This document shows positions 1-64,000 of a DNA stretch of 64,000 nucleotides, piece after piece. The stretch spans positions 320,001-384,000 of the forward strand of contig OZ271854.1 in assembly GCA_965601925.1 (NCBI GenBank), written 5' to 3'. The notes under the pieces are model-generated. The model was not told the DNA's origin, made no database searches, and saw only the letters and a program-made list of their open reading frames with translations. Both the position numbers and the translations under genes were made by a program. This DNA comes from Alkalispirochaeta sp. GTDB lineage: Bacteria > Spirochaetota > Spirochaetia > DSM-27196 > Alkalispirochaetaceae. Numbering within the stretch: the stretch's first letter is position 1; the number at the start of each line of letters is the position of its first letter.

Positions 1-1221
1 GATACGACGCCCGATTCCCAACTCCTCGTAGTGCGAATCGACCGCGAGGGCGGCGATTTCCGCCTCGCCGTTGGCGTACTCGTGGAGCGCTCCGCATCCG
101 TGAATACGACCGTCGGTCTCGTGTACGACGAAGTCACGGTATCGTGCCGCGATATCGTCGGGAGACCGCGCCACGAGCACGCCGCTCGCCGCCAACGGTT
201 GTAGAAGATCGTGAACCTTTCCGACGTCTTCCAGCCGCATCGGTCGAATGCTCTGATACACGTTGCTGTGCACCATGGTACCGACTCCCCGGTCGCTGAA
301 GACCTCGACGAGCACGACACCCTCTCTGCCGCCGTCGACGATATGGACGCGATTGACCGTCGCTCTCGCGGCCAAATAGGCGAGACGGAGATACTCCAAA
401 TGTTCCCGACGACCCTCGTGATATCCGCTCGGTTCGATTCTATCGTCCACTCCCGCCTCGTCCGCGGACGCGACGGAGGGTTCGTCGGTGGGAGCGGCTA
501 TACCGTTATGGGCAAGTACCAGACCGGCCTCCTCCACGGTGAGACGGTTGATACGCCCCGAGTCGGCGTAGTCGATGTCGCGCGGTAACTCGATGTCGTC
601 GTCACCGATCCCCATGTGGTCGGTGACGAAAAAGAGCTTGTCCGCCTCAATGCTCACGGCGATACGAAAGGCGAGCTCTCGCGAGGAGATGTTGTACGGT
701 TTACCGGTCGCGCTCCACCCGATACACGGGAAGATGGGGATGATCTCCTGGAGGAGCGTCGAGCGCAACAGATCGAGTCGAACTCGCTCCACGACGCCCG
801 CCTGATCGTAGTCGACGCCGTCGACAACGCCGATACCCCGCGCCCGCACCCAGTTGCCTACGACGGCGTTGGCGTGGTTGGCGCTAAGAAGCGTCATAAA
901 CCGGTTGGTCACGTCGAAGGCGGCCATCTTGATAAAGGGAATCGACTCCGCCGAGGCGATACGTATTCCGCGCTCGCGACGCCAGGTGACGTTGTATCTC
1001 GCCAGCACCTCGTCGATCCGTTGGCGCGCCCCTGGGACCAAAATAATGCGAATACCGGCCTGGTGGAGCAGCGCAACATCCTGTACGAGCGCGTTGATAC
1101 CGGCCCCCTCGACCGCGGCGTAGTCCACGTGGATGACGAACGTCTTTCCGCGAAATCGATGCGCATAGGTAAAAACTTGGCGTATAAGATCGACCTGATC
1201 GATGATGTCGGAGCTGTTCAT
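1..1221 (-). CDS. argA: Amino-acid N-acetyltransferase (N-acetylglutamate synthase), 3' end runs off the window
   Basis: Not in the ORF track because there is no stop in the window. Manual translation from ATG 1221 gives MNSSDIIDQVDLIRQVFTYAHRFRGKTFVIH...PCIGWSATGKPYN...VRRVHIIDG...EVFSDRGVGTMV...GCGALHEY...AEIAALAV, i.e. an amino-acid-kinase-like domain plus a GNAT domain. Confidence 0.88.
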   Translation of the reverse strand, partial: MNSSDIIDQVDLIRQVFTYAHRFRGKTFVIHVDYAAVEGAGINALVQDVALLHQAGIRIILVPGARQRIDEVLARYNVTWRRERGIRIASAESIPFIKMAAFDVTNRFMTLLSANHANAVVGNWVRARGIGVVDGVDYDQAGVVERVRLDLLRSTLLQEIIPIFPCIGWSATGKPYNISSRELAFRIAVSIEADKLFFVTDHMGIGDDDIELPRDIDYADSGRINRLTVEEAGLVLAHNGIAAPTDEPSVASADEAGVDDRIEPSGYHEGRREHLEYLRLAYLAARATVNRVHIVDGGREGVVLVEVFSDRGVGTMVHSNVYQSIRPMRLEDVGKVHDLLQPLAASGVLVARSPDDIAARYRDFVVHETDGRIHGCGALHEYANGEAEIAALAVDSHYEELGIGRRI

Positions 1222-1303
1222 CCCGCAGTCAGTCTATCCGAAAGGCGGGAAGCGTTTCCACAATCCCGCGTGGCGGTCGATATCGAGTCGATAGGAGGAG
1301 CGG

Positions 1304-2656
1304 TTAAAATCGTGTACCGAGTCCGATGCCGATCATGGACCACGAGCGAACGCTGTTGTCGTCGACGAAGGCGAACCACGAAGTGCGCAGCGAGACTCGC
1401 GCCGCTCCGACGAGCCCGAATCCTAACTCGGTGGAAAATCCGAAGGCGGGATACCAGTCCGTCTCCTCGTCGATATTATCGGTCAACGGAATGTGAACCG
1501 CGCTTCTTACCAATGCGACGCCGCCCGAGGCCCGAATCAGGAGGTCGACGCCAGAGGCGGGACCGACGACGTAACCGGTCGTTCCCATGAATCGCGTGAG
1601 GTCGTACTCGATATCCAGCTCTACGCCGCTTTCCAAGAAGGAACTCTCACCGTAGGCGATTCCCACCTCGGTGCCGACGAGGAGACCGGGAACGAACGCC
1701 CCGGTCACCATCGCTCTGGCGGTAACCGAGATCGCATCGGCGTTCTCGAACATCGAAAGTCCGGTCGAGGGTATTGCGTAGGCCGTCTCGATGTCGAGAA
1801 TTGCACCCGGCCGGTGCTCATCGACGGCACGCGACGACTCGTCCGACGGTCGGGACGGATCTCGCAGTGCAAATCGGATATCGATGAAGTCGTCGTCCCG
1901 GAGGGTCACCTCTCGCCGTCCGACGACATACTCCAACCGCTCGTCTCTCACACGAACGTCGATCTCGTACTCGCCGACGGGAAGTTCTATTTCTCCGATA
2001 TTGGTTCCCAAAAGCGTATCGTTCGCGTAGACGTAGTAATCATCTCGGAGGCCGGTGTTGGTAAAACGCAAACGGGCGAACCCCGGAAAGAGCGCCGCTA
2101 CCTCCCGAGACACCATGTCCGCGACCTCGTCCGCCACGGCAAACCGGTCGCCGTCCGTGGGAAGAACCTCGACGCCCGACCAACGGAAGCGCTCACCGTC
2201 CCACACGTCGAACTCGATGCTCAACCCGCGATCGCGACGACTGACGAGCGTAAGAAACACCGTTGCATCGGCGATCGGAACGTCAACCGCACGCACCGAC
2301 GCGACGTACTCTTCGGGTGTCGTTTGACCGCCTATTCGTGCGATTTCGTAGCGCTGCTGCGTTCTCAGGCGTCCTTCCACCGTCGATTGCAGCAGACGTA
2401 CGGCGTTCGTCTGGGCGTCGTCCAACGCCGCGGTATCGACCGTCGAGAAGATCACGTCCACCGTCGGCCGAATACCGTCGTGTCGCGACTGTTGGCCCCA
2501 AGCCGAAGGCGGACGTACTCCCGCGGCGACGAAGCAGAGAATACACAGCGCATATCCACGAAGTAGTGGTCGCATCGTCCTGTTAATGTAGCACAGCCCG
2601 TTTTGATTTACATCGCATCGTCCGACCCCTTCCCTTAAGAATAGTGCGATCTTCAC
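1304..2656 (-). CDS. Hypothetical exported/outer-membrane protein (PEGA-like middle region, possible C-terminal beta-barrel)
   Basis: 450-aa ORF. A signal-peptide-like stretch follows MRPLLRG (true start probably ~2575). The C-terminal region has alternating beta-strand patterns and ends in Phe (IGIGLGTRF). Confidence 0.6.
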   Translation of the reverse strand: MKIALFLREGVGRCDVNQNGLCYINRTMRPLLRGYALCILCFVAAGVRPPSAWGQQSRHDGIRPTVDVIFSTVDTAALDDAQTNAVRLLQSTVEGRLRTQQRYEIARIGGQTTPEEYVASVRAVDVPIADATVFLTLVSRRDRGLSIEFDVWDGERFRWSGVEVLPTDGDRFAVADEVADMVSREVAALFPGFARLRFTNTGLRDDYYVYANDTLLGTNIGEIELPVGEYEIDVRVRDERLEYVVGRREVTLRDDDFIDIRFALRDPSRPSDESSRAVDEHRPGAILDIETAYAIPSTGLSMFENADAISVTARAMVTGAFVPGLLVGTEVGIAYGESSFLESGVELDIEYDLTRFMGTTGYVVGPASGVDLLIRASGGVALVRSAVHIPLTDNIDEETDWYPAFGFSTELGFGLVGAARVSLRTSWFAFVDDNSVRSWSMIGIGLGTRF

Positions 2657-2999
2657 ACGTTTTCGCTATCGCTTCCATTGTTATATCGGCCGTTTTGAGT
2701 GCTACCGCGACGCTCGTTGTCCGTCGCAATGCCGACCGGGCATGAAAAGAGCGTATCCTTTTAGTCGGTGAGTACGTGAAGACCTCGCGGCTCGGCCACG
2801 GCGCACTATGAGTACCAACGCGTTGGAGACGCGTACCGGCGGCGCGCTGCGGGGTCTCCCGGGCGAGGTCGCGCATACGACCGAGTGGGAGCTCGACGAA
2901 GCCTCCAAACATTGACACGAGAACACTCCGCGCCCTTGTCATTTAAAGTCCGGTGTGTTAATTTATATATATAGTTTTTAATATTTGAGGGGTAACAGA

Positions 3000-3356
3000 A
3001 TGACCGAGAGTTTGACGAAGCAGTCTTTCATAGAGAAGGTCTTCAACTACGAAGATAATACAGAGTGGAAGTACGAGGGTACCAAGCCGGCGATCATCGA
3101 TTTCTACGCCGATTGGTGCGGACCGTGCAAAATGGTCGCTCCCATTCTGGAAGAGTTATCCGAGGAGTACGCCGACAAGGTCACCGTCTATAAAGTAGAC
3201 ACGGACGCCGAGCAGGAGCTTGCGTCGGTATTCGGCATCCAGAGCATTCCGTCGATGCTGTTCGTACCGGTAGACGACAAGCCGCAAATGGCGGTGGGGG
3301 CTCTCCCCAAGGACAACATCAAACAAGCGATGAAAGACGTCCTGAAAATCGACTGA
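3000..3356 (+). CDS. trxA: Thioredoxin
   Basis: DFYADWCGPCK active site; ATG at 3000 after a GAGGGG RBS. Confidence 0.95.
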   Translation: MTESLTKQSFIEKVFNYEDNTEWKYEGTKPAIIDFYADWCGPCKMVAPILEELSEEYADKVTVYKVDTDAEQELASVFGIQSIPSMLFVPVDDKPQMAVGALPKDNIKQAMKDVLKID

Positions 3357-3377
3357 GCGCTGTGCGCGCAGCGGTTA

Positions 3378-3403
3378 GGGTCGCCTGCGGGCGGCCCTTT
3401 TTT
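3378..3403 (+). terminator. Rho-independent terminator of trxA
   Basis: GGGTCGCC-TGCG-GGCGGCCC hairpin followed by TTTTTT. Confidence 0.85.
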
Positions 3404-3553
3404 ATTGTTCGAGACGGCCGCACCTCGGCACGAAGGCGATTCGCACTATCTCGCATCGGATTGTTCTTGCTGGGGCGAGTTCAATTCTTGTATGATCGGA
3501 GCACGTGAAGGATCTACCCCATCCACGCCTACCGACTCGCATGAGCCCTATTC

Positions 3554-4810
3554 ATGGTTGAAATAACGATCGTCGTGATCTTACTGATCATCTCGGGCGC
3601 TTACTCCGGTACGGAGGTCGCCTTTACGTCGCTTACCGTCGATCAAATAGAGCGCATCAAGCGCAAATACGGGAAACGCGGCAAGCTCACCGCGCAACTC
3701 CACGATGAGCTTGATCTCGTTCTGACCTCAATCACCATCGGCAATAATCTCGCGAACCTGGCCGCCTCGGCACTCGTGTCGGCCTTTACCATTCGCATGT
3801 TCGGCGAAGCGTGGCTCATGGCGTCGACCGGCGTCCTGACGCTCCTGGTGCTCATCTTCGGCGAGGTCACGCCCAAGCAGATCGGCATTCTGCACAATGA
3901 GTACGTGACCGTACACCTCTCCCGGTTTTTGCGATTCTTCTCCTACCTATTTGCACCGCTCATCTGGTTGATTCGTCGGATCAGTAACGCCCTCACTCGT
4001 CTCACCGGGGGTAGAGCGCGCCCCAAAGTAACCGCGGAGGGCCTCCGACACTTAGCCCAGTATGCGGGTAGCACCGGCGTACTCAACAAAATGCACGCAT
4101 CCATCGTCAAAAACGTGATTCGCTCCCACGACGTTCGCGTCGAAGCGGTGATGACTCACCGAACGCGGATCGTGAGTCTGGATAAGCGCACGACGGCCCG
4201 TGAGGCCCTTCCGACGCTGTTGGAGTCGGGATTCTCGCGCGTTCCGGTCTATGACGGCGATCCTGAACGTATCGTCGGGATTGTATTGCTTCGCGATATC
4301 GCGCAAGCGGTGCTGGATCGGGAGCATACGGCTGATATTCCGCTCGCGCGGCTCATGGTCGGACCATTGTACGTGTCGGAGACGCGGACACTTCACCAGG
4401 TACTCACCCAGCTACAGCAGGAGCACATAAACATGGCCATCGTACTGGACGAGTACGGCGGACTCGCCGGGATAGTCACCAGAGAGGATCTGGTGGAGGA
4501 GTTCGTCGGAGAGCTCTACGATGAGAACGAGGACGAGAAGCAACAGCTTGTGGCTCGATTAAGCGACGGCGAGCTGCGTATCGCCGGAAACGCGGCGCTT
4601 CACGTCGTGAACGATCATCTCGACACCCAACTGCCCAACGTCGGTGAGGCGCAGACGCTCGGAGGCTACATCACCGAACAGATCGGTCGCATCCCGGCGG
4701 TACACGAGGAGCTCCACATACCTCAGGGGACCTTCACGATTACCGAAGTCAGCGGCAATAGGGTCGTAACGGTACGATTTCGTCGCGCGGCGGCGCCCGA
4801 GCAAGAGTAA
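3554..4810 (+). CDS. Hemolysin-family CNNM(DUF21)-CBS-CorC/HlyC membrane protein
   Basis: N-terminal TM region (SGTEVAF, IGNNLAN, GEVTPKQ), CBS pair (GFSRVPVY, DEYGGLAGIVT.EDL.EE.VGE), C-terminal CorC domain (TLGGYI). Confidence 0.9.
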   Translation: MVEITIVVILLIISGAYSGTEVAFTSLTVDQIERIKRKYGKRGKLTAQLHDELDLVLTSITIGNNLANLAASALVSAFTIRMFGEAWLMASTGVLTLLVLIFGEVTPKQIGILHNEYVTVHLSRFLRFFSYLFAPLIWLIRRISNALTRLTGGRARPKVTAEGLRHLAQYAGSTGVLNKMHASIVKNVIRSHDVRVEAVMTHRTRIVSLDKRTTAREALPTLLESGFSRVPVYDGDPERIVGIVLLRDIAQAVLDREHTADIPLARLMVGPLYVSETRTLHQVLTQLQQEHINMAIVLDEYGGLAGIVTREDLVEEFVGELYDENEDEKQQLVARLSDGELRIAGNAALHVVNDHLDTQLPNVGEAQTLGGYITEQIGRIPAVHEELHIPQGTFTITEVSGNRVVTVRFRRAAAPEQE

Positions 4811-4952
4811 ATATCGTCGATTCGACCGATCGGAACGCTCTCACAAGCTCACGAAATCGTCACGCCGCACAGGCGGCGCAATCCCTTGGAACGAGAGCCG
4901 TGCCGTGCGATCTCGACCGCTTTTGAAAGGCGGCAAATTAATCGTTTGCACA

Positions 4953-4981
4953 TTGATAATGCGTCCGCGGTGAGATAATAT
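4953..4981 (+). promoter_or_regulatory. Putative sigma70 promoter upstream of a short non-coding transcript
   Basis: TTGATA (4953-4958), 17-bp spacer, TAATAT (4976-4981) in an AT-rich patch. Confidence 0.45.
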
Positions 4982-4987
4982 TTGCAC

Positions 4988-5095
4988 TATATTGGGAGTC
5001 GGCGGTGTCGACGCTGTACGACGCCGGCGACCCGGGCCACCTGATCTTTGTTTTCTCCCCTCTCAGGTTTACCTCCTTTCCTGAGAGGGTTTTTT
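4988..5095 (+). ncRNA. Candidate small RNA with two hairpins, the terminator loop carrying CCTCCT
   Basis: Upstream promoter, 5' hairpin at ~4998-5031, perfect terminator at 5058-5095, and no convincing ORF. Confidence 0.4.
5058..5095 (+). terminator. Rho-independent terminator
   Basis: CCCTCTCAGG / CCTGAGAGGG perfect 10-bp stem, 12-nt loop TTTACCTCCTTT, followed by a T-tract. Confidence 0.85.
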
Positions 5096-5126
5096 CTTTT
5101 CCGACCCATACCGTTACATTGAACGG

Positions 5127-5906
5127 GTGAAAGAGTCGAATAGTGCGGTAATCATCGGCGCTTCGCGCGGAATCGGGCTCGCGCTGGCGCGAGAGTTTTT
5201 GTTGCACGACTGGAAGGTGTGCGCCGTGGCGCGGGATCCCGGTGTCGCGACGTTGGAAGAGCTCAACCGGGAATACCCGAACGCACTAATGCGCTATCAC
5301 GCCGACGTTCTCCACCAGGAGACGTTGGATACCGCCTCCCGCGCCGTGGCGCGCGACAACCCACACGGGATCGACATATTGGTCAATAACGCCGGCGTGC
5401 TCCCGACCCGGAAGCACATCGCCGTGGAGTCCTACGACCCCGACGAGATGTCGGAAACCTTCGACGTCAACACCGCGGGCGTGATGCGATCGTGCCACTC
5501 CTTTGCACCGATTCTCGGTAGGCCGCAAGTCGCACCGGACACTGAAGCCGTCCCGTCGGACCGCGACGAAGACACCGTTCGCACCGGAACCGTCCCCAGC
5601 GCTCGGATCGTCAATATCACATCGATCATGGGGAGTCTCGCCGAGGTCGACTCACCGCGAAATTACGCCTACTCGGTGAGCAAGGCGGCGCTCAACATGC
5701 TGACGCGCATTCTCCATCACGAGTTTCTGCCTCGAGGGATCGGGGTATTGGCGCTCCACCCCGGCTGGGTCCGTACCGACATGGGAGGGCCCGAAGCGCA
5801 CTTTTCGGTGGAAGAGTCCGCAGCCGGTCTCTACGCTCAGATGACGACCTGGCGCTTCGGCGATCCCGAGCTGTTGGACTTTCGCGGGCGTCCGTTACGT
5901 TGGTAA
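5127..5906 (+). CDS. Short-chain dehydrogenase/reductase (C-factor/carbonyl reductase-like)
   Basis: GASRGIG, NNAG, YSVSK and HPGWVRTDMGG motifs. Confidence 0.9.
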   Translation: MKESNSAVIIGASRGIGLALAREFLLHDWKVCAVARDPGVATLEELNREYPNALMRYHADVLHQETLDTASRAVARDNPHGIDILVNNAGVLPTRKHIAVESYDPDEMSETFDVNTAGVMRSCHSFAPILGRPQVAPDTEAVPSDRDEDTVRTGTVPSARIVNITSIMGSLAEVDSPRNYAYSVSKAALNMLTRILHHEFLPRGIGVLALHPGWVRTDMGGPEAHFSVEESAAGLYAQMTTWRFGDPELLDFRGRPLRW

Positions 5907-6023
5907 CGGTGCGGAGTGAACGTGGCGGGCGACGACCGAGCCGACTCGGCGGTTGGAGCGTGAACGCGATGCATAGGCGCACGGGCCGATGCGCCGATCG
6001 CGAAACGACGGGCTCGCGGGCCG

Positions 6024-6830
6024 CTACTCCGTCGCTCCCATTACGCGACGAAACACTTCCAGCGCCTCCTCGATCGGCGGGAGGTAGGGGTGCCACTTTC
6101 GTTCCCACTCCAGGCAGTACCACCCGGAAAAACCGGACGTCTCGGTAAGGGCGCGAATCTCCGCGAGCGGTACGATTCCCTCTCCGGGCAGGCACAGAGT
6201 CTTTTTATCGCCTTGCATCGGATGCTCGTCTTTGAGATGGAGATATCCCACCCGTTCACGTACTCGGTTCCATCCCTCGGCGGCCGTCTCATCGGTCCTC
6301 ATGAGGGAATGGGCGGCGTCCCACAACACGCCCAAAGAGGGGTGCCGGGCCCGATCGAGAAGACTCATCACTTCCGATGTAGAGCTGACGGTGTCGTGAC
6401 TCTCCATGAGGACGGTGACGCCGTAGGTCGCGCACCGTTCCGCCGCCTCGAGAAGCGCCCCGGCCGCCGAGTCGTAGTAGTCGCGCGCCTCACCGTCCGT
6501 TTTGCCGCCCCCCATGAAGGTCCTCACAAAGGACGCTCCCAGGTCGGAGGCGAGCTTCGCGTACTCGACGAGCTCCGAGACCTGGGCGGCTAAGGCGTCG
6601 GCGGAATCCTGTGCGAATCTGGTGTACGCAGTCACCGCAATGATCTCTACACCGGCGTCCCGGAAGCTCTCGCGCACGCTTCGCCGTTCGTCGGCGCTCA
6701 TCGAGGGGTGGACGTGCTCCCCTTGCGTTCCGCGAAGCTCCACACCGCCGTAACGGTGACGAGAGGCCACTTCGGGCAGCTTCTCAACGGCGATCTCCGG
6801 ACATCCCAGGCTGGAAAATGCGAGTTTCAT
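6024..6830 (-). CDS. Sugar phosphate isomerase/epimerase (xylose-isomerase-like TIM barrel)
   Basis: MKLAFSSLGCP start overlaps the upstream stop (ATGA); ESHD, WDAAH, HLKD and LEWE metal ligands. Confidence 0.85.
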   Translation of the reverse strand: MKLAFSSLGCPEIAVEKLPEVASRHRYGGVELRGTQGEHVHPSMSADERRSVRESFRDAGVEIIAVTAYTRFAQDSADALAAQVSELVEYAKLASDLGASFVRTFMGGGKTDGEARDYYDSAAGALLEAAERCATYGVTVLMESHDTVSSTSEVMSLLDRARHPSLGVLWDAAHSLMRTDETAAEGWNRVRERVGYLHLKDEHPMQGDKKTLCLPGEGIVPLAEIRALTETSGFSGWYCLEWERKWHPYLPPIEEALEVFRRVMGATE

Positions 6831-8797
6831 GGCGTATCGTACACCGCCCACGGCCGGTCGCGATAGACGTCGATCCGCCGGGAATGCGCGCCCATACGCA
6901 CCTCATACCCGTTCTCGAGGACCGTAAACGTCGGCGGTGCGGCGTCGGAGCGCCCCTCGTACGGATACGCCAGGGCATGAAAGGTCGTAGAGCCCGCCGC
7001 GACGCGCCGAAACCGCAACTCCGGCGCCGGCTCTTTGATGTCGTAGTACGGGCAGTGCCACCCCCGGATCGGATCCTCCTGTCCGTGAAAGTAGCTCGAT
7101 ACGACCTCACCGTCTCCTTCGGCGGCGGCGCACACCATCCATAGGTTGGCATCGGGAAAGTCGGTCGTCCACGCACCGCGCTCCCGTTCGATGAGGGCTC
7201 CCTCGCGATAATGCCAGACTTGCTCGTAGGTGTGCTCCCCGCGACTCTCCATATCGTCTCGTATGATCCAAAAGTACGGCTTTGCGAAAAAGACGGTACG
7301 CCGATGGACTACGTCGTCGACGATGAGCTCCTTGGTCGTAGTGATTCCGGAGCTGAGCAGGAGCTTCTCGTCGGTCTGTGTCCGCTCCACACCGTACCCG
7401 GCCGAAAAGGTCGCCGCGGCGTAGTCGAACGTTCGCGAGGAGGTCATCGTACCGGTTGCGTCCCCGGGGACTTGGCAGTAGCCGTCGACAAGCACCGCGT
7501 TGTACGCCTCGGTGGTCTTAAAGTAGCGTGCCCAGCCCATCCACGGCGCGGAGGGGTCGCTCGTCGTATATCGCCAGCGCCCGGATGCGACGAGAAAGTT
7601 CCTCCCGTACGCCGATATCTCGACGTGGAGTTGATCCTCGTTCATGTGGTTGTCGCCCCACCGTCCCATATCGAAGAAGAGGTACGGTGAGCGCTCCGTC
7701 CAGTCGCCGCGCATAATCGCGATCCCGGAGGAGGGGTAGTAGTATGAGGTGTGCTCCGGCGCCGTGCCGGCGACGCCCTCGCTCAGCCGGTATCGGAAGT
7801 CCGCGAGGTCGAAAAAGCGATCGATTCGCTCGATCTGCTCACGACGGTTGGTACGCGAGTTGGAATCATTGGTGACCGGGACGGAGTAGTCCGGTTTTTG
7901 CTGGTAAAGCTCCGCTCGAGAGGTCACCAGAAGCCACTCGGCGTATTCCGGCGGAAAGAGATCGCCGTAGCCGTTATTCCCCGCAACCTCATAAAAGGCG
8001 AAGAAGCTCCGCATGGCGACCCAGTGGTAGGCGCCCGACATCTCTTTGGAGTATCCGTCGGCGTGAAAGAGTACGTCCCACATTCCCATCAGAAACTCCA
8101 CGGCGTAGGTCCGCCACGCCGGAGCGTCGGAGAAGTCGAAAAAGAAGGTACCGATGATACCGAGCGCGGCTACCTCCAACGTCGCGTGGTTGCCGGTCTT
8201 CCAGTGGCGCTTTCGCAGGAAACGGGCGTGCTCGTGAACGGAGAGCAGGATGACGCCCCACCGTTCCGGCGTCATTGCCGGGGATGAGATGACCCGCGCC
8301 AGGGCTACCGGCCAGTTCTCCGCCGCACGCCCCGCCGCCTCGAATGGGCGCCAGGTCGACCTCTTGTACTCCAAATACGGCTTTCCGTCGGGGTCGAAGG
8401 GCGGCACACGCTCGATGTAGTCGAGCATGTGCTCCACCACGGTCCGCGCGTACTTCTCGTCGCCGGTCTCGCGATAGGCGTCGGCGAGGAGCATGAAGTA
8501 CCCGTGGCGTACCAGTCCGCCGTTCCACTCCAAGTCGCCCGAGGGTGTCCCGTACCAGTTCAGCCCACCCGACATATCGAGCGTCTCCTGCCCGAGGTGA
8601 AAGAGACCCTCTACAAAGTGGTCGGCGGCCTCCTCGTCATCGTCGTGGTGCATAATCGGCCCCACCTCGTCCTGGCGATACGATCCCACTCGGCGCGGGA
8701 GCTCGCGACGGTAGTAGTCCAACACCGCCTCCAAGGTGTCGAAGGGGTGCGACACAACGGCGTTGATCCCTCCTAAAATGTCGCCGAATCTACTCAT
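6827..8797 (-). CDS. Heparinase II/III-family polysaccharide lyase (PL12-like)
   Basis: N-terminal alpha-helical domain (GNH, E.S..YHW) and C-terminal heparinase II/III domain (MRGDW, H...DQL, AYNAVLVDG). Start refined to ATG 8797 with a GGAGG RBS, overlapping the GH2 stop. Confidence 0.8.
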   Translation of the reverse strand: MSRFGDILGGINAVVSHPFDTLEAVLDYYRRELPRRVGSYRQDEVGPIMHHDDDEEAADHFVEGLFHLGQETLDMSGGLNWYGTPSGDLEWNGGLVRHGYFMLLADAYRETGDEKYARTVVEHMLDYIERVPPFDPDGKPYLEYKRSTWRPFEAAGRAAENWPVALARVISSPAMTPERWGVILLSVHEHARFLRKRHWKTGNHATLEVAALGIIGTFFFDFSDAPAWRTYAVEFLMGMWDVLFHADGYSKEMSGAYHWVAMRSFFAFYEVAGNNGYGDLFPPEYAEWLLVTSRAELYQQKPDYSVPVTNDSNSRTNRREQIERIDRFFDLADFRYRLSEGVAGTAPEHTSYYYPSSGIAIMRGDWTERSPYLFFDMGRWGDNHMNEDQLHVEISAYGRNFLVASGRWRYTTSDPSAPWMGWARYFKTTEAYNAVLVDGYCQVPGDATGTMTSSRTFDYAAATFSAGYGVERTQTDEKLLLSSGITTTKELIVDDVVHRRTVFFAKPYFWIIRDDMESRGEHTYEQVWHYREGALIERERGAWTTDFPDANLWMVCAAAEGDGEVVSSYFHGQEDPIRGWHCPYYDIKEPAPELRFRRVAAGSTTFHALAYPYEGRSDAAPPTFTVLENGYEVRMGAHSRRIDVYRDRPWAVYDTP

Positions 8798-11700
8798 CGG
8801 TGCCTCCGAAGGTACACGGTATCTCGTCGCCGACGCGCCGTTCGGCGGTATTCCACCCGGTAACGCGACACGTGAAGCGCTTGGTGCCGACAAAGCCGGT
8901 CGAGTTTCTCAGGACGACGTGCACGTCGCGCTCCTCGCCGGGTAGAAGCGCAAAATAGTTGTCGTCAAAGAGCGGGCGAATGTCTTCGTCACCCCCGTCG
9001 ACGCGCAGGTCCGTCAGGAACGAGATCGTCTCGGTTCTGTTTTCGATACGGAAGAGAATCACACCCTCCCGCTCTGCCGACGGCGGGCGGTGAAAGACCT
9101 CGACGTCCAAATCGACCTCCGGGAGGTCGCGCACGGCGGCCAAGTACGCCCCCCGATTATCCAGCTCGATAACGGCGGTCTGTTCCGACGGTGTCGAGGC
9201 CTCACGGATAAATATCGGCTCCGATATGCCGGTGGCGTGCGCCCCCTTGAGTTGTACCTCAATCGTGTTTTTGCCGCCCCATTCGATGATCCCCGCCGGA
9301 ACGGCGTAGAAACGCTTCATAAGGTTGGGGACGACGATCGGGTCGGCGTTGGGACGGACGCTGTAGTCGTTCCCCGACTTAAGAAGCCCCATCGCGGCGG
9401 CGCCGGACTCCTCCTCCCCCTCCGAGGCTATCAACGCCGCGGCGGAATCTCGAGCGGCCCCGGCCTTCGCGGTATCGGGAACACGCTCGTCGGTGGCGCC
9501 GATCTGCGTACCGTTAAAGAACACAACGTCGTCACCTTCAAATCCCTGACAGAAGAGCTCTATCTCCGTCCCCTCCCACTCCGCCGGAATGGTAATGCGG
9601 CGGCGGTAGAAGACGCGCTCTCCCTCATCGGGGGCACGCTTGGGAAGCGCCCAGTAGGAGGGGAGATTGGCGGTGTTCCACTCGACCTCGTCCACCTCGC
9701 GCCCGACCTGCCAACGCCACGGGCCGTTGAGGTTGAGACAGCGTTCTTTGCGGGTGTAGTGGGAGGTACCGACCCAATAGAGGTTGCGAGCCAAGACTTC
9801 ACCGTCTCGCGCCATTTCGAGGGAGACGAAGAAGACCGACCCCAGATAGTCCGCCGGGACCCTCCAGTCGGTGGTCGTGACGTTGATCGACTCGTTCTCG
9901 CCGAGGACGGCCGATGCGACCTTCTCGTGCAAGAGTTCCATAGAGAGGCTGTAGATACGAACCGCCACCTCGACGCGTCCGATATAGCGGTGCCTGTCGC
10001 TCACCGCAAAGACATCGACCTCGAAAGGCTCGTTCCCGTCGTAGATGTACTTTTCCAAATCCAGAGCCACAAGGAGGTCTCGGCTCGCCCGCTTGTAGAA
10101 GTAAAAGACCGGCTTGGGAACGCCGTACCAGTCGATCATCTCGCGGTGCATCGTCGGCCACGACGCCTGTACCTGCCATTGCATGCACCCGGAGCTCTGC
10201 CATTTGGTAAGGCGGGAGTACTCAATGTTGTGACGGTGGACCAAACCGTGGACGATCTGCCCGGCGTAGATCCAATGCTCTAAGTCGCCGGTCGCGCCGT
10301 ACTCTCGAGCGTCGCGCTCCTGCTCGGCGATGACGGCGTGGTGGTACTCCCATACGTCTTTGATATCGCGGTTGCCGAGAACGGGCCATAGCTTATCCTC
10401 GCCGATAAAGCGCTTCACGCTCTCGAGAACCGGGGTGCTGCGTCCCGTGGCCACCTCCGCACGAAAGAGCGTCTTGCGTTGGTCGCCGTGTAAGATGTCA
10501 CCGCTGTACTTGTTGCTCGTCCGAGTCGGAAACATGAGCAGTCCGCCGTGACGATCCCCCTTATAGGGGCTCCCGCGTCGAAAACTGCGGTCCGGGTCGT
10601 ACTCGGCCACCGCCCCGGCCAACTTGTCCACCAAGTCTTTGTTCTCCGGGCTGTCCGGGTTGTACTCGTTTCCTCCGGACCACATCGCCACCGCGGGATG
10701 GTTGCGTAGGACCTTCACCATATCGACGGCGTTCTCCAGAAAGAGATCATGGGGCATCACCGGATAGTTGGCGCAGGCAAACCAGAACTCCGTCCAGCAG
10801 AGAATCCCCTTACGATTACAGAGGCGGTAAAACGTTTCGGTCTCCTGAATACCGCCGCCCCACACCCTCAACATGTTGAGGTTGGCCGCCTCCACGTGGT
10901 CCAGGTAGTTCGTGTAACGCTCAGGAAGAAAGCGAAAGAGGTTGTCCATCGGCACCCAGTTGGAGCCGCGAATGAACAGGCGTTTTCGATTGACCACGAA
11001 GATCCACGGATAGGGATTCCCGGCGTAGGACCACAGCCGGTTGGACTGACGGCTCGTCTCGATGACGTATAGGTCGTCGGGGTTCTTCTCGAAGGTGATC
11101 TCCCTGACGCCGAACTCGGTCGTCGCGCGATCCGAGCACTCACCGTCGTCGTCGAGAAGCTCAAGGTCCACCGCGTAGAGCGGGTGCTCCCCCATACCGT
11201 TGGGCCACCAGAGCTTGGGGCGTTCAATCGTCGCCGTGAGCTCCACCGTTCGGGTCTCTCCGGCGACGGCGGTGTGGTGAGCGCGTACTTCGATCTCCGT
11301 CTCGGTACGGTCGACCCCGCGGATTCGACCCCGAAGCTGCACATCGACATCGCGGGTCAGCGTAGAGGCCATCGCTACGGCGACGGCGACGCGGGCCGAT
11401 GCGGCCTCCTCGCACTCGTTCCATTCGATCGCCGTGCGTACCTGGGGGTCCGCAAGGGTGATACCGCCGGAGATTTTGAGCGACACACCGCGCCATAACC
11501 CGATCGGCACCATATGGGGTGACCAGTTCCACCAGTAGGTAAAGGGAGCCACCACCCCGGAGCTGCGAACCATGCCCCACTTCACCGTGCCGCCCGGGCG
11601 GTCCTCGTGGGAGCGCTCCAGGGCGCGGGTACGCACGGTAAGCGTGTAGCTCCCGCCCGGCTCCACGTACGAGGTGATGTCGATGACGCGGCGCTTGAAG

Positions 11701-12053
11701 GTGCCTTGAAAGGTTCCCACGGTAATCCCGTCCAGCCACACCTCGGCCTTATACGTAATGCCGTCCAACAACAGCTCGTATCGCCGGCCGGTGGAATCCG
11801 AAGGAATCTCGAGGGTGCGGCGGTACCACCACTCCTTCTCCTCGACCCAGAGGATCTTCTCGTTGTTCTTCTCCCAGTACGGGTCCTCGATGCGCCCCGC
11901 CTCCAAAAGGTGATTCTGTACGATCCCCGGCACCTGGGCGGGAATCGCGTCGGCGGGGCGATATTCCGGGCGGTAGGCGCCGGCGGCGAGACCCTCGTCG
12001 AGGGAGAGTCCCTCCAACGACCATTCGCCGTTGAGGCTGATGATCTTTTGCAT
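8790..12053 (-). CDS. Glycoside hydrolase family 2 (beta-mannosidase/exo-beta-glucosaminidase-like)
   Basis: LWWPNGMGE, IRGSNWVP, NMLRVWGGG, LRNHP and WSGGNE motifs; C-terminal Ig-like DNYF.LLPGE. Confidence 0.9.
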   Translation of the reverse strand: MQKIISLNGEWSLEGLSLDEGLAAGAYRPEYRPADAIPAQVPGIVQNHLLEAGRIEDPYWEKNNEKILWVEEKEWWYRRTLEIPSDSTGRRYELLLDGITYKAEVWLDGITVGTFQGTFKRRVIDITSYVEPGGSYTLTVRTRALERSHEDRPGGTVKWGMVRSSGVVAPFTYWWNWSPHMVPIGLWRGVSLKISGGITLADPQVRTAIEWNECEEAASARVAVAVAMASTLTRDVDVQLRGRIRGVDRTETEIEVRAHHTAVAGETRTVELTATIERPKLWWPNGMGEHPLYAVDLELLDDDGECSDRATTEFGVREITFEKNPDDLYVIETSRQSNRLWSYAGNPYPWIFVVNRKRLFIRGSNWVPMDNLFRFLPERYTNYLDHVEAANLNMLRVWGGGIQETETFYRLCNRKGILCWTEFWFACANYPVMPHDLFLENAVDMVKVLRNHPAVAMWSGGNEYNPDSPENKDLVDKLAGAVAEYDPDRSFRRGSPYKGDRHGGLLMFPTRTSNKYSGDILHGDQRKTLFRAEVATGRSTPVLESVKRFIGEDKLWPVLGNRDIKDVWEYHHAVIAEQERDAREYGATGDLEHWIYAGQIVHGLVHRHNIEYSRLTKWQSSGCMQWQVQASWPTMHREMIDWYGVPKPVFYFYKRASRDLLVALDLEKYIYDGNEPFEVDVFAVSDRHRYIGRVEVAVRIYSLSMELLHEKVASAVLGENESINVTTTDWRVPADYLGSVFFVSLEMARDGEVLARNLYWVGTSHYTRKERCLNLNGPWRWQVGREVDEVEWNTANLPSYWALPKRAPDEGERVFYRRRITIPAEWEGTEIELFCQGFEGDDVVFFNGTQIGATDERVPDTAKAGAARDSAAALIASEGEEESGAAAMGLLKSGNDYSVRPNADPIVVPNLMKRFYAVPAGIIEWGGKNTIEVQLKGAHATGISEPIFIREASTPSEQTAVIELDNRGAYLAAVRDLPEVDLDVEVFHRPPSAEREGVILFRIENRTETISFLTDLRVDGGDEDIRPLFDDNYFALLPGEERDVHVVLRNSTGFVGTKRFTCRVTGWNTAERRVGDEIPCTFGGTDE

Positions 12054-12061
12054 GAATACTC

Positions 12062-15055
12062 CTATCGTTGCGCTGGATTGATGATGATGTCGTGCCGACC
12101 GGTACGATCGTTGTACCTCAAAGGCCGTGGTTCGCCGTCGACGGTCACGGTTCGCTCCCCGAGACCCGCCAACGAAATCTGCATACGCGCCGAGCCTTCG
12201 TTCACCAACTCGACGGTTCGTGCGTCCATAGCGAAGTGAAATAGTGTTCCCGGCTGCCGGAGACCGGCGAGCCCGGGGCCGAAGGTCACGTCCAGGCCGT
12301 ACCCCCGGAGATAGCTCGCCCCGACGGCGGCGATATCGCGCACCTCGCCGTCCTGCAAACGTACGACGAGCACCGTCGCATCGGTCTCCCAGCCGTCGAA
12401 CACGCGATCGGCCGGGGGGCCGTAAAACGACGCAACGACCTCACTCTCCATACCGCGCACCAGCCGCAGGGCGACCCCGGTCTCGTCGGCGAGCAGGGTG
12501 CTCGTTCGATAGCCCTCCGCCGACTCGGCGGGGACGTAGAGAATGGGATACGCGGCGCGCTCGGCAGTCTTTCTCAGGGCTATCGCGTCCAGGGGGCTTG
12601 CGGCGATCTCATCGCCCGTTTCCGCCGCGACCGGTACGCGCGCGGCGATGAACTCCGTCGGATTACCGTCGGCGACGTAGTGCATCGCGGCGTATCGGCC
12701 GTCGGACAACTCGTAGCCGAACGCCGCATCGCCGGCGATCGCTCCACCCCGCGGATCGTTCCAGTACTCGAATCCGCCGGTCTGCGGAAGCGCTATCGGC
12801 GACAGCGCGATGTCGGTCATCAAGCGGCCGTCGCCCCGGTAGACCCACAGGAGGTCACCGGGCTCCGACGACTCGCTCGTGGTAACATCCAACAGGTACC
12901 ACGTCCCCATGATCAACGTCCGCGACATCTCCGTGTCGGCGTACGCCTCGTCCTCCACCATGCGGACCGCCTGATAGCGCGGTCCGGCGGTGAAGATCGT
13001 CGTCTCCGACGCGTCGACATAGCGCTGAAACTCGTAGTTCCTCACCAGTGTGTTGTGCGCCGAGGTGGACTTGAAGTAGGCGTCCTGCGCGGGGTTGCGA
13101 TACTTAATGGACCCGGAGTCGGGGGCGAGGATCGTGTTACCTGCGTGGAGCGTGATCGACAGCTTGTCGTAGTGGCTGTGCCCGCCGGAGTACGGCCGAC
13201 CGTTCATCGTGGCAAAGAGGTCGCCGGAACGCAGGACGGCGAGAGAACCTCCAAGGAGCACGCTGCCGATACCGGTCTCCCCCGGATTCGGTAGATCCTC
13301 CTCTCCATACAGGAGCGCTTGCCACGTCGAGCGGTCGCTGCCGCGAAGCGCCTCTACCAACGACGGGTCGCCCAGTCTGTGGTACGCGATCTCAAGAAAT
13401 CGGGAGCGTTCGTCTAAGGTGATGTCCACCCGTCGGCCGTCGTTGATGACCGGAAGTTGCCCCGCCGCGTTGGCGTAGAGTCCGGGAAAGCGAAAGTAAC
13501 GCTGCAACGCCTCGTTACGGTACAGATCGATACCGCTGAATGCCGCGGCCTCGGCCAGGCTTACCAGGGGGTCCATCGTGTAAAACTGGTAGTGACCCGA
13601 ACCCTCGTACCACATACCGTCGTCGGTGATACTGGCGCGCATCTGAAAAAGGAAGCCGTTGTCCGGCCCGTAGAGAGCGTACTTCACGTAGTCTTCGTCG
13701 CGGAGCAAAAAACCGATGACGCCTACCCCGGCGTTGTACCACGCCTGGTGGTTATGTTTGCCCTCGTTGTTCACCATGATGAGGTCCGCGGCGGGACGAA
13801 AGAGGTGCGCCTCCACCATTGCCCGTTCACGCCGAGAGAAGAGATCGTAGGCGGTATCGTATGCGTGAGCCAAAGGAATGATCCATTTCGCCTCGTTAAT
13901 CGACTGGGCGGTCGCCCTTCCGCCCGTGGTAGCCTCGGCGCCGGTATTGCCGAACTTATCGTGGAGTTCGTACTCCGGGTACACAGCGGCGTATTGCAAC
14001 ACGATATCCTTGGCCGCCTCGCCGAACGACTCGTCCCCGGTCATCCGATATACGATGCCGTTGTACGCCGCGCCGCGGGAAAGGCGATAGTGTTCCGCGG
14101 TGATCGCGTATGCGGCGGGATCGCTCTCGTCGTGGTAGAAGCCGCCGCCGGTAGCAGGCACCGTGGGGCGTTCGTCCCGTACCGCAACGGCGGCCCGTCT
14201 GAGCGAAGCAAAGGCGCGTTCCGCCCATGGGAGGCGTTGCGCCTTCTCCAGCGCCGTTCGATACAAGTCGTCGTTCCCGAAAAGGAAGGGGTGCGGGGCG
14301 TCGGGAAACTCGATCGCGAGGTCCGCAAGCGGATCGGGCGCAATCGAGTCGCTCGTGATGTTCAGATCGTCAAGATGGAGCACCGTATCGATTAGGGCGG
14401 TATGCCCCCATCCGGTCGCGGCGATCTTGATGTAGTCGATCCGGTGCCACCCTACGGGGCTCCGAGTCGGCGTAAAGGTGTCGAAGGGAATCTCGATGAG
14501 CTTCCACCCCTCCCAATCCACCACGATCTCCTTGTTATAGTAGTCGTCCTGGGGAGAGTCCACGTCTTCGGAGTAGAGTACCAGCTCGATGGCGGCGTAG
14601 TTCGCAACCTCGGAGTACGCCCAAAACGAGAGAAACTCGTAATCGGACCAGTCGTGCGGAATCGCATCGGTGACGATGCGCGAGCTCTCCGGTGTAGAGA
14701 ACCATCGCAGTGATTGTGCGCCCGCGTGGACGCGCTCGTCGGAGAACTCGTGACCGGTCGCGTAGCGGTACCAATGGCCGTCGTACGGTATATGTACCGC
14801 GCCCAAGTTGTAATATCCCTCGGGGCCCGCCTCCCCCGGATCGAGTATGATGCGTTCGATATTGTCGTACCCGATCCACATCGCCTCGGCATCTTCGAAT
14901 CCGCTCAACGGTTGGATTCGCACTCCATTGTGCTCGTACGGAGCATTGCCCGCCTGTGATGCAACCGATCCGTCGGTCTCCGACGGACCACCGACACACC
15001 CCGAGAGGTAGAATGCTCCCATGAGCGCGATCATCGCTGAAAGAGTTCTCTTCAT
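12062..15055 (-). CDS. Lipoprotein oligo-alginate-lyase-like enzyme (N-terminal CBM-like domain, alginate lyase domain, heparinase II/III domain; PL17-like)
   Basis: Lipobox YLSGC after MKRTLS (start 15055); QSINE, HNHQAW, WYEGSGHYQFY, GHSHYDKLS and AHNTL motifs. Confidence 0.8.
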   Translation of the reverse strand: MKRTLSAMIALMGAFYLSGCVGGPSETDGSVASQAGNAPYEHNGVRIQPLSGFEDAEAMWIGYDNIERIILDPGEAGPEGYYNLGAVHIPYDGHWYRYATGHEFSDERVHAGAQSLRWFSTPESSRIVTDAIPHDWSDYEFLSFWAYSEVANYAAIELVLYSEDVDSPQDDYYNKEIVVDWEGWKLIEIPFDTFTPTRSPVGWHRIDYIKIAATGWGHTALIDTVLHLDDLNITSDSIAPDPLADLAIEFPDAPHPFLFGNDDLYRTALEKAQRLPWAERAFASLRRAAVAVRDERPTVPATGGGFYHDESDPAAYAITAEHYRLSRGAAYNGIVYRMTGDESFGEAAKDIVLQYAAVYPEYELHDKFGNTGAEATTGGRATAQSINEAKWIIPLAHAYDTAYDLFSRRERAMVEAHLFRPAADLIMVNNEGKHNHQAWYNAGVGVIGFLLRDEDYVKYALYGPDNGFLFQMRASITDDGMWYEGSGHYQFYTMDPLVSLAEAAAFSGIDLYRNEALQRYFRFPGLYANAAGQLPVINDGRRVDITLDERSRFLEIAYHRLGDPSLVEALRGSDRSTWQALLYGEEDLPNPGETGIGSVLLGGSLAVLRSGDLFATMNGRPYSGGHSHYDKLSITLHAGNTILAPDSGSIKYRNPAQDAYFKSTSAHNTLVRNYEFQRYVDASETTIFTAGPRYQAVRMVEDEAYADTEMSRTLIMGTWYLLDVTTSESSEPGDLLWVYRGDGRLMTDIALSPIALPQTGGFEYWNDPRGGAIAGDAAFGYELSDGRYAAMHYVADGNPTEFIAARVPVAAETGDEIAASPLDAIALRKTAERAAYPILYVPAESAEGYRTSTLLADETGVALRLVRGMESEVVASFYGPPADRVFDGWETDATVLVVRLQDGEVRDIAAVGASYLRGYGLDVTFGPGLAGLRQPGTLFHFAMDARTVELVNEGSARMQISLAGLGERTVTVDGEPRPLRYNDRTGRHDIIINPAQR

Positions 15056-15219
15056 CGTTTGACCCTCTTTACCATTGATTCTGCGGAAGGGCTCGACCGC
15101 CGACGCGGGACGAAAAAGAGCGCGTACGAGCAAAAGCGGGCCGCGGCCGAAGCGCCCATCCGGCGCCGGTATAGCATCCTCGGCGCCGAACGGCCCGGGC
15201 ACCCTCGCGGAGCCGTGTA

Positions 15220-15244
15220 CTCCCTTACACCTCTCGTAAGGGAG
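15220..15244. other. Intra-operonic stem-loop downstream of the solute-binding protein gene
   Basis: CTCCCTTAC-ACCTCTC-GTAAGGGAG perfect 9-bp stem, without a U-tract. Confidence 0.6.
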
Positions 15245-15278
15245 CGGCCCTCGGTGACACCCGGGTTTCTTATGTCAT

Positions 15279-16598
15279 TTATCGCGACGAGGCGAGGATC
15301 TCCTCGATCTGCTCCGAGGCGCGCCGGACCGCCTCTTCGGCGCTTACGAATCCCATGTGCGCCTGCTCAAGTTCGGCCCGGTGAACCGAGTTGATCCGCT
15401 CGAAAATCACATTGATCGGGTCGTACATGCTGAACTGGTTGTCGTTTCCGAAGAAGAACGCATCTTTGTTCAGGCTCAAACCGCCGGTCAGACTCTGATC
15501 GGGACTGATAAAGCGTTCGCTCTCCGCCATGGAGATAATCGCCGGGAGCATTTGCTGCCGATCAAGGAGCATATCGACACCTGCGGAACCGGGTCCCGCG
15601 AGAAACTGGATGAACCGAAACGCCTCATCGGGGTGTTCGGAGGCCGACGAGAGGGCGAAGGCCGATCCGTCGCCGCGGTTGTAGGGAATGCCGGAGCGCC
15701 CGAGGGGCAGGTCCGCCAAGTCCCACTCAAAATCCGAGATATTGCTGATGTAGCGCGGCATGTTCCAGGAGCCGATCATAATCATCGCCGCCCTGCCGGC
15801 CATGAAGTAGTCCCGAATCTGCTGCACCTCGGCGGGGTCGGGAGCGATGCCGTGGACGAGCCACATGTCGTAATACTCCTGCAGCGCTCTGGTACTCTCC
15901 GGTCGGGTCATCAGGTACTCGGTCGGCTCAAAGTAGTTGTCGAATACGCCCTGATCGGTCTGCGATTTGAGATACACCGGCCAGTAGTCGGGCCGTAGGT
16001 GAATCCCGTACTGGTCGACGATACCGTCACCGTCAAAATCCTCGACAAAGTTGCGGCTGGTCTCGATGAGGTCGTCCCACGTCCACCCCTCTTCGGGATA
16101 CGGCACGCCGTACTCGTCGAACATATCCTTGTTGTAGAAGATGACGAGGGCCGCGGCGTCGAGAGGAAGCCCGTAGATGCTCTCATCGATGGTGTAGAAA
16201 TCGAGTACGTTCTGATAGTACTCGCCTCGGTCGATACCGGCGGCGTCCATATAGTCGTTCAAGGGAGTGAGGGCGCCGCGAGTCGCAAAAGTCGAGACGT
16301 AGTGCGGCCCGAGGTAGGTCACGTCCGGCGTCTCGCCCCCGGCGACCAAGGTGTTGAGCTTGGTGTAATAGTCGACGCCGCGCCCGATATTCTCGAACTC
16401 GATTCTAATATCGGGGTTGGCCGCTTCGAACTCGGCGATGAGCGGCATGGCGACCTCCTCGACCCGCGAGTTGTCCCACCGCATAAACCAGCTGATGGTA
16501 ACGGGCCCATCGCTTTGCGCCTCTCCTTGACCGGCGGCAAACAGCACCGCAGGAACCAACAGTAACACTACGCCTATCCATAAAAACGATCGCTTCAT
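15279..16598 (-). CDS. Carbohydrate ABC transporter substrate-binding protein (family 1)
   Basis: Signal peptide ending AAGQGE; FEAANPDI, YGLP and IFYNKDMFD motifs. Confidence 0.92.
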   Translation of the reverse strand: MKRSFLWIGVVLLLVPAVLFAAGQGEAQSDGPVTISWFMRWDNSRVEEVAMPLIAEFEAANPDIRIEFENIGRGVDYYTKLNTLVAGGETPDVTYLGPHYVSTFATRGALTPLNDYMDAAGIDRGEYYQNVLDFYTIDESIYGLPLDAAALVIFYNKDMFDEYGVPYPEEGWTWDDLIETSRNFVEDFDGDGIVDQYGIHLRPDYWPVYLKSQTDQGVFDNYFEPTEYLMTRPESTRALQEYYDMWLVHGIAPDPAEVQQIRDYFMAGRAAMIMIGSWNMPRYISNISDFEWDLADLPLGRSGIPYNRGDGSAFALSSASEHPDEAFRFIQFLAGPGSAGVDMLLDRQQMLPAIISMAESERFISPDQSLTGGLSLNKDAFFFGNDNQFSMYDPINVIFERINSVHRAELEQAHMGFVSAEEAVRRASEQIEEILASSR

Positions 16599-16655
16599 GG
16601 ATTCCTCCTTAAAAGGGTGGTTTTTCTCGAGCCGGAACCCGGCCCGCAGACGGCA

Positions 16656-17504
16656 CTATTGTTTAAGGCCGGTGTGCACCACCGCGCCTTCCAGGAAATA
16701 CTTCTGACCGAGGAAAAAGATGATCAGGGGCGGCACCAGGGCCAGCATGCTGGCGGCCATCATCCAATGCCACTCGACATCCATACCGTTGTAAAAACCC
16801 AATATTCCGAGGGAGATCGTGTAGAGTCGCGAGCTCGATATGTAAATGAGGGGCGAGAAGAAGTCCCTCCAGACTTGGATAAAGGTAAAGACCCCTACGA
16901 TGCCGATCACCGACTTCGACAGCGGCAAAATGACTCGGTAGTAGATACCGAACCAGTTGCACCCGTCGATCTTCGCCGCGTCGTCCAACTGCAGCGGGAT
17001 GGTCATGTAGAACTGGCGGAAGAGGAATATTCCGAACGCCTCGCCGCCGAGAAAGGCCGGTACGATTAACGGCAAATGCGACTGTAGCCACCCGAACGTC
17101 CGAAAGAGGACGAACCGCGGAATAATGAGCACTTGCAGGGGGATCATGGTCGTCGAGATAACGAGTATGAACAGGGGCGCCTTGAACCGAAAGTTCATCC
17201 GTGCAAAGGCGAACGCCACGAGGCTGCAGCTGAACAGGGTTCCTACGATATTCAGGAACGTAATCTTTAACGTATTGAAGTAGTACAGCCCGAAGGGGAT
17301 CTGCGTCATGACGTGTGTGTAGTTCTCGAAGCGCGGGGGATTCGGAATCCACTTCTTGGGAATCTGGTATATCTCCTCCACGTTCAACAAGCTCGTGGAG
17401 ATCGTCCAGAGAAAGGGAATGAGGATCATTACGCTCCCGAGGACCAAGAGCAGATTGAGTACAACGCCTTGAATATGGCGCGTGGTTCGTCCGTTTAGTT
17501 CCAT
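16656..17504 (-). CDS. Carbohydrate ABC transporter permease (MalG-like)
   Basis: EAA loop LDDAAKIDG; multiple TM helices. Confidence 0.92.
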   Translation of the reverse strand: MELNGRTTRHIQGVVLNLLLVLGSVMILIPFLWTISTSLLNVEEIYQIPKKWIPNPPRFENYTHVMTQIPFGLYYFNTLKITFLNIVGTLFSCSLVAFAFARMNFRFKAPLFILVISTTMIPLQVLIIPRFVLFRTFGWLQSHLPLIVPAFLGGEAFGIFLFRQFYMTIPLQLDDAAKIDGCNWFGIYYRVILPLSKSVIGIVGVFTFIQVWRDFFSPLIYISSSRLYTISLGILGFYNGMDVEWHWMMAASMLALVPPLIIFFLGQKYFLEGAVVHTGLKQ

Positions 17505-17516
17505 GGGAGGCTCCTT

Positions 17517-18440
17517 TTACTTCTTCGCCTCGTAGTAGACCCACTTATTGGAACTACGAAAGACCGCAAGGGTGAACAGTAGGGTGACGATGAACAGTAC
17601 CCACGCCAGGGCGGAGGCGTATCCCATTTCGTAAAACCGGAAGGCGTTCTCGTAGAGATAGTAGACGTAGAAGAGCGAGGCGTTACGCGGCCCTCCTTGG
17701 GTCATGACGAAGGCTTGGGTAAACATCCTGAACGACTCAATGAGCATCATGACCAGCTGATAGAAGATCACCGGTGAGAGCATGGGGAGCTTGATTCTGA
17801 AAAAGGTCTGCCACCCGTTGGCGCCGTCGATCCCCGCCGACTCCAAGAGTTGCTTGGGAATGCTGTTAAGGCCCGCTAAGTAAACCAACATGTTCTTTCC
17901 CATGAGCGTCCAGACGGCCATCATGAGAAACGAGGGCAACACCAACCGCTCGTCCTGAAGCCACAGGAGTCCCGGCAAACCGAAAAACCGCAGTACGCCG
18001 TTGAGAACGCCGTCTTGGGGTGAGAAGATCCACGACCACATAAGCGATACGGCAACGGGAGGAAGTACCGCCGGCATGTAATACAGGACTCGCCATCCGC
18101 TTTTGAGCTTCACAAGCTTGGAGTTGAGTATCATCGCCAAGCCGAGGCCGAAGACGAGTCCGGTCGGAACGCGCATGAGGGCGTATGTGATCGTCACTTT
18201 CAGGGACTGCCAGAACAGCCGATCCCGCATCATCCTGGAAAAGTTCTGCATGCCCACCCACCGGGGCTCGGTCAACAGATCCCAGTCGGTCAAGGCGTAG
18301 TAGATCGAGGCGAACAACGGAAAGGCGATCAGTACCGCAAATCCGATAAGCCACGGAGAGAGAAAGCAGAACGCGTACAGGCTCTCCTGACGCCGCATGG
18401 GACTACGCTTACCGACTTGATGCTCAATATGGGAACTCAT
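17517..18440 (-). CDS. Carbohydrate ABC transporter permease (MalF-like)
   Basis: ESAGIDGA EAA loop, MTQGGP, MGYASA. Confidence 0.92.
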   Translation of the reverse strand: MSSHIEHQVGKRSPMRRQESLYAFCFLSPWLIGFAVLIAFPLFASIYYALTDWDLLTEPRWVGMQNFSRMMRDRLFWQSLKVTITYALMRVPTGLVFGLGLAMILNSKLVKLKSGWRVLYYMPAVLPPVAVSLMWSWIFSPQDGVLNGVLRFFGLPGLLWLQDERLVLPSFLMMAVWTLMGKNMLVYLAGLNSIPKQLLESAGIDGANGWQTFFRIKLPMLSPVIFYQLVMMLIESFRMFTQAFVMTQGGPRNASLFYVYYLYENAFRFYEMGYASALAWVLFIVTLLFTLAVFRSSNKWVYYEAKK

Positions 18441-18446
18441 GGGTCG

Positions 18447-19499
18447 TTACGCTCCTTTTTTTCGTTCCGACGACTCGCGCAGGATGAGCCACGCGTCGAC
18501 TACGGCAAGGCTCGGCTCGCTACGTCGGAAGAAGACTCCTTCCAACAGATGTACGATGGTGGAACACGCCTCGAACTGGTCGTAGGCGATGGTGGAGAGC
18601 GGAATACCGCTGTGTCGTCCGGCGATAGAGTTGTCGTAACCGAAGACCGCCAGTTCGTCGGGGACGACGACGCCCGTACCTTCCAAGGACTGAATGAAGG
18701 CGATGGCGAGGCTATCGTGGGGCAAAAACGCGGCGTCGGAGGCGCGGATCACATCCAAACTCTCCGAAGATATCCGGCGCGCCCTCAGATCCGCCTCGGG
18801 AATGACTAAACGCTCAACGGTACCGCCGACACTGTCGACGGCCCTTCGATACGACGCCTCGCGGACATCGTAGACTTCTTTGTTATAGTCGTTTACCACG
18901 TACAGAAAGCGCGTGAATCCGGCATCCGCCATGTGCTCGGCCATCGTACGGACGGCGTCGTCGCTGATTACCACGGCGCTGATGCCGTACTCGCGATAAT
19001 CGCGGTTAAAGGCGACGCACGGTATCCCGGCCGCCTTGATCTCGGCCAAATCCTCGGGCTCCGCCCCACCGACGAGTACCATGCCGTCCAGGTTCGGGAG
19101 GTAGGTACGAAAGTCCATGCCGTCGGCGCGACTGATCACATTCCATGTAAATCCGGCCTGGGTAAGACGGTGTTGAAGGTTGAAGGCGATCTTCGCCAAC
19201 ACCCGATCGGCGTCGGCAATCGTACGTATCGGTGAATCGAAGAGGACTCCGATGCGGAACTCACTACTCTCCTTGAGCCTGTCCAAGTCCACATCTTCCA
19301 CGACGTACGCCCCGTATCCCGGTTTGCGATCCAGCGTCGCCTCGGAGACGAGAATCGAAATGGCCTTGTTGATCGTTTGAACGCTCACGCCGAAATAGTT
19401 CGCCAGCTCCTTTTCACTGGGCATCTTTTTACCCGGGGCGTACGCGCCGGTGGCGATACGCTTATTCAAAGAGCTTGCTATCTGTCGGTATTTCTCCAT
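18447..19499 (-). CDS. GntR-HTH / LacI-type sugar-binding transcriptional regulator (AraR-like)
   Basis: MEKYRQI...MPSEKELA...GYGAYV HTH; C-terminal VPDELAVFGYDN. Confidence 0.85.
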   Translation of the reverse strand: MEKYRQIASSLNKRIATGAYAPGKKMPSEKELANYFGVSVQTINKAISILVSEATLDRKPGYGAYVVEDVDLDRLKESSEFRIGVLFDSPIRTIADADRVLAKIAFNLQHRLTQAGFTWNVISRADGMDFRTYLPNLDGMVLVGGAEPEDLAEIKAAGIPCVAFNRDYREYGISAVVISDDAVRTMAEHMADAGFTRFLYVVNDYNKEVYDVREASYRRAVDSVGGTVERLVIPEADLRARRISSESLDVIRASDAAFLPHDSLAIAFIQSLEGTGVVVPDELAVFGYDNSIAGRHSGIPLSTIAYDQFEACSTIVHLLEGVFFRRSEPSLAVVDAWLILRESSERKKGA

Positions 19500-19513
19500 C
19501 GACCCATCCTTTG

Positions 19514-19550
19514 ACCCATACACCATTATCATTGTTTTTTAGTGTATGGT
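19514..19550. promoter_or_regulatory. Candidate operator (inverted repeat CCATACAC-N18-GTGTATGG)
   Basis: Perfect 8-bp inverted repeat; the 11-mer ACCCATACACC recurs at 21447. Confidence 0.55.
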
Positions 19551-19619
19551 ATGTGGTACTTTTGCATCTGTCAACGTTTTTCTTGCCCCCGCTTCCGCAC
19601 CTACTCTATGATGTGATGC

Positions 19620-20669
19620 GTGGAGATGCCGAAGTACCGACACATCATGGAGGAGATCAAGACACGCGTGGAGGACGGACTCTATCCGGCCGGCACGGCC
19701 CTTCCCTCGGAGCGCACCTTGGCAAAGGAGTTCTCCACCAACCACGAGACGGCAAACAAGGCGATTTCAAACCTGGTGGCCGAAGGCCTCCTCTTCCGAA
19801 AGCGCGGCATCGGTACATTCGTCACCGAAGAGGTCACCGAGGACCCCGCAAGCAGCCTTACCATCGATATCCTGCTCTACGGAAAGGCGTCGGATCTCTT
19901 TCACGCCGCCAGCTTTCACGAGGAAATCGTATTCGCACTCCAACAATCGATCGTGGAGCGCGGTTACGGGTGTCGCATCACGCCGGTGGCGGATGTGGAG
20001 GACTTCGAGTCGTACGTTCGCCAAGCCCAGGCGTTTATTGCGAGCAAGTATCTCCCCTACGCCCACATCCGGGCGATCCGGGACGCGGGGGTACCGCTGG
20101 TGACGCTCAACATCGATGTGGCGCTACCGGGGGTGAGCGCGGTACTGACGGAAAACCAGGCGATCGACCTATTGTGTCGCCACCTGACCGACCGCGGACA
20201 CACACGGATAGCCTTCCTGCGGCGTCCGGGGCACGTGGCGACGCACGACCTCCGCGAGTATCGGTTTAAAAACTTCATGCATATGATGGAGCTTCGGGAA
20301 AATCTCGACCGCGTATGCTACCTCGACCCCGACGAAGATACGCAGTCCGGCCGACTGGTGACGGAGCTGAAGAGTTGCACGGCGGTGGTTGCCGCCGACG
20401 ACTTTATCGCCATAAAGCTGCGCCATCTCCTGCGAAAATACCGAATGGCCGTGCCCGAAGACCTCTCGATTACCGGTTTCGGCAATCTCAGTCTGGCAAA
20501 AACGCTCTTTCCCGAGCTCACCACCGCCGATGTTGACCGAGAAACGCTCTGTACCGCCCTGGTTGACGAGGCATTTCGCCTTATGGACGGCACTTCGACC
20601 GGTACGACGATCTCGTTTTCGAGCTTTCCCGTCATTCGCCGGTCGACCACCGACACCGCCGACCGCTAA
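19620..20669 (+). CDS. GntR-HTH / LacI-type transcriptional regulator (AraR-like)
   Basis: PKYRHI...LPSERTLA...RGIGTFV HTH; GHTRIAF and VPEDLSITGF. Confidence 0.88.
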   Translation: MEMPKYRHIMEEIKTRVEDGLYPAGTALPSERTLAKEFSTNHETANKAISNLVAEGLLFRKRGIGTFVTEEVTEDPASSLTIDILLYGKASDLFHAASFHEEIVFALQQSIVERGYGCRITPVADVEDFESYVRQAQAFIASKYLPYAHIRAIRDAGVPLVTLNIDVALPGVSAVLTENQAIDLLCRHLTDRGHTRIAFLRRPGHVATHDLREYRFKNFMHMMELRENLDRVCYLDPDEDTQSGRLVTELKSCTAVVAADDFIAIKLRHLLRKYRMAVPEDLSITGFGNLSLAKTLFPELTTADVDRETLCTALVDEAFRLMDGTSTGTTISFSSFPVIRRSTTDTADR

Positions 20670-21427
20670 GCGCGGTACACACCACCGTTGATATCCAGGG
20701 TTGCACCGGTTATAAATCCGTCGTACTCCGCGGCAAGAAAGGCTGCGGCGCGCGCGACATCCTCGGGAGTTCCCGCCCGTCCAAGGGGAATACCTCGTAC
20801 GGTCTTCTCCGCCGACGCCTTGGTCGTATGAGTATCGTGGAACCGCGTACCGAGAATAAGCCCTGGTGCAAGCGCGTTAACCCGTATGCCGTCTCCGCCG
20901 ACCTCGGCGGACAAAGCGCGTGTAAAGGTGAGGATGGCACCCTTTGAGGTCGCATAGACCAACGATCCTCCGTGTCCGCCCTTGCGCCCTGCAAGGGACG
21001 ATAGATTGACCACCGACGCTCCCCCGTCACTGCCGGCGATACGGAGCAGCGGCAGAAGGGCACGCGTGGTCATCATCGTCGAACGGAGATTCACGTCCAT
21101 TACGCGGTCGTAGAATCGGTCGTCGACCTCGTCCAGCGGGTGTCGCGCCACCAGATCACCGGCGTTGTTTATCAGAACATCGACCCGCCTCCAACGGTCG
21201 CGCAAGACGCCGGCCAACTCCGTCGATCCGTCTCCGCCCGATAAATCGCCGCGCCACAGCATGACGCGTTGGTCGTCGATCTCGGCGATGCGCCGCGCCG
21301 CCGCCTCCGATGAGTGGTAGTGGACACACACCTCGGCTCCGGCCGCCAGTAACGCTGTGCTGATCGCCGCACCGATGCCCGACGCACCGCCGGTCACGAC
21401 CGCACGCTTTCCCGTAAGAGAACCCAT
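20666..21427 (-). CDS. SDR oxidoreductase, DEH (4-deoxy-L-erythro-5-hexoseulose uronate) reductase-like
   Basis: TGGASGIG, NNAGDLVAR, YATSK and T.FH motifs; AGGAGG RBS before ATG 21427; lies in a lyase locus. Confidence 0.8.
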   Translation of the reverse strand: MGSLTGKRAVVTGGASGIGAAISTALLAAGAEVCVHYHSSEAAARRIAEIDDQRVMLWRGDLSGGDGSTELAGVLRDRWRRVDVLINNAGDLVARHPLDEVDDRFYDRVMDVNLRSTMMTTRALLPLLRIAGSDGGASVVNLSSLAGRKGGHGGSLVYATSKGAILTFTRALSAEVGGDGIRVNALAPGLILGTRFHDTHTTKASAEKTVRGIPLGRAGTPEDVARAAAFLAAEYDGFITGATLDINGGVYRA

Positions 21428-21439
21428 CGCAAAACCTCC

Positions 21440-21481
21440 TTGACATACCCATACACCCGAAATTAAAATCCAGTGTATTGG
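21440..21481 (+). promoter_or_regulatory. sigma70 promoter overlapped by a second copy of the candidate operator
   Basis: TTGACA (21440), 18-bp spacer, TAAAAT (21464); ACCCATACACC at 21447 and AGTGTATTGG at 21472. Confidence 0.6.
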
Positions 21482-21507
21482 TCTCACTATCAACAAATGG
21501 ACGGTCT

Positions 21508-22518
21508 ATGTCAAGGAAACGCTGCCTATTCCTGTTACCGCGCACCCGGTGGGCGCACCAGATCTTTCCCGATTCGACGATGACGGCGCTGGACGAACTC
21601 GTCGACGTGACACGTAACCCGTCGTCGGAACATCTCACCCCCGATGAGTTGGTGGAGTACGCCGCCGGTGTGGACTTCATCGTTACCGGCTGGGGCACAC
21701 CGAAGATCGACGGACGCGTGCTGGATGTCGCCCCCAACGTGGCCGGCGTATTTCACTCCGCCGGTACGGTACAACCGATCGTCGCACCCGAGGTATTCGA
21801 TCGCGGCGTCACCGTTACCAGCGCCAATCACATCATGTCTCAAGTGACCGCAGAGGCCGGAGTCGCGATGGCGATGATCGGCAACTGGGAGACCAAACAC
21901 TGGCTCGGCGTTATGGAGCGGGGCGGTTGGAAGAAGCGCGACACGATGGTTCCGGGCCTCCATGGGCGCACCCTCGGCATCGTAGGATACGGCGCGATTA
22001 CCAGGGCTATGCTTCCAATGCTGCGCCCCTTTACACCGGAGCGTATTCTCATGCACAGCCGCCACCTCGACGAGAAAGAGGCGGCGACACAGGGACTGGT
22101 TGCGTCACCGTTGGACGACCTTCTGGAACAGGCGGATATCATCTTTCTGCAGACATCGCTCTCGGAACGAACGTATCACATGATAGACGAACGGCGGTTA
22201 GGACTGATTCGCGCCGACGCGCTGTTTATAAACCTGGGACGAGGAGAGCTCGTGGATGAACAGGCGTTGGTTCGCGAACTGTCGCGACGTCGATTCCGCG
22301 CCGTTCTGGACGTCTACACCGAGGAACCGTTGGCCGCCGACAGTCCTCTTCGCACCATGCCCAACGTGATGTGCCTCCCCCATCTGGGCGCCGCGACGCG
22401 CTACTGCCGCGAGAAGATGGGGCTGTCGGTGGTGGAGAGCGTGCGCTCCGTCCTGGCGGGTACGCGCCCGGATGGGCTCATCGATCGGACCGCCGCCGGT
22501 CTCATGAGCCGGCGATGA
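21508..22518 (+). CDS. D-isomer-specific 2-hydroxyacid dehydrogenase
   Basis: GIVGYGAI, INLGRG, LDVY.EEP and PHLG motifs. Confidence 0.88.
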   Translation: MSRKRCLFLLPRTRWAHQIFPDSTMTALDELVDVTRNPSSEHLTPDELVEYAAGVDFIVTGWGTPKIDGRVLDVAPNVAGVFHSAGTVQPIVAPEVFDRGVTVTSANHIMSQVTAEAGVAMAMIGNWETKHWLGVMERGGWKKRDTMVPGLHGRTLGIVGYGAITRAMLPMLRPFTPERILMHSRHLDEKEAATQGLVASPLDDLLEQADIIFLQTSLSERTYHMIDERRLGLIRADALFINLGRGELVDEQALVRELSRRRFRAVLDVYTEEPLAADSPLRTMPNVMCLPHLGAATRYCREKMGLSVVESVRSVLAGTRPDGLIDRTAAGLMSRR

Positions 22519-23588
22519 AGCGTCCGTTCCTCATGATGTCGCCCAACAGGGTGTGGCGCACATATCCCGGCGGGATGATTCTGGACCGGTGGGAGGGGAA
22601 AGAGGTACCGACGGACACTCACTTTCCCGAGGACTGGATCGCCTCGACGACCGCGGCAAAAAACATCGGCCGAGAGAATGTACGCGATGAGGGGCTCGCA
22701 CGGACGTCGGAGGGTGCCGACGGTCGACTCTTGGCGGACGTACTCGCCGAGGCCCCGGAGTACTACTTCGGCCCGCGCCACGCCCGGCGGCACGGCGCCG
22801 ACCCGCGCTTTCTTCTGAAGTACCTCGACTCAGCCATTCGTCTCCATATTCAAGTGCATCCCACAGTCGCGTTCGCCCGGGCCCACTTAGGTGCGAACTA
22901 CGGCAAAACCGAGGGCTATTACATCCTGGGCTCGCGCGAGACGGCCGGAGACGCGGTCATCTACATCGGGTTCCGGGACGATATCGATCCTACCAGACTC
23001 AAACAGTGGGTCGCCGATCAGGATATCGATGCGTTGCTGAGTCGGATGCACGCGCTCCCGGTTGAGGCCGGCGATTGCTTCATCGTGCCCGGCGGGCTCC
23101 CCCACGCCATCGGCGCCGGCGTCTACATGCTGGAGGTCATGGAGCCGAGCGACTTCGCCGTCCGTTTCGAGTTTGAGCGCGGGGGGTACGTGCTTCCGGA
23201 GACCGCCCGATTCATGGGCAGGGGGGTGGACTTCGGCGTCTCCATGACCGACCTCGCGGGACACTCTCGCGCTGAAATCCTCGATCTATGCCGAGTAGAG
23301 CCGCGGCGAGTCGGAGAGGCGAGCGGTATACGTGAAGACGTGTTCTTCGACGCCTCGGTGACCGACCGGTTTACCCTGCGTCGCTATGCCGGTATCGGCG
23401 CCGTCGAGATCCCCGGTGGCGAATATGCGGTCGCTGTGGCGGCCGACGGGCGATGCTCCTTGAACTCGAAGGACGACTCGATACACCTCGAAACACACGA
23501 TCGCTGCGTCATCGCCGCCGGGTGCGGACCGTTCGGGTTGACCGCGGAGGAGCCGTCGGAACTGCTCCTCTTCGGACCACCGCGATAG
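22515..23588 (+). CDS. Class I mannose-6-phosphate isomerase-like cupin protein
   Basis: PEDW, LLKYLD, LHIQVHP, KTEG, PHAIG and EPSD motifs; ATGA coupling with the upstream gene. Confidence 0.8.
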   Translation: MKRPFLMMSPNRVWRTYPGGMILDRWEGKEVPTDTHFPEDWIASTTAAKNIGRENVRDEGLARTSEGADGRLLADVLAEAPEYYFGPRHARRHGADPRFLLKYLDSAIRLHIQVHPTVAFARAHLGANYGKTEGYYILGSRETAGDAVIYIGFRDDIDPTRLKQWVADQDIDALLSRMHALPVEAGDCFIVPGGLPHAIGAGVYMLEVMEPSDFAVRFEFERGGYVLPETARFMGRGVDFGVSMTDLAGHSRAEILDLCRVEPRRVGEASGIREDVFFDASVTDRFTLRRYAGIGAVEIPGGEYAVAVAADGRCSLNSKDDSIHLETHDRCVIAAGCGPFGLTAEEPSELLLFGPPR

Positions 23589-23637
23589 GGTTATCTTCGA
23601 CACCGACCCTATAACTGCGGCGTCGGACGATCGCGAT

Positions 23638-24186
23638 TCATTCCCGCGGCGGGCGACCGGCGGGCGATCCCGAAGTGAGCGTGAAGTTGATACCGGTGGA
23701 AACGCGCGAAGCGACGTTGATCCAGTCGTCCCCGCCGATCAAAAGATCCTGCTGCACCTCCACGAACCAGCTCATGATCGGATGTACTCGCAGCCGCATC
23801 GCGCCTTTGACGTACGGCCCCATGTAAAACTCAAACTCGTCGTCGGTGTCGGGGTTGATGTTGAACACCGGCGTAAGACCGGTGCCGAAGAGAAACGTCG
23901 TACGCTCAACGGGGAAGGCGAAATTGAGCCCGATATTGACCGGGATGAGAAAGCTCGGAACCGTATCGCCGTCGGCATCCTCATCGGTAGTAATACCGAA
24001 CTCTCCTCCGATATTCAGCTCGAGATCGGGTCTGAGCTCGTGCTGATAGTTGGCGGCAATCGCCGTGAGATATGTCGTGTCGTAGCGAAAAAAGTTAGCG
24101 CCGAGACCTGCCGAAACAGAGTTCTCGGCGGCGGCGGGAGCCAAACACATCGTAACAACGACACATACGATCAAAATCCTGCGCAT
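23638..24186 (-). CDS. Hypothetical exported beta-barrel-like protein
   Basis: Signal peptide MRRILIVCVVVTMCLAPAAA followed by amphipathic beta-strand pattern. Confidence 0.6.
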   Translation of the reverse strand: MRRILIVCVVVTMCLAPAAAENSVSAGLGANFFRYDTTYLTAIAANYQHELRPDLELNIGGEFGITTDEDADGDTVPSFLIPVNIGLNFAFPVERTTFLFGTGLTPVFNINPDTDDEFEFYMGPYVKGAMRLRVHPIMSWFVEVQQDLLIGGDDWINVASRVSTGINFTLTSGSPAGRPPRE

Positions 24187-24206
24187 GAAAGAAGTCCTCC
24201 AAGTGA

Positions 24207-25184
24207 TCATCGAAAGTCAGCGAAGACGCCGTAGACGACGCGACCGCAGCCGGGACACGCTCCTGCGTCGGTCTCATCACGGACCGGAGAGCGGTGATCG
24301 ATACACAACGTACCGCAGGATGGGCACAGCGTCTTCCCGTACTTCGATTGTCGGCTGTTACCGGCAAAAATAAACGGCGGGTCACCGTCGTTACGCAAAC
24401 GCTCGATGACCGCATCCAGCCACCCCTCGCTCGTCGCCGCCTCGTCCAGCATGCGCCACGCGGGAAAAAAGCGCGTTACGTGCCACACCCGCACACCCGC
24501 ATCGACGAGGGTGTCGCGCAACCGCAACACGCTATCGACGGTGTGGCGAGACTCGATAAGCATGGTCGTTACCTCGAGGTGGCGCGTCCCGGAGATGCGC
24601 TGGATCGTCTCGATGACCGGGTTGAGGCGGGCACGACACAAGGTGCGGTAAAAGTGATCGTCGCCCTTCAGATCGATATTGAAGGCGTCTACCAGGGGAA
24701 CCATGCGTTCGAGCGCCTCACCGGTCATGAATCCGTTCGAGACGACCACGACGCGCCCCCCCATCTCTCGAACCGCGGCGGACGCGTCCAACAGATAGTC
24801 CTGCCAGACCGTGGGCTCGCTGTACGTCCAGGCGATCGACGGCGTCTCGGACCGGCGCCACGCCTCGGCGGCTTCCTCCGGAGCCCACCGGTACCGCGCT
24901 TCGGGAATCAGCTCGGGCATGGCGATGGAGGCATTTTGGCAAAAGCTGCATCGAAAATTGCACCCTCCGAGCGCTACCGAAAATATCTCGGAGCCGGGAA
25001 GAAAGTGGTAGAGCGGTTTTTTCTCTATAGGATCGATCGCCGCAGCGAGAATTTTCCCGTATACGGTAGTGACGAGTGTGCCGTCGCGGTTTTCTCGCAC
25101 GCCGCACACACCGTGCGCTCCCGGCGCGATAGTGCACCGATGAGCACAGAAGTCACACCGTATCGCCCGGGGGCCGTTACTCAC
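24207..25184 (-). CDS. AmmeMemoRadiSam system radical SAM enzyme
   Basis: C..C...C N-terminus, DPIEKKPLYHF and GCNFRCSFCQN; GTG start at 25184 overlaps the upstream stop. Confidence 0.9.
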   Translation of the reverse strand: MSNGPRAIRCDFCAHRCTIAPGAHGVCGVRENRDGTLVTTVYGKILAAAIDPIEKKPLYHFLPGSEIFSVALGGCNFRCSFCQNASIAMPELIPEARYRWAPEEAAEAWRRSETPSIAWTYSEPTVWQDYLLDASAAVREMGGRVVVVSNGFMTGEALERMVPLVDAFNIDLKGDDHFYRTLCRARLNPVIETIQRISGTRHLEVTTMLIESRHTVDSVLRLRDTLVDAGVRVWHVTRFFPAWRMLDEAATSEGWLDAVIERLRNDGDPPFIFAGNSRQSKYGKTLCPSCGTLCIDHRSPVRDETDAGACPGCGRVVYGVFADFR

Positions 25185-25785
25185 AGTGTAGCTCAGTGTA
25201 GTGCTCGGTTCGAAAGACCGCAAAGCGGGCGGCCGGGTCCCGCCACGCGTCGAGCGCGGCACCGGCCTTGCGACAAAGCGCGACGAGCGTCATTTCGAGA
25301 CTCCACCCCTGCTCGATCGGCACCTCCGGGAGAAAGACTGCGTGGTACCGACCGAGGGTAAAAATGATTCCGTGATGCCCCAGCTCGACGGTGTCGACGG
25401 AGCTGATCGGGCACGGGGAGGAGAGAAATGAGTGTTCGATCCGGCACCGGGGGAGCTCGACACGTTCCAGGGGCGCAAACCGCGAATCGTGAAACGCCGC
25501 ATCCAAGGTCAGTCGCCCGAGTGAGAGGCTCAGCGGCTTGTCGGTGTGAATCGCACCGATACACCCTCGAAGCTCACCGTGCGTGCGCAACGTGACGAAG
25601 AGTCCGGGACTCTCGTCAAGTAGCGGTTCGTCTTTCGGAAGCGTCGGTCCACCGGGAGTGTCGAGAATGCATGAAACCGTTCGGTTTGCCGCTTCCGCCG
25701 ACTCGAGCGCCCATTCGATGAGTAACCGCGAGTAGTGTAACAACATGCAATGAATGCCGCGGTAGCGGCCGTCGCCGTCGTTCAC
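25177..25785 (-). CDS. AmmeMemoRadiSam system protein A (AMMECR1 domain)
   Basis: GLFVTL...LRGCIG, AF.D.RF, FLPEV and LCRKAG motifs. Confidence 0.9.
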   Translation of the reverse strand: MNDGDGRYRGIHCMLLHYSRLLIEWALESAEAANRTVSCILDTPGGPTLPKDEPLLDESPGLFVTLRTHGELRGCIGAIHTDKPLSLSLGRLTLDAAFHDSRFAPLERVELPRCRIEHSFLSSPCPISSVDTVELGHHGIIFTLGRYHAVFLPEVPIEQGWSLEMTLVALCRKAGAALDAWRDPAARFAVFRTEHYTELHCE

Positions 25786-26810
25786 GTGCGTATGCTCCGG
25801 TTCAGTATCGCGGTCGGATAACAGACAAACTCCATGTCGTCCCCATCCGAGAAGCCGTCGTCCGCCGACGAATAGTAGTCGAGGAAGTGAAAACCGTCGA
25901 TCTCGAGCTTATGACCGGCAATCAAACGCTCGACGATCGCCGCGCCGAGACCGAGGGCGTAGCGCCCGCAGACCGTGCTTTTCTTCGACAGGAAAAGGTC
26001 CCAGTAGCGATCGAGGTCGAGCGAAAGTGCCGGCGTGATCAGCTGCATGTCGCCGTCACGAACGGTGGCGTTCAGCTCACTCCACGGTCGATCCCCGAAG
26101 GGCTGCCACGAAAATCGTCGCCCGTAGTGCGTTCCATCGGAACTCACCAGCCACAACAGGCGCCCCGGATCGACGACGCCTCGTCCCGCGTCATCGATTC
26201 GCGAAAGCACCCGTTGCGCCATGGAACGGGCCGAAGCGGCGCTGCCTATCCGTCCCACGACGAGCGCGGCGACCGGAATCTCGCCGAGTGTGCAGCGGAT
26301 TCCGGGAAGAAGAAGCTCCACGGCGTGCTCTCCCTCCACGATCCGCGGTTCCTCGGTGTCGCCGAGGCCGCTCTGCCGCCGCGAGAGCGCAACGTCGTCG
26401 TCCGCCCGCGATCGCTCGTGGTCAGGCGCCGTTAGACCGGGAAGGAGTCCTACGGGAGTCTCGTGGGCGTCGAAGGTCCCTCCTACCGCTACATCCGAAG
26501 GAAGGTACACGTAGTGGCTGGGTGCGATAATGACCACGCCGTCGAGGCGATCACGATACCCATCTTCCACGATACTCCACAACGCACGCTGCCCTCGTGC
26601 GGAATAGCTAAGTCCGGCGTGGGGTAAAACGGCGAGGGCCGGACGCACCGGTCGCTCGTCTCCGCCGGACTCCGCAAATACATCGGCGACCGCGCGCGCA
26701 TCGTCGGGATACCAGGAGCCGGCAAAGCGCATGCGATTGATCCGTCGCGGAACGGAACGTTGGTGTCGGGAGGAAGTTTTCGGACGTATCGGCGGTACTC
26801 GCTCGTCCAT
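25782..26810 (-). CDS. AmmeMemoRadiSam system protein B (Memo/MEMO1 family)
   Basis: AGSWYP, PHAG..YS, PSH, EHAVE, SSD.THYG and TVCG motifs; AAGGAGG RBS before ATG 26810. Confidence 0.88.
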   Translation of the reverse strand: MDERVPPIRPKTSSRHQRSVPRRINRMRFAGSWYPDDARAVADVFAESGGDERPVRPALAVLPHAGLSYSARGQRALWSIVEDGYRDRLDGVVIIAPSHYVYLPSDVAVGGTFDAHETPVGLLPGLTAPDHERSRADDDVALSRRQSGLGDTEEPRIVEGEHAVELLLPGIRCTLGEIPVAALVVGRIGSAASARSMAQRVLSRIDDAGRGVVDPGRLLWLVSSDGTHYGRRFSWQPFGDRPWSELNATVRDGDMQLITPALSLDLDRYWDLFLSKKSTVCGRYALGLGAAIVERLIAGHKLEIDGFHFLDYYSSADDGFSDGDDMEFVCYPTAILNRSIRT

Positions 26811-26888
26811 GCAAGGGCCTCCTTGGAGGCATACTCTCATTGTAGGCGCGATTGACGGCGTTGTGAAGCATTGGGTACCATGCCGCGC

Positions 26889-29360
26889 ATGAAGAAATAT
26901 CCATTCCGCGAGATCGAGCAGAAATGGCAGCGCTACTGGGCGGAGCACAAGACCTTCCGCGCGGTAGAAGACCCTGCCGTTCCGCCCGAAAAGCGGCGCT
27001 ACGTCCTGGACATGTTCCCGTATCCTTCGGCCTCGGGCCTGCATGTCGGTCATCCCGAGGGCTACACCGCAACGGACATCTATTGCCGCTATCTACGTAT
27101 GAATGGATATAACGTGCTCCACCCGATCGGCTTCGACAGCTTCGGGCTCCCCGCGGAGAACTACGCGATTCAAACCGGCACGCATCCCCGGACGACGACC
27201 GAGGCCAACATAGAACGCTTTCGCGAGCAAATTAAGAGCCTCGGTTTTTCCTACGACTGGGACCGCGACGTAAGCACCCACAGCTCGGAGTACTACCGTT
27301 GGACCCAATGGATCTTCATCAAGCTCTGGGAACGCGGGTTGGCGTACGTCGCCGAGATTCCGATGTGGTACTGCGAGGCGTTGGGTACGGTACTCGCCAA
27401 TGAGGAGGTCCTCGCGACGAGTGACGGTCCGCGGTCGGAGCGGGGTAACCATCCGGTCGTCCGCCGCCCGTTGCGGCAGTGGATGCTCCGGATTACCGAA
27501 TACGCCGAGCGCCTCCTTGACGGTTTGGACGATCTCGACTGGCCCGACTCGACACGCACTATGCAGCGCAATTGGATCGGCCGCTCCGAGGGCGCCAACG
27601 TGATCTTTCCCCTCGCCGACCCCGCGTCGGCCCGCGCAAACGGGGTGGCGGCCGACGAGTGCCACATCGAGGTCTACACGACGCGCCCCGACACTCTGTT
27701 CGGGGCGACCTATATGGTCATGGCCCCGGAGCACGGCCTCGTTCCGGCGTTGACGACACCGGAGGCGGCCGACGGCGTCGCAGCGTACGTTGAAGCCACG
27801 AAACTCAAGAGTGATCTGGAGCGCACGGAGCTCGCCAAGGACAAAACCGGCGTCTTTACCGGCGCTTACGCCGTGAATCCTCTCAACGACAAAAAGATTC
27901 CGATCTGGATATCGGATTACATCCTTGCGAGCTACGGCACCGGGGCGATCATGGCGGTTCCGGGCCACGACACGCGGGACTGGGAGTTTGCACGCGCCTT
28001 CGACTTGCCCATTGTGAAGGTCGTCGCCCGGCCGGACGAGGATGATCCGTTTGCACCCCTTACCGAGGCGACTCCGGAGTACGGTGTGGCGGTGAACAGC
28101 GGTCCTTTCGACGGCAAATCGACCGAGGAGGTGAAAGAGGGGATTATCGCCTGGCTGGAGGAGCACGGGCACGGCCGGCGAACGGTAAACTATAAGCTGC
28201 GGGACTGGATATTCAGTCGCCAGCGATACTGGGGCGAGCCGATTCCGCTGGTCGAGTGCGACGGTGAGTACGTACCGGTGCCGTACGATCAATTACCGGT
28301 AACCCTCCCCGATGTAGAGAGCTACAAGCCGACCGGCACCGGCGAAAGTCCGCTCGCGGCGGTTACCGAGTGGGTCGAGTGCGCATGTCCGGACGACAGC
28401 GGTCGCATGGGACGCCGCGAGACCAACACGATGCCGCAGTGGGCCGGGAGTTGCTGGTACTACTTGCGCTACCTCGATCCCGGCAACGAGCACGAACTGG
28501 CTTCAAAAGAGAAGATCGAGTACTGGATGCCGGTGGACCTCTATATCGGCGGCGCCGAGCACGCGGTGCTCCACCTACTCTATGCTCGCTTCTGGCACAA
28601 GGTGCTCTACGACATCGGAGTAGTCAACACCGACGAGCCGTTTGTGCGACTGGTGCACCAAGGTATGATCCTCGGAGAAAACGGCGTTAAGATGTCCAAG
28701 AGCTTGGGCAATGTGATCAACCCCGACGAGATCGTGGAACGCTACGGCGCCGACAGCATGCGCATGTACGAGATGTTCATGGGTCCGCTCCAGCAGGAGA
28801 AACCGTGGTCGACGCAAGGGTTGGCGGGAGTCCACCGCTTTCTCGACCGCGTGTGGCGCCTCGCCGAGCGACCCGTCGTAGACGCGGAAGTCGACGCTGA
28901 GCTCCTGCGCAACCTTCATAAGACGATCAAAAAGGTCGGCGGCGATACCGACAGACTCGCCTTCAACACGGCGATCAGCCAAATGATGATTCTCGTCAAC
29001 GAGCTCTACAAGAGAGATACCGTGCCGAGAGCGGTGTGGGACCCCTTTATCCGGATCCTGTCGCCCTACGCCCCGCACATCGCCGAGGAGCTGTGGGAGA
29101 TGATGGGTAACGCCGCGCCGGTCTCCCTCGCCGACTGGCCGGAGTATGAGGAAGACCTCACGCAGGACGAGCAGGAAGAGATCGTCCTTCAAGTGAACGG
29201 TAAGATTCGCTCGCGCCTCACCGTCGACGCCGGAGCCGCCAAGGAGCACCTACAAGATCTCGCCCTCTCCGACGACAGGATAGGCGAGCTCACGCGAGAC
29301 AAACAGATCGTGAAGGTCGTCGTCGTGCCGGGTAGACTCGTCAATGTGGTGGTGAAATAG
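26889..29360 (+). CDS. leuS: Leucine--tRNA ligase
   Basis: MFPYPS..GLHVGH, KMSKS and [10 protein letters not shown] motifs. Confidence 0.97.
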
Positions 29361-30228
29361 GCGGCCTCCGCACCATATACCAGTGGGCGTGACCGTTTGA
29401 GGCGCGCCCGACGGTGACGATCTCCCAGAAGCGGACGGGAGTCGCCACGGCCTCCGACTCGGAGGGCTCGGCAATCGCGCGCCAATATCGTCTCACCTCG
29501 CCGCTACCCACCGCTATCGTCCAGTAAACGGAGCCCTCGGCGGCGACACCTTCGGCCAGCCCCTCAAGGGCGTCGTCGGAGTACCACGCCGCGGCCCTAT
29601 CGGATGGGAGGCGTATGACGACCTCCGGCCGCTCGCGGCGGGACACATCGTAACGCGTCATCGCTCCTGTCAGGAGCGCCTTGAGGAGGCGGTCGCCGTC
29701 CAGGCTCGACGGGTCGTCGACACACACACGACGTACCTCGTCTTCCAGACGCTTCATATGAACCAAGGCGGGATCCAAACCCCGCTCGGCCGCGTCGAGC
29801 AGGGTCTCTACGAGAGCGCCCAACTCGAGGGAGAGGTCGAGTCCGCGCGACGGATGTGCGGTCCACGCTCCGACGGGCTTCATATGTACGATTCCATCTT
29901 CGTTTGCGCCGTCCAGATACGGTTCCGCTCGCGCGGCGACTATCACAACATCCGCTCCGGAAAAGGCCGTTTCTAACGACAGTCGCCGTGACGATTCCGC
30001 CGCTCCGGGCCCAAGGATGAGACGACGCACCGAACGGCCGTCCCACCACCGCACGTTCCATCCGACTGCGAGCTCGCCGTAGTCCTCGCTTAGTGGAGGA
30101 ATGCGAACGTCGATATCGGCAGTACCGACGAACGGCGGCCTACACGAGGAGACTGCTCCCACGAACAATACCGCGACGACTCCCACCGCCGCATCGACGA
30201 TGGCTCGCCGCTCTTCCCGACTTCTCAT
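29341..30228 (-). CDS. Hypothetical lipoprotein
   Basis: Hydrophobic N-terminus ending AVSSC; converges on leuS with a 20-bp overlap. Confidence 0.55.
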
Positions 30229-30325
30229 GCTTCATATGACGGTGGTGAATCGTCATTGCGCCTTCTCAACCACGCAAACCGGTCATTCGCTTGCGGGAGA
30301 GAGCGCCATTTCGTATCATGACGAC

Positions 30326-31741
30326 ATGGCAGAATCGGAGCGTTTCGAGGAGCAGCTTGCGGAGCTTCTCGAAGCACAAGCCCAACAGATAGAATCCGAG
30401 GTCATCCCGGAGCTTAAGCAGCAATTCCGCCAAATGCGGTCCAGCTTCGAGGCGATCCACAATGTACTGAGGAAGAAGGCTCTCCTCAAAGAGGACCCGT
30501 ACAACTATGAGGAACGAATTTCGGAACTCGATACTCCGTCGGACGATCCCTATCTCGACAGCGAAAAAGATGTACAACTCAGCACGAGACTGTCGCAATA
30601 TCACTCGCGCATCGAATATCTGACCGACTACTACGACTGTTCGATTGAAAATCTCGATCTGGTACGCCTCAAGGCGCTGACGAAGTTCATAAAGTACCTC
30701 AACTGGAGGAATCTTTCGGAAACCGCGACCCAGCCGACGACGCGGGGACTCGCGGAACAGATCATGAAGATCAAGCGATCGAGCGACGCCCTGTCGGTCA
30801 ATATCGTGAACGACGCGCACGAACAGCTCAATCGCGCGTCGGTCAAAATCAACAAGGCATTGAAGAAGATCGCGCGCTACCAACGGGAGTCGTACAAACT
30901 CGCGGTACGCACGACGATTTTGACCGAACCGTCGATACCCGCCGCGCCGGCGCCTGCGGAGATGGACAAGACGGCGCGCAAAATAAAATCGGCTTTTCCG
31001 CGCCTCCTTCCCGGTCGTCCGTTTGCGAGGGAGCTCATTTTCGAGATCTTCAGCGAGAACGCCGCCGACGGTGGAGAAGCGGCGAGACAGAACCTGCTCC
31101 ACGACCTCGCCGTGGAACGGGCGCCGGCGGAGGAAAAGCAGGCCGGGGCCGACCTCAAACCGATACTGCTCGACGCGGCGAAGGCCGTAGCCTCGTGTAG
31201 TCGTCCCTTCGAGGAGGGGGCGCGGAAACTAAGCGATAATGCGCTGGTCGTCGAGAATCGCAAACTCACGTTCGGTGAAATGCTGCGACGTATTTGGGAA
31301 CACATGCGGGGAAGGGATCGCGAAAGCCACGTCTACACCGTCGACTACCTGGATCAATCGACGAATGCGCGCCGAAGCGAGGACATTCATTTCGAAGAGT
31401 TCATCAATCTCGTCTCCCGAAGGGCGCGGATCTATAACGGCATCTTACGCAAGACGGGTAACGCGTGGAACAAGCTTTACGGCTCGTCGGAGGATGTCAT
31501 TCTCAACTTCGTCACCAAGGATATCCAGGACGCGTACGAGATCGTACGGCGCTTTGAGTCGCTGGATACCTTTTTTCGCGCCGAGGTGACTCGCGAGCAG
31601 CGCGCCCAACTTCGCGGGATCAACGTGGAGCTGACGACGATCAAGGACAACCTCGTGCGAGCCCGTAAAAAGGCGCATCAGTACGTCGCCAAGTCCGAGG
31701 AGATCGCACAACTCAAGAAACTGGGCATCACCGGGACGTAG
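30326..31741 (+). CDS. Hypothetical alpha-helical cytoplasmic protein
   Basis: Long ORF; ATG 30326 lies 6 nt after TTGCGG-17-TATCAT; no family recognised. Confidence 0.7.
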   Translation: MAESERFEEQLAELLEAQAQQIESEVIPELKQQFRQMRSSFEAIHNVLRKKALLKEDPYNYEERISELDTPSDDPYLDSEKDVQLSTRLSQYHSRIEYLTDYYDCSIENLDLVRLKALTKFIKYLNWRNLSETATQPTTRGLAEQIMKIKRSSDALSVNIVNDAHEQLNRASVKINKALKKIARYQRESYKLAVRTTILTEPSIPAAPAPAEMDKTARKIKSAFPRLLPGRPFARELIFEIFSENAADGGEAARQNLLHDLAVERAPAEEKQAGADLKPILLDAAKAVASCSRPFEEGARKLSDNALVVENRKLTFGEMLRRIWEHMRGRDRESHVYTVDYLDQSTNARRSEDIHFEEFINLVSRRARIYNGILRKTGNAWNKLYGSSEDVILNFVTKDIQDAYEIVRRFESLDTFFRAEVTREQRAQLRGINVELTTIKDNLVRARKKAHQYVAKSEEIAQLKKLGITGT

Positions 31742-31857
31742 CGGGCACGGCTCCCTCAGTGCGTCGCCAAGTCGATCCGTCGTCGCTCGGCAAGGCGATA
31801 TGTCGTGAACACCTCGGCAAAGTGTCGCCGCAGAAGACCGTCCATCGTTCCGTCTGC
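31266..31857 (+). repeat. Direct duplication, left copy (3' part of the 30326 gene plus 3' tip of the convergent SBP gene)
   Basis: Near-identical to 35283-35665 by manual alignment. Confidence 0.92.
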
Positions 31858-32617
31858 GGTGCGGTGGCTCCTTGAGGTGGCGGTACATGTATCGCGTCAC
31901 CTATGTTTGCCTCGAAGAGGCGCACAATATCGTCACTGATATCGTTCGTGATTTGATGGTCGATGCCGGTAAATCCAATTCATCGTACATCTCTTGCGGG
32001 TTTATACTCGTTCGTCCTCATTGTACGTATCGCCGTCGGGAAGCGTATCATCGTCGTCTCATCGGGACTCGCCCTTTAATGACGATTCTATCTTCCGCGA
32101 GCAGCGTGTGCGCGTGTTCGATCATTGCAATGAGTTGTAGATCAATCCGTTCCGCGATACTTCCGGGGTAACTGCGAACGATTCTTCGACCGGCACTCGC
32201 GGCATGGCAAGAATGACGATCGTCGACAAATCCCGTATTGTCGGGTTACACCATAGCCGGCTCTCCTCACCCGGTTTGAGCGCCTTGCGAGATAAACAGA
32301 TGATACTCGAACCGGAACCCTATGGATGGTTGCCCCGCAACCTCAATGAACAGCGGTTGGTCCGTGGGAATCTCGCGTAGATTCAAGAGCTGTTCCGCGG
32401 TCTCTATCCGGACGATTCAACGTCTTAAGACGCGATTGGATATGCAACCGGCGAGGCGTACTGCCAAGACGGGACACGACAACGTTTATCGAAGTATTTT
32501 TTACAACGAGGCCCCCAAATTGATAATCCGTTTATTGCCTATCATGAGATTTTCCGATTGGTACCCGGAGTTCGATCAACGTCGATACGGTATCGGTGGC
32601 CTCTCTGTAAACAATAC

Positions 32618-32648
32618 TTGACAACTGGGCGTTCTCGTATGATCATAC
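32618..32648 (+). promoter_or_regulatory. Putative promoter of the peptide gene with an overlapping palindrome
   Basis: TTGACA at 32618; perfect palindrome GTATGATCATAC at 32637-32648 over the -10 region; AT-rich sequence follows. Confidence 0.5.
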
Positions 32649-32722
32649 CATCGATACGAAAAAGTTAAGGTATATACTAAAAATATTCGGTAATATCTAT
32701 GTATCAATGCAGGAGGTTTCAG

Positions 32723-32869
32723 ATGAAGTGGCAAGGTTACAATGAGAAAGCGGCCGAGCGGATGAATGGATTTGTCGTCAGGATTATAAACAGTCGATCG
32801 ATCCTCGTCCTGATCGCATTGGCGGCGATGGTGGTGGTCGCTGCGGCAACCAACAAGTGGGGCGGTTAA
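32723..32869 (+). CDS. Small 48-aa peptide, putative signalling-peptide precursor (MKWQGYNEKAAERMNGFVVRIINSRSILVLIALAAMVVVAAATNKWGG)
   Basis: AGGAGG RBS at 32711-32716, 6 nt before the ATG; hydrophobic core and short polar tail; below the ORF-track size cutoff. Confidence 0.75.
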   Translation: MKWQGYNEKAAERMNGFVVRIINSRSILVLIALAAMVVVAAATNKWGG

Positions 32870-33049
32870 TCATCCGATTCCGGATTCGTTAGTTCGTTCA
32901 CGACCAATAATCAATCTCGTTGCGTGATATACGTATCCCGTGGGTGTTGTTCGGCGTGTTTTTGGTGTTCGCTTAGCCCATAGGCGCAGGACCGTCGACC
33001 AGCCACCTCATTCTGTTCGTCGCGGAGGAATGCGTGTTATTATCCCGCA

Positions 33050-34333
33050 ATGAGCAGATGGGCGCGCATCTATATCGCCGCCGTGTGTTTCGGCAGCCTT
33101 GTAATACTCACTACCGGATCGATCGATCTCGATCTGAGACAAAATCTCGTGCCGATCATGCTTCTTACGGCGGCTTCGTTCCTCACTCAGGTTTACGAGC
33201 TTGAGATACTGCCCAAGTATCTATTCTCAACTCATATTGCGATAGCGACGACGGCGGCGTTCATCGGTGGAATGCCTCTTGCGATATGGGTCGTGGTTTT
33301 GTCCACGCTACCGGCGGAGATCCTCTTACGGTGGGACCATATCAATAGCAGCTTCGGCCGGTTTACCGCACCGGTCTTGTTCAACACCGGACAGGTGATC
33401 TTGAGCGTCGCCGCTGCAGCTACCGTTTTCGATGCGATGATCGATCTCATCCCGGCCGTAAATCATTCCTATTATGCGATGATTGCGTCCTTTCTGGCTT
33501 ACTTCTTCGCCAACAACTTCCTGGTTGCCGGTGTCATCGCATTGACCTCAGACGAACGATTTTTCAAGATCCTTCATTCCGGATTCAAGAATCTTTATTT
33601 GCAATTCCTCAACCTGGGAGTCTTGTCAATCCTTATGACTACCCTCTACAAGGTCTCTCCGGTAAACCTCGCGTTGGCCCTTGCTCCCCTCGCACTCGTA
33701 CACCACTCGACCCGCAACTACCTTCGGCTACGCCGTGAATCGCACCAAGCGTTCAAACGGATCACCGAGCTGTTGGCCGAACGGGATGAGTACACCGGTG
33801 CGCATTCCGACGAGGTGGAGGAGTTGGCGGTCAAGCTCGCGGGGGCGGCAGGGCTCACCGACGACGCGATCGAGGCTGTGCGAGCCGGCGCCGCCATTCA
33901 CGATATCGGTAAGATCGCGATACCCGACGCAATACTGAAAAAACAGGGTCCCCTCGATACTGAGGAGTTTGAGACGATGAAGCGACACACGATCATCGGC
34001 GCCGAAATCATCAAGGATCTCGATATCTACCGGAGCGTCGTGCCGATCGTTCGGCACGAACACGAACACTGGGACGGATCGGGCTATCCGGACGGGTTGG
34101 TTCGGGAGGCTATTCCGATCGGGGCGCGCATCGTCGCGGTTGCCGATGTGTACAGCGCGCTAAGGACCGAGCGAGCGTACCGACCTCCGCAAGGCAAACC
34201 GTTGAAGTACACACACAAAGAGGCGTGTCGCATACTGTCTGAGATGGCCGGAACGGTATTGGATCCACACTTCGTCGAGGTATTCCTTCGCGTCGTCGGT
34301 AACATGGTTCACGAAGAGACGGCGGGGGACTGA
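33050..34333 (+). CDS. Membrane-bound HD-GYP cyclic-dinucleotide phosphodiesterase with multi-TM sensor domain
   Basis: Several predicted TM helices in the first ~220 aa, then RDEYTGAHS, IHDIGK, HEHWDGSGYPDGL and ARIVAVAD. Confidence 0.9.
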   Translation: MSRWARIYIAAVCFGSLVILTTGSIDLDLRQNLVPIMLLTAASFLTQVYELEILPKYLFSTHIAIATTAAFIGGMPLAIWVVVLSTLPAEILLRWDHINSSFGRFTAPVLFNTGQVILSVAAAATVFDAMIDLIPAVNHSYYAMIASFLAYFFANNFLVAGVIALTSDERFFKILHSGFKNLYLQFLNLGVLSILMTTLYKVSPVNLALALAPLALVHHSTRNYLRLRRESHQAFKRITELLAERDEYTGAHSDEVEELAVKLAGAAGLTDDAIEAVRAGAAIHDIGKIAIPDAILKKQGPLDTEEFETMKRHTIIGAEIIKDLDIYRSVVPIVRHEHEHWDGSGYPDGLVREAIPIGARIVAVADVYSALRTERAYRPPQGKPLKYTHKEACRILSEMAGTVLDPHFVEVFLRVVGNMVHEETAGD

Positions 34334-34335
34334 TA

Positions 34336-34914
34336 GTGATCGCATTGTGGGGAATTGTTTTCGGGCTGTTGATCGGATTCATTCGCGGGGGAAAACTCAA
34401 TAATCTCGGAGCTACTCGGTTACGGGGACTCTCTATCGTCTTCGTGGCCCTTGCCGTTCAGCTCCTCATCTTCCCTACGCCGTGGTGGCCCGAACCACCG
34501 GTGTCGCGGGCGACGGGTGCATTGCACCTTGGTTCCTACGCTCTGATGGTGACGTTCCTCATATTGAACCGTCGGTATACTCCCTTCTGGGGTGTTGCCC
34601 TCGGTATGGCGATGAATCTTACCGTGATAGCGGTAAACGGCGGTTACATGCCCGCGGATTTAGACGCTTTGAGAGCCACCGGACAGTTGGGGACGGTTCG
34701 CAAGATTCTGGCGTCCGTCGATCAGACCTACGGTAACGTGGTCGCGATGAGCGAAGCGACGCGTTTGAATTTTCTCGGCGATTGGTTGGTGGTTCCCCCC
34801 TGGGTGCCATTTGCCGCGAGCTTCAGCCTGGGAGACGCAGTGTTGATGGTTAGCGCTGCTTGGCTCGTCCAAGCACTTATGTCTGATCGAGAACGACGGA
34901 ACGACGACGGTTGA
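34336..34914 (+). CDS. DUF5317 family membrane protein (LspA-like aspartyl peptidase by inference)
   Basis: G..RGG.L..L, Q, SY, N..VI..NGG.MP, L.FLGD and FS.GD motifs; starts 2 nt after the HD-GYP stop. Confidence 0.8.
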   Translation: MIALWGIVFGLLIGFIRGGKLNNLGATRLRGLSIVFVALAVQLLIFPTPWWPEPPVSRATGALHLGSYALMVTFLILNRRYTPFWGVALGMAMNLTVIAVNGGYMPADLDALRATGQLGTVRKILASVDQTYGNVVAMSEATRLNFLGDWLVVPPWVPFAASFSLGDAVLMVSAAWLVQALMSDRERRNDDG

Positions 34915-35029
34915 TGATGGGCCTTGTCCGCACGCATCAATAGATAATCACGTCACGGCGATTGACTCTTCCGTAGCGGGGTCCCACAGCGTTCGTATCG
35001 AGTTCCGTTTTCTCGATGCTCGGGCAGCG

Positions 35030-35282
35030 GCGCCGCAGCGTATCCAGGTTCACTACCGAGAGTACCAGGCCCTGGCGGTCTCCGACGTGTCTCGCCGCTT
35101 CGCCATAATCCGCGACGGTGAATAGCGCGTCTTCCCCCGTCCAAAGACGCCCTCGATCGGGTTTCGCGCATGCTGATCGTTACGAGCCTGATAGCGTTCG
35201 GCCCGCGTCGGATAACTTCTTCGGCCCGCCCCCAAAGGCGGTCCGCCAAGCCGTGTGCCGCGTGTTGTGCAATACCGTGCCG
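35030..35282 (-). pseudogene. IS5-family transposase C-terminal remnant
   Basis: Frameshifted RLGGPPLG...RNPIEGVFGRGKTRY...IMAKRRDTSETA...GLVLSVVNL resembles the IS5 DDE C-terminus; truncated where the duplication begins. Confidence 0.75.
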
Positions 35283-35665
35283 TCACGGTCGGTGATACGC
35301 CGCGACGTATTTGGAAACACATGCGGGGAAAGGATCGCGAAAGCCACGTCTACACCGTCGACTACCTGGATCAATCGACGAATGCGCGCCGAAGCGACTC
35401 GCGAGCAGCGAGCCCAACTTCGCGGGATCAACGTGGAGCTGACGACGATCAAGGACAACCTCGTGCGAGCCCGTAAAAAGGCGCATCAGTACGTCGCCAA
35501 GTCCGAGGAGATCGCACAACTCAAGAAACTGGGCATCACCGGGACGTAGCGGGCACGGCTCCCTTAGTGCGTCGCCAAGTCGATCCGTCGTCGCTCGGCA
35601 AGGCGATATGTCGTGAACACCTCGGCAAAGTGTCGCCGCAGAAGACGATCCATCGTTCCGTCCGC
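35283..35665 (+). repeat. Direct duplication, right copy (pseudogene fragment with a 209-bp internal deletion, plus the intact SBP 3' end)
   Basis: 35283-35397 matches 31266-31380 and 35398-35665 matches 31590-31857. Confidence 0.92.
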
Positions 35666-36382
35666 CGCGACCGCATGCAAGCCCCGTTCTATGGCTTGAA
35701 TGACGCAGGGCGAAACCTGGGGAGAAAAGTAGAACCGGAAATCGCGCGCGTATACCAAAAGCAGATTCGGCTCCACCTCGAGGTGGGGATAGTGCGGTGC
35801 CTCGGAAATCACCTCGGCGATGCCGCGCGGAAAATAGTCGATTCCGCGACCGCGATTGGCAACCATACCGAAGATATTGCGCGAGTCGGCCACCTCTACC
35901 ACGGAGAGACCGTTGACGTTCCATACCTGGGCGTCGTACCAGCCTTCACCTACGCCGGCCACAGCGTCGAGCGCTACGAGGTCGGCCACGGAACGGACGT
36001 CGCGATACCGCGCCGACTCGCCGCGCGGTATCAAAAACACGCGATGTCCGATCAAATTGTTGGTGACCGGCGCGTTAGCGACGCGATACGTACCGTTTCG
36101 CTCGACCGTCTCGACGTACCAATCGACGTCGATCAGATGGCCGGCTTCGAGTGCCGCCTGGCGCCGTAGCTGCGGAATATCGGGGATCGATTCGATCTCC
36201 AGACGAAGTCCCGCACGATCGGCCGCCGCGATGAGCAGTTCGTGATAATACCGATGGCCTTGATCCTCCGCACTCGGTACGCGCAGGGAGATCTGCGACT
36301 GAGCGTCCGTAACGGTGGCGAACAACATTAGTATAGCCCCCAATAGCGTGAGCCGATTGGGGACGACTCGAGATGCATGCAT
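35564..36382 (-). CDS. Periplasmic substrate-binding-fold protein
   Basis: Signal peptide followed by GEGWYD, GIDYFPRG and FYFS motifs typical of stand-alone SBP-like sensor partners. Confidence 0.75.
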   Translation of the reverse strand: MHASRVVPNRLTLLGAILMLFATVTDAQSQISLRVPSAEDQGHRYYHELLIAAADRAGLRLEIESIPDIPQLRRQAALEAGHLIDVDWYVETVERNGTYRVANAPVTNNLIGHRVFLIPRGESARYRDVRSVADLVALDAVAGVGEGWYDAQVWNVNGLSVVEVADSRNIFGMVANRGRGIDYFPRGIAEVISEAPHYPHLEVEPNLLLVYARDFRFYFSPQVSPCVIQAIERGLHAVAADGTMDRLLRRHFAEVFTTYRLAERRRIDLATH

Positions 36383-36509
36383 AAAGACGAATCCCCCATG
36401 AGAAGTGGTGACACTATCCTGTGTCGGATGGGCACGGGCCCGTAGTGTGCTCGCGCGCCGTTCGGACCGGATTGACGCCGCCGCACGGAATGGTACCACC
36501 GGCGGGACG

Positions 36510-38486
36510 TCATGGGCAGCCCACCGTCTGGTCGCGCGCCAACGCATCCAAGCAACGATCGAGCGTGTCGGGGCGATGGAGGTGATAGCCCTGGCCGAGC
36601 TCAAAACCGGCCTCCAGAACGAGCTGAACGTGTTCGCGCGATTCGATTCCCTCGGCGAGGGCGGGTATACGCAACGCGCGCGCCAAGCCGGCGATCGACT
36701 TCAACACATGCTTGGACGCCCAGTTGTCGGCGGCGCCGGACACGAAGTGGCGGTCGATTTTGATCATACCGAAGCGATAATCATTGAGCCTCCGGAGCGT
36801 CGAAGAGCCGGCCCCGAAGTCGTCTATAACGATAAGAAAGCCGAGTTCCTGTAACGCCCGTACGGCGGCGACGTAGGCGGTGGAGTCGTTCCCGACCGAT
36901 GTCTCGGTCAGTTCGAACCGCAAGCGCCGCGGTAACTCGGGTCGCTCCGCGATAAGCGCACGAATGTCGTCGACGAGACGCTCGCTCAACAACTGGACGG
37001 GACTGAGATTGACGTTGACGAAGACACCGCCGTCGGTTCGTGCCGCGTCGATTCGCGTGATCGCATCCGCCGCCTGCCGTACCGCCCACCACCCGAGGTT
37101 TAGGATCTCACCGTTCTCCTCAGCAATGGGGATAAACACCGACGGCGGAATCATTCCCAACTCGGGGTGGGACCAGCGCACCAACAATTCATATCCCACG
37201 ACGCGCCTGACGCGCAGATCGACGATCGCTTGATAGTGCGCCGACAGCTGGCTTCGATAATCCGTTCCGGACATCGCCTGCTCCAGCGCGGTCCGCAGGG
37301 AGTGCTCGTGCCGCGCGGCGTCGTCATACTCCGCTACGGCCGAGCCGTGGGGCATCCGTACGGTGGCGCGAAGCCCGGCGTCGGCCCGTTTGCGCGCCTC
37401 GTTAACCTCCATGTCGATCGGAAACGAGGCGACGGCGGCGCGAACCCGAATACGAAACGCGCCGGTACGAAGATGGATCGGTCGCTCCATCACTTCGATA
37501 AGTCGCGCCGCTCGGGCCCGCGCAGCCGTGAGACCATCCAACTGGGCGACGGCGAAGAACTTAAAACCGTATCCGCGTACCAAAACGGCGCACGAGGAGC
37601 CGAGATTGGTGCGCGCGCGGGCCGCGAGCACACGCAACAACTCGTCGATCAAGTGTGTGTCGAGGAGCGAAACGAGTTCCGCCACGTGTTCGACCGACAG
37701 GGCGATCATGAATCTCGAGTGCCGGGGATGAGCCTTGCTCTCCGCCGCCGGTACCGGAACCTCCTCGTTCAGCGCTCGCAACAGCGGCAATCCGGTCGCA
37801 TAGTCATAGTATGCTTGATACCGCAGTCGACTCTGATCGAGCTGGAGGGAGCGCAACTCGCGCATGAGCCGTACACGATTGCCGCGACGATCAACCCCGT
37901 TCATGATCTCCATGAGTACCGCCAGCAACCCGACGATCAGAACCAACTGGCCGACGTAGAGCAATACGCTACCGACGATCGCTCGACCTACCGCGTCTTC
38001 AATGGAGGAACGATTCAACAGCACCGTGGCGTGTCCTATCGTCCGGTCCTGCCAATAGATCGGGGCGCGATACACGAACTGAGCCAGCCGCCGATCGGCT
38101 ATCCAACTCGGGCGAGCGATCGGGTTGCCGCCGGACGAAAAGAATATCCGCACCCCCTCGGAGTCGTAGGTCGCGGTAATGCGGCCGTTTTCGGACACCA
38201 CGGCACGCTCGATCTCACGGAGATTCTCCATGGCCGCCACCGCCCGCCGCATACCCTCATCGGACAGCGTCCAGAGAGGCTCGGCGACCGCAGCGGCCAG
38301 TGCACGCGCGAGCCGATCTCCGGCTGCGTGCAACTCCGCCCGCTGCCGCCGAACGGAGATGATGCCGAACAACACGATCGCGACCAATGCCCCCAACGCT
38401 ACAACGATGACGTGCGGCCGCATCGTCGACAACGCCGAGGTACGCGCCTCAGTCGAAACGTCTATTCGCTTCATCATCGGCTTCAT
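36510..38486 (-). CDS. Membrane EAL-domain c-di-GMP phosphodiesterase with degenerate GGDEF domain
   Basis: Two TM helices; degenerate GGDEF (RGYGFKF); ELLVRW, FIPIAE, NLSP, ELTE, DDFGAG, IKID, EGIE and QGY motifs. Confidence 0.85.
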   Translation of the reverse strand: MKPMMKRIDVSTEARTSALSTMRPHVIVVALGALVAIVLFGIISVRRQRAELHAAGDRLARALAAAVAEPLWTLSDEGMRRAVAAMENLREIERAVVSENGRITATYDSEGVRIFFSSGGNPIARPSWIADRRLAQFVYRAPIYWQDRTIGHATVLLNRSSIEDAVGRAIVGSVLLYVGQLVLIVGLLAVLMEIMNGVDRRGNRVRLMRELRSLQLDQSRLRYQAYYDYATGLPLLRALNEEVPVPAAESKAHPRHSRFMIALSVEHVAELVSLLDTHLIDELLRVLAARARTNLGSSCAVLVRGYGFKFFAVAQLDGLTAARARAARLIEVMERPIHLRTGAFRIRVRAAVASFPIDMEVNEARKRADAGLRATVRMPHGSAVAEYDDAARHEHSLRTALEQAMSGTDYRSQLSAHYQAIVDLRVRRVVGYELLVRWSHPELGMIPPSVFIPIAEENGEILNLGWWAVRQAADAITRIDAARTDGGVFVNVNLSPVQLLSERLVDDIRALIAERPELPRRLRFELTETSVGNDSTAYVAAVRALQELGFLIVIDDFGAGSSTLRRLNDYRFGMIKIDRHFVSGAADNWASKHVLKSIAGLARALRIPALAEGIESREHVQLVLEAGFELGQGYHLHRPDTLDRCLDALARDQTVGCP

Positions 38487-39074
38487 CGGTGTACCGTAAG
38501 TCGATAGACAACGTCGGCGGCGTCCGACAGTCACTACACCGATCGGCGTGTGATATCAAGCTCACCGGCGTAGTCGGTAGATTTGCTCTTATTTCGATTA
38601 TCGTTTCCCTCGTCATCGCCGCCGTATCCGTGACGATTCGAAGCGCGGCGACATCTGAGAGCGCCCGCTCACGATCGTCTACCGCCCCGCTGCGTAACGA
38701 GGATGTACCGTTGTGTCGCAATACCTATACCCCTCCGGTCCGGCAATGCGCGGACTACGCTCATAATTCGCCGGTCGGCAGTGCTCCGTCGATCCGTGCA
38801 TCTGCGCCGAAGCATACAATACGAGGGTTCCGTACGATCGCCTGTAACTGTCTTGCCGGAAATTTGTCGGTACTTGCTCCGGCGCGTGCGTAGCAAAGCT
38901 CCGTATTGCACTGCGTAGGTATCGCGACGGTTTGCTCGTCGGTTCCGGTTGCGATACTATTACAGAAGGTCGGGCCGCGGTCTTCTCCTCCGATGACGGC
39001 AATATTAGAGCAGGGAGACACGAGAGGGTCTCGCTCGACACACTGCGTATCGGCACACGCCGATCTTTTTCGGG

Positions 39075-40070
39075 GTGCGCCGGCAGGGAGTAGCGATGAC
39101 CAGCGGGAGCACCGACATACACACGCTCACCACCCTACCGGCCGATCGACACGCCGAAACGCGCAGCAACTTCGCATTCTTCGACCGTAGTGGACGTCGC
39201 GTCGATGTCGGTAAAGTCGCCGCGTACTCGAGCGTCGGGCTGGACATTCCGCACGTCATTGCCGAATCGGGACACAACGACCATTGTATCCTGGAACAGG
39301 GGCACTCTCGCACGTTCATGCTTTTCATGCATCTGGAGCGTTCGACACCGATCGAGTTGTCGGCCGCGGGAATACATCGATCCTACGATATGCGCTACGG
39401 CCAGATCATATGGATACCTCCGAACGTCGAGTACAGCGTATACGGCGTGAATCCGTCGAGTTATATCGGGCTTGCGTTCGAGAGACGCTTCTTCGACGAG
39501 TTACCGATCGAGACGCGGCACTTCCGGTTCTCACAGCATGTACCGGACTACGAGATAGAGGACGCGCGGCTACGGCATGTGATGGGTGCGGTGCGCTCCG
39601 AGCTGGAGCACGAGTCGCCGCTTTCGACGATGATCCTACAGAGCCTTTTTACAACAGCCGCCGCGCTGCTGTTGGAACCCCAGGGTTTCGGGCCTGCAGA
39701 CCGACCGAAGCGGCACTTCGCACCGGACAGACGGCTTCAGAGGGTGGTCGATTACATCGACGCCAACCTCGGGTCGGAGCTGTCGATCGATGAGCTATCC
39801 GCCGTTGCGGGTATGAGCCGGTTCTACTTTGCACGAATGTTTCGCGAACAGACCGGCGACACGCCGAGGACATTCGTCATGAGTCGACGTATCGCCCGAG
39901 CGACGACGCTGTTGGCGTCGACCGACCTTTCGATCGGGGAGATCGCGTTGGGACTCGGGTTCGCCGACCATTCCCATTTCACCCGGGCGTTTCGCGCCCG
40001 ACTCGGTGTATCGCCCAGCGAGTACCGGGACGAACGGACCGGGAGATCGTTCGCGATGGCGGCGGGATAG
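39075..40070 (+). CDS. AraC-family transcriptional regulator
   Basis: C-terminal double HTH (GMSRFYFARMF...GFADHSHFTRAF...SPSEYR). Confidence 0.9.
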   Translation: MRRQGVAMTSGSTDIHTLTTLPADRHAETRSNFAFFDRSGRRVDVGKVAAYSSVGLDIPHVIAESGHNDHCILEQGHSRTFMLFMHLERSTPIELSAAGIHRSYDMRYGQIIWIPPNVEYSVYGVNPSSYIGLAFERRFFDELPIETRHFRFSQHVPDYEIEDARLRHVMGAVRSELEHESPLSTMILQSLFTTAAALLLEPQGFGPADRPKRHFAPDRRLQRVVDYIDANLGSELSIDELSAVAGMSRFYFARMFREQTGDTPRTFVMSRRIARATTLLASTDLSIGEIALGLGFADHSHFTRAFRARLGVSPSEYRDERTGRSFAMAAG

Positions 40071-40200
40071 ATCGGAAACTCGCCCTCCGGCGTGACCGTC
40101 CGTACGGCGACGCTTTCGGTCCGCGGCTCGGTGGTGCCGCGTTTTTCTCTCGGACTCCTCGGCGGTCGGGCGACGTTACGCAGAGTCGCTCAACGGGCGA

Positions 40201-42138
40201 TCACGAACGATCGGGCCGACGCGAGCTACGAAACATTCCCAAGAGGCGTAGATTGCGGGTCTCAGCCTCGAGGGCGCGATACGCCTCGTCAAACTTGGCG
40301 TGCTCACCGGGTAACTCGACGTCGAGATAGAACATGTAACGCCACGGCTCGCCGAGAATCGGACGCGACTCGAGCTTCTTCAGGTTGAGATTGCGCTCCG
40401 CGACGACGCGCATACAGTCGTATAACGCACCGGGCTTGTCGGGTGTCGAGAAAACCAGCGTCGCCATATCAGGGTCACGCGCTCCGGAATGTTCCTCTCG
40501 AGCCAGGATGGCAAAACGCGTGTAATTACGCGCGTTCGTCTCGATGCTCTCCCGCAGCACCTTCATGCCGTAGTAGGTCGCCGTGCGCTTGTGGGCGATC
40601 GCCGCGACGGAGGGGTCCGCCGTCTCGGCAACGTGCGCCACCGCGCCGGCAGTGTCATAAAAGGGCACGACCGACCATTCGGGATAACGGTTGAGAAAGT
40701 CCCTGCATTGCTCGATACCCGGCGCCTGCGAGACGACGGTGCGCACCGTATCCAACGTCGCATCGGGAGTCCCGATCAAACTGTGCTGGATCCGAATGTG
40801 CGTCTCGCCGATGATACGGATATCGGGATACTGGAGCAGAAGGTCGTAGTTCTCGTGGATCGACCCCATGAGTGAGTTCTCCAAGGGAACGATCCCGAAC
40901 TCCACCTCTCCTGTGAGCACCGATTCAAACACATCACGAAAATGCGACCGGCTAACCGGCTGCAACTCGCGTTCCGGCTGGTCGAAGTAGCGCAGGAGCG
41001 CGATTTCGCTGTAAGCGCCGCGAGCCCCTTGAAACGCAACGCGAATCTCCGAGGAGGCCGATTCGGGTGCCGGCCGGTCCGCATCGGCGACAACTGAGCA
41101 ATCGATGCGGTGGCGTTGAGGAAGTCTGGCGACCTCGCGTCCCACGACCGGCGAAAGCGCCTCGATGTCGCGCATCAACTTCTCGAACTGCTCGGGGTAG
41201 AGCGTTTGCGGTCCGTCGGATAGAGCGCGATCGGGCTCGGGATGCACCTCGACGATCAATCCGTCGGCACCGGCCGCGATGGCGCCGAGACCGACGGGAG
41301 AAACTTGTTCGCGCAACCCCGTAGCGTGGCTCGGATCGACCAGCACGGGAAGATGGCTCAGCTTCTTCACGACCGGAATCGATGAGATGTCGAGGCTATT
41401 TCGGGTGTACGTCTCGAAGGTGCGGATACCCCGTTCGCAGAGGATCACGTCTTCGGCCCCGTGGGCCAACAGATACTCGGCGGCCATGAGCCACTCCTCG
41501 ATCGTTGCGGCGAGACCTCGCTTGAGCATAACCGGGCGCGCCTGCGCACCGACGGTCTTGAGGAGTTCGAAGTTCTGCATGTTGCGCGCGCCGATCTGAA
41601 AAACATCGACGTACTCACGCATGTGCTCGACGTGGGTGGGAGAGACGATCTCCGAGACGACCGGAAGACCATAGCGCTCTCCCGCCTCCTTGAGGTATCG
41701 GAGCCCCTCCTCGCCCAACCCTTGAAAGGAATACGGAGAGGTACGCGGCTTGTAGGCACCCCCGCGAAGCATCACTCCGCCCGAGGAAGCGACGATATCG
41801 GCGGTCTCGATAATGAGCTCGCGACTCTCGACCGCGCACGGACCGGCGATCACCACGAGACGGTTTCCGCCGACCTTTATCGGTCCAATGGGGAAGACCG
41901 AGTCCTCCCGCTTGAACTCACGCGAGGCGAGTTTGTACGGCTTGGTAATCGGCACGACCTTCGCCACACCGGGAAGAAGCTCTACCTCGCGAACATCGAT
42001 GGGGCCGCTGCCGACGGCGCCGAGAATCGTTTCGGTCTCTCCTACCACTTCGCGGACGCGAAACCCGCGTCCTTCGAGAAACGCGCGCAAGGAGGTCTTA
42101 TCGCGCTCGGTAATATCGTGTTCCAGTACGACGACCAT
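40201..42138 (-). CDS. aroF: Fused DAHP synthase (type I-beta, N-terminal ACT) and prephenate dehydratase
   Basis: AGPCAVES, KPRTSPYSFQG, ERGIRTFE and DPSH motifs, then FQGARGAYSE, PLENS, NYTRF and LESRP. Confidence 0.92.
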   Translation of the reverse strand: MVVVLEHDITERDKTSLRAFLEGRGFRVREVVGETETILGAVGSGPIDVREVELLPGVAKVVPITKPYKLASREFKREDSVFPIGPIKVGGNRLVVIAGPCAVESRELIIETADIVASSGGVMLRGGAYKPRTSPYSFQGLGEEGLRYLKEAGERYGLPVVSEIVSPTHVEHMREYVDVFQIGARNMQNFELLKTVGAQARPVMLKRGLAATIEEWLMAAEYLLAHGAEDVILCERGIRTFETYTRNSLDISSIPVVKKLSHLPVLVDPSHATGLREQVSPVGLGAIAAGADGLIVEVHPEPDRALSDGPQTLYPEQFEKLMRDIEALSPVVGREVARLPQRHRIDCSVVADADRPAPESASSEIRVAFQGARGAYSEIALLRYFDQPERELQPVSRSHFRDVFESVLTGEVEFGIVPLENSLMGSIHENYDLLLQYPDIRIIGETHIRIQHSLIGTPDATLDTVRTVVSQAPGIEQCRDFLNRYPEWSVVPFYDTAGAVAHVAETADPSVAAIAHKRTATYYGMKVLRESIETNARNYTRFAILAREEHSGARDPDMATLVFSTPDKPGALYDCMRVVAERNLNLKKLESRPILGEPWRYMFYLDVELPGEHAKFDEAYRALEAETRNLRLLGMFRSSRRPDRS

Positions 42139-42154
42139 ACGCGTTACTGTACCA

Positions 42155-42850
42155 CTACGTCATGTCGGTGGGAAAGCGACTGAGCATGTACGCGCGGAAC
42201 CGTCGCTCCAAACTCGCTCGAAATCGGGTGGCGCGATCGATATAGACGACCGTCGTCGGCGGAGTGTATCCCGACCTGACCCTGGAGAGGCCGGCGTTAT
42301 AACACGTCAGCGCCTGGATGTCGGTCTCGGTATGCTCTCTACACCACGAGAGATACTCGATGCCGTGATAGGTATTTACGTCGGGGTTGAAGAAATCCTC
42401 CTCGGTAAGGTCGGTAAAGGTTCTCGAGTTGAGCTGAAAGAGTCCTCGATCGACCGACGTCGCGTTCCGGTTGACGTTGACCGCCACCGGCGAGTACCGA
42501 CTCTCGACCCACGCGATGGAAAAGACGAGAGATAAGGGCATGTCGGCCCGTTCGGCGTGGTAGAGAATCGGCATAGTAATGGTTGGCGAACCGGTGACCT
42601 CCAGGAAAAAATCGGTGACCGCTTCATGGGTAAGATCCTCGCGATAGAGGGCGAGCATCGGCTTGTCGCCGTCCAACAGATTGAGGACGTTGGTATAGTC
42701 CTCCGGCACAACGGCACGAACCGGTTCGGAGTCCCAACTGAAAGCAAACTGTGCCTCTTCGTCCGACGCGCCCGAGTGGGCCGTGGGGAGTGTCGTGCTG
42801 CATCCCAAAATCGCCGCAGCGGTTAGGAGCACGAGAATTCGATTAATCAT
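42155..42850 (-). CDS. SLT-domain lytic transglycosylase lipoprotein
   Basis: Lipobox ILGC; ES, GLFQLN and YNAG motifs. Confidence 0.85.
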   Translation of the reverse strand: MINRILVLLTAAAILGCSTTLPTAHSGASDEEAQFAFSWDSEPVRAVVPEDYTNVLNLLDGDKPMLALYREDLTHEAVTDFFLEVTGSPTITMPILYHAERADMPLSLVFSIAWVESRYSPVAVNVNRNATSVDRGLFQLNSRTFTDLTEEDFFNPDVNTYHGIEYLSWCREHTETDIQALTCYNAGLSRVRSGYTPPTTVVYIDRATRFRASLERRFRAYMLSRFPTDMT

Positions 42851-42867
42851 GACTGTGATCGCCTCAC

Positions 42868-43563
42868 TTACGTCTTGACGACCACGGCGTGGCCATTGAG
42901 ATTACCGACAACGGTCAGTCCGTCGTGAGATCTCAACTCGTGAACGAGATAGGTTACGCCCTCGCATCCATAAAAACCGTAATCGTCAAACACAACGATC
43001 CCTCCGGGAGGAAGGAGAGGCAAAACCCAATCGAAGACGCCCTTGGCGGACTCGTATACATCGACGTCTATGTGGCACAGGGCGATTCGATCGGCACGCA
43101 CGTGGTGCGCAGACTCATCGGGAAATATCCCGGCAACAATATTAAGATTTCGTAAGGCCAGATTATCGAGAAACGACTCCACAATGTCAAGCTGCGTATC
43201 ACCGTGCTCCCCTCCGCGGTAGTAGGGGTCACGCACTCCCGCCTTAGCGACGCCCTCGAAGGTGTCGGCAACAATAAGCTTACGGTCTTCGCGAAGGAGA
43301 TGCTTCAGCCGAAGTCCGATCAGGGCGGCGCTTCCGCCGCGCCACGTCCCGACCTCAAGAACGTCGCCGGGAACTTTGACGGCTTGCTCTACGAGTTCCC
43401 ACAGCTCGTAGAGACGCGCCTGATCGAGGAGCGTCTTATCCCGCACGAGACGCCACGCCTCCAGGAAGGCGAAATCCGCCTCCCATGGGCGATAGTCGGA
43501 GTCGAAAGGGGTGTGACCGTAGCCCGGTGGATACACTCGGACCGGTTCCGACGCGCTTGCCAC
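42868..43563 (-). CDS. TylF/MycF/NovP-family O-methyltransferase
   Basis: EVGTWRGGS, DTFEG, HIDVD.Y and GGIVVFDDY motifs. Confidence 0.85.
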   Translation of the reverse strand: MASASEPVRVYPPGYGHTPFDSDYRPWEADFAFLEAWRLVRDKTLLDQARLYELWELVEQAVKVPGDVLEVGTWRGGSAALIGLRLKHLLREDRKLIVADTFEGVAKAGVRDPYYRGGEHGDTQLDIVESFLDNLALRNLNIVAGIFPDESAHHVRADRIALCHIDVDVYESAKGVFDWVLPLLPPGGIVVFDDYGFYGCEGVTYLVHELRSHDGLTVVGNLNGHAVVVKT

Positions 43564-43630
43564 GTCTCTATCGTACTATGACGCGGCGCTATATGACTAC
43601 ACGCGTCCGCCGCGAATCGTCGTAGTGCGA

Positions 43631-45058
43631 CTACGGCAGTGTTCTGACTTCCAAATCACGAAACTCGCCGCGGCCGAGGGACCGCAACGCAAGCTCGACA
43701 CTCGAACCACGGACGAGATCCATCCGATATCGAAGGTACTCCGTGCCGTCGACCGCCACCGTCAGCATGTTGGCACCGGGATCGAAGAGCGTCTCCACCG
43801 CATTGGGATCGCCTAAATCGGTATCGATGCGCGCCTGGGCGACTCTGTTCATATTGACGTCGTCGTGCGACACGTACACTTCGAGGAACGTCTCGTCGGT
43901 ACCGTAGGTCGCCTCGTCGCGCGTCAACCAGATCAGGACGCTCCGTCCGTGTCCGTAGCCGGCCGGCTGCACTACTCCCTCCACCGAGAGATGCAGCCCG
44001 ACGCCGGCCCACCCCGGATCCAGGGAGCGCATGATCAACCGGTAGAGCCGCGGACGGCTGTCCTGGTCGTACGACAACGTAAACTTTGCAAAATACGCCT
44101 CCGGATCGGCCTGTACGACCCGCGTCGGACCGTCGACATTCCAGAGTCCACCCGTTGCATCGCCCTCATCGAGTCCGACCCTCGTTAACGAAGACATGGT
44201 GGCGCGTGCGAGACTGAGTGCCATAGTCGGTGCATAGTCCCGAACGTCGTGAGCGGTGGACGGTACCAACGACGGGGAGCCCGCCGGCGCGGCCGCAACG
44301 GCGTCCATCAGATCGGTAACACGGCGATCCATGGCGGCGGCCTCGTCTCGCAGCCGTCCGTCGACCGCGGCGACGCGGTCGACGAGTTCCTCGATCCGCG
44401 CTTCGATCGCCGCAAGACGCGCGTCGTGATCGGTCGCATTCCCCTCAATGAGCGCTGCGATACGGTCGAGGCGCTCGATGAGTGCCGCGTACTCCGGCGT
44501 CACATCCTCATCGGGCGACACCTCAGTGTCGTCGAGCGGCGACGCCACGATTTCGGTGGTCTCGGTCGGTTCCGCGGAAGTCGACGCGTACCTCTGAAGC
44601 AGTAACTCGACCAGTTCATTCCGTTCCAGATCGACCGGCTCCGACGGGACGAATCGATACGTCTCGACGCGTTCGAGTCGATCGTCGAACGCAATCGTCC
44701 CGGAGTAAAACGCGCCGTCGAGAAACACATTGTCGACGATGAGTCGGCCCTCGTCGTCGACCGACAGACGGGCCAGATCAAACAGGATGTTCTCGGGAAT
44801 CGGTCCATCGGCGTAGCGCAACACGACGTCGGCGACGCGCCACGACCCGCCCTCGTCGACGGTAAGACGGACCGCATACGGACGTCCGTCTATCCGTAGG
44901 GCGTCGAGTACCACGGAGTCGGGCCCGGCGACGCGGATCCGCGCCGAGTCGGCTTCAATGACGGGTTCCGCAACGGCTGCAAAAAGTGTATTGAACAGGA
45001 GCAACAACCAGAGCAAAAAAGGAACACCATTTTTCTTTGCACATTTGTAGATAAGCAT
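43631..45058 (-). CDS. Hypothetical exported protein with a central coiled coil
   Basis: Signal peptide, heptad region (LAAIEARIEELVDRV) and beta-rich C-terminus. Confidence 0.6.
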   Translation of the reverse strand: MLIYKCAKKNGVPFLLWLLLLFNTLFAAVAEPVIEADSARIRVAGPDSVVLDALRIDGRPYAVRLTVDEGGSWRVADVVLRYADGPIPENILFDLARLSVDDEGRLIVDNVFLDGAFYSGTIAFDDRLERVETYRFVPSEPVDLERNELVELLLQRYASTSAEPTETTEIVASPLDDTEVSPDEDVTPEYAALIERLDRIAALIEGNATDHDARLAAIEARIEELVDRVAAVDGRLRDEAAAMDRRVTDLMDAVAAAPAGSPSLVPSTAHDVRDYAPTMALSLARATMSSLTRVGLDEGDATGGLWNVDGPTRVVQADPEAYFAKFTLSYDQDSRPRLYRLIMRSLDPGWAGVGLHLSVEGVVQPAGYGHGRSVLIWLTRDEATYGTDETFLEVYVSHDDVNMNRVAQARIDTDLGDPNAVETLFDPGANMLTVAVDGTEYLRYRMDLVRGSSVELALRSLGRGEFRDLEVRTLP

Positions 45059-45122
45059 AGTCCACTTTTTCCCTTTATAATATCGGCATCATTGCACGTT
45101 TTCTTTAGTACAATCGAGTGAG

Positions 45123-46172
45123 ATGCTCATGAATAACGGCCCGTGTACTGTAACCGAGCTACTGCGAGGCCCGCAATCGCTGCCGATCGGATTCGGCACG
45201 TGGGCGATCGGCGAGCGCGACTGGGGTCCCATGACGAGTGCGGAGGCCAAAACGCTCCTCGTCGCCGCATGGGAGGTCGGGTTTCGTCACTTCGACACCG
45301 CCGAAGCGTATGGAAACGGTCGGTCGGAGCTCCTTATCGGGCAGGCTCTGAAGAGTCATATCCGTCGGTCGCGCGAATCGGTTTCCATCGCGACAAAGAC
45401 CGTCGTTCGCCCCCCGGCGGCGATGGAAGCGCACATAGAGCGCTCGCTTCGGCGTTGCAACTGCGAATACTTCGACATCTTCTACATTCATTGGCCTCGC
45501 GAGGGTATCGATCTCGTCCGTGCCGCCGAAGCGATTGATCGACAGCGCCGCCGCGGTCTGGTACGCGGGATCGGGTTGTGCAACGTATCGATCGAGGAGG
45601 CTCGACGAGTAGCGCGCGTCGTGCCGGTGGCGGCGATTCAATTCGGCTACAACGTGATCTGGCGCCGAGCCGAACGGGATGGGCTCGCGAATCCCGACGC
45701 CGTCGCGCGATCGCCGGAAGAGCGTGTACGTCCCGTGCGCATCGCGTACAGTCCCCTCGCGCAAGGGTTACTGGCTCGTTCGTTTTCTCGCGCTCCGGTG
45801 TGGCACGCGGAGGATCATCGCCCGCGGACGCCTCTTTTTGCCGCCGACCAATGGGGTGCCGTTGCACGGTTCAACGAGTCCTACCTGGCCGTCTGCGCGG
45901 AGGCGGCCGTTCACCCCGTCGCAGCCGCGCTCTTGTGGCTCGTCTCCGGCCCCGGGCCGCGCAGAGTCGACGGAGCGGTCGTCGGTGGGCGCACCGTTGA
46001 GCAATTGCGGGCGCTGGCGGCGGGACTCGAGTCGGCGCTGGACCGGCCCGATACGCTCGCTGAGGTACTGAGCCGTGTACAGACGCTCTCGGACGAGGTG
46101 CAACACTCGTTACCGAACTTACCCAATATGTTCGGCTACACCCCGACGCCTTGTCGGAGTCGCGGAATGTGA
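45123..46172 (+). CDS. Aldo/keto reductase
   Basis: GFGTW, FDTAEAYG, ATK, IHWP and YSPLAQGLL motifs. Confidence 0.88.
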   Translation: MLMNNGPCTVTELLRGPQSLPIGFGTWAIGERDWGPMTSAEAKTLLVAAWEVGFRHFDTAEAYGNGRSELLIGQALKSHIRRSRESVSIATKTVVRPPAAMEAHIERSLRRCNCEYFDIFYIHWPREGIDLVRAAEAIDRQRRRGLVRGIGLCNVSIEEARRVARVVPVAAIQFGYNVIWRRAERDGLANPDAVARSPEERVRPVRIAYSPLAQGLLARSFSRAPVWHAEDHRPRTPLFAADQWGAVARFNESYLAVCAEAAVHPVAAALLWLVSGPGPRRVDGAVVGGRTVEQLRALAAGLESALDRPDTLAEVLSRVQTLSDEVQHSLPNLPNMFGYTPTPCRSRGM

Positions 46173-46186
46173 GTATATCCAAAGGT

Positions 46187-47812
46187 ATGAAGCGTCGAAT
46201 TGTATGCGTCGCCCTGGTGACGTTGACGATAGTCGCGACTCACGCGACGCAATCGATTTGGAGACCGGTTCAGGATACCGACGAGGGGGGCGAGTTCGTG
46301 ATCTCGTTTCCTCGCGGCATCGTCCAACTCAATCCGATCTATAGTCTCACAGCCAGCGAGGCTCAGATATATACCGGAATCTACGAGGGACTCGTCGGCT
46401 ATCATCCCCTTACGATGGAGCCGGTGCCGGCGGTTTCCGAGGGGTGGGAGATCAGTGAGGACGGGTTGACCTACACGTTTCGCCTGAGAGAGGACGCACG
46501 GTATTGGAACGGGGACCGCGTCGTCGCCGCGCACTTTCGCGACACGTGGTTCATGCTCATCGATCCCGAAACCGATGCGGCGTACAACTTTCTCTTCGAT
46601 GTCATAGACGGCGTGCGTGAGTATCGCAGTGGAGAGATACGTAATCGCCGGCGCGTCGGGATTCGTGCGGTCAACAACTCAACCCTGGAGGTACGCCTGA
46701 GAAAGCCGGCCACGCATTTTCTACAGACCCTCGCCCACCACGCCTTCGTGCCGGTCCATCCGTCGGTGAGGGATCAGCGCGACTGGTCCGATCTGGAAAC
46801 CATCCCCGGAAACGGACCGTATCGCGTGAGCGAGCGTTCCGACAGGGAACTCGTTCTGGAACGCAACGAACGCTATTGGGACGCCGACGAGGTGGCGATC
46901 CCTCGTATGCGAATCATCTTCACCGATGACGACGACGAGACGGTAACGCCGCGCTTCAATCGTGGCGAGATCGATTGGGTGACGGCCGGAATAGACTTCT
47001 TGGAAGTGCAATTTCCGGAGAATATCGTCATCAATCCGCTGTTTGCCACGACCTACTACTTTATGCGATCCGATGTGGAACCCTTCTCCGATTCGCGAGT
47101 GCGACGGGCGTTGGCGCTGCTTCTGCCGTGGGATCAGATCCGCGACCCGGAGATTCAGTTCATCCCCACCGATCGGCTCGTTCCCAGTATTCCGCGCTAT
47201 CCGACCGTCGCCGGGATCACGGAGCCGAATATCGAAGAGGCGTTGGCATTGCTGGAGGAGGCGGGCTACCAGCGGGGTGTACGCCTGCCTACCATCACCA
47301 TTCACATCCACGACGGCGTCGAAACGATGCGCGTCGCCTCACTGATGCGCGAGGCGTGGGAAGAGGCGCTGGAGGTCGACGTAGACATCGTGTCGACACC
47401 GTACCAGACTTATTTCGACGCGTTGGATACGAGTGATTTCACCGTCGGTACGGTGAGCTGGATCGGGGACTTCGCCGATCCTCTCACCTTTCTGCAAATG
47501 TGGATAACCGACAGTAACGTCAATGACGCGGGCTTCTCAGACGAAACGTACGATACCCTCATCGATCAATCGATGTTCGAACGTGGGTCGGCACGATTCG
47601 AGATCCTCGGCGAGGCCGAGGAGATACTGCTGCAAACCGGAACGGTGCTGCCGGTCAGTCACGCCCCGTCGGTCAATCTGATCAATCTCGAAGCGGTAGA
47701 CGGCTGGTTTCCCAACCCGCTGGACATTCACCCTCTGCGATACCTCCGCTTCTCCGAGCGGTCGTTGGCTCCCGGTGTTATCCGTTTCGACGTTCCCGAT
47801 CCTCGGCAGTAG
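46187..47812 (+). CDS. Peptide ABC transporter substrate-binding protein (family 5, OppA-like)
   Basis: YEGLV, WEISEDGLTYTFRLR, NGPY and WIGDFADP motifs. Confidence 0.88.
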   Translation: MKRRIVCVALVTLTIVATHATQSIWRPVQDTDEGGEFVISFPRGIVQLNPIYSLTASEAQIYTGIYEGLVGYHPLTMEPVPAVSEGWEISEDGLTYTFRLREDARYWNGDRVVAAHFRDTWFMLIDPETDAAYNFLFDVIDGVREYRSGEIRNRRRVGIRAVNNSTLEVRLRKPATHFLQTLAHHAFVPVHPSVRDQRDWSDLETIPGNGPYRVSERSDRELVLERNERYWDADEVAIPRMRIIFTDDDDETVTPRFNRGEIDWVTAGIDFLEVQFPENIVINPLFATTYYFMRSDVEPFSDSRVRRALALLLPWDQIRDPEIQFIPTDRLVPSIPRYPTVAGITEPNIEEALALLEEAGYQRGVRLPTITIHIHDGVETMRVASLMREAWEEALEVDVDIVSTPYQTYFDALDTSDFTVGTVSWIGDFADPLTFLQMWITDSNVNDAGFSDETYDTLIDQSMFERGSARFEILGEAEEILLQTGTVLPVSHAPSVNLINLEAVDGWFPNPLDIHPLRYLRFSERSLAPGVIRFDVPDPRQ

Positions 47813-48512
47813 CGGCGGCATCACCGGCTCCGTTTCGACGTGCCAGGACGCGAGCCGCCGCCGCCTCGATGCGTCGTCGATGTTTTATACCGAGGATAAG
47901 CGCAACCACGGCCAGGACGAACAGCGTGATCGCAACCGTCGTGTGCCCCGCCGCCGCAGAGGCGCCGATAGCGGCGCTGCCCGCGATACCCGGTACGCGG
48001 CCGATCATGGAAAAGAGCAAAAAGGTCTTCACGCTCATGGAATGTCCGGCGGCACCCGCGACGTACCCCAGGATGTCCTTCGGAAGGCCCGGTATGACGA
48101 AGAGCAGAAAGAACCCGATCTTCGTTCCGCGGCGCTCCACGATATTGTCGATGCGTCGTCGCGATTCGGCGCTTGTAATCGCCTCTACGAATCGTCGTCC
48201 GAGGAGGCGGCCCACCGTATAGTTGATGAGACTGCCGACGGCGATGCCGACGATCGATAGTGTCGCACCGCGCACTACGCCGAACAGAAATCCCGCTCCG
48301 ATTTGTACGACCTCCCCAGGAATGACGAACACCACGACCTGGAGGATCTGCAGCGCGACGATAACAAGGGGCGAGCGAATCCTCTCCGCCCCCTCGCTCT
48401 GTACCAGAGCGATCACGGCGGAAATCTCGTCTCGATAGACGACGGCCGCGGTAACAACGACGGCGAGAAAGAGTGGAAACGCGATCAGATCGCGGAGCTT
48501 TGACCTCGACAT
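47778..48512 (-). CDS. TVP38/TMEM64 (DedA/VTT) membrane protein
   Basis: LQILQVVVFVIPGE and IPGLPKD motifs; start refined to ATG 48512. Confidence 0.85.
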   Translation of the reverse strand: MSRSKLRDLIAFPLFLAVVVTAAVVYRDEISAVIALVQSEGAERIRSPLVIVALQILQVVVFVIPGEVVQIGAGFLFGVVRGATLSIVGIAVGSLINYTVGRLLGRRFVEAITSAESRRRIDNIVERRGTKIGFFLLFVIPGLPKDILGYVAGAAGHSMSVKTFLLFSMIGRVPGIAGSAAIGASAAAGHTTVAITLFVLAVVALILGIKHRRRIEAAAARVLARRNGAGDAAATAEDRERRNG

Positions 48513-48536
48513 GCCTCTATGAGTATACTGCTCTGA

Positions 48537-49130
48537 ATGAGTGCCAAGGCCAAGAGTCAGTCCACGACATTTAAAGAGAAGCAGCGTGTAGTCTATCCGC
48601 TGCAAGGTGTGGGCCAGGTCCAAAAGATAATCGAGATGGAGTTTAAAGGGGAGAAGGTTCTTTACTACGTAATCTATCTTCCCGTTTCCGACATGACGGT
48701 GAAGATCCCGGTCGACAGAGCCGAGGAACACGGCATCCGCGCCATCGTGCCCAAAAAAGAGGCCAATGCTGCATTGGACATGTTCTCCGAAGAGATCGAT
48801 CCGGTCCCGCAAGACTGGAAAATGCGGTATCAAATGAATCTGGAGCTTCTAAAAAAAGGCTCGATACGGGACATCGCGTCGGTTGTTCGCACCCTCTATG
48901 CCCGCAAAAAGGTGAAAGAGCTGCCTATCATGGAGCGCAAGCTCTACGATAGCGCATTACAGCTTCTGGTGGACGAGGTCTCATTCTCGCTTAACATCTC
49001 GACCGACGAGGTCGAAGAGCTCGTATTCAGCAAGCTCGAAGTCGACAACGACCCCAAGGGCGACGACCTGGAAGATATCATCCCCGAAGACGAGATCGAC
49101 GAGGATGGGAACGACAAAGACGGGAGTTAA
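48537..49130 (+). CDS. carD: CarD-family transcriptional regulator
   Basis: VVYPLQGVG, IPV...GIR and W..RY motifs; acidic tail. Confidence 0.9.
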   Translation: MSAKAKSQSTTFKEKQRVVYPLQGVGQVQKIIEMEFKGEKVLYYVIYLPVSDMTVKIPVDRAEEHGIRAIVPKKEANAALDMFSEEIDPVPQDWKMRYQMNLELLKKGSIRDIASVVRTLYARKKVKELPIMERKLYDSALQLLVDEVSFSLNISTDEVEELVFSKLEVDNDPKGDDLEDIIPEDEIDEDGNDKDGS

Positions 49131-49824
49131 TCTCGCCGACGGCGCCGGTCGCGGCAACACGTACTCCGACGCCGAATGGCGGTCGCTATTCACGCGTATC
49201 GCGTCCGCCATCGGGTCCGATTACGGCGCAAGCGTCAACCGTATCGCGGAGGGCGATCCGTCGCGCGCTCCCTTCCGGGTATTAGTCTCCACCCTTATAA
49301 GCCTCCGCACGAGAGACGAGGTCACCTTCGAGGCGAGTGAACGGCTCCTGGCCGAGGCCTCCACGCCGAGGGAGCTCGCTACGCTCTCGCGCGAACGTAT
49401 CGAGACGCTTATCTACCCCGCAGGATTCTACCGCAACAAGGCGAAAACGCTGCTCTCGATCGCCTCGATTCTTGAGGAGGCGCATGACGGCTGCGTGCCG
49501 GACACGCTGGACGCGCTTCTTGCTCTTCCGGGAGTCGGCCGAAAAACGGCAAACCTCGTGTTGGGGATCGGATTCGGTATTCCCGCAATATGCGTAGACA
49601 CCCACGTTCACCGCATACCCAACCGGCTCGGCCTGATCGCTACCAAGACTCCCGAGGAGTCCGAACGAGCGCTCACGGCGATTCTACCGAAACGGTACTG
49701 GATCCCCATCAATGAATGGCTGGTCGGCTTTGGGCAGCGCGTGTGTACACCCCAAAGTCCGTGGTGCAGTCGCTGTCCGCTCGCCGGTGAGTGTCGGCAA
49801 GTGGGCGTTACGCGCATGCGATAG
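49105..49824 (+). CDS. nth: Endonuclease III
   Basis: LPGVGRKTANLV, VDTHVHR and the C-X6-C-X2-C-X5-C FeS motif. Confidence 0.93.
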   Translation: MGTTKTGVNLADGAGRGNTYSDAEWRSLFTRIASAIGSDYGASVNRIAEGDPSRAPFRVLVSTLISLRTRDEVTFEASERLLAEASTPRELATLSRERIETLIYPAGFYRNKAKTLLSIASILEEAHDGCVPDTLDALLALPGVGRKTANLVLGIGFGIPAICVDTHVHRIPNRLGLIATKTPEESERALTAILPKRYWIPINEWLVGFGQRVCTPQSPWCSRCPLAGECRQVGVTRMR

Positions 49825-49911
49825 GCCCCGACCACCGCCGGGGTATGACGTCCACGCAACCGGCGAGCAGTGCATCCATACTCCTCGAGGTCGGTATCGC
49901 GATGCCGGCGC

Positions 49912-49945
49912 AAAAAAAGACCTTCGTACAAACGAAGGTCTCTTT
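49912..49945 (-). terminator. Rho-independent terminator of the fusA operon (possibly bidirectional)
   Basis: AGACCTTCGT-ACAA-ACGAAGGTCT 10-bp stem, preceded by an A-tract on the + strand. Confidence 0.85.
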
Positions 49946-50021
49946 CCGGCGCTATGCCGCTCGCCGGTTAAGTAATCGCCACCGCCGACACTCTCCGAAG
50001 GGGCGGTATCGACGTCGCGCC

Positions 50022-50726
50022 CTACTGCTCTTTGATGAGAAGCGTCTTGCTATCCAACTCGAGGTGTAAATCCTCGGTGCGATATTGATCGTGGTCTTTT
50101 ATGAGACGGAGCTTGAGATGGTCGTCCTCGGGTGAGAGCGTGATGATCACCGCGACTTCTTCCTCGAACGGGCTCAGTATCGCGGGGATTCCGTGTTCAT
50201 CGACGGAAGGATCGTCACGGTGTGTCGAGGCGGTAAACCATACGGCAAGTCCATGTTTGACGGCAAACTCACGAATCGCCGTGAGCGTCTCCAACTGCCC
50301 CTTTTCAAAATCGTATCCGTCTATGACCACCACGTCGGCTCGAAAGTTGCCGTCGTCGATAAGCGCGCTGATGCTCCGCAGCAGCTGTTCTCGCGACACG
50401 CCGTCCTGGTTAAAGTTGAGAATAACGCGATTCTTAATGAGTTCGTCGTGAACCTCCATCGCATTCTCGAGGTGTCGCCGCTTGGCGATTTCACCGAAGA
50501 TATCCTCGTACCAGCTGATGATATGGTCGGTACGTCCGGAAAACGAAACGTGGATGACGTGCTTGTCCTGAAAGAGTTGATCGGTTGCGATGTGTACGAG
50601 ACACGCGGTCTTACCGGTGCCTTTGCGAGCCGCAATAATACCGACGCGACCCTTGCCGACGCCCCCGTGGATCGATTTCTCAAGCAGCCGGAGTGGGCTG
50701 CGCTTGATAAGCTCCTCTTTTACCAT
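50022..50726 (-). CDS. RecA/KaiC-like P-loop ATPase of unknown function
   Basis: Walker A-like ARKGTGKT and Walker B VVVIDG; 11 nt downstream of fusA. Confidence 0.7.
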   Translation of the reverse strand: MVKEELIKRSPLRLLEKSIHGGVGKGRVGIIAARKGTGKTACLVHIATDQLFQDKHVIHVSFSGRTDHIISWYEDIFGEIAKRRHLENAMEVHDELIKNRVILNFNQDGVSREQLLRSISALIDDGNFRADVVVIDGYDFEKGQLETLTAIREFAVKHGLAVWFTASTHRDDPSVDEHGIPAILSPFEEEVAVIITLSPEDDHLKLRLIKDHDQYRTEDLHLELDSKTLLIKEQ

Positions 50727-50737
50727 ACTGCGACTCC

Positions 50738-52825
<2,088 letters not shown>

Positions 52826-52986
52826 ATGTCTTCGTCCTTGTTATAAGAAACCGGTGCGTTATTGCCCGTATGCGTCGGGCAACTATATAGAGAGTAACGA
52901 TTTCCTTCAATACCCGACATTACAAGCCGGGGTCGACCGCCGACTACGCGTAGCCGAGTACGCGCATCGGGTCCGGTGGGCGCGTT

Positions 52987-53913
52987 CTATTCATAGTCGT
53001 TGAAATAGAACGCATAGATAGCCTGCACGTGGCGCCTGCTCAGTCGCGCCGCATCGCTCGGGAGTTCGTCATTGACGCGGCTTAAGGCCTCGGAGGCCGG
53101 GAGGTTCGGTTCGGCAATGCGCAACTCCACGACCCTGACGACCGTCTCGGGATCGACTTCGCTGATGCCGCCGAATGCGCCGCGCGAGGCGAGTACAACC
53201 GCACCCTGGCGCATCGTCTCGAACTGTTCTGTCAGGGCGACCACCTCGGCGATCAATCGATTTTCGAGGTCGGCCATGGCGTCCGCGTTGCGAGATACTT
53301 CGAGATTCAACTGGCCCTGTAGGTCGTCGATGAGACTCTGTTGCTCGTCCAGACGAACGGCGAGAAACTGCGGGTCCTGACTGAGGATGTACGCCGCCGG
53401 ATTATCTACGGCGCGTACGATTCGCTCGAAGAACTGCTCATTGGTAAAAAATTGTCCGTTGATCCTCACCGCAAGGTTGTCTATCAACATGCGAAAATCG
53501 TAGGCAACGCCGTCCTGAAACAAGAACTGCATTCCCGACGGCATGTAGGCCACGTAGTCGTCCCCTTCGATAACGAACTCGGAGGGTATGACGACCGCAT
53601 TTGCACGATCGCGATCGAACACGATTCGTAGGCGCTGTATCGTAAGGCCGTCGAGGGCGTAGATCACACTCCGTAACTCACCGATCGCCCGCACACGCGC
53701 CTGGGAGAGAGAACCGATCAGACTGATCGAGAAAGGTCTGCCCTGGTCGTCGACGACGTCCCACGTGGGGAGACCCGACTCGGTTCTGGACTCTACGACT
53801 CGGTATCCCGCATCTTCGAGGGTGGAAGCGGTGGCGTCGTCGGCTTGACCGAAGACCAATGAACTTGCACCTATCAACAACAAAAGGGTTCCGAAAAACA
53901 TTTTGCGATGCAT
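52987..53913 (-). CDS. Hypothetical exported protein
   Basis: Signal peptide and a coiled-coil segment; third gene of the cyclase operon. Confidence 0.6.
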   Translation of the reverse strand: MHRKMFFGTLLLLIGASSLVFGQADDATASTLEDAGYRVVESRTESGLPTWDVVDDQGRPFSISLIGSLSQARVRAIGELRSVIYALDGLTIQRLRIVFDRDRANAVVIPSEFVIEGDDYVAYMPSGMQFLFQDGVAYDFRMLIDNLAVRINGQFFTNEQFFERIVRAVDNPAAYILSQDPQFLAVRLDEQQSLIDDLQGQLNLEVSRNADAMADLENRLIAEVVALTEQFETMRQGAVVLASRGAFGGISEVDPETVVRVVELRIAEPNLPASEALSRVNDELPSDAARLSRRHVQAIYAFYFNDYE

Positions 53914-53929
53914 CTTTTTCTCCTGCTTC

Positions 53930-55372
53930 CTACTCCGCCTCGATCAACACACGGTCAAAAGCGTGCACCTGCATATCCTCTACCGTCTCCTCGACGCGGG
54001 CGATTAATCGTCCGTCCTCACCGGCAAAGAAGCGGATCGTGCCGATATATTCGTCGTCGCGGCGAAAGACGTACCCGATCGATCCGTCGATGACGGTGTG
54101 AATTCGATTGATGTACACGACAACCCGTTCCGGGTCCCGCGGATCGAGAATATATCCGATATCGCCGTTGATCTGGCTGAACTCGTCCAGTGCGTAGATA
54201 AACTCGGCTATGTGCGTCTCTTGCTCGTCGATCGTTCGGTTGCGCTCCACGACGACGCCCTCCAAACCGGTTCGTACTTCATCAAAGCCGGCGGCGATAT
54301 CACGCGTACGGCGATCGAGCTGCTCCAAGGCGGCGGGAATCGAGTTTTCGAAGGGTATGCGCTGAAGGCGCTCGAGAATCGCCTCGACGCCCTGATACTG
54401 ATCCACGAGCGCGGCGTAGCGCGTCGGCCCCATGAGCCCCTCCTGCTCGAGGAGCTCCGAGTAGGGAGAGAGGCCGGCGAAGCGGGCGGCGTTCTCGGTC
54501 TCGGGCCGTCCCAACAGGGGGCCTACCGCCTCTTCTTCGAGTTGCGGATTGAAGCGGAGGATGAGTCCGGCTATTTCTCCGGCGTGACGCTGCCTGATCG
54601 TACGTTCGAACTCGCGTTGATGGGACTCCAGTTGCGTGATCTCGGACTCGTACGAGGCGGTGAGGCGCGCGATCTGATCTTCGTACTGCCGGCGCACCCC
54701 ATCGATTTCGAGCTCGAACACTTGCCGCTCGCTATTGAGTCTCTCTTCCTGCTGCCGCGCTAACTCGAGTTGGCGGCTGTCATACTCGGCGATCTCGGCT
54801 TCGAGCGTCGCAATACGCGCTTCGATCTCCGCGATCCTCGGTTCGTACTCGCCGTTGAGACTTGCGATCTCGCTATCGGCTTGGGAGCGCAACACGGACG
54901 CCCGGTTGTTCCGCTCGGCGACGCTCAGGTTCTGGTCGGCGAGAAGCCCGATGTTGCGATCACGAGCCCGTTCTACCTGACCGATCCTGGTGGCGAGCTC
55001 CTGCCGCACTTGCTCCAGCTCGCGCTCGGCGGCCTCCAATTGATTTTGAAGACGCTGCGCTTCATCGAGGATGTCGCGCAGGTTCACGTCGGCAAAGTCC
55101 TGAATGTTGATCTGGATCGCGCGACTTGAGCTCTGAATGTAGCGCGTTATACCGACGAGCAGAACCGAGAAAACGGCGACCAAAACGACGATGACCGCCG
55201 GCACCAGTATACTTCTGTTGCGTTTTGTCTTGGCGAACTCCGCCGGGAGATCGTACTGCTGTTGTTTCCGCTTGAACTCATTGATGACCTCCCTGAGGAA
55301 GACCATCTTACTGCGCTCGACGAGATCGGTTACCGGCGGAGCCTGTTGATCTATTTCTCTTTCATTGTCCAT
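53930..55372 (-). CDS. Hypothetical single-TM long coiled-coil protein
   Basis: One TM helix (ILVPAVIVVLVAVFSVLLVGI) followed by extended heptads; start overlaps the end of the cyclase gene. Confidence 0.65.
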   Translation of the reverse strand: MDNEREIDQQAPPVTDLVERSKMVFLREVINEFKRKQQQYDLPAEFAKTKRNRSILVPAVIVVLVAVFSVLLVGITRYIQSSSRAIQINIQDFADVNLRDILDEAQRLQNQLEAAERELEQVRQELATRIGQVERARDRNIGLLADQNLSVAERNNRASVLRSQADSEIASLNGEYEPRIAEIEARIATLEAEIAEYDSRQLELARQQEERLNSERQVFELEIDGVRRQYEDQIARLTASYESEITQLESHQREFERTIRQRHAGEIAGLILRFNPQLEEEAVGPLLGRPETENAARFAGLSPYSELLEQEGLMGPTRYAALVDQYQGVEAILERLQRIPFENSIPAALEQLDRRTRDIAAGFDEVRTGLEGVVVERNRTIDEQETHIAEFIYALDEFSQINGDIGYILDPRDPERVVVYINRIHTVIDGSIGYVFRRDDEYIGTIRFFAGEDGRLIARVEETVEDMQVHAFDRVLIEAE

Positions 55373-57075
55373 ACGCCGTTCCAATCTGCCGGTGCTTCTC
55401 TATCTTTGATGCGATTTCGGAACAACCCGGCGGCGGCGAGAGAGCACCGCTCAAAGTGAGGAAGTGCCTCGGGCCACTCCCCGCGATAGTAGAGGTGGAG
55501 CCCCTGCTTGTACTCCTCTACATCGGACTTCAGTTGGTCGTCGACTTGATCCTTCGGAATCGGCCAAAAGATCTTTTTACCCTTCGTTTTGCCCTTCACC
55601 TGCACCAAGTCGAGCTCCATGAACTCGAACTCCCCGCTATGGGCGGCGACCTCGTCTTTGACGTACTCGGAACAGATCACCGGCGAACGATAGAACCGCG
55701 TCAGCCCCTCCAGACGGGAGGCGCTGTTGACATTGTCGCCGATGACGGTGTTGACCATACGCTCGTAACTTCCGATATTGCCGTAAAATACCTGGCCGCC
55801 GTCGATACCGACACCGACCTCCAGGAGCACCGCCTTGTAGACGTTCTCCTCCTCGTCGGTGAGGCTCCCTCGCTGTTTAATGATCTGCTCGCGCCTGTCG
55901 TGCATCTCCGAGCGCAGGTTCGCCGCGACGTCGTGAATTCGGTAGGCTGCGCGCACCGACTGGACGCTCTTGTTCACCCCGTCGTCCTCGACGGTACCGA
56001 ATACCGCGAGCAGCGCGTCGCCGATGATGGAACCGATATCGCCGTTGTGGGTGTGAATGTGGCTGATAGCCTGATCGTAGTGGAGGTTGAGCAACTTGAT
56101 GATATCGGTACCCAACGTCTCGGTCATGAAGGTAAAGCTCTTAATATCGGTGAAGAGGATCGTCAGATCGCGTTTCGCGCCCTCGAGCCGTATTTCGCGC
56201 TCTTGATACGCCTTGGCGGCGACATCTCGAGCGACGAACTTCTTGAAGATATTGAGCAGGTTGTCGATCGTATTGGCGAGGGAGTTGAACGCAAAGCCGA
56301 GATAGGTCACGTCGTCGTTGGGCGCGCCCTTGAGATCGAGGAGCGACAACGACTGATCGCCCTGCATGCGCATGATGTTGTCGGTGATCTGTCTGACGAA
56401 CCGGAGAATAAACCGGAGTAACAGAATACCGACGACGGCAAAAATGATGGTAATGCCGATAATGATCAGGGATACATTGCGAAAGATGGCAACGGAGTCG
56501 GAGTAAAACTCCTCGAGCTCCTCGGCGCGAATCTGAAAGACCTCCCAGTTTCGGTTGTATTTGTAGACCCCGAAGTAGTCGAACCCTTGAAACTCGAAGT
56601 TGATCGTTCCCTCTTCCACGCCGTCGTCGACGAGGGCGGTGCGCATCTGTTCGAGCGCGTCGGTGTCGGGGAACGACGTCGCCCGCGTCATGTCGCCGGC
56701 CTGCAACATCATCGAGCCGTCCTGATAGACGCCCATCGTTACCGCGCGGTTGCCCCGGTGGTTACGGGCCGCCGCCTGCTCGATGTTCGAGACGGCCGAC
56801 TCCATATCGGCGTTGAAATTGAAGATTTCGTGTTGGTTGTTCGCAAAGACGTGCATCTCCCGCAGATCCTTGACGAGGATTTGGTTGAGAAGCTGGATCT
56901 GTTCTCCCTGGTTCAACATGAGATTGATGTAATTGGTCATGAAGTTAGAGACCAGGAGGAAGATGGAGAAAATGATGACGATCTTCAAGATTAATGGCAC
57001 GACGCGCGTGCCATTCACTTTTTGCCCCAATACTCGGGATAATGGATCTGCCATAGACTCGTCTAATATACCCAA
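55351..57075 (-). CDS. Class III adenylate/guanylate cyclase, membrane-bound
   Basis: Two TM helices and a HAMP-like linker; FTDIKSFT, IIGDA and TVIGDNVNSASRLE motifs. Confidence 0.92.
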   Translation of the reverse strand: MGILDESMADPLSRVLGQKVNGTRVVPLILKIVIIFSIFLLVSNFMTNYINLMLNQGEQIQLLNQILVKDLREMHVFANNQHEIFNFNADMESAVSNIEQAAARNHRGNRAVTMGVYQDGSMMLQAGDMTRATSFPDTDALEQMRTALVDDGVEEGTINFEFQGFDYFGVYKYNRNWEVFQIRAEELEEFYSDSVAIFRNVSLIIIGITIIFAVVGILLLRFILRFVRQITDNIMRMQGDQSLSLLDLKGAPNDDVTYLGFAFNSLANTIDNLLNIFKKFVARDVAAKAYQEREIRLEGAKRDLTILFTDIKSFTFMTETLGTDIIKLLNLHYDQAISHIHTHNGDIGSIIGDALLAVFGTVEDDGVNKSVQSVRAAYRIHDVAANLRSEMHDRREQIIKQRGSLTDEEENVYKAVLLEVGVGIDGGQVFYGNIGSYERMVNTVIGDNVNSASRLEGLTRFYRSPVICSEYVKDEVAAHSGEFEFMELDLVQVKGKTKGKKIFWPIPKDQVDDQLKSDVEEYKQGLHLYYRGEWPEALPHFERCSLAAAGLFRNRIKDREAPADWNGVWTMKEK

Positions 57076-57172
57076 TATTCCTTCATAGCGAAAGGAAAGA
57101 CGAAATATTTTCGTCGATCTTTCTCACGTATGTGAGTAGGGCACACCGATCACACGGGGGCTTCTCCCCGCT

Positions 57173-57823
57173 TTACGTCTCCCGGATGTCGATGACTTCG
57201 ACGATATGCTTCTTAACCGATGAAAGGAACGTTTCCCGATCCATATCCGTGACCTTCATGATGCACACGGCGTTGGTCGGCTTGTCCCCGGGCCAGGTGC
57301 CGATCGATACGATGTTGCCCCCGTGGTCGGCTACGTCCTGCCCGAGCTTTGCGATCTCGCCACGCTCCTCCGGTATACGGAGGGTAGCTCGCAAGCCCTT
57401 CTCGCGCGTACCGAATAGATCGATAAAGAGGCGAAATATGTCCGACTCGGTCACGATTCCCACCGGATAGCCCTCGTCGTCGACGACCGGCAGACATCCG
57501 ATATCGTTGTCGACCATTTTACGCGCCGCGTCCTCTACGAGTTCGTCCGTCTTCGCGGTAAGGACGTCTTTGGTCATTACCTTTTTGATCGTGAGCTTTG
57601 CCAGAAGCCGCGTCATTTCATACACATCGAGTGTCGATGCGGGCGACGGTGAGGCGTAGATGAGATCTTTCTCGCTCGCAATACCGACGAGTTTCTTCGT
57701 GTGCTCGTCCACGACCGGAAGGTGGTGTATACGCTCACGTCTCATTGTGTCCTGGGCATCGGTAACGGGAGTACCGGGATGGACCGTGTAGAGGTTGGCG
57801 CTCATTATTTTGTGTACCAGCAT
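57173..57823 (-). CDS. CBS-pair plus ACT domain protein (AcuB-like)
   Basis: HHLPVVD, ASPSPASTL and GIVTESD motifs; C-terminal ACT domain. Confidence 0.85.
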   Translation of the reverse strand: MLVHKIMSANLYTVHPGTPVTDAQDTMRRERIHHLPVVDEHTKKLVGIASEKDLIYASPSPASTLDVYEMTRLLAKLTIKKVMTKDVLTAKTDELVEDAARKMVDNDIGCLPVVDDEGYPVGIVTESDIFRLFIDLFGTREKGLRATLRIPEERGEIAKLGQDVADHGGNIVSIGTWPGDKPTNAVCIMKVTDMDRETFLSSVKKHIVEVIDIRET

Positions 57824-57846
57824 AGTTGTACCTCCTTATGACGCGA

Positions 57847-58554
57847 TTATACGCCGAGATACGCCTTCTTGACCTCCTCGTCGTTAAGGAGGTTTGCCGC
57901 GGTATCGGCAAGGGTAATGCGCCCGTTCTCCATGACGTAGCCGCGGTGGGCGACTTTGAGCGCTTGATTGGCGTTTTGCTCGACGAGAAAGATCGTCGTT
58001 CCGTTTTCGCTGTTGATCTGCGAGATGATCTCGAATATTCGTTGGACGATGAGCGGCGCGAGACCGAGGCTCGGTTCGTCGAGGAGCAGGAGCGTCGGTC
58101 TGGCCATGAGCGCGCGCGATATGGCGAGCATCTGTTGTTCGCCGCCGGAGAGCGTCCCACCGGCCTGGCCGCGCCGTTCGGCGAGAATCGGAAAGAGTTC
58201 GTACACGTACTCCAGATCGCGCTTGATTCCCTCTCTGTCGCGTCTGAGAAGCGCTCCCATGTCGAGATTTTCGCGGACCGTTAGGTGAGGAAATATCCTC
58301 CGCCCCTCCGGCACCTGGGAGATGCCGCGTCCGACGATGCGATCCGGATCCATACCGGTGATGGAGTCGCCCTCAAAGACGATATCCCCCTCCTTGGGCG
58401 GTACGACGCCGCAAATCGACATGAGGGTCGTCGACTTACCGGCGCCGTTTGCACCGATAAGGGTGATAATCTCGCCGCGATTGATGAGGAGATCGATCCC
58501 TTTGAGCGCCTGAATGTTGCCGTAGTAGGTGCGCACGGATTTGAGTTCAAGCAT
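57847..58554 (-). CDS. livF: Branched-chain amino acid ABC transporter ATP-binding protein
   Basis: GANGAGKST, LSGGEQQM and DEPSLGLAP motifs. Confidence 0.93.
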   Translation of the reverse strand: MLELKSVRTYYGNIQALKGIDLLINRGEIITLIGANGAGKSTTLMSICGVVPPKEGDIVFEGDSITGMDPDRIVGRGISQVPEGRRIFPHLTVRENLDMGALLRRDREGIKRDLEYVYELFPILAERRGQAGGTLSGGEQQMLAISRALMARPTLLLLDEPSLGLAPLIVQRIFEIISQINSENGTTIFLVEQNANQALKVAHRGYVMENGRITLADTAANLLNDEEVKKAYLGV

Positions 58555-59338
58555 CGACTTCTTCTCCCAGATACGCTTTGATCACCTCGGGATTGTTCTT
58601 GACCTCGTACGGCTCACCCGTTGCGATCAACTTCCCGTAGTCCATCACGTAGATGCGCTCGGACAACGACATGACCAAGCTCATATCGTGCTCGATAAGA
58701 AAGATCGAGACCCGCTCGGTGTCGCGGATCTGTTTGATCAGCTGCTCGAGCTCCTTCGTCTCCTGAGGATTCATCCCCGCCGCCGGCTCGTCGAGGAGCA
58801 GGAGAAAGGGCTCGGTGGCCAACGCGCGCGCGATCTCGAGGCGCCGTTGCGCTCCGTAGGGAAGATTGCGCGCCAACTCATTCACGAACGCCTCCAAGCC
58901 CAACCGTTTAAGGATCGCGTAGCTGTCGTGAATGACGCGCTCTTCTTCCTCGCGGGTACGACGATCCCGTAGGACCGCGCCGAGAATGCCCGACTTGAGG
59001 CGCCCGTGGCGACCGATCATCACATTCTCCAAAACGGTCATGGCGCCGAACAGGCGAATGTTCTGAAACGTCCGGGCGAGCCCTTTGTGGGTGATCGAGC
59101 TCGGCCGAAGTCCCTTTATCGACTCCTGGATACCGTCGGCGGGCATGATGAACACGTCGCCGCCGGTGGGTGTGTAGACGCCGGTCACACAGTTGAAGAA
59201 CGTCGTCTTTCCCGCGCCGTTGGGACCGATGAGGGCGATGATCTCATTCTCCTCCATCGTCACCGTCACGTTATTGACCGCCCGCAAGCCGCCGAAATCC
59301 ATCGTCATCTCGCGGACGCTGAGAATCTGACGGCTCAT
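58547..59338 (-). CDS. livG: Branched-chain amino acid ABC transporter ATP-binding protein
   Basis: GPNGAGKTT, LPYGAQRRLE and DEPAAGMN motifs; start refined to ATG 59338. Confidence 0.93.
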   Translation of the reverse strand: MSRQILSVREMTMDFGGLRAVNNVTVTMEENEIIALIGPNGAGKTTFFNCVTGVYTPTGGDVFIMPADGIQESIKGLRPSSITHKGLARTFQNIRLFGAMTVLENVMIGRHGRLKSGILGAVLRDRRTREEEERVIHDSYAILKRLGLEAFVNELARNLPYGAQRRLEIARALATEPFLLLLDEPAAGMNPQETKELEQLIKQIRDTERVSIFLIEHDMSLVMSLSERIYVMDYGKLIATGEPYEVKNNPEVIKAYLGEEVDA

Positions 59339-60606
59339 GAGACCACCTCTTTCTCTACGGGAAAGGTGTACGCTTTGCGTTTTTTGCGAATCAAGCCTTC
59401 GGGGCGAAAGACCATCATGAGGATCAGGATCGCTCCGAACATGAGCATACGATAGTCGGAAAAGGCGCGCAGATACTCGGGGATGAGAATCAATCCCAGG
59501 GCTCCGATAATCGAGCCGGGGATGGAACCCATGCCGCCGAGCACGACGCAACACAGCACGATGACCGACTGCCACACGGTGAAACTGGCGGGGTTGATGA
59601 AGGTGGTGCGCGAAGCGAAGATGACACCGCCCATACCGGCCCAGAACGACCCCATGGCAAAGGCGATCACCTTGAGACGCGTAATATTGATGCCCATCGC
59701 CTCGGCCGCGATGTCGTCCTCGCCCATCGCTACCAGGGCGCGCCCCAGCCTCGAGTGCTCGAATCGCCACACGACGAAGATCGTCAGGATCACCGCGACA
59801 ACGATGATGTAGTAGGTATAGGTCGTCGCGGTCGACAGGTTCATACTCAGGCCGAAGAAGGTCGGACGCGGAATACCGCCGATACCTTGGGGACCGCCGG
59901 TAATATCGGTCATGTTGTTGAAGACGATACGGACGATCTCGCCGAATCCCAGCGTCACGATCGCCAGATAGTCGCCTCGCAACCGTAACACCGGCAACGC
60001 CAACAGGATGCCGGCCACCGTAGCCAGAATCGTGCCGATCGGCAGGGCGACCCAGAATCCGACGCCGAAGAAGCGGTTCAGGATACCGTAGGTGTAGGCG
60101 CCGACGGCGTAGAAGGCGATATATCCGAGATGCAACATCCCGCCCAAGCCGATAACAATATTGAGGCCCAGGGCGAGCATCACGTAGATCAGGGCGGTAA
60201 TCATGATGTTGGTCTGATAGAGCGAGGAGACCAGCGGAAAGACGATGGCGATAACCAACAGCAAACCGTAAACAACAGAGCGATACCGCGGCTGCATGGC
60301 GAGTTCGCGCCACGCACCGATGCGCGCCCCGAGCGCTCTTACCGTCGCGGTGACCGCGACGCCGCTCCCTCCGTCACCGGTGCTCGTCCCGCCCTTTGCG
60401 CGGCGCACTTTTGCCGAACGTCTGGACTCGATTAGATGGTGCAACACGACACCGACGGCGGCGGCGGCGGCGACGTAGAGCATATTGTGCCAGCGCCATA
60501 TCACCGTGTTATCGACCGTATTGATTCGGATTACCATGATCGGAAAGGTGAGAAAGACGAGCCACAACGACATAAAGACGGACCGTTTCAACAGTTGTAT
60601 GGTCAT
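59335..60606 (-). CDS. livM: Branched-chain amino acid ABC transporter permease
   Basis: LRLRGDYLAIVTLGFGEI motif. Confidence 0.93.
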   Translation of the reverse strand: MTIQLLKRSVFMSLWLVFLTFPIMVIRINTVDNTVIWRWHNMLYVAAAAAVGVVLHHLIESRRSAKVRRAKGGTSTGDGGSGVAVTATVRALGARIGAWRELAMQPRYRSVVYGLLLVIAIVFPLVSSLYQTNIMITALIYVMLALGLNIVIGLGGMLHLGYIAFYAVGAYTYGILNRFFGVGFWVALPIGTILATVAGILLALPVLRLRGDYLAIVTLGFGEIVRIVFNNMTDITGGPQGIGGIPRPTFFGLSMNLSTATTYTYYIIVVAVILTIFVVWRFEHSRLGRALVAMGEDDIAAEAMGINITRLKVIAFAMGSFWAGMGGVIFASRTTFINPASFTVWQSVIVLCCVVLGGMGSIPGSIIGALGLILIPEYLRAFSDYRMLMFGAILILMMVFRPEGLIRKKRKAYTFPVEKEVVS

Positions 60607-60612
60607 GGCGAT

Positions 60613-61521
60613 CTACACTTTCTGCACTTCCGGCTTACCGAGTAGACCGGACGGTTTGAAGATGAGAATGAACACGAGAATCAAAAAGGCAAACACGTCC
60701 TCGTACACGCTGGAAATGTAGCCGGCGGCGTACGCCTCGGCCATGCCGAGCACCAGACTGCCGAGGACCGCGCCGGGTATGCTACCGATACCGCCGAGCA
60801 CCGCCGCGACGAACGCTTTGATCCCGGCGACAAACCCGATATAGAAATTGATCTGGCCGATGAAGGAGCTGATAAGAATACCACCTAGCGCAGCGGTGAA
60901 ACTCCCGATGACGAAGGTCCAGCTGATGACGCGATTGACGTTGATTCCCACGAGGGTCGCCATCGTGCGGTCCTGACTGGTGGCACGCATCGACTTCCCC
61001 ATGCGGGTGAACTTGATCAATACCGTTAATACGATCATCACGACCGCCGTCGTCATGAAGATGAAGATCTGCGGTGCGGTAACGATGCCCTGGAGCCCTC
61101 TCGGGATGGGTACATCGGGCAGCAGGGCCGGAAAGGGGAGAAAGTTGGGTGTCTGCGCCAACAGAACGTAGTTCTGAAGAAAGAGCGACATTCCGATGGC
61201 GCCGATCAGTACCGAGAGACGCGGTGCGCGACGCAAAGGCTTATAGGCCAGTTTTTCTACCGTGTATCCGTACGCGGACGAGTAGACCAGGGCGACGAGG
61301 CTCGCTAAAACGAGAATAGCGAGAATCGGCATCCCCATGATCGAAAAGAGGCCCGACATAATAAGGGCGATAAAGGCCCCGATCATGTAGATCTCGCCGT
61401 GGGCGAAGTTGATCAGCTTGATGATTCCGTAGACCATCGTATAGCCGAGGGCGAGGAGCGCGTAAATACTGCCCCTCGTGAGCCCGCTGAAAAAGAGGCG
61501 AAAGAAATATTCAAAGTCCAT
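60613..61521 (-). CDS. livH: Branched-chain amino acid ABC transporter permease
   Basis: ALGYTMVYGI..LINFAHGE motif. Confidence 0.93.
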   Translation of the reverse strand: MDFEYFFRLFFSGLTRGSIYALLALGYTMVYGIIKLINFAHGEIYMIGAFIALIMSGLFSIMGMPILAILVLASLVALVYSSAYGYTVEKLAYKPLRRAPRLSVLIGAIGMSLFLQNYVLLAQTPNFLPFPALLPDVPIPRGLQGIVTAPQIFIFMTTAVVMIVLTVLIKFTRMGKSMRATSQDRTMATLVGINVNRVISWTFVIGSFTAALGGILISSFIGQINFYIGFVAGIKAFVAAVLGGIGSIPGAVLGSLVLGMAEAYAAGYISSVYEDVFAFLILVFILIFKPSGLLGKPEVQKV

Positions 61522-61552
61522 GATGGTTGGTGTGCATGTAGTAGGAAGATGG

Positions 61553-61573
61553 GGCGGGCCCTCGGGGCCCGCC
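61553..61573. other. Intra-operonic GC stem-loop between livK and livH
   Basis: GGCGGGCCC-TCG-GGGCCCGCC. Confidence 0.6.
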
Positions 61574-61592
61574 TACAATCCATTTTTGAATG

Positions 61593-62717
61593 TCAGAGCT
61601 CGACGTACACGCCGCTCTGGACTTGGAACACGGCAAAACCGACGCCCGTGGCGTCTCCTCTGCCGTCGAAGCTGATCGAACCGAGAGGGGTATCGACCGA
61701 CTCGGAGCGCAGCGCGTTCATGATCGCATCGGGATCGGTTGAGCCGGCGGCTTCAATCGCGTGTACGATGGCGAGCATGGCGGCGTACGCATTCATGAAG
61801 AAGGGGCCGGGCTCCTCGCCGTACGCGTCGATGTGCGCCTGTCGCGCCTCGTCGGCGATGGGGTTGCCGGCCGTATCCATGGGACCGGTGGCGTAGACGC
61901 CCTCGGCGTCGTCTCCGGCAACTCCGATAAACGCGTCGTCCTTAACGCCGTCACCGGAGAGGAAGGGCAGCTCGATTCCCTGGGTGCGCATCTGGCTTAC
62001 GAGTCGGGAGGCCTCGGGGTGGTATCCGCCGAAGATCACCGCCTCGGCGCCGGAAGCGGCTACACGGTTGATGATCGCGCTGTAATCCACTGCATTGACG
62101 GTAACGCCCTCGTACAGGAGCACCTCGACGCCGGGGTAGTTCGCCTCTAAGGAAGCACGCGCAAAGTCCGCGAGTCCGCGACCGTAGTCGCCGCCGTCGT
62201 GCAGGATCGCGACCGACGCTACACCGAGCCCTTCGGCGGCAAATTGCGCCTGCAACTCGCCCTGGGCGTCGTCCGGCGCGATCGTGCGGAAGAAGGAGGG
62301 AAACTCGCCGCTTTGCGTCAACGTCGGGCTGGTTGCGGACGGAGAGACGGCGATGATGTTCTCGCCGGTATAGATACCCAATGCGGATCGCGTAGCGCCC
62401 GAGCAGATATGTCCGAGTACGGCGGCGACGCCGTCACCGACCAGTTTCGCAGCAGTGTTCGTCGCGATGTCGGCCTGGCACTGATCGTCCTCGACGATGA
62501 GCTCTATCTGACGACCGAGTAGGCCCCCCTCGGCATTGACGCGCTCGGCGATAATCTCGGCGGCGTTTACCGTGGGCAGTCCGAAGGACGCCAAGTCTCC
62601 GCTATGCGCCCCGGCGACACCGATACGTATCGCTTCACTCTCGCCTTGTCCTCCCGCCGTAGCGACCGAAGCCACCAACGCCAGGGCAACGAATACCGTT
62701 ACCAATTTGTTTCCCAT
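61593..62717 (-). CDS. livK: Branched-chain amino acid ABC transporter substrate-binding protein
   Basis: AAGGAGG RBS; GHICSG, SPSAT and FFRT..PDD.QG motifs. Confidence 0.9.
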   Translation of the reverse strand: MGNKLVTVFVALALVASVATAGGQGESEAIRIGVAGAHSGDLASFGLPTVNAAEIIAERVNAEGGLLGRQIELIVEDDQCQADIATNTAAKLVGDGVAAVLGHICSGATRSALGIYTGENIIAVSPSATSPTLTQSGEFPSFFRTIAPDDAQGELQAQFAAEGLGVASVAILHDGGDYGRGLADFARASLEANYPGVEVLLYEGVTVNAVDYSAIINRVAASGAEAVIFGGYHPEASRLVSQMRTQGIELPFLSGDGVKDDAFIGVAGDDAEGVYATGPMDTAGNPIADEARQAHIDAYGEEPGPFFMNAYAAMLAIVHAIEAAGSTDPDAIMNALRSESVDTPLGSISFDGRGDATGVGFAVFQVQSGVYVEL

Positions 62718-62833
62718 GCCATTCCTCCTTAGAAAATATCCGGCATTATGCTGCAGAGCTCGGTCCTTATGCAAGGACCGGCCCTTTTTCATGAATAAAT
62801 ATACGTGCCCAAAAAAGCAATCGAGAAGATGCA

Positions 62834-63625
62834 TTAATTCAATCGCGCCTCGTCACTCTCCAGATCGCGATGGCGAATCTGGTGGAACCGATCTACGAGC
62901 CCGTCGACGGTGAGTTTTCGCTTCTCGTCGCCGGATACATCGAGAATAATCTCGCCGCCGTCCATCATAAGCAGTCGATTCCCGTAGTCGATCGCGTGTT
63001 GCATGTTGTGCGTGATCATCATGGTGGTCAGATCGTACTCGTCGACGTACCTCCGCGTAAGCTCCAGCACGAGCGCAGCGTTTTTCGGGTCGAGAGCGGC
63101 GGTATGCTCGTCCAAAAGAACGAGGGCGGGACGAGAGAGAACGGTCATCAGGAGCGTGAGCGCCTGGCGTTGCCCTCCCGAAAGAAGGCGCACGTTGTCT
63201 TTGAGACGATACTCCAGGCCCATCTGAAGATCGGCAAGTTGTTCGCGAAAAAAATCGCGTAGCTCCCGATTGAGACTGATCTTGAGGCCCTTGAATCCCT
63301 TTCGCCGGCAAATCGTCATATTGTCTTCCAGGGTCATGTTTCCGGCAGTTCCGAGCATGGGATTCTGGAAGATTCGTCCGATGGACTCGGCGCGCCGGTA
63401 CTCGCTCAAACGCGTCACATCTTCCTCCTGAAAGAGGATACGTCCGGCACTGGGTGGATAGGTGCCGGCCACTAGGTTGAACAATGTGCTCTTCCCGGCG
63501 CCGTTGCTCCCGATTACGGTGATGAAATCTCCCTCGGCGACGTCGAGGTCGGCGGGCCTAAGCGCGACGACCTCATTGACCGTCCCGGGATGAAACGTCT
63601 TTCCGACTCCGCGGAGGCGTATCAC
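62834..63625 (-). CDS. ABC transporter ATP-binding protein (putative aromatic amino acid transporter type)
   Basis: GSNGAGKST, LSGGQRQ and LLDEHTAALDP motifs. Confidence 0.88.
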   Translation of the reverse strand: MIRLRGVGKTFHPGTVNEVVALRPADLDVAEGDFITVIGSNGAGKSTLFNLVAGTYPPSAGRILFQEEDVTRLSEYRRAESIGRIFQNPMLGTAGNMTLEDNMTICRRKGFKGLKISLNRELRDFFREQLADLQMGLEYRLKDNVRLLSGGQRQALTLLMTVLSRPALVLLDEHTAALDPKNAALVLELTRRYVDEYDLTTMMITHNMQHAIDYGNRLLMMDGGEIILDVSGDEKRKLTVDGLVDRFHQIRHRDLESDEARLN

Positions 63626-64000
63626 GATGACTCCCCCTCGCCGAGTTTGGGTCGCGACGCATCGCGGAGGCTGCGTTTGAGGCGTGAGACCTCATTCCTT
63701 TGAGTGCGATATCGGCTCACGACGAGGGAGACGATGATGAGCAGTCCGGTAACGAGGCGCAGATCGTTGGGAGTGAGATCGATATAGTACCCGTAGTAGC
63801 GTCCCAGAAACATGATGCCCCGATAGACGATCGAGCCGAGAAGGACGCGGAGCGTCAGCACGCCGATTCGGTTGGAGCGCAGGAGAAACTCGCCGATCAT
63901 CACCGACGCGAGGCCGGCAATGATGATACTCTGTCCCATATTGACGTCTGCGAACCCCTGAAACTGGGCGGCGAAGGCACCGGAGACGGCGACAATGCCG
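63622..64000 (-). CDS. ABC transporter permease, 5' part outside the window
   Basis: QFQGFADVNMGQSIIIAGLASVMIGE...GSIVYR is typical of the permease paired with the adjacent ATPase. Confidence 0.8.
   Translation of the reverse strand, partial: GIVAVSGAFAAQFQGFADVNMGQSIIIAGLASVMIGEFLLRSNRIGVLTLRVLLGSIVYRGIMFLGRYYGYYIDLTPNDLRLVTGLLIIVSLVVSRYRTQRNEVSRLKRSLRDASRPKLGEGESS

Follow-up and report, generated by a model that had tools for sequence, protein, structure and literature searches.

A conserved triad of a small precursor peptide, a MASE9-like HD-GYP protein and DUF5317 in Alkalispirochaeta sp. points to a peptide-signalling circuit

The window studied here, a stretch of 64,000 nucleotides from Alkalispirochaeta sp., was found to contain a compact unit of three co-oriented genes on the + strand, and the layout given in the preliminary description was borne out down to the coordinates. 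The first gene (32723..32869, +) was an unannotated ORF of 48 amino acids, called as the precursor gene of an unnamed family from the ORF and from comparative evidence. Its ribosome-binding site AGGAGG (32711..32716, +) was located 6 nt ahead of the ATG, and a similar site was present ahead of most precursor homologues. The second gene (33050..34333, +; 427 aa) encoded a MASE9-like multi-TM domain (about residues 1–228) fused to an HD-GYP domain (HD_5 E 4e-33), in agreement with its earlier reading as a multi-TM HD-GYP protein. It was followed by a gene for a DUF5317 membrane protein (34336..34914, +; 192 aa; E 9e-27), a candidate LspA-like aspartic peptidase, whose GTG start at 34336 sits 2 nt past the HD-GYP stop at 34333. 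Upstream of the unit, a sigma70-type promoter-like site, TTGACA-17-GATCAT, was predicted at 32618..32646 (+; 10/12 match). Six sites of this type were found against 2.4 expected, which is weak alone, and the TTGACA was kept in two of three aligned spirochaete relatives (L005 and L018, not L083). The 180 nt that separate the stop of the peptide gene from the start of HD-GYP showed modest folding only (z −1.95), and the terminator scan stayed at chance level. Rfam searches gave no match in the window, and in 18 related loci the sole matches were TPP and tRNA. The nearest GGAGG upstream of the HD-GYP gene (33020–33050) is better placed for a GTG at 33034, which is out of frame, than for the ATG at 33050; given this placement, the start codon of the receptor or its level of translation is uncertain. 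Precursor, receptor and DUF5317 were each single-copy, a second precursor, DUF5317 or MASE9-like gene being sought in this genome and found absent. The closest homologues were found in records named Spirochaetaceae or Spirochaetales.

The unit was flanked by a direct repeat of 281 nt. The left copy (31577..31857, +) takes in the 3′ end of the gene at 30101–31741 (546 aa), and the right copy (35385..35665, +; 98%) is internally deleted and preceded by a near-identical copy of 115 nt (35283–35397, +) of nucleotides 31266–31380. In one sample, the contigs from four runs agreed at every letter of the stretch. The repeat contigs were at about double depth, so the duplication was present in the DNA of that sample, and an assembly artefact was rejected. 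The module genes contained 53–57% G+C vs 60% for the genome. The flanking repeats look like an insertion or duplication scar, and the module was likely inserted after transfer or relocation. The − strand of nucleotides 31858–32550 corresponds to an intact gene at G000:C1:925854–926987 (378-aa frame), of which it is a decayed copy with frameshifts.

Loci were fetched around DUF5317 relatives, 80 from genomes and 80 from metagenomes, these being the best 80 of 514 and the best 80 of 550 confirmed candidates, respectively. The set comprised 162 loci; a TM-HD-GYP gene lay directly upstream of DUF5317 in 121 and not in 40, 26 of which had less than 1.5 kb of upstream DNA, and one was unclassed. The peptide was tallied over the 75 HD-GYP–DUF5317 loci with at least 500 nt ahead of the first HD-GYP gene. 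In 71 of these 75, a short hydrophobic ORF with K/R-W at its end was found at most 900 nt upstream, and the precursor was present in several copies in 19 of the 71. Tandem arrays of 3–5 precursor genes, identical or slightly diverged and spaced about 160–200 nt, were seen upstream of HD-GYP in L019, L024, L042, L052, L102, and L105. Four loci failed the rule: in three the peptide was hidden by Ns, lay at a greater distance, or stood 3′ of DUF5317, and in the other its tail was truncated. The same motif rule gave 0/30 at lspA control loci, which were shorter (about 3.3 kb each), and 1/76 on the opposite strand. Across 102 related peptide pairs, which are not independent, mismatches at codon positions 1/2/3 numbered 880/551/1767, and single-base changes were synonymous in 1166 cases vs 439 non-synonymous. 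The recurrence, the two controls and the substitution bias rule out a chance ORF, and on this comparative evidence the ORF is a genuine gene under selection. A profile search for the precursor family gave 214 proteins at E ≤ 1; the 120 matches listed had no Pfam domain, and the named ones were hypothetical proteins except for one stray label. Pfam and NCBIfam searches of 84 precursor members gave a best E of about 0.006, scattered across unrelated families; the precursor family is without a model in Pfam or NCBIfam.

Many of the 162 loci belonged to related Bipolaricaulota, so 40 further loci were taken from two other phyla, chosen for a strong DUF5317 match and enough flank. A similar peptide adjoined the MASE9-like gene in 17 of the 18 Bacillota loci and 11 of the 15 Actinomycetota loci that have this gene, and in 0/7 loci of this set without it. 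Most of these peptides were picked up with the family HMM or under a relaxed rule, the strict K/R/T-W/F rule recovering 6/17 in the Bacillota. The expectation that comparable small ORFs, with a conserved hydrophobic core and a short Trp tail, would be linked to TM-HD-GYP genes at other DUF5317 loci is supported by these comparisons.

The precursor contained an MKW start, a basic N-region, a hydrophobic core (residues 27–42) and an A42-x-x-K45-W46 tail, an anatomy that supports its reading as a precursor. Its opening MKWQG (32723–32737) echoes its own KWGG tail; MKW opened 67 of 113 peptides. In the family pattern, a hydrophobic core some 15 residues long precedes L/A-L/S-G-A-x-x-K-W-x(0–4). 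Among 111 peptides that were not filtered for the motif, Ala was found three residues ahead of Lys in 104, and Cys never, whereas the two residues between Ala and Lys were widely variable; Gly preceded the Ala in 84/111, and the window peptide was devoid of Cys. This motif resembles a lipobox, L-A/S-G/A-C (PMC9360617), with Ala in place of Cys. It favours a cut before the invariant Ala, which would give the predicted mature tail ATNKWGG (32846..32866, +). The Bacillota peptides read L-A-G-G-A, so a cut one residue earlier (AATNKWGG) was allowed. Of the precursor first proposed, the hydrophobic core and the short Trp-containing tail stood, and these longer tails are favoured over TNKWGG as the released product. 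Signal peptidase I sites follow the −3/−1 rule, and a Pro right after the cut site blocks the enzyme. The invariant Ala, often with a small residue two positions ahead, fits that rule, and signal peptidase I might free TNKWGG after it, with DUF5317 degrading, modifying or sensing the peptide. We consider this highly improbable, as Pro followed the Ala in 11/111 peptides, the position that would be −3 was most often Leu (44/111), and the conserved Gly ahead of the Ala would be unneeded by signal peptidase I.

The triad was found across many bacterial phyla, and its conservation across genomes is supported by the loci compared. DUF5317 was present in 86/251 and 101/251 genomes sampled from two large phyla, respectively, the latter tally taking in nine unpublished genomes on which no conclusion rests. 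The control genomes of Thermus thermophilus and Thermotoga maritima contained both DUF5317 and MASE9. In 251 genomes of one phylum, some incomplete and related ones not independent, 70 had both, 16 DUF5317 only, 18 MASE9 only and 147 neither. Twenty MASE9 genes were taken from the 18 genomes with MASE9 only, namely 13 GGDEF fusions, 5 with HD-GYP and 2 with neither. A peptide stood beside only 2 of these 20, in one case just 95 nt short of where the contig ends, two of the loci having less than 400 nt upstream. The peptide therefore appears to track the DUF5317-linked HD-GYP class more than MASE9 itself, with receptor class and DUF5317 absence confounded in this comparison. The MASE9-GGDEF class (13/20, L313–L332) had no adjoining peptide or DUF5317, and its ligand may differ. 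In the host phylum DUF5317 was found in 2/301 genomes sampled, and in 4 of 21 other genomes of the host family; all three genes were present in three of the four (the receptor frame being split in one), and the contig of the fourth stops short of the peptide position. Two genomes of the same genus, G851 (91% complete; L305:5492–7082) and G844 (L312:1186–1437), kept peptide and receptor with no DUF5317 match, and in both peptides the Gly-Ala motif was replaced by Thr-Ser. Such retention in G851 speaks for release by signal peptidase I. The loss of DUF5317 together with that of the motif, as a single event, is suggestive, and the two genomes are possibly listeners or carriers of a decaying system. 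On the Natranaerobius thermophilus plasmid NZ_CP144220.1, DUF5317 was split over three frames (L193:4959–5548), with HD-GYP and an unannotated peptide (frame 3525–3647) remaining.

The DUF5317 protein matched PF17248 with 94.4 bits against a cut-off of 25. The invariant residues were G90, N94, N101, P106, D149 (34780–34782), S164 and D167 (34834–34836); two unpublished genomes contribute to the invariance and spacing counts, and no conclusion rests on them. PF01252 (LspA) gave no match to the protein at E ≤ 1, HMM-to-genome searches left DUF5317 and LspA unlinked in both directions, and whole-protein fold searches gave nothing clear. A phmmer search against the PDB and an Atlas search with DUF5317 skipped were blank. 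LspA came out on top of the core-fold search, and the three-helix core superposed on LspA (5DIR, 6RYO, 6RYP) over 85–87 residues with an rmsd of 2.6–3.0, with weak sequence support. The Asp pair was in register with the catalytic dyad of LspA, the alignment significance being weak, and G-x3-N on the preceding helix was common to both. The profile scored no higher once the 42-residue insertion had been removed, and removing unrelated segments gave higher scores. DUF5317 is probably a remote LspA relative, not a family member by PF01252; the LspA-like fold is supported but not settled, and DUF5317 is a candidate for aspartate-dependent proteolysis. Housekeeping LspA was rejected as its identity.

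Among the proteins scanned, DUF5317 was fused to PAS-GAF-GGDEF, MFS, TPR and SPOR domains (long fusions: L044:1274–4057, L047:1500–4322; P0075, P0174, P0176, P0197, P0119, P0135, P0204), and on a Euzebya plasmid it opens an EAL protein that has MASE9-like genes and a peptide as neighbours. Because of the GGDEF and EAL fusions the output can be a cyclase, and DUF5317 may act as a sensor. In a reading without cleavage, for which small membrane regulators such as MgrB offer a precedent, the micro-protein would be a stable subunit, with DUF5317 as co-receptor or scaffold (or an enzyme of other chemistry), in a three-part membrane sensor. The fusions to output domains and the weak sequence support for the LspA link fit such a complex, but both aspartates are invariant, including in 5/5 fusions inspected, LspA headed the core-fold search, and the small-residue motif lies at a signal-peptide-like position, so that we hold it improbable.

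The receptor scored 14.5 bits against MASE9 (PF20972), under the curated cut-off of 24.3, and the domain is therefore named MASE9-like; 40 of 79 receptor homologues matched PF20972 at E ≤ 0.01, and the top matches of an Atlas search were MASE9 clusters. Of the aromatic and Asn/Ser residues of this domain that lie in the membrane, F111, N112 and N155 were conserved in 76–77 of 79 homologues and S60 in 66/79. In the HD-GYP domain H252, H284, D285, H313, G345-Y346-P347, D366, R375 and Y377 were invariant in 79/79, and H338 was kept in 78/79. The HD-GYP motif is HHExh(D/N)GxGYP (Galperin and Chou, bioRxiv 10.1101/2021.11.05.467447); here and in 54/79 homologues HHE reads EHE, the first His being substituted by Glu. 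This conservation suggests an HD-GYP active site, with predicted phosphodiesterase activity. HdgA of Streptomyces venezuelae is a membrane-bound protein, and development was without a phenotype in its mutant, for which missing activating signals were proposed, according to the text available (Al-Bassam et al., PMC6205966). Galperin and Chou (bioRxiv 10.1101/2021.11.05.467447) infer ligand binding by MASE9 within the membrane, and the text available names no ligand, peptide or DUF5317, the word "peptide" occurring 0 times in the main text. Binding within the membrane would suit a cell-autonomous proteolytic switch, in which the uncut micro-protein would inhibit or activate the receptor by binding its MASE9-like domain inside the membrane, DUF5317 would clip it on cue and the tail would be waste. 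Co-variation between tail and receptor was weak, which is the main result against a pheromone. The TM domain co-varied more strongly with the hydrophobic core than with the tail, and this favours the switch. So do the frequent N-terminal MKW and the Actinomycetota, where the peptide adjoins the receptor and DUF5317 is often on the other strand. Against it, the Lys/Arg-Trp of the tail is conserved though beyond the predicted cut, and tandem precursor copies suit a bulk product; we judge the switch unlikely. Co-folding of receptor (residues 1–232), precursor and DUF5317, each with its alignment, gave 0.69, 0.75 and 0.69 for the complex, 0.00 for two partner-swap controls and 0.75 for a receptor-replaced control, and counts neither for nor against binding.

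We lean slightly towards a three-gene circuit from peptide to c-di-GMP, with the released tail as pheromone. In the circuit that we infer, from topology, cleavage and cut site to binding, enzyme activity and action between cells, the 48-aa precursor, made from a strong ribosome-binding site, would insert N-in/C-out like a signal peptide. DUF5317, as a remote LspA relative with the beta-cradle swapped for a different outer insertion, would use D149 and D167 to cut the lipobox-like site, in which the lipidated Cys is replaced by Ala or Gly. The tail of 7–8 residues (ATNKWGG or AATNKWGG) would be freed at the outer face, in this diderm host gathering first in the periplasm. It would bind the MASE9-like domain of the co-transcribed HD-GYP protein and change its cyclic-dinucleotide phosphodiesterase activity in either direction, and the cell would in this way sense density or confinement and respond through a second messenger. 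A bolder reading, to which we give somewhat less than even weight, is a widespread, so far unrecognised quorum-sensing family. A lipoprotein signal peptidase paralogue would cut Cys-less lipobox precursors to yield linear Lys-Trp pheromones, and these would bind MASE9 and exert direct control over c-di-GMP; pherotypes would be strain-specific, and lineages that have lost the peptidase but not the receptor might be listeners. If the circuit is true, the orphan MASE9 sensor gains a ligand, DUF5317 gains a function as an LspA-fold enzyme not acting on lipoproteins, and a peptide-signalling route with c-di-GMP output is added.

The triad points to an undescribed peptide-signalling circuit. A literature search for DUF5317, MASE9, TM1467 and the triad, with most subscription journals and bioRxiv supplements outside its scope, found DUF5317 in 0 of some 8.4 million papers and left the triad undescribed, in line with the earlier statement that no characterised system of this kind was known. 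What the present analysis newly contributes is the possible link to LspA through the core fold, the reading of the motif as lipobox-like, and the comparison with MASE9 genes from genomes that lack DUF5317. In Agr, a precursor (AgrD), a dedicated membrane maturase (AgrB) and a membrane receptor (AgrC) are encoded together. The locus resembles Agr in architecture only, with precursor, maturase candidate and receptor in one place, whereas the predicted tail is linear, the output would be a cyclic dinucleotide and the window peptide has no Cys. DUF5317 gave the Pfam DUF5317 match alone and nothing in NCBIfam, no AgrD model matched among the 84 precursor members, and the receptor was HD-GYP with no kinase model match. 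Membership of Agr was rejected on these grounds, so that the analogy drawn earlier holds for the architecture and not for the components. The three-helix catalytic core of LspA (PF01252; 5DIR, 6RYO, 6RYP) can be superposed on DUF5317, with the Asp pair in register and G-x3-N on the helix before it, whereas DUF5317 has an extra N-terminal helix, a short loop in place of the beta-cradle, an insertion of about 40 residues ahead of the first Asp, and a putative substrate with Ala (104/111) for the lipidated Cys. The MASE9-HD-GYP proteins TM1467 of Thermotoga maritima and HdgA of S. venezuelae likewise fuse a multi-TM N-terminal domain to HD-GYP, the window receptor differing in its score below the MASE9 cut-off. 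The Enterococcus pheromones cCF10 and cAD1 are made from the signal peptides of real lipoproteins by housekeeping enzymes. Listeria pPplA is described in the available text as a lipoprotein signal-peptide pheromone (PMC4379056). The present system would share with these a short pheromone from a signal-peptide-type precursor, and would differ from them in its dedicated precursor, its C-terminal-side product and its membrane-enzyme receptor.

Follow-up and report, generated by a model that had tools for sequence, protein, structure and literature searches.

The window analysed here, a stretch of 64,000 nucleotides from a contig of Alkalispirochaeta sp., contains a short gene whose 48-residue product is a good candidate precursor for a new peptide signal in bacteria. 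Judged by its codons and its relatives, the frame is a real, conserved protein-coding gene. Comparison shows that it is inherited together with a MASE9-like membrane sensor and a DUF5317 membrane protein, and that its C-terminal tail is constrained. The cassette, arranged in the order peptide, MASE9-like/HD-GYP sensor and DUF5317 (Table 1), is undescribed and spans several phyla, and reading its peptide as a precursor is plausible on comparative grounds. That DUF5317 cuts the peptide at Ala42 and that the freed K-W tail is the ligand of the sensor is a proposal to which we give about an even chance.

Table 1. Coordinates of the peptide gene, its cassette and related features (positions in the window unless a locus is named).
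Feature	Position	Strand	Remark
Direct repeat, left copy, 281 nt (TP0584-family gene 3' end and downstream DNA)	31577..31857	+	
Sigma-70-like promoter, TTGACA-17 nt-GATCAT	32618..32646	+	promoter-like site
Ribosome-binding site (RBS) AGGAGG	32711..32716	+	6 nt ahead of ATG
48-aa peptide gene, probable precursor	32723..32869	+	frame translated, stop present
Residues 1-25: conserved MKW-x-G start, positively charged amphipathic helix to invariant R25	32723..32797	+	predicted cytoplasmic
Residues 27-42: hydrophobic helix ending in Ala42	32801..32848	+	Ala42 a candidate cleavage determinant
Residues 43-48: tail with invariant K45-W46	32849..32866	+	candidate mature signal
Membrane sensor, 427 aa: MASE9-like N-terminal domain and HD-GYP	33050..34333	+	HD_5 E 4e-33
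DUF5317 membrane protein, candidate LspA-like aspartic peptidase	34336..34914	+	PF17248 E 9e-27
DUF5317 D149	34780-34782	+	
DUF5317 D167	34834-34836	+	
Direct repeat, right copy	35283..35665	+	35283-35397 vs 31266-31380 95%; 35385-35665 vs 31577-31857 98%
~215-220-aa ORF	L130 6864-7523		
~215-220-aa ORF	L132 6822-7478		
~215-220-aa ORF	L141 6620-7264		
~215-220-aa ORF	L139 6626-7270		

The gene was originally predicted as a signal peptide with a hexapeptide cargo, and much of its described shape was borne out. The frame translates as proposed and ends in a stop codon, and the AGGAGG stands at the expected distance from the ATG. Residues I27-A42, taken in the prediction for a 16-residue hydrophobic core followed by six residues, are the best hydrophobic window of that length in the peptide (mean KD 3.12). 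The N-region is charged as claimed, with a net charge of +2 to +3 over residues 1-26 in 10/10 spirochaete copies, but it is unusually long (26 residues) and strongly conserved over residues 2-14; residues 10-24 form an amphipathic helix. A K-W-x-G motif is seen at both ends of the peptide, at residues 2-5 (32723-32737) and 45-48 (32855-32866). The promoter-like site sits within an AT-rich stretch. The mechanical list of open reading frames takes an earlier in-frame ATG (32699), one without an RBS, as the start; in all 10 compared copies the RBS precedes the MKW start. No terminator-like site follows the peptide ORF in this genome, and terminator-like hairpins are visible by eye after the stop in some relatives (L013, L016).

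Among 355 matches in the 5.05-Mb genome, namely small ORFs of 25-60 aa with a strong RBS (the peptide ORF being counted twice), the combination of RBS, h-region and short tail is unique to the peptide ORF. A tail rule asking for an RBS, a hydrophobic stretch and A/G-x-x-x-W near the stop selects this ORF alone on both strands of the same genome and a looser version without the Ala requirement selects seven, both rules having been written after the orthologues had been seen. The peptide has no named-family match among Pfam and NCBIfam profiles, where the best E values of 21 aligned members are 0.006-0.14 to unrelated families, and its nearest Atlas clusters are all unnamed.

Conservation within the spirochaetes supports a protein-coding gene. 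The peptide lies 1.5-1.9 kb upstream in nine of the ten DUF5317 loci of the same order, the tenth being cut by a contig end. Ten copies, the window's included, all have 48 codons, and pN is below pS in 45/45 pairs of them (0.03 vs 0.18 in the closest pair). Each is preceded by a TTGAC[AG] box 77-107 nt before the start and by a GGAGG- or GGGGG-type RBS. M1, K2, W3, G5, R25, A42, K45 and W46 are invariant, which agrees with the predicted conservation of the A..KW tail. The description of the peptide as almost entirely signal sequence does not hold: residues 2-14 reach a mean pairwise identity of 0.72, much like residues 42-48 (0.66) and far above the h-region (0.38). Frameshifts or stops in relatives were a foreseen objection to the original prediction, and 17 full-length matches of the order contain neither. 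The distribution in spirochaetes is patchy: in a survey of 99 genomes of the order, the peptide is found in 17 (a weak match in G011, E 9.5e-4 over residues 12-38, is left out as unconfirmed) and DUF5317 in 13, and 0/300 further genomes drawn from the spirochaete phylum carry the peptide.

The association with DUF5317 extends far beyond the spirochaetes. A peptide profile finds copies in 49/80 GTDB DUF5317 loci, as the suggested link to other DUF5317 hosts had implied, and the peptide-bearing loci are labelled Chloroflexota, Bipolaricaulota, Thermotogae, Actinomycetota and Caldisericaceae. Several Thermotogae- and Marinimicrobia-labelled records share the GTDB phylum of the Bipolaricaulota records and are counted with them as one phylum. 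The tail rule finds a peptide on the same strand in 42/80 independent DUF5317 loci and on the other strand in three, two of these being family members. The looser rule finds one in 40/80 genome loci and 31/80 metagenome loci, vs 2/55 LspA control loci. Although the looser rule asks for neither residue, 74 of its 77 distinct sequences have Ala at W-4 and 73 have K/R at W-1. The gene may lie upstream of DUF5317, downstream of it or on the opposite strand.

Of 55 full-flank loci, 25 have the peptide and a MASE9-like sensor, 15 have the peptide with no match to the sensor profile and 14 have neither, no peptide being found in these 14 even by loose search. In the remaining locus, L193, the sensor stands beside two tandem peptide copies that end in K-F, were missed by the profile and were found by eye, which places the peptide beside 26/26 MASE9-like sensors. 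The sensor output varies between HD-GYP, GGDEF/EAL and histidine kinase, and in Chloroflexales loci the peptide is followed by histidine kinases whose N-termini are MASE9-like; the output domain is interchangeable. In the phylum of genome G384 (184 genomes), the peptide is present in 111 and DUF5317 in 155, and a comparison of the two lists gives both genes in 109 of the 111 peptide-bearing genomes, with G537 having a partial DUF5317 match.

Seven Limnocylindria loci (L039, L057, L072, L099, L184, L201, L209) have two different tandem peptides beside a GGDEF/EAL or HD-GYP sensor, one ending in G-A-G-x-R-W and the other in E-A-G-x-R-W. Some Limnocylindria loci have the peptide and DUF5317 beside unrelated genes, and a DUF5317 paralogue of this group, often adjoining a DinB_2 gene, has the peptide without a sensor in some genomes (L154, L155, L178, L199) and neither in others (among the 14 loci lacking the peptide, e.g. 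L153). In Chloroflexales, an ORF of ~215-220 aa with no Pfam match directly follows DUF5317 and precedes the peptide and kinase (Table 1), and is a possible fourth component of the cassette.

The cassette in the window may have arrived from elsewhere. In a DUF5317 tree, which lacks four spirochaete loci (L015, L017, L020, L021), the spirochaete sequences group with the phylum of G384 with support of 100/97. The gene upstream of the cassette belongs to the TP0584 family, which agrees with a spirochaete host, as does the Spirochaetaceae label of a close DUF5317 homologue. Copies of the 3' end of that gene flank the cassette on both sides, the second copy lacking ~196 nt. The tree grouping and the flanking copies together suggest that the cassette here is an acquired island. 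The repeat is no plain assembly slip, because contig depth doubles over it; neither a joint nor an excised form was found in the contigs of three runs of one sample. Just to the right of the cassette lie genes for an EAL-domain membrane protein (36510-38534, minus strand) and a solute-binding-like protein (35567-36604, minus strand), a pair that is a second c-di-GMP-related module.

The N-terminal domain of the sensor scores 14.5 bits (E 0.033) against MASE9 (PF20972), below the cut-off of 24.3 bits, and is therefore termed MASE9-like. The protein keeps the HD, GYP and R-x-Y-R motifs, and its HHE motif reads EHE. This change of the first His to Glu is found in 18 of 23 aligned sensor proteins, in a clade of spirochaetes and Bipolaricaulota; the sensor is a putative phosphodiesterase, with catalysis likely. 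Most proteins of this clade also have another residue instead of the Asp located three positions beyond the last metal-ligand Asp. Thermotoga maritima TM1467 and Streptomyces venezuelae HdgA, both MASE9-HD-GYP phosphodiesterases, have the same domain order and differ from the sensor here in the EHE motif. MASE9 was defined without a ligand, and the preprint text of Galperin and Chou suggests ligand binding within the membrane (bioRxiv 2021.11.05.467447). The hdgA product is described in the accessible text as membrane-bound and without a developmental phenotype, possibly for want of an activating signal (PMC6205966). Neither the word peptide nor DUF5317 occurs in the main texts of these two papers.

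DUF5317 is a family of 6,490 clusters at 50% identity, with matches in Thermus thermophilus and Thermotoga maritima, two cultivable species, and a close homologue labelled Spirochaetaceae. Literature searches on DUF5317, PF17248 and the cassette as a whole, with most subscription papers outside their scope, found no paper. Residues G90, N94, N101, G103, P106, D149, S164, G166 and D167 are invariant in 209/209 aligned proteins, which are top profile matches and lean towards typical members, and N78 and Q42 almost never vary among them. By sequence, this invariant polar set is enzyme-like. Positive-inside counts place the loop of D149 and D167 outside, and loops 17-31 and 78-83 and the C-tail inside, so the aspartates are on the side where Ala42 would lie. 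In six cases (L174, L189, P0093, P0100, P0132, P0141), DUF5317 stands inside long open frames or proteins of 466-940 aa, which may be fusions.

The arrangement of these residues recalls LspA, the catalytic pair of which is given as Asp124 and Asp143 in the accessible part of PMC9360617. LspA is lipoprotein signal peptidase II (Pfam PF01252; PDB 5DIR, 6RYO/6RYP and 9EMZ). DUF5317 has G-x-x-x-N in a membrane helix followed by two outward aspartates, the second of which starts the last helix, and the aspartates are 18 residues apart in 179/201 motif matches, as against 14-22 residues in 27 LspA matches. The core model (residues 56-186) has a pLDDT of 95. In a search of 48,161 chains with this core, 6RYP (S. 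aureus LspA) ranks first (Z 5.9, rmsd 3.1, 87 residues) and 5DIR (P. aeruginosa LspA) fourth (Z 5.5, rmsd 2.5, 84 residues, 20% identity), with Z values that are below 8 and tied with those of unrelated helical proteins. Foldseek with the core model also lists 5DIR fourth (E 1.7), with TM 0.40-0.41 and E 1.7-2.0 for LspA. Because the aligned range ends at model residue 127 on residue 158 of 5DIR, D167 would superpose on Asp143 if the last helix runs on without a gap.

The differences from LspA are considerable. DUF5317 has an insert of ~40 residues before the first aspartate, an extra N-terminal helix and no D-R after G-x-x-x-N; the G-N-x-x-D-R motif is invariant in 38 LspA sequences, and DUF5317 keeps only its G and N. 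No significant sequence or whole-protein fold match to LspA exists. The whole-protein model returned no LspA and no convincing match, with nothing at E <= 0.001 in Foldseek, helical hairpins of Z <= 6.2 in the top 50 of a wide VIA search and Z < 5 in a second VIA look. Sequence searches of solved structures returned gentisate dioxygenase and uS9, both at E >= 0.095, and the Atlas gave no usable named match. PF01252 matches 5/58 DUF5317 members, at best with 15.6 bits (E 0.019) where the cut-off is 25 bits. An LspA profile exceeds 5 bits on 24/209 DUF5317 proteins vs 4 reversed and 1 shuffled, a weak signal from related sequences. HHalign against spirochaete LspA gives a probability of 8% in a non-catalytic register, and against a broader LspA set 5.6% and 2.4%, the D149/D167 register being the one at 2.4% and a different register scoring higher. 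We read DUF5317 as a protein that may work like LspA in its last two-thirds and is not a member of family A8. The host genome also has an LspA of its own.

A mechanism can be proposed on this basis. The peptide would insert in the manner of a signal peptide, with the N-terminus in and the C-terminus out. DUF5317, with its two outward aspartates in an LspA-like arrangement, would cut just before or just after Ala42 and free a 6-7-residue K-W tail at the periplasmic side of the inner membrane. The tail would then bind the MASE9-like domain and tune the HD-GYP domain and thereby c-di-GMP, with its variable residues acting as a genome-specific code. To act between cells, the tail would in addition have to cross the outer membrane.

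The h-region ends in S/A-G-A in many homologues, which resembles a lipobox (L-A/S-G/A-C in the text available of PMC9360617) with Ala in place of Cys. Cys is absent from 10/10 spirochaete copies that accompany DUF5317, and from the 8 residues before W in 77/77 sequences, which means that the peptide is not lipid-modified. The cut bond cannot be fixed because S/A-G-A fits a Cys-free lipobox and a small-x-Ala site alike; a cut before Ala, as in the former, would yield a 7-residue product, and a cut after it, as in the latter, a hexapeptide. Large residues precede Ala in the spirochaete copies and favour a cut after Ala there. Neither cut model accounts for the conserved K-W-x-G at the N-terminus, which mirrors that at the C-terminus.

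That N-terminus bears on the main rival explanation, which we consider less likely than the cut at Ala42: the peptide would be an uncut, MgrB-like single-helix membrane partner of the MASE9 sensor, its two K-W ends serving as anchors and contacts on both faces, and DUF5317 would be an accessory binding subunit or serve only in peptide turnover. Residues 2-14 match the tail in conservation, which argues against a disposable leader, since a leader needs no such conservation. Of 99 database homologues, 60 have an MKW-like start, with n-regions that vary widely in length; the Actinomycetota and Limnocylindria copies lack such a start. The binding of ligands within the membrane that Galperin and Chou suggest for MASE9 also fits an uncut partner, as do multi-copy small membrane proteins with additive effects, the C. 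difficile CD1980.2 family, for which the text available reports no cleavage. Against it stand the enzyme-like invariant polar residues of DUF5317 and the loci that have the peptide and DUF5317 without a nearby sensor (L154, L155, L178, L199).

Tandem arrays weigh further against an uncut partner. Twelve loci were fetched for multiple peptide matches, and ten, from a related phylum rather than from spirochaetes, gave two to six copies; the arrays were chosen for high copy number, and copies and pairs within an array are not independent. The three variable tail positions differ in 11/147 comparisons within arrays vs 84/135 between genomes (ratio 0.12), and the h-region in 115/686 vs 295/630 (ratio 0.36). 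The stretch ahead of the h-helix has drifted among the copies of an array (165/392; within/between ratio 0.68), and the tail has not. Tail codons within arrays show 41 synonymous vs 11 non-synonymous differences. As far as the sequences compared indicate, the tail is held constant among the copies of one genome and differs from genome to genome, a pattern that fits a ligand with a specificity code, whether released or tethered. Up to six peptide genes accompany a single sensor and DUF5317, as would befit a consumed substrate rather than a fixed subunit. Arrays of four to six genes spaced ~130-210 nt apart are seen in L292 (581-1750), L293, L294 and L297, and one copy in L297 has a different tail.

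Genomes that have lost DUF5317 bear on both readings. G001, G060 and G391 (91, 93 and 96% complete) keep the promoter box, RBS, peptide and an intact HD-GYP sensor, while DUF5317 is absent from locus and genome and unrelated genes follow the sensor. DUF5317 is therefore not indispensable, as an uncut partner would allow. In these three genomes and in G009 (the sister of G001; 81% complete, with a truncated locus), residue 42 is Ser and K-W is kept, whereas Ala42 is found in all 11 genomes with peptide and DUF5317, and also in G035 and G408, where contigs are cut. This change of Ala42 where DUF5317 is absent counts against an uncut partner. The four Ser42 genomes form two well-supported pairs, and a single origin is not rejected (p-AU 0.248), so that the Ala42-to-Ser changes may be one or two events. 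Residues 39-42 have a mean KD of 0.4-1.2 in the copies without DUF5317 vs 1.2-3.5 in ten with it. Exceptions occur: Glu stands at W-4 in L298 and L301, where the DUF5317 motifs are intact; Pro directly follows Ala in L181 and L188; and G578, a 1.2-Mb assembly, keeps Ala with no DUF5317 found, its relatives carrying DUF5317 on other contigs. These sequences are most simply explained if DUF5317 recognises Ala42 and the sensor recognises K-W. Together, the arrays and the co-variation of Ala42 with DUF5317 favour processing and give the precursor reading comparative support. The predicted pheromone-precursor architecture thus gains from the arrays, Ala42 and the core fold; release of the tail is a step that we infer, and survival of the peptide without DUF5317 tells against a plain pheromone.

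Cleavage at Ala42 could also serve as an off/on switch, in which the full-length tethered peptide regulates the sensor, removal of K-W ends the regulation and the tail is waste. This explanation is improbable, even though a single model would cover both the conserved N-terminus and the co-variation of Ala42 with DUF5317, and K-W retained in genomes without DUF5317 would be the permanently uncut form. The more polar residues 39-42 of those genomes also fit a housekeeping signal peptidase that releases the same tail, and a genome-specific tail is expected of a ligand read after release. A chance frame or a cis-acting leader such as an attenuator or RNA element, with the protein product irrelevant, is largely refuted and very improbable: the ORF does sit between promoter and operon and is followed by a hairpin in the two relatives named above, but its codons are under purifying selection, the same protein motif recurs in several phyla in all three positions relative to DUF5317, seven orthologous loci have no Rfam match at threshold, none over the ORF and no riboswitch, and folding is not unusual (z -0.26, 1.06, -0.03).

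The logic of the cassette is that of peptide signalling, and its parts are unrelated to those of known systems. Enterococcal sex pheromones, SHP/Rgg, Phr/Rap and PapR/PlcR are linear peptide pheromone systems. In another, staph-cAM373, the available text describes a precursor resembling a signal peptide that is cut via Eep and EcsAB (PMC7157817). The peptide here shares with such systems a short gene, a hydrophobic region, a short C-terminal cargo differing from genome to genome and a membrane peptidase. It has no sequence match to them; its receptor would be a MASE9-like domain in the membrane rather than a cytoplasmic RRNPP protein; the cassette lacks Eep, an exporter and an oligopeptide permease; and its output is c-di-GMP or a histidine kinase, in a diderm spirochaete host. 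MgrB, a small membrane regulator of sensor kinases as described in the accessible parts of PMC8404706 and PMC2789325, is similar in having ~47 residues and one membrane helix and in acting on a membrane sensor. It has no homology to the peptide. MgrB is not known to be accompanied by a dedicated peptidase-like gene or to have tandem arrays or a genome-specific tail. The small proteins of the C. difficile CD1980.2 family, as the available text describes them (58 aa, Cys46, no DUF5317), were judged not to be relatives.

With this comparison, MASE9 sensors gain a candidate ligand that can be put to the test, and DUF5317, with its thousands of clusters, gains a candidate substrate and catalytic pair that can be tested likewise. 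A wider proposal, which we put forward tentatively as a possibility, is that of a widespread peptide-signalling system in which DUF5317 proteins would be new LspA-like aspartic peptidases that need no lipid-modified Cys. A diffusing K/R-W peptide with a genome-specific code would be read by MASE9-like domains with HD-GYP, GGDEF/EAL or histidine-kinase outputs in Spirochaetota, Bipolaricaulota, Chloroflexota, Actinomycetota and Caldisericota. Should the cut prove real, the catalytic layout of LspA would have been reused for substrates that are not lipoproteins, and c-di-GMP would receive direct input from peptide signals in phyla with hardly any known examples of them.

What the first reader, a model, noticed from the sequence alone, without database searches (positions are those of the whole stretch)
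34336..34914. DUF5317 protein carries signal-peptidase-II-like catalytic motifs
The order G.AMN...NGG.MP ... FLGDWL ... FSLGDAV parallels LspA (GN..DR...G.V.DF ... FN.AD). Two Asp residues (LGD and FSLGD) occupy positions like the LspA catalytic dyad before the last TM helix. The neighbouring peptide has no Cys, so this would be an LspA-fold protease acting on a non-lipidated substrate. The similarity is by eye only.
Basis: inference. Interest (0 to 1): 0.72.

Follow-up and report, generated by a model that had tools for sequence, protein, structure and literature searches.

The report
DUF5317: probable signal-peptidase-II offshoot
This uncharacterised membrane protein seems to have kept the cutting half of the enzyme that trims bacterial lipoproteins, and it travels with a tiny lipid-free membrane peptide and a c-di-GMP sensor, so it is a good but untested candidate for the processing enzyme of an undescribed peptide signal.

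Summary
The ORF is real (DUF5317). D149 and D167 are kept in 214 of 214 homologues, and both in 39 of 40 distant held-out ones.

The whole model matches LspA only weakly: absent from the Foldseek rows shown, rank 34 of 48,161 by VIA. The C-terminal core (57-186, boundary chosen) ranks LspA first in both searches: Foldseek E 0.81; VIA Z 6.0-6.5, 2.6-3.2 A over 83-87 residues. Scores are modest, not significant. Range ends put D167 on LspA's second catalytic Asp.

It is not an LspA family member: no Pfam A8 match, about 5 of 14 hallmark residues, a 43-residue insert, and a normal LspA exists elsewhere.

An upstream Cys-free 48-aa membrane peptide ends G/A-A-x-x-K-W and accompanies DUF5317 in 47 of 48 loci. 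Complex prediction gave weak support (0.59, best control 0.00).

Best reading (0.55): an LspA-derived aspartic peptidase cutting this peptide for a MASE9-like HD-GYP sensor. The scan noted this cassette before on other DNA; my paper searches found no description.

The parts
34336..34914 (+). DUF5317 protein, 192 aa, five predicted membrane helices (2-16, 32-45, 60-77, 84-100, 165-183); putative LspA-related aspartic peptidase
34504..34893 (+). Core (residues 57-186) that superposes on LspA helices H2-H3, hairpin and H4
34603..34617 (+). G90-x3-N94, counterpart of LspA G102-x3-N106 (S. aureus numbering)
34648..34776 (+). About 43-residue outer-face insert (105-147; small sheet plus helices), absent from LspA
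   Evidence: aligned length 83-87 of 130
34780..34782 (+). D149, candidate first catalytic Asp (LspA D118/D124)
34834..34836 (+). D167, candidate second catalytic Asp (LspA D136/D143)
   Evidence: (range ends)
32711..32716 (+). Shine-Dalgarno AGGAGG of the mini-peptide gene
   Evidence: sequence; like motifs before most homologues
32723..32869 (+). 48-aa Cys-free membrane peptide: basic N-part, one helix, tail V39-A-A-A42-T-N-K-W-G-G. Candidate substrate; predicted cut A41/A42
33050..34333 (+). 427-aa membrane HD-GYP protein with a MASE9-like N-terminal domain, ending 2 nt before DUF5317; candidate receptor/output
   Evidence: HD_5 E 4e-33; MASE9 14.5 bits, under cut-off 24.3; relatives reach 36.6 and 38.6 bits
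31577..31857 (+). Left copy of a 281-nt direct repeat (3' end of the TP0584-family gene) bracketing the cassette
35283..35665 (+). Right, partial copy of the TP0584-family gene end (115 nt at 95% and 281 nt at 98%)

Best explanation
DUF5317 is a divergent relative of signal peptidase II. It kept LspA's catalytic half (H2, H3 with G-x3-N, the hairpin carrying the first Asp, and H4 starting F-S-x-G-D). It replaced LspA's N-terminal helix and cradle strands with two other helices and a 43-residue outer lid. The co-encoded mini-protein inserts N-in/C-out like a signal peptide. The Asp pair at the outer leaflet cuts it where the helix ends, between a small residue (mostly Gly) and the conserved Ala that stands where a lipoprotein has its lipidated Cys. 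This frees a 4-8-residue tail (A-x-x-K-W-type; residues 42-48 here). The freed tail, or the shortened membrane stub, then acts on the neighbouring MASE9-like HD-GYP protein and shifts c-di-GMP turnover. Shown: motif conservation, topology, partial fold match, gene linkage. Inferred, with my odds: common ancestry of the catalytic half about 0.8; active protease about 0.7; this peptide as substrate about 0.55; the product as the sensor's ligand about 0.4.
For: (1) Core fold: Foldseek ranks 5dir_A 1st, 5dir_C 2nd, 6ryp 8th and 6ryo 12th of 105 matches from 350,542 chains; TMq 0.36-0.41 against 0.30 or less for all other rows shown. VIA over 48,161 chains: 6ryp rank 1 (Z 6.0, 3.2 A, 87 aligned) and 5dir_A rank 5 (Z 5.6, 2.6 A, 83 aligned, 20% identity; lowest rmsd and highest identity of the 50 rows). 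Second look: 6ryo Z 6.5, 2.6 A, 86 aligned. 6ryo/6ryp and 5dir are LspA. (2) Register: if the last helix is ungapped, range ends put D167 on D136 or D143 in 4 of 5 LspA rows (5dir_C is one off). hhalign independently pairs D149 and D167 with LspA's two Asp (P 0.008, probability 5%). (3) Both Asp invariant, also in GGDEF, MFS, TPR and SPOR fusions, and on the outer face by positive-inside counts. (4) Peptide near DUF5317 in 43 of 48 loci with at least 2.6 kb upstream by a fixed rule, 47 of 48 with those seen. It is present in 4 of the 5 loci with no HD-GYP. Held-out: 24 of 40 loci vs 3 of 200 control windows. (5) Ala at K-3 in 60 of 63 unique tails and G/A/S before it in 58 of 63. (6) Complex prediction: weak support, score 0.59, best of 3 controls 0.00, runs agree in at least 77% of contacts, partner pLDDT at least 63. 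The mark was reached by 116 of 157 solved complexes and 2 of 215 mismatches, but at 0.60 or under by only 18 solved complexes and by both mismatches. It may reflect likeness to solved LspA. (7) A canonical LspA is present in this genome and in 37 of 37 other DUF5317 genomes, so DUF5317 is free for another substrate.
Against: No score is significant. For the whole model, Foldseek gave no hit at E 0.001 and LspA was not among the rows shown; VIA gave rank 34, Z 5.1. For the core, Foldseek E is 0.81, and Z 6.0 is tied within 1 with unrelated three-helix membrane bundles (Z 5.8, 5.7) and under the tool's guide of 8. The core boundary was chosen. hhalign against spirochaete LspA alone gave an off-register match, and the DUF5317 HMM ranks the genome's own LspA only 23rd of 629, also off-register. 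LspA's D109 and R110 align to V97 and I98; D21, K25, N52 and G54 have no aligned counterpart; F163 is kept in only 7 of 40 distant homologues. The lipobox likeness is limited. The review's L-[AS]-[GA] peaks at the right place in only 14 of 63, a wider pattern peaks elsewhere (34 at K-10), and an SPase I-like pattern fits 38 of 63 one residue later. In Bacillota/Actinomycetota the Leu sits one place further back. The Asp-Asp distance could not be measured because no coordinates are returned. 61 of the 80 tree rows lie in one clade, so the first set of counts is not independent.
Confidence: 0.55

Rival explanations
1. DUF5317 has an LspA-like scaffold but does not cut. It binds the intact mini-protein (the Asp pair holding the conserved Lys/Arg of the tail) and presents it to, or withholds it from, the sensor. 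The peptide is then an in-membrane regulator of the MgrB/SafA type (analogy taken from earlier finding e1-7257902 and recall).
For: The weak complex score shows at most binding. K/R is kept in 63 of 63 tails of the first set by the search rule. DUF5317 is fused N-terminally to PAS-GAF-GGDEF in L044, L047 and P0073, where sensor domains usually sit. LspA's D109/R110 are missing. The peptide's N-terminal M-K-W is also conserved in the near clade.
Against: Two Asp, three Asn and a Ser are near-invariant down to 15-29% identity, an enzyme-like pattern. Tail Lys is often absent in distant peptides while the G-A junction stays (L071 and L077). The fusions keep both Asp.
Confidence: 0.2
2. DUF5317 is a peptidase, but the cut is an off-switch or clean-up step. 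The intact membrane peptide is the active regulator, or SPase I makes the first cut, and DUF5317 destroys it; no diffusible signal is made.
For: The SPase I-like small-x-small pattern (recalled rule) fits 38 of 63 tails, and A-x-G followed by A is common in distant peptides. Galperin and Chou suggest MASE9 binds its ligand within the membrane (10.1101/2021.11.05.467447, passages read). No exporter is part of the window's cassette.
Against: The tail beyond the junction keeps a conserved aromatic residue and varies by lineage, as expected of a read-out ligand. Leu at the SPase I -3 position in 19 of 63 and Glu at its -1 position in 3 of 63 fit SPase I poorly. Tandem peptide copies (up to 6 in L052) suit a dose-dependent product.
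Confidence: 0.15
3. The likeness to LspA is convergent: a common three-helix membrane bundle with a look-alike Asp motif. DUF5317 then does other chemistry (peptide modification or transfer), or is a GxGD-type protease (family features recalled).
For: All fold scores are below the tools' significance guides. No Pfam A8 match for the window protein; only 4 of 150 members touch it, best E 0.41. S-x-G-D resembles G-x-G-D. Earlier finding e1-5227035 judged the overall fold different.
Against: Two different algorithms put LspA first for the core, with the lowest rmsd and highest identity. The aligned length (83-87) equals the core minus the insert (130-43). Four motif elements fall in order and in register. 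23 of 203 DUF5317 proteins score above 5 bits on an LspA HMM against 5 of 638 membrane ORFs of this genome (the 203 are related, so this is weak).
Confidence: 0.1

Closest known systems
LspA, lipoprotein signal peptidase II (Pfam PF01252 Peptidase_A8; PDB 5DIR, 6RYO, 6RYP)
   Same: H2-H3-hairpin-H4 arrangement (83-87 residues, 2.6-3.2 A); G-x3-N on H3; two outer-face Asp 18 residues apart, as in S. aureus D118/D136 (PMC6952399, passages read); candidate substrate shaped like a signal peptide with a small residue at the end of its helix.
   Different: Five helices rather than four; LspA's first ~55 residues not aligned; 43-residue insert before the first Asp; F-S-x-G-D for F-N-x-A-D; no D109/R110; candidate substrate has Ala, not diacylglyceryl-Cys, and only a 4-8-residue mature part; patchy distribution, always beside a normal LspA in the 38 genomes tested.
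MASE9-HD-GYP phosphodiesterases (T. maritima TM1467, S. venezuelae HdgA)
   Same: The gene upstream is a membrane HD-GYP protein with a weak MASE9 match; relatives pass the cut-off. T. maritima also holds DUF5317 (control line).
   Different: The defining preprint gives no ligand and has no occurrence of 'peptide' in its main text. The hdgA paper has no occurrence of 'peptid' and reports no developmental phenotype for HdgA, suggesting missing activating signals (PMC6205966, passages read).
Peptide signals cut from membrane precursors, such as enterococcal sex pheromones and staphylococcal AgrD/AgrB (recalled, no call)
   Same: Short precursor, dedicated membrane peptidase and sensor encoded together or linked.
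   Different: Different peptidase classes; the output is a transcription regulator or kinase rather than a c-di-GMP enzyme; in the pheromone case LspA cuts a true lipoprotein.

Membership tests
DUF5317 (PF17248) | Pfam match above the curated cut-off | tested here: met
   94.4 bits vs 25, E 9e-27
LspA / Peptidase_A8 | Pfam PF01252 match above cut-off | tested here: not met
   No match for the window protein at E up to 1; 4 of 150 members match weakly, best E 0.41
LspA / Peptidase_A8 | Two invariant Asp on the outer face, one on the hairpin and one starting the last helix | tested here: met
   The D167 register comes from range ends; the D149 register comes from hhalign and the 18-residue spacing.
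LspA / Peptidase_A8 | The two Asp are close in 3D, forming a dyad | tested here: inconclusive
   No coordinates returned. DSSP shows strands at 149-152 and 162-163 followed by the helix from 165, compatible with a dyad but not measured.
LspA / Peptidase_A8 | The 14 hallmark residues listed in PMC6952399 | tested here: not met
   By the register: G102, N106, D118, D136 and (in near homologues) F132 identical; N133 to Ser and A135 to Gly, both near-invariant; V116 uncertain; D109 and R110 lost; D21, K25, N52 and G54 outside the aligned part
LspA / Peptidase_A8 | Four membrane helices with the beta-cradle, over the whole protein | tested here: not met
   Five helices and a 43-residue insert. Only LspA residues 55/60-161 align, so the catalytic half is shared and the N-terminal part is not aligned.
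LspA / Peptidase_A8 | Substrate with a lipobox Cys (L-[AS]-[GA]-C; PMC9360617, passages read) | tested here: not met
   The candidate substrate has Ala (60) or Glu (3) at that place in 63 unique tails, never Cys
LspA / Peptidase_A8 | Proteolytic activity dependent on both Asp | not testable with these tools
   Needs a cleavage assay
GxGD intramembrane aspartic proteases (recalled) | G-x-G-D motif and presenilin/FlaK-type fold | tested here: inconclusive
   The motif is S-x-G-D (S in 213 of 214). I recognised no such structure among the rows shown, which does not exclude it.
MASE9-HD-GYP (upstream gene) | HD-GYP domain | tested here: met
   HD_5 114.9 bits; H-D and G-Y-P motifs in the sequence, with H-E-H-E in place of the usual x-H-H-E, as in 21 of 42 adjacent homologues
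MASE9-HD-GYP (upstream gene) | MASE9 match above cut-off | tested here: inconclusive
   14.5 bits vs 24.3; homologues in L058 and L074 pass at 38.6 and 36.6, several others fall between

The most novel reading that the evidence does not exclude
DUF5317 is a second family of the signal-peptidase-II type that cuts a lipid-free, Ala-for-Cys signal-like peptide and releases a short A-x-x-K-W-type autoinducer read by MASE9 sensors: a cross-phylum peptide quorum system wired straight to c-di-GMP, here carried into a spirochaete on an insertion.
Probability: 0.38. Interest if true: 0.88.

Novelty: new variant of a known kind. Interest (0 to 1): 0.7.

Why it matters
LspA is known as a lipoprotein-only enzyme and an antibiotic target, and to my recall it has no second family. 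A widespread offshoot that cuts a non-lipidated peptide would show how this active site works without the lipid-holding cradle. The DUF5317 profile found 6,213 clusters at 50% identity, with matches in 45 of 121 and 72 of 201 sampled genomes of two phyla. It would also give the first concrete ligand candidate for MASE9 sensors, whose signal is unknown, and a direct link from a peptide signal to c-di-GMP. The predicted cut site, product and catalytic residues make it testable in three small experiments.

Tried and rejected
Sequence search of the PDB with the protein or its profile: no LspA at E up to 10. NCBIfam: no family. Whole-model Foldseek: no match at E 0.001 and no LspA among the rows shown; its second look had a best Z of 4.4. 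ESM Atlas: no usable feature hit outside DUF5317, and by structure only DUF5317 clusters. hhalign against a spirochaete-only LspA alignment gave an off-register match of the DUF5317 hairpin to LspA's N-terminal strands, probability 7%; rejected as noise of the same size as the in-register match, which is itself only 5-11%. Dropping the insert columns raised the probability to 6-11% over three cuts, post hoc. The window's own DUF5317 fell outside my membrane-ORF filter, so its rank on the LspA HMM was not obtained. My first peptide patterns forced small residues before K-W and were replaced by an unconstrained rule; two false rows (L026, L074:6168) were dropped, leaving 63 of 65. The first HD-GYP pattern undercounted (11 of 48) and was replaced by phmmer (43 of 48). 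Co-variation of F163M with the three Glu-type peptides was rejected: one clade, and Met occurs in 9 of 214 others; residue labels are one too low. 'DUF5317 replaces LspA' was rejected. 'Assembly artefact at the flanking repeat' is unlikely: repeated pieces show doubled depth in contigs, though from the same sample. Rfam: two chance-level matches only. No RNA holder listed. Paper searches: 'DUF5317' 0 papers. In some searches no listing linked this family to LspA; I saw search listings only, except passages of four papers. Subscription journals, bioRxiv supplements and Pfam/InterPro free-text notes were not searchable and may hold such a link.

Full report
Observation. The ORF at 34336-34914 encodes a 192-aa protein of family DUF5317 (94 bits). 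It is the genome's only copy. Across 214 homologues from two searches, G90, N94, N101, P106, D149 and D167 are each 214 of 214, and N78, S164 and G166 are 213 of 214. The two Asp are the only acidic columns above 80%. As a held-out test I fetched 40 loci from two other phyla, picked by Pfam hit and not by motif (20 of 66 and 20 of 80 listed matches). At 15-29% identity to the window protein, D149 is kept in 40 of 40 and D167 in 39 of 40.

Topology. The AlphaFold2 model (pLDDT 95.4) has five membrane-length helices. Lys/Arg density is 0.18-0.22 per residue in loops 17-31, 78-83 and the tail, and 0.05 in loops 47-59 and 101-164. Both Asp therefore lie at the outer face, as LspA's do (PMC6952399, passages read). 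D149 starts a short hairpin (149-152 with 162-163) and D167 sits in the first turn of the last helix.

Is it LspA-like? For the whole model the answer is weak. Foldseek gave nothing at E 0.001 and LspA was not among the rows shown. VIA-align over 48,161 chains put S. aureus LspA (6ryp, identified) at rank 34, Z 5.1, 3.7 A over 96 residues, below hits driven by the generic helix pair 20-86. I then folded residues 57-186 alone (pLDDT 95.8); this boundary was chosen. Foldseek now ranked P. aeruginosa LspA 1st and 2nd and S. aureus LspA 8th and 12th of 105 matches (best E 0.81, probability 0.30, TMq 0.41; other rows 0.30 or less). VIA ranked the two LspA representatives 1st and 5th of 48,161 (Z 6.0 and 5.6; 3.2 and 2.6 A; 87 and 83 aligned; 13 and 20% identity), with unrelated three-helix bundles tied on Z (5.8, 5.7) but at 4.5-5.4 A and 4-7% identity. 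The second look gave LspA the top three rows (best Z 6.5, 2.6 A, 86 aligned). None of these scores is significant by the tools' own guides.

What persuades me is the agreement between methods. The aligned length equals the core minus a 43-residue insert. The insert is seen directly: Asn to first Asp is 44-60 residues against 12-18 in LspA, while Asp to Asp is 14-20 against 14-32. Range ends put D167 on D136 or D143 in 4 of 5 LspA rows if the last helix is ungapped. Profile alignment with 39 diverse LspA sequences pairs both Asp in register, though only at P 0.008 and probability 5%, and a spirochaete-only profile gave an off-register match of similar strength. I put common ancestry of the catalytic half at about 0.8.

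It is not an LspA. There is no Pfam A8 match. About five of LspA's 14 hallmark residues are identical; D109 and R110 align to V97 and I98, and the four N-terminal ones have no aligned counterpart. This genome and 37 of 37 other DUF5317 genomes encode a normal LspA.

Surroundings. Upstream lie a 48-aa ORF with a good Shine-Dalgarno (32723-32869) and a membrane HD-GYP gene with a weak MASE9 match ending 2 nt before DUF5317. Among the window and 80 loci (the best 80 of at least 514), 48 have at least 2.6 kb upstream. An HD-GYP gene lies in 43 of the 48 and directly upstream in 42. A membrane mini-peptide lies near in 43 of 48 by a fixed rule and in 47 of 48 counting masked, variant or more distant copies; L065 has none. 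In 4 of the 5 loci without HD-GYP the peptide is still beside DUF5317, with a GAF-GGDEF protein, a MASE9-like hybrid kinase, a TPR/BTAD regulator or a glycosyltransferase nearby. The peptide thus follows DUF5317 at least as closely as it follows the phosphodiesterase. These loci are clustered (61 of 80 tree rows in one clade). In the held-out set a like peptide was found in 24 of 40 loci against 3 of 200 control windows of this genome (the rule was written).

The peptide. It reads like a signal peptide with almost nothing after it: basic N-part, one helix, then a short tail. In 63 unique tails the residue three before the Lys is Ala in 60 and Glu in 3, never Cys; the one before it is Gly 45, Ala 7, Ser 6. 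In the near clade this looks like a lipobox (L-[AS]-[GA]-C; PMC9360617, passages read) with Ala for Cys. The support is limited: the strict pattern fits 14 of 63 there (5 or fewer at any other offset), a wider recalled pattern is not specific, and an SPase I-like pattern fits 38 of 63 one residue later. In the distant phyla the Leu is one place further back, and only the Gly-Ala junction and an aromatic tail residue are general. Folding DUF5317 with the peptide gave weak support: score 0.59, best of 3 controls 0.00, at least 77% of contacts shared between runs, partner pLDDT at least 63. The mark was reached by 116 of 157 solved complexes and 2 of 215 mismatches, but at 0.60 or under by only 18 solved complexes and both mismatches; no interface was given, and likeness to solved LspA may contribute.

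Mechanism. The most likely reading (0.55) is an LspA-derived aspartic peptidase that cuts the precursor at the outer leaflet between the small residue and the Ala (A41/A42 here) and frees a 4-8-residue tail. LspA's cradle is proposed to cover the substrate's lipid chains and downstream residues. Its partial loss and replacement by a lid would suit a lipid-free, short product; this step is inference. Whether the tail is a diffusible ligand of the MASE9-like sensor (about 0.4) or the cut is an off-switch for an in-membrane regulator (0.15) is open. A non-catalytic binding role (0.2) is helped by DUF5317-PAS-GAF-GGDEF fusions, although these keep both Asp. Convergence or other chemistry gets 0.1.

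History of this copy. DUF5317 was found in 2 of 301 sampled genomes of this phylum and 4 of 17 of the genus. The window protein groups with three Spirochaetota rows and one row titled Thermotogae (100/98), inside a mostly Bipolaricaulota clade (96/99); no donor test was run. In 8 of 9 fetched loci of genus relatives the TP0584-family gene is directly followed by the aroF-pheA gene (the ninth contig is cut short), whereas here about 8.4 kb lies between them, and the cassette is bracketed by a duplicated end of the TP0584-family gene. This fits a recent insertion.

What is known. 'DUF5317' occurs in 0 papers of the library, and seven further searches showed no listing linking it to LspA. The MASE9 preprint names no ligand (passages read). 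The hdgA paper reports no phenotype and suspects missing activating signals (passages read). This scan has noted the cassette on other DNA at least eight times. Only the 45-of-121 tally rests partly on five genomes flagged unpublished.

Verdict. Observation confirmed; interpretation partly supported and still untested at the bench. It works like LspA with fair probability, but it fails LspA membership. New variant of a known kind; interest 0.70.

Noticed in passing
window 31266-31857 and 35283-35665: The 3' end of the TP0584-family gene is duplicated around the cassette. The right copy joins two pieces (95% and 98% identical) and skips about 200 nt between them; depth doubles on the repeated pieces in same-sample contigs.
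   Followed up: partly
window 31742-40200: About 8.4 kb lies between the TP0584-family gene and aroF-pheA, which are neighbours in genus relatives. Besides the peptide cassette it holds a solute-binding-like gene (35564-36400, -), a membrane EAL protein (36510-38534, -) and an AraC regulator (39075-40070): two c-di-GMP phosphodiesterase types in one insert.
   Followed up: partly
window 33050-34333: The HD-GYP protein has H-E-H-E in place of the usual x-H-H-E; 30 of 42 adjacent homologues have Glu at that place. Metal number or product may differ.
   Followed up: no
L019:3815-4594, L052:3101-4257, L024:3990-4595, L042:3653-4599: Tandem arrays of 3-6 mini-peptide genes upstream of the HD-GYP gene, some with slightly different tails.
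   Followed up: no
L013:8-142, L024:4131-4265, L042:4465-4599: One clade has Glu instead of the conserved Ala (S-E-x-L-K-W); its DUF5317 keeps both Asp. A natural specificity variant.
   Followed up: partly
L044:1277-4057, L047:1500-4322; P0073, P0117, P0133, P0172, P0174, P0195, P0202: DUF5317 fused to PAS-GAF-GGDEF, TPR, MFS transporter or SPOR domains, with both Asp kept. The MFS fusions hint at peptide transport.
   Followed up: partly
window 32723-32731 and homologues: The mini-peptide of the near clade begins M-K-W and ends K-W, so the same dipeptide stands at both ends. Unexplained.
   Followed up: no
window 32500-32678: AT-rich stretch with three sigma-70-like matches on the + strand ahead of the peptide gene; 6 found in the region against 2.2 expected.
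   Followed up: no
L146 (G381:C69): The one held-out DUF5317 lacking the second Asp (Thr instead), with no peptide or HD-GYP found in its locus; possibly a decayed or non-catalytic copy.
   Followed up: no
window 40201-42138: Fused DAHP synthase and prephenate dehydratase (aroF-pheA type), conserved in the genus.
   Followed up: no
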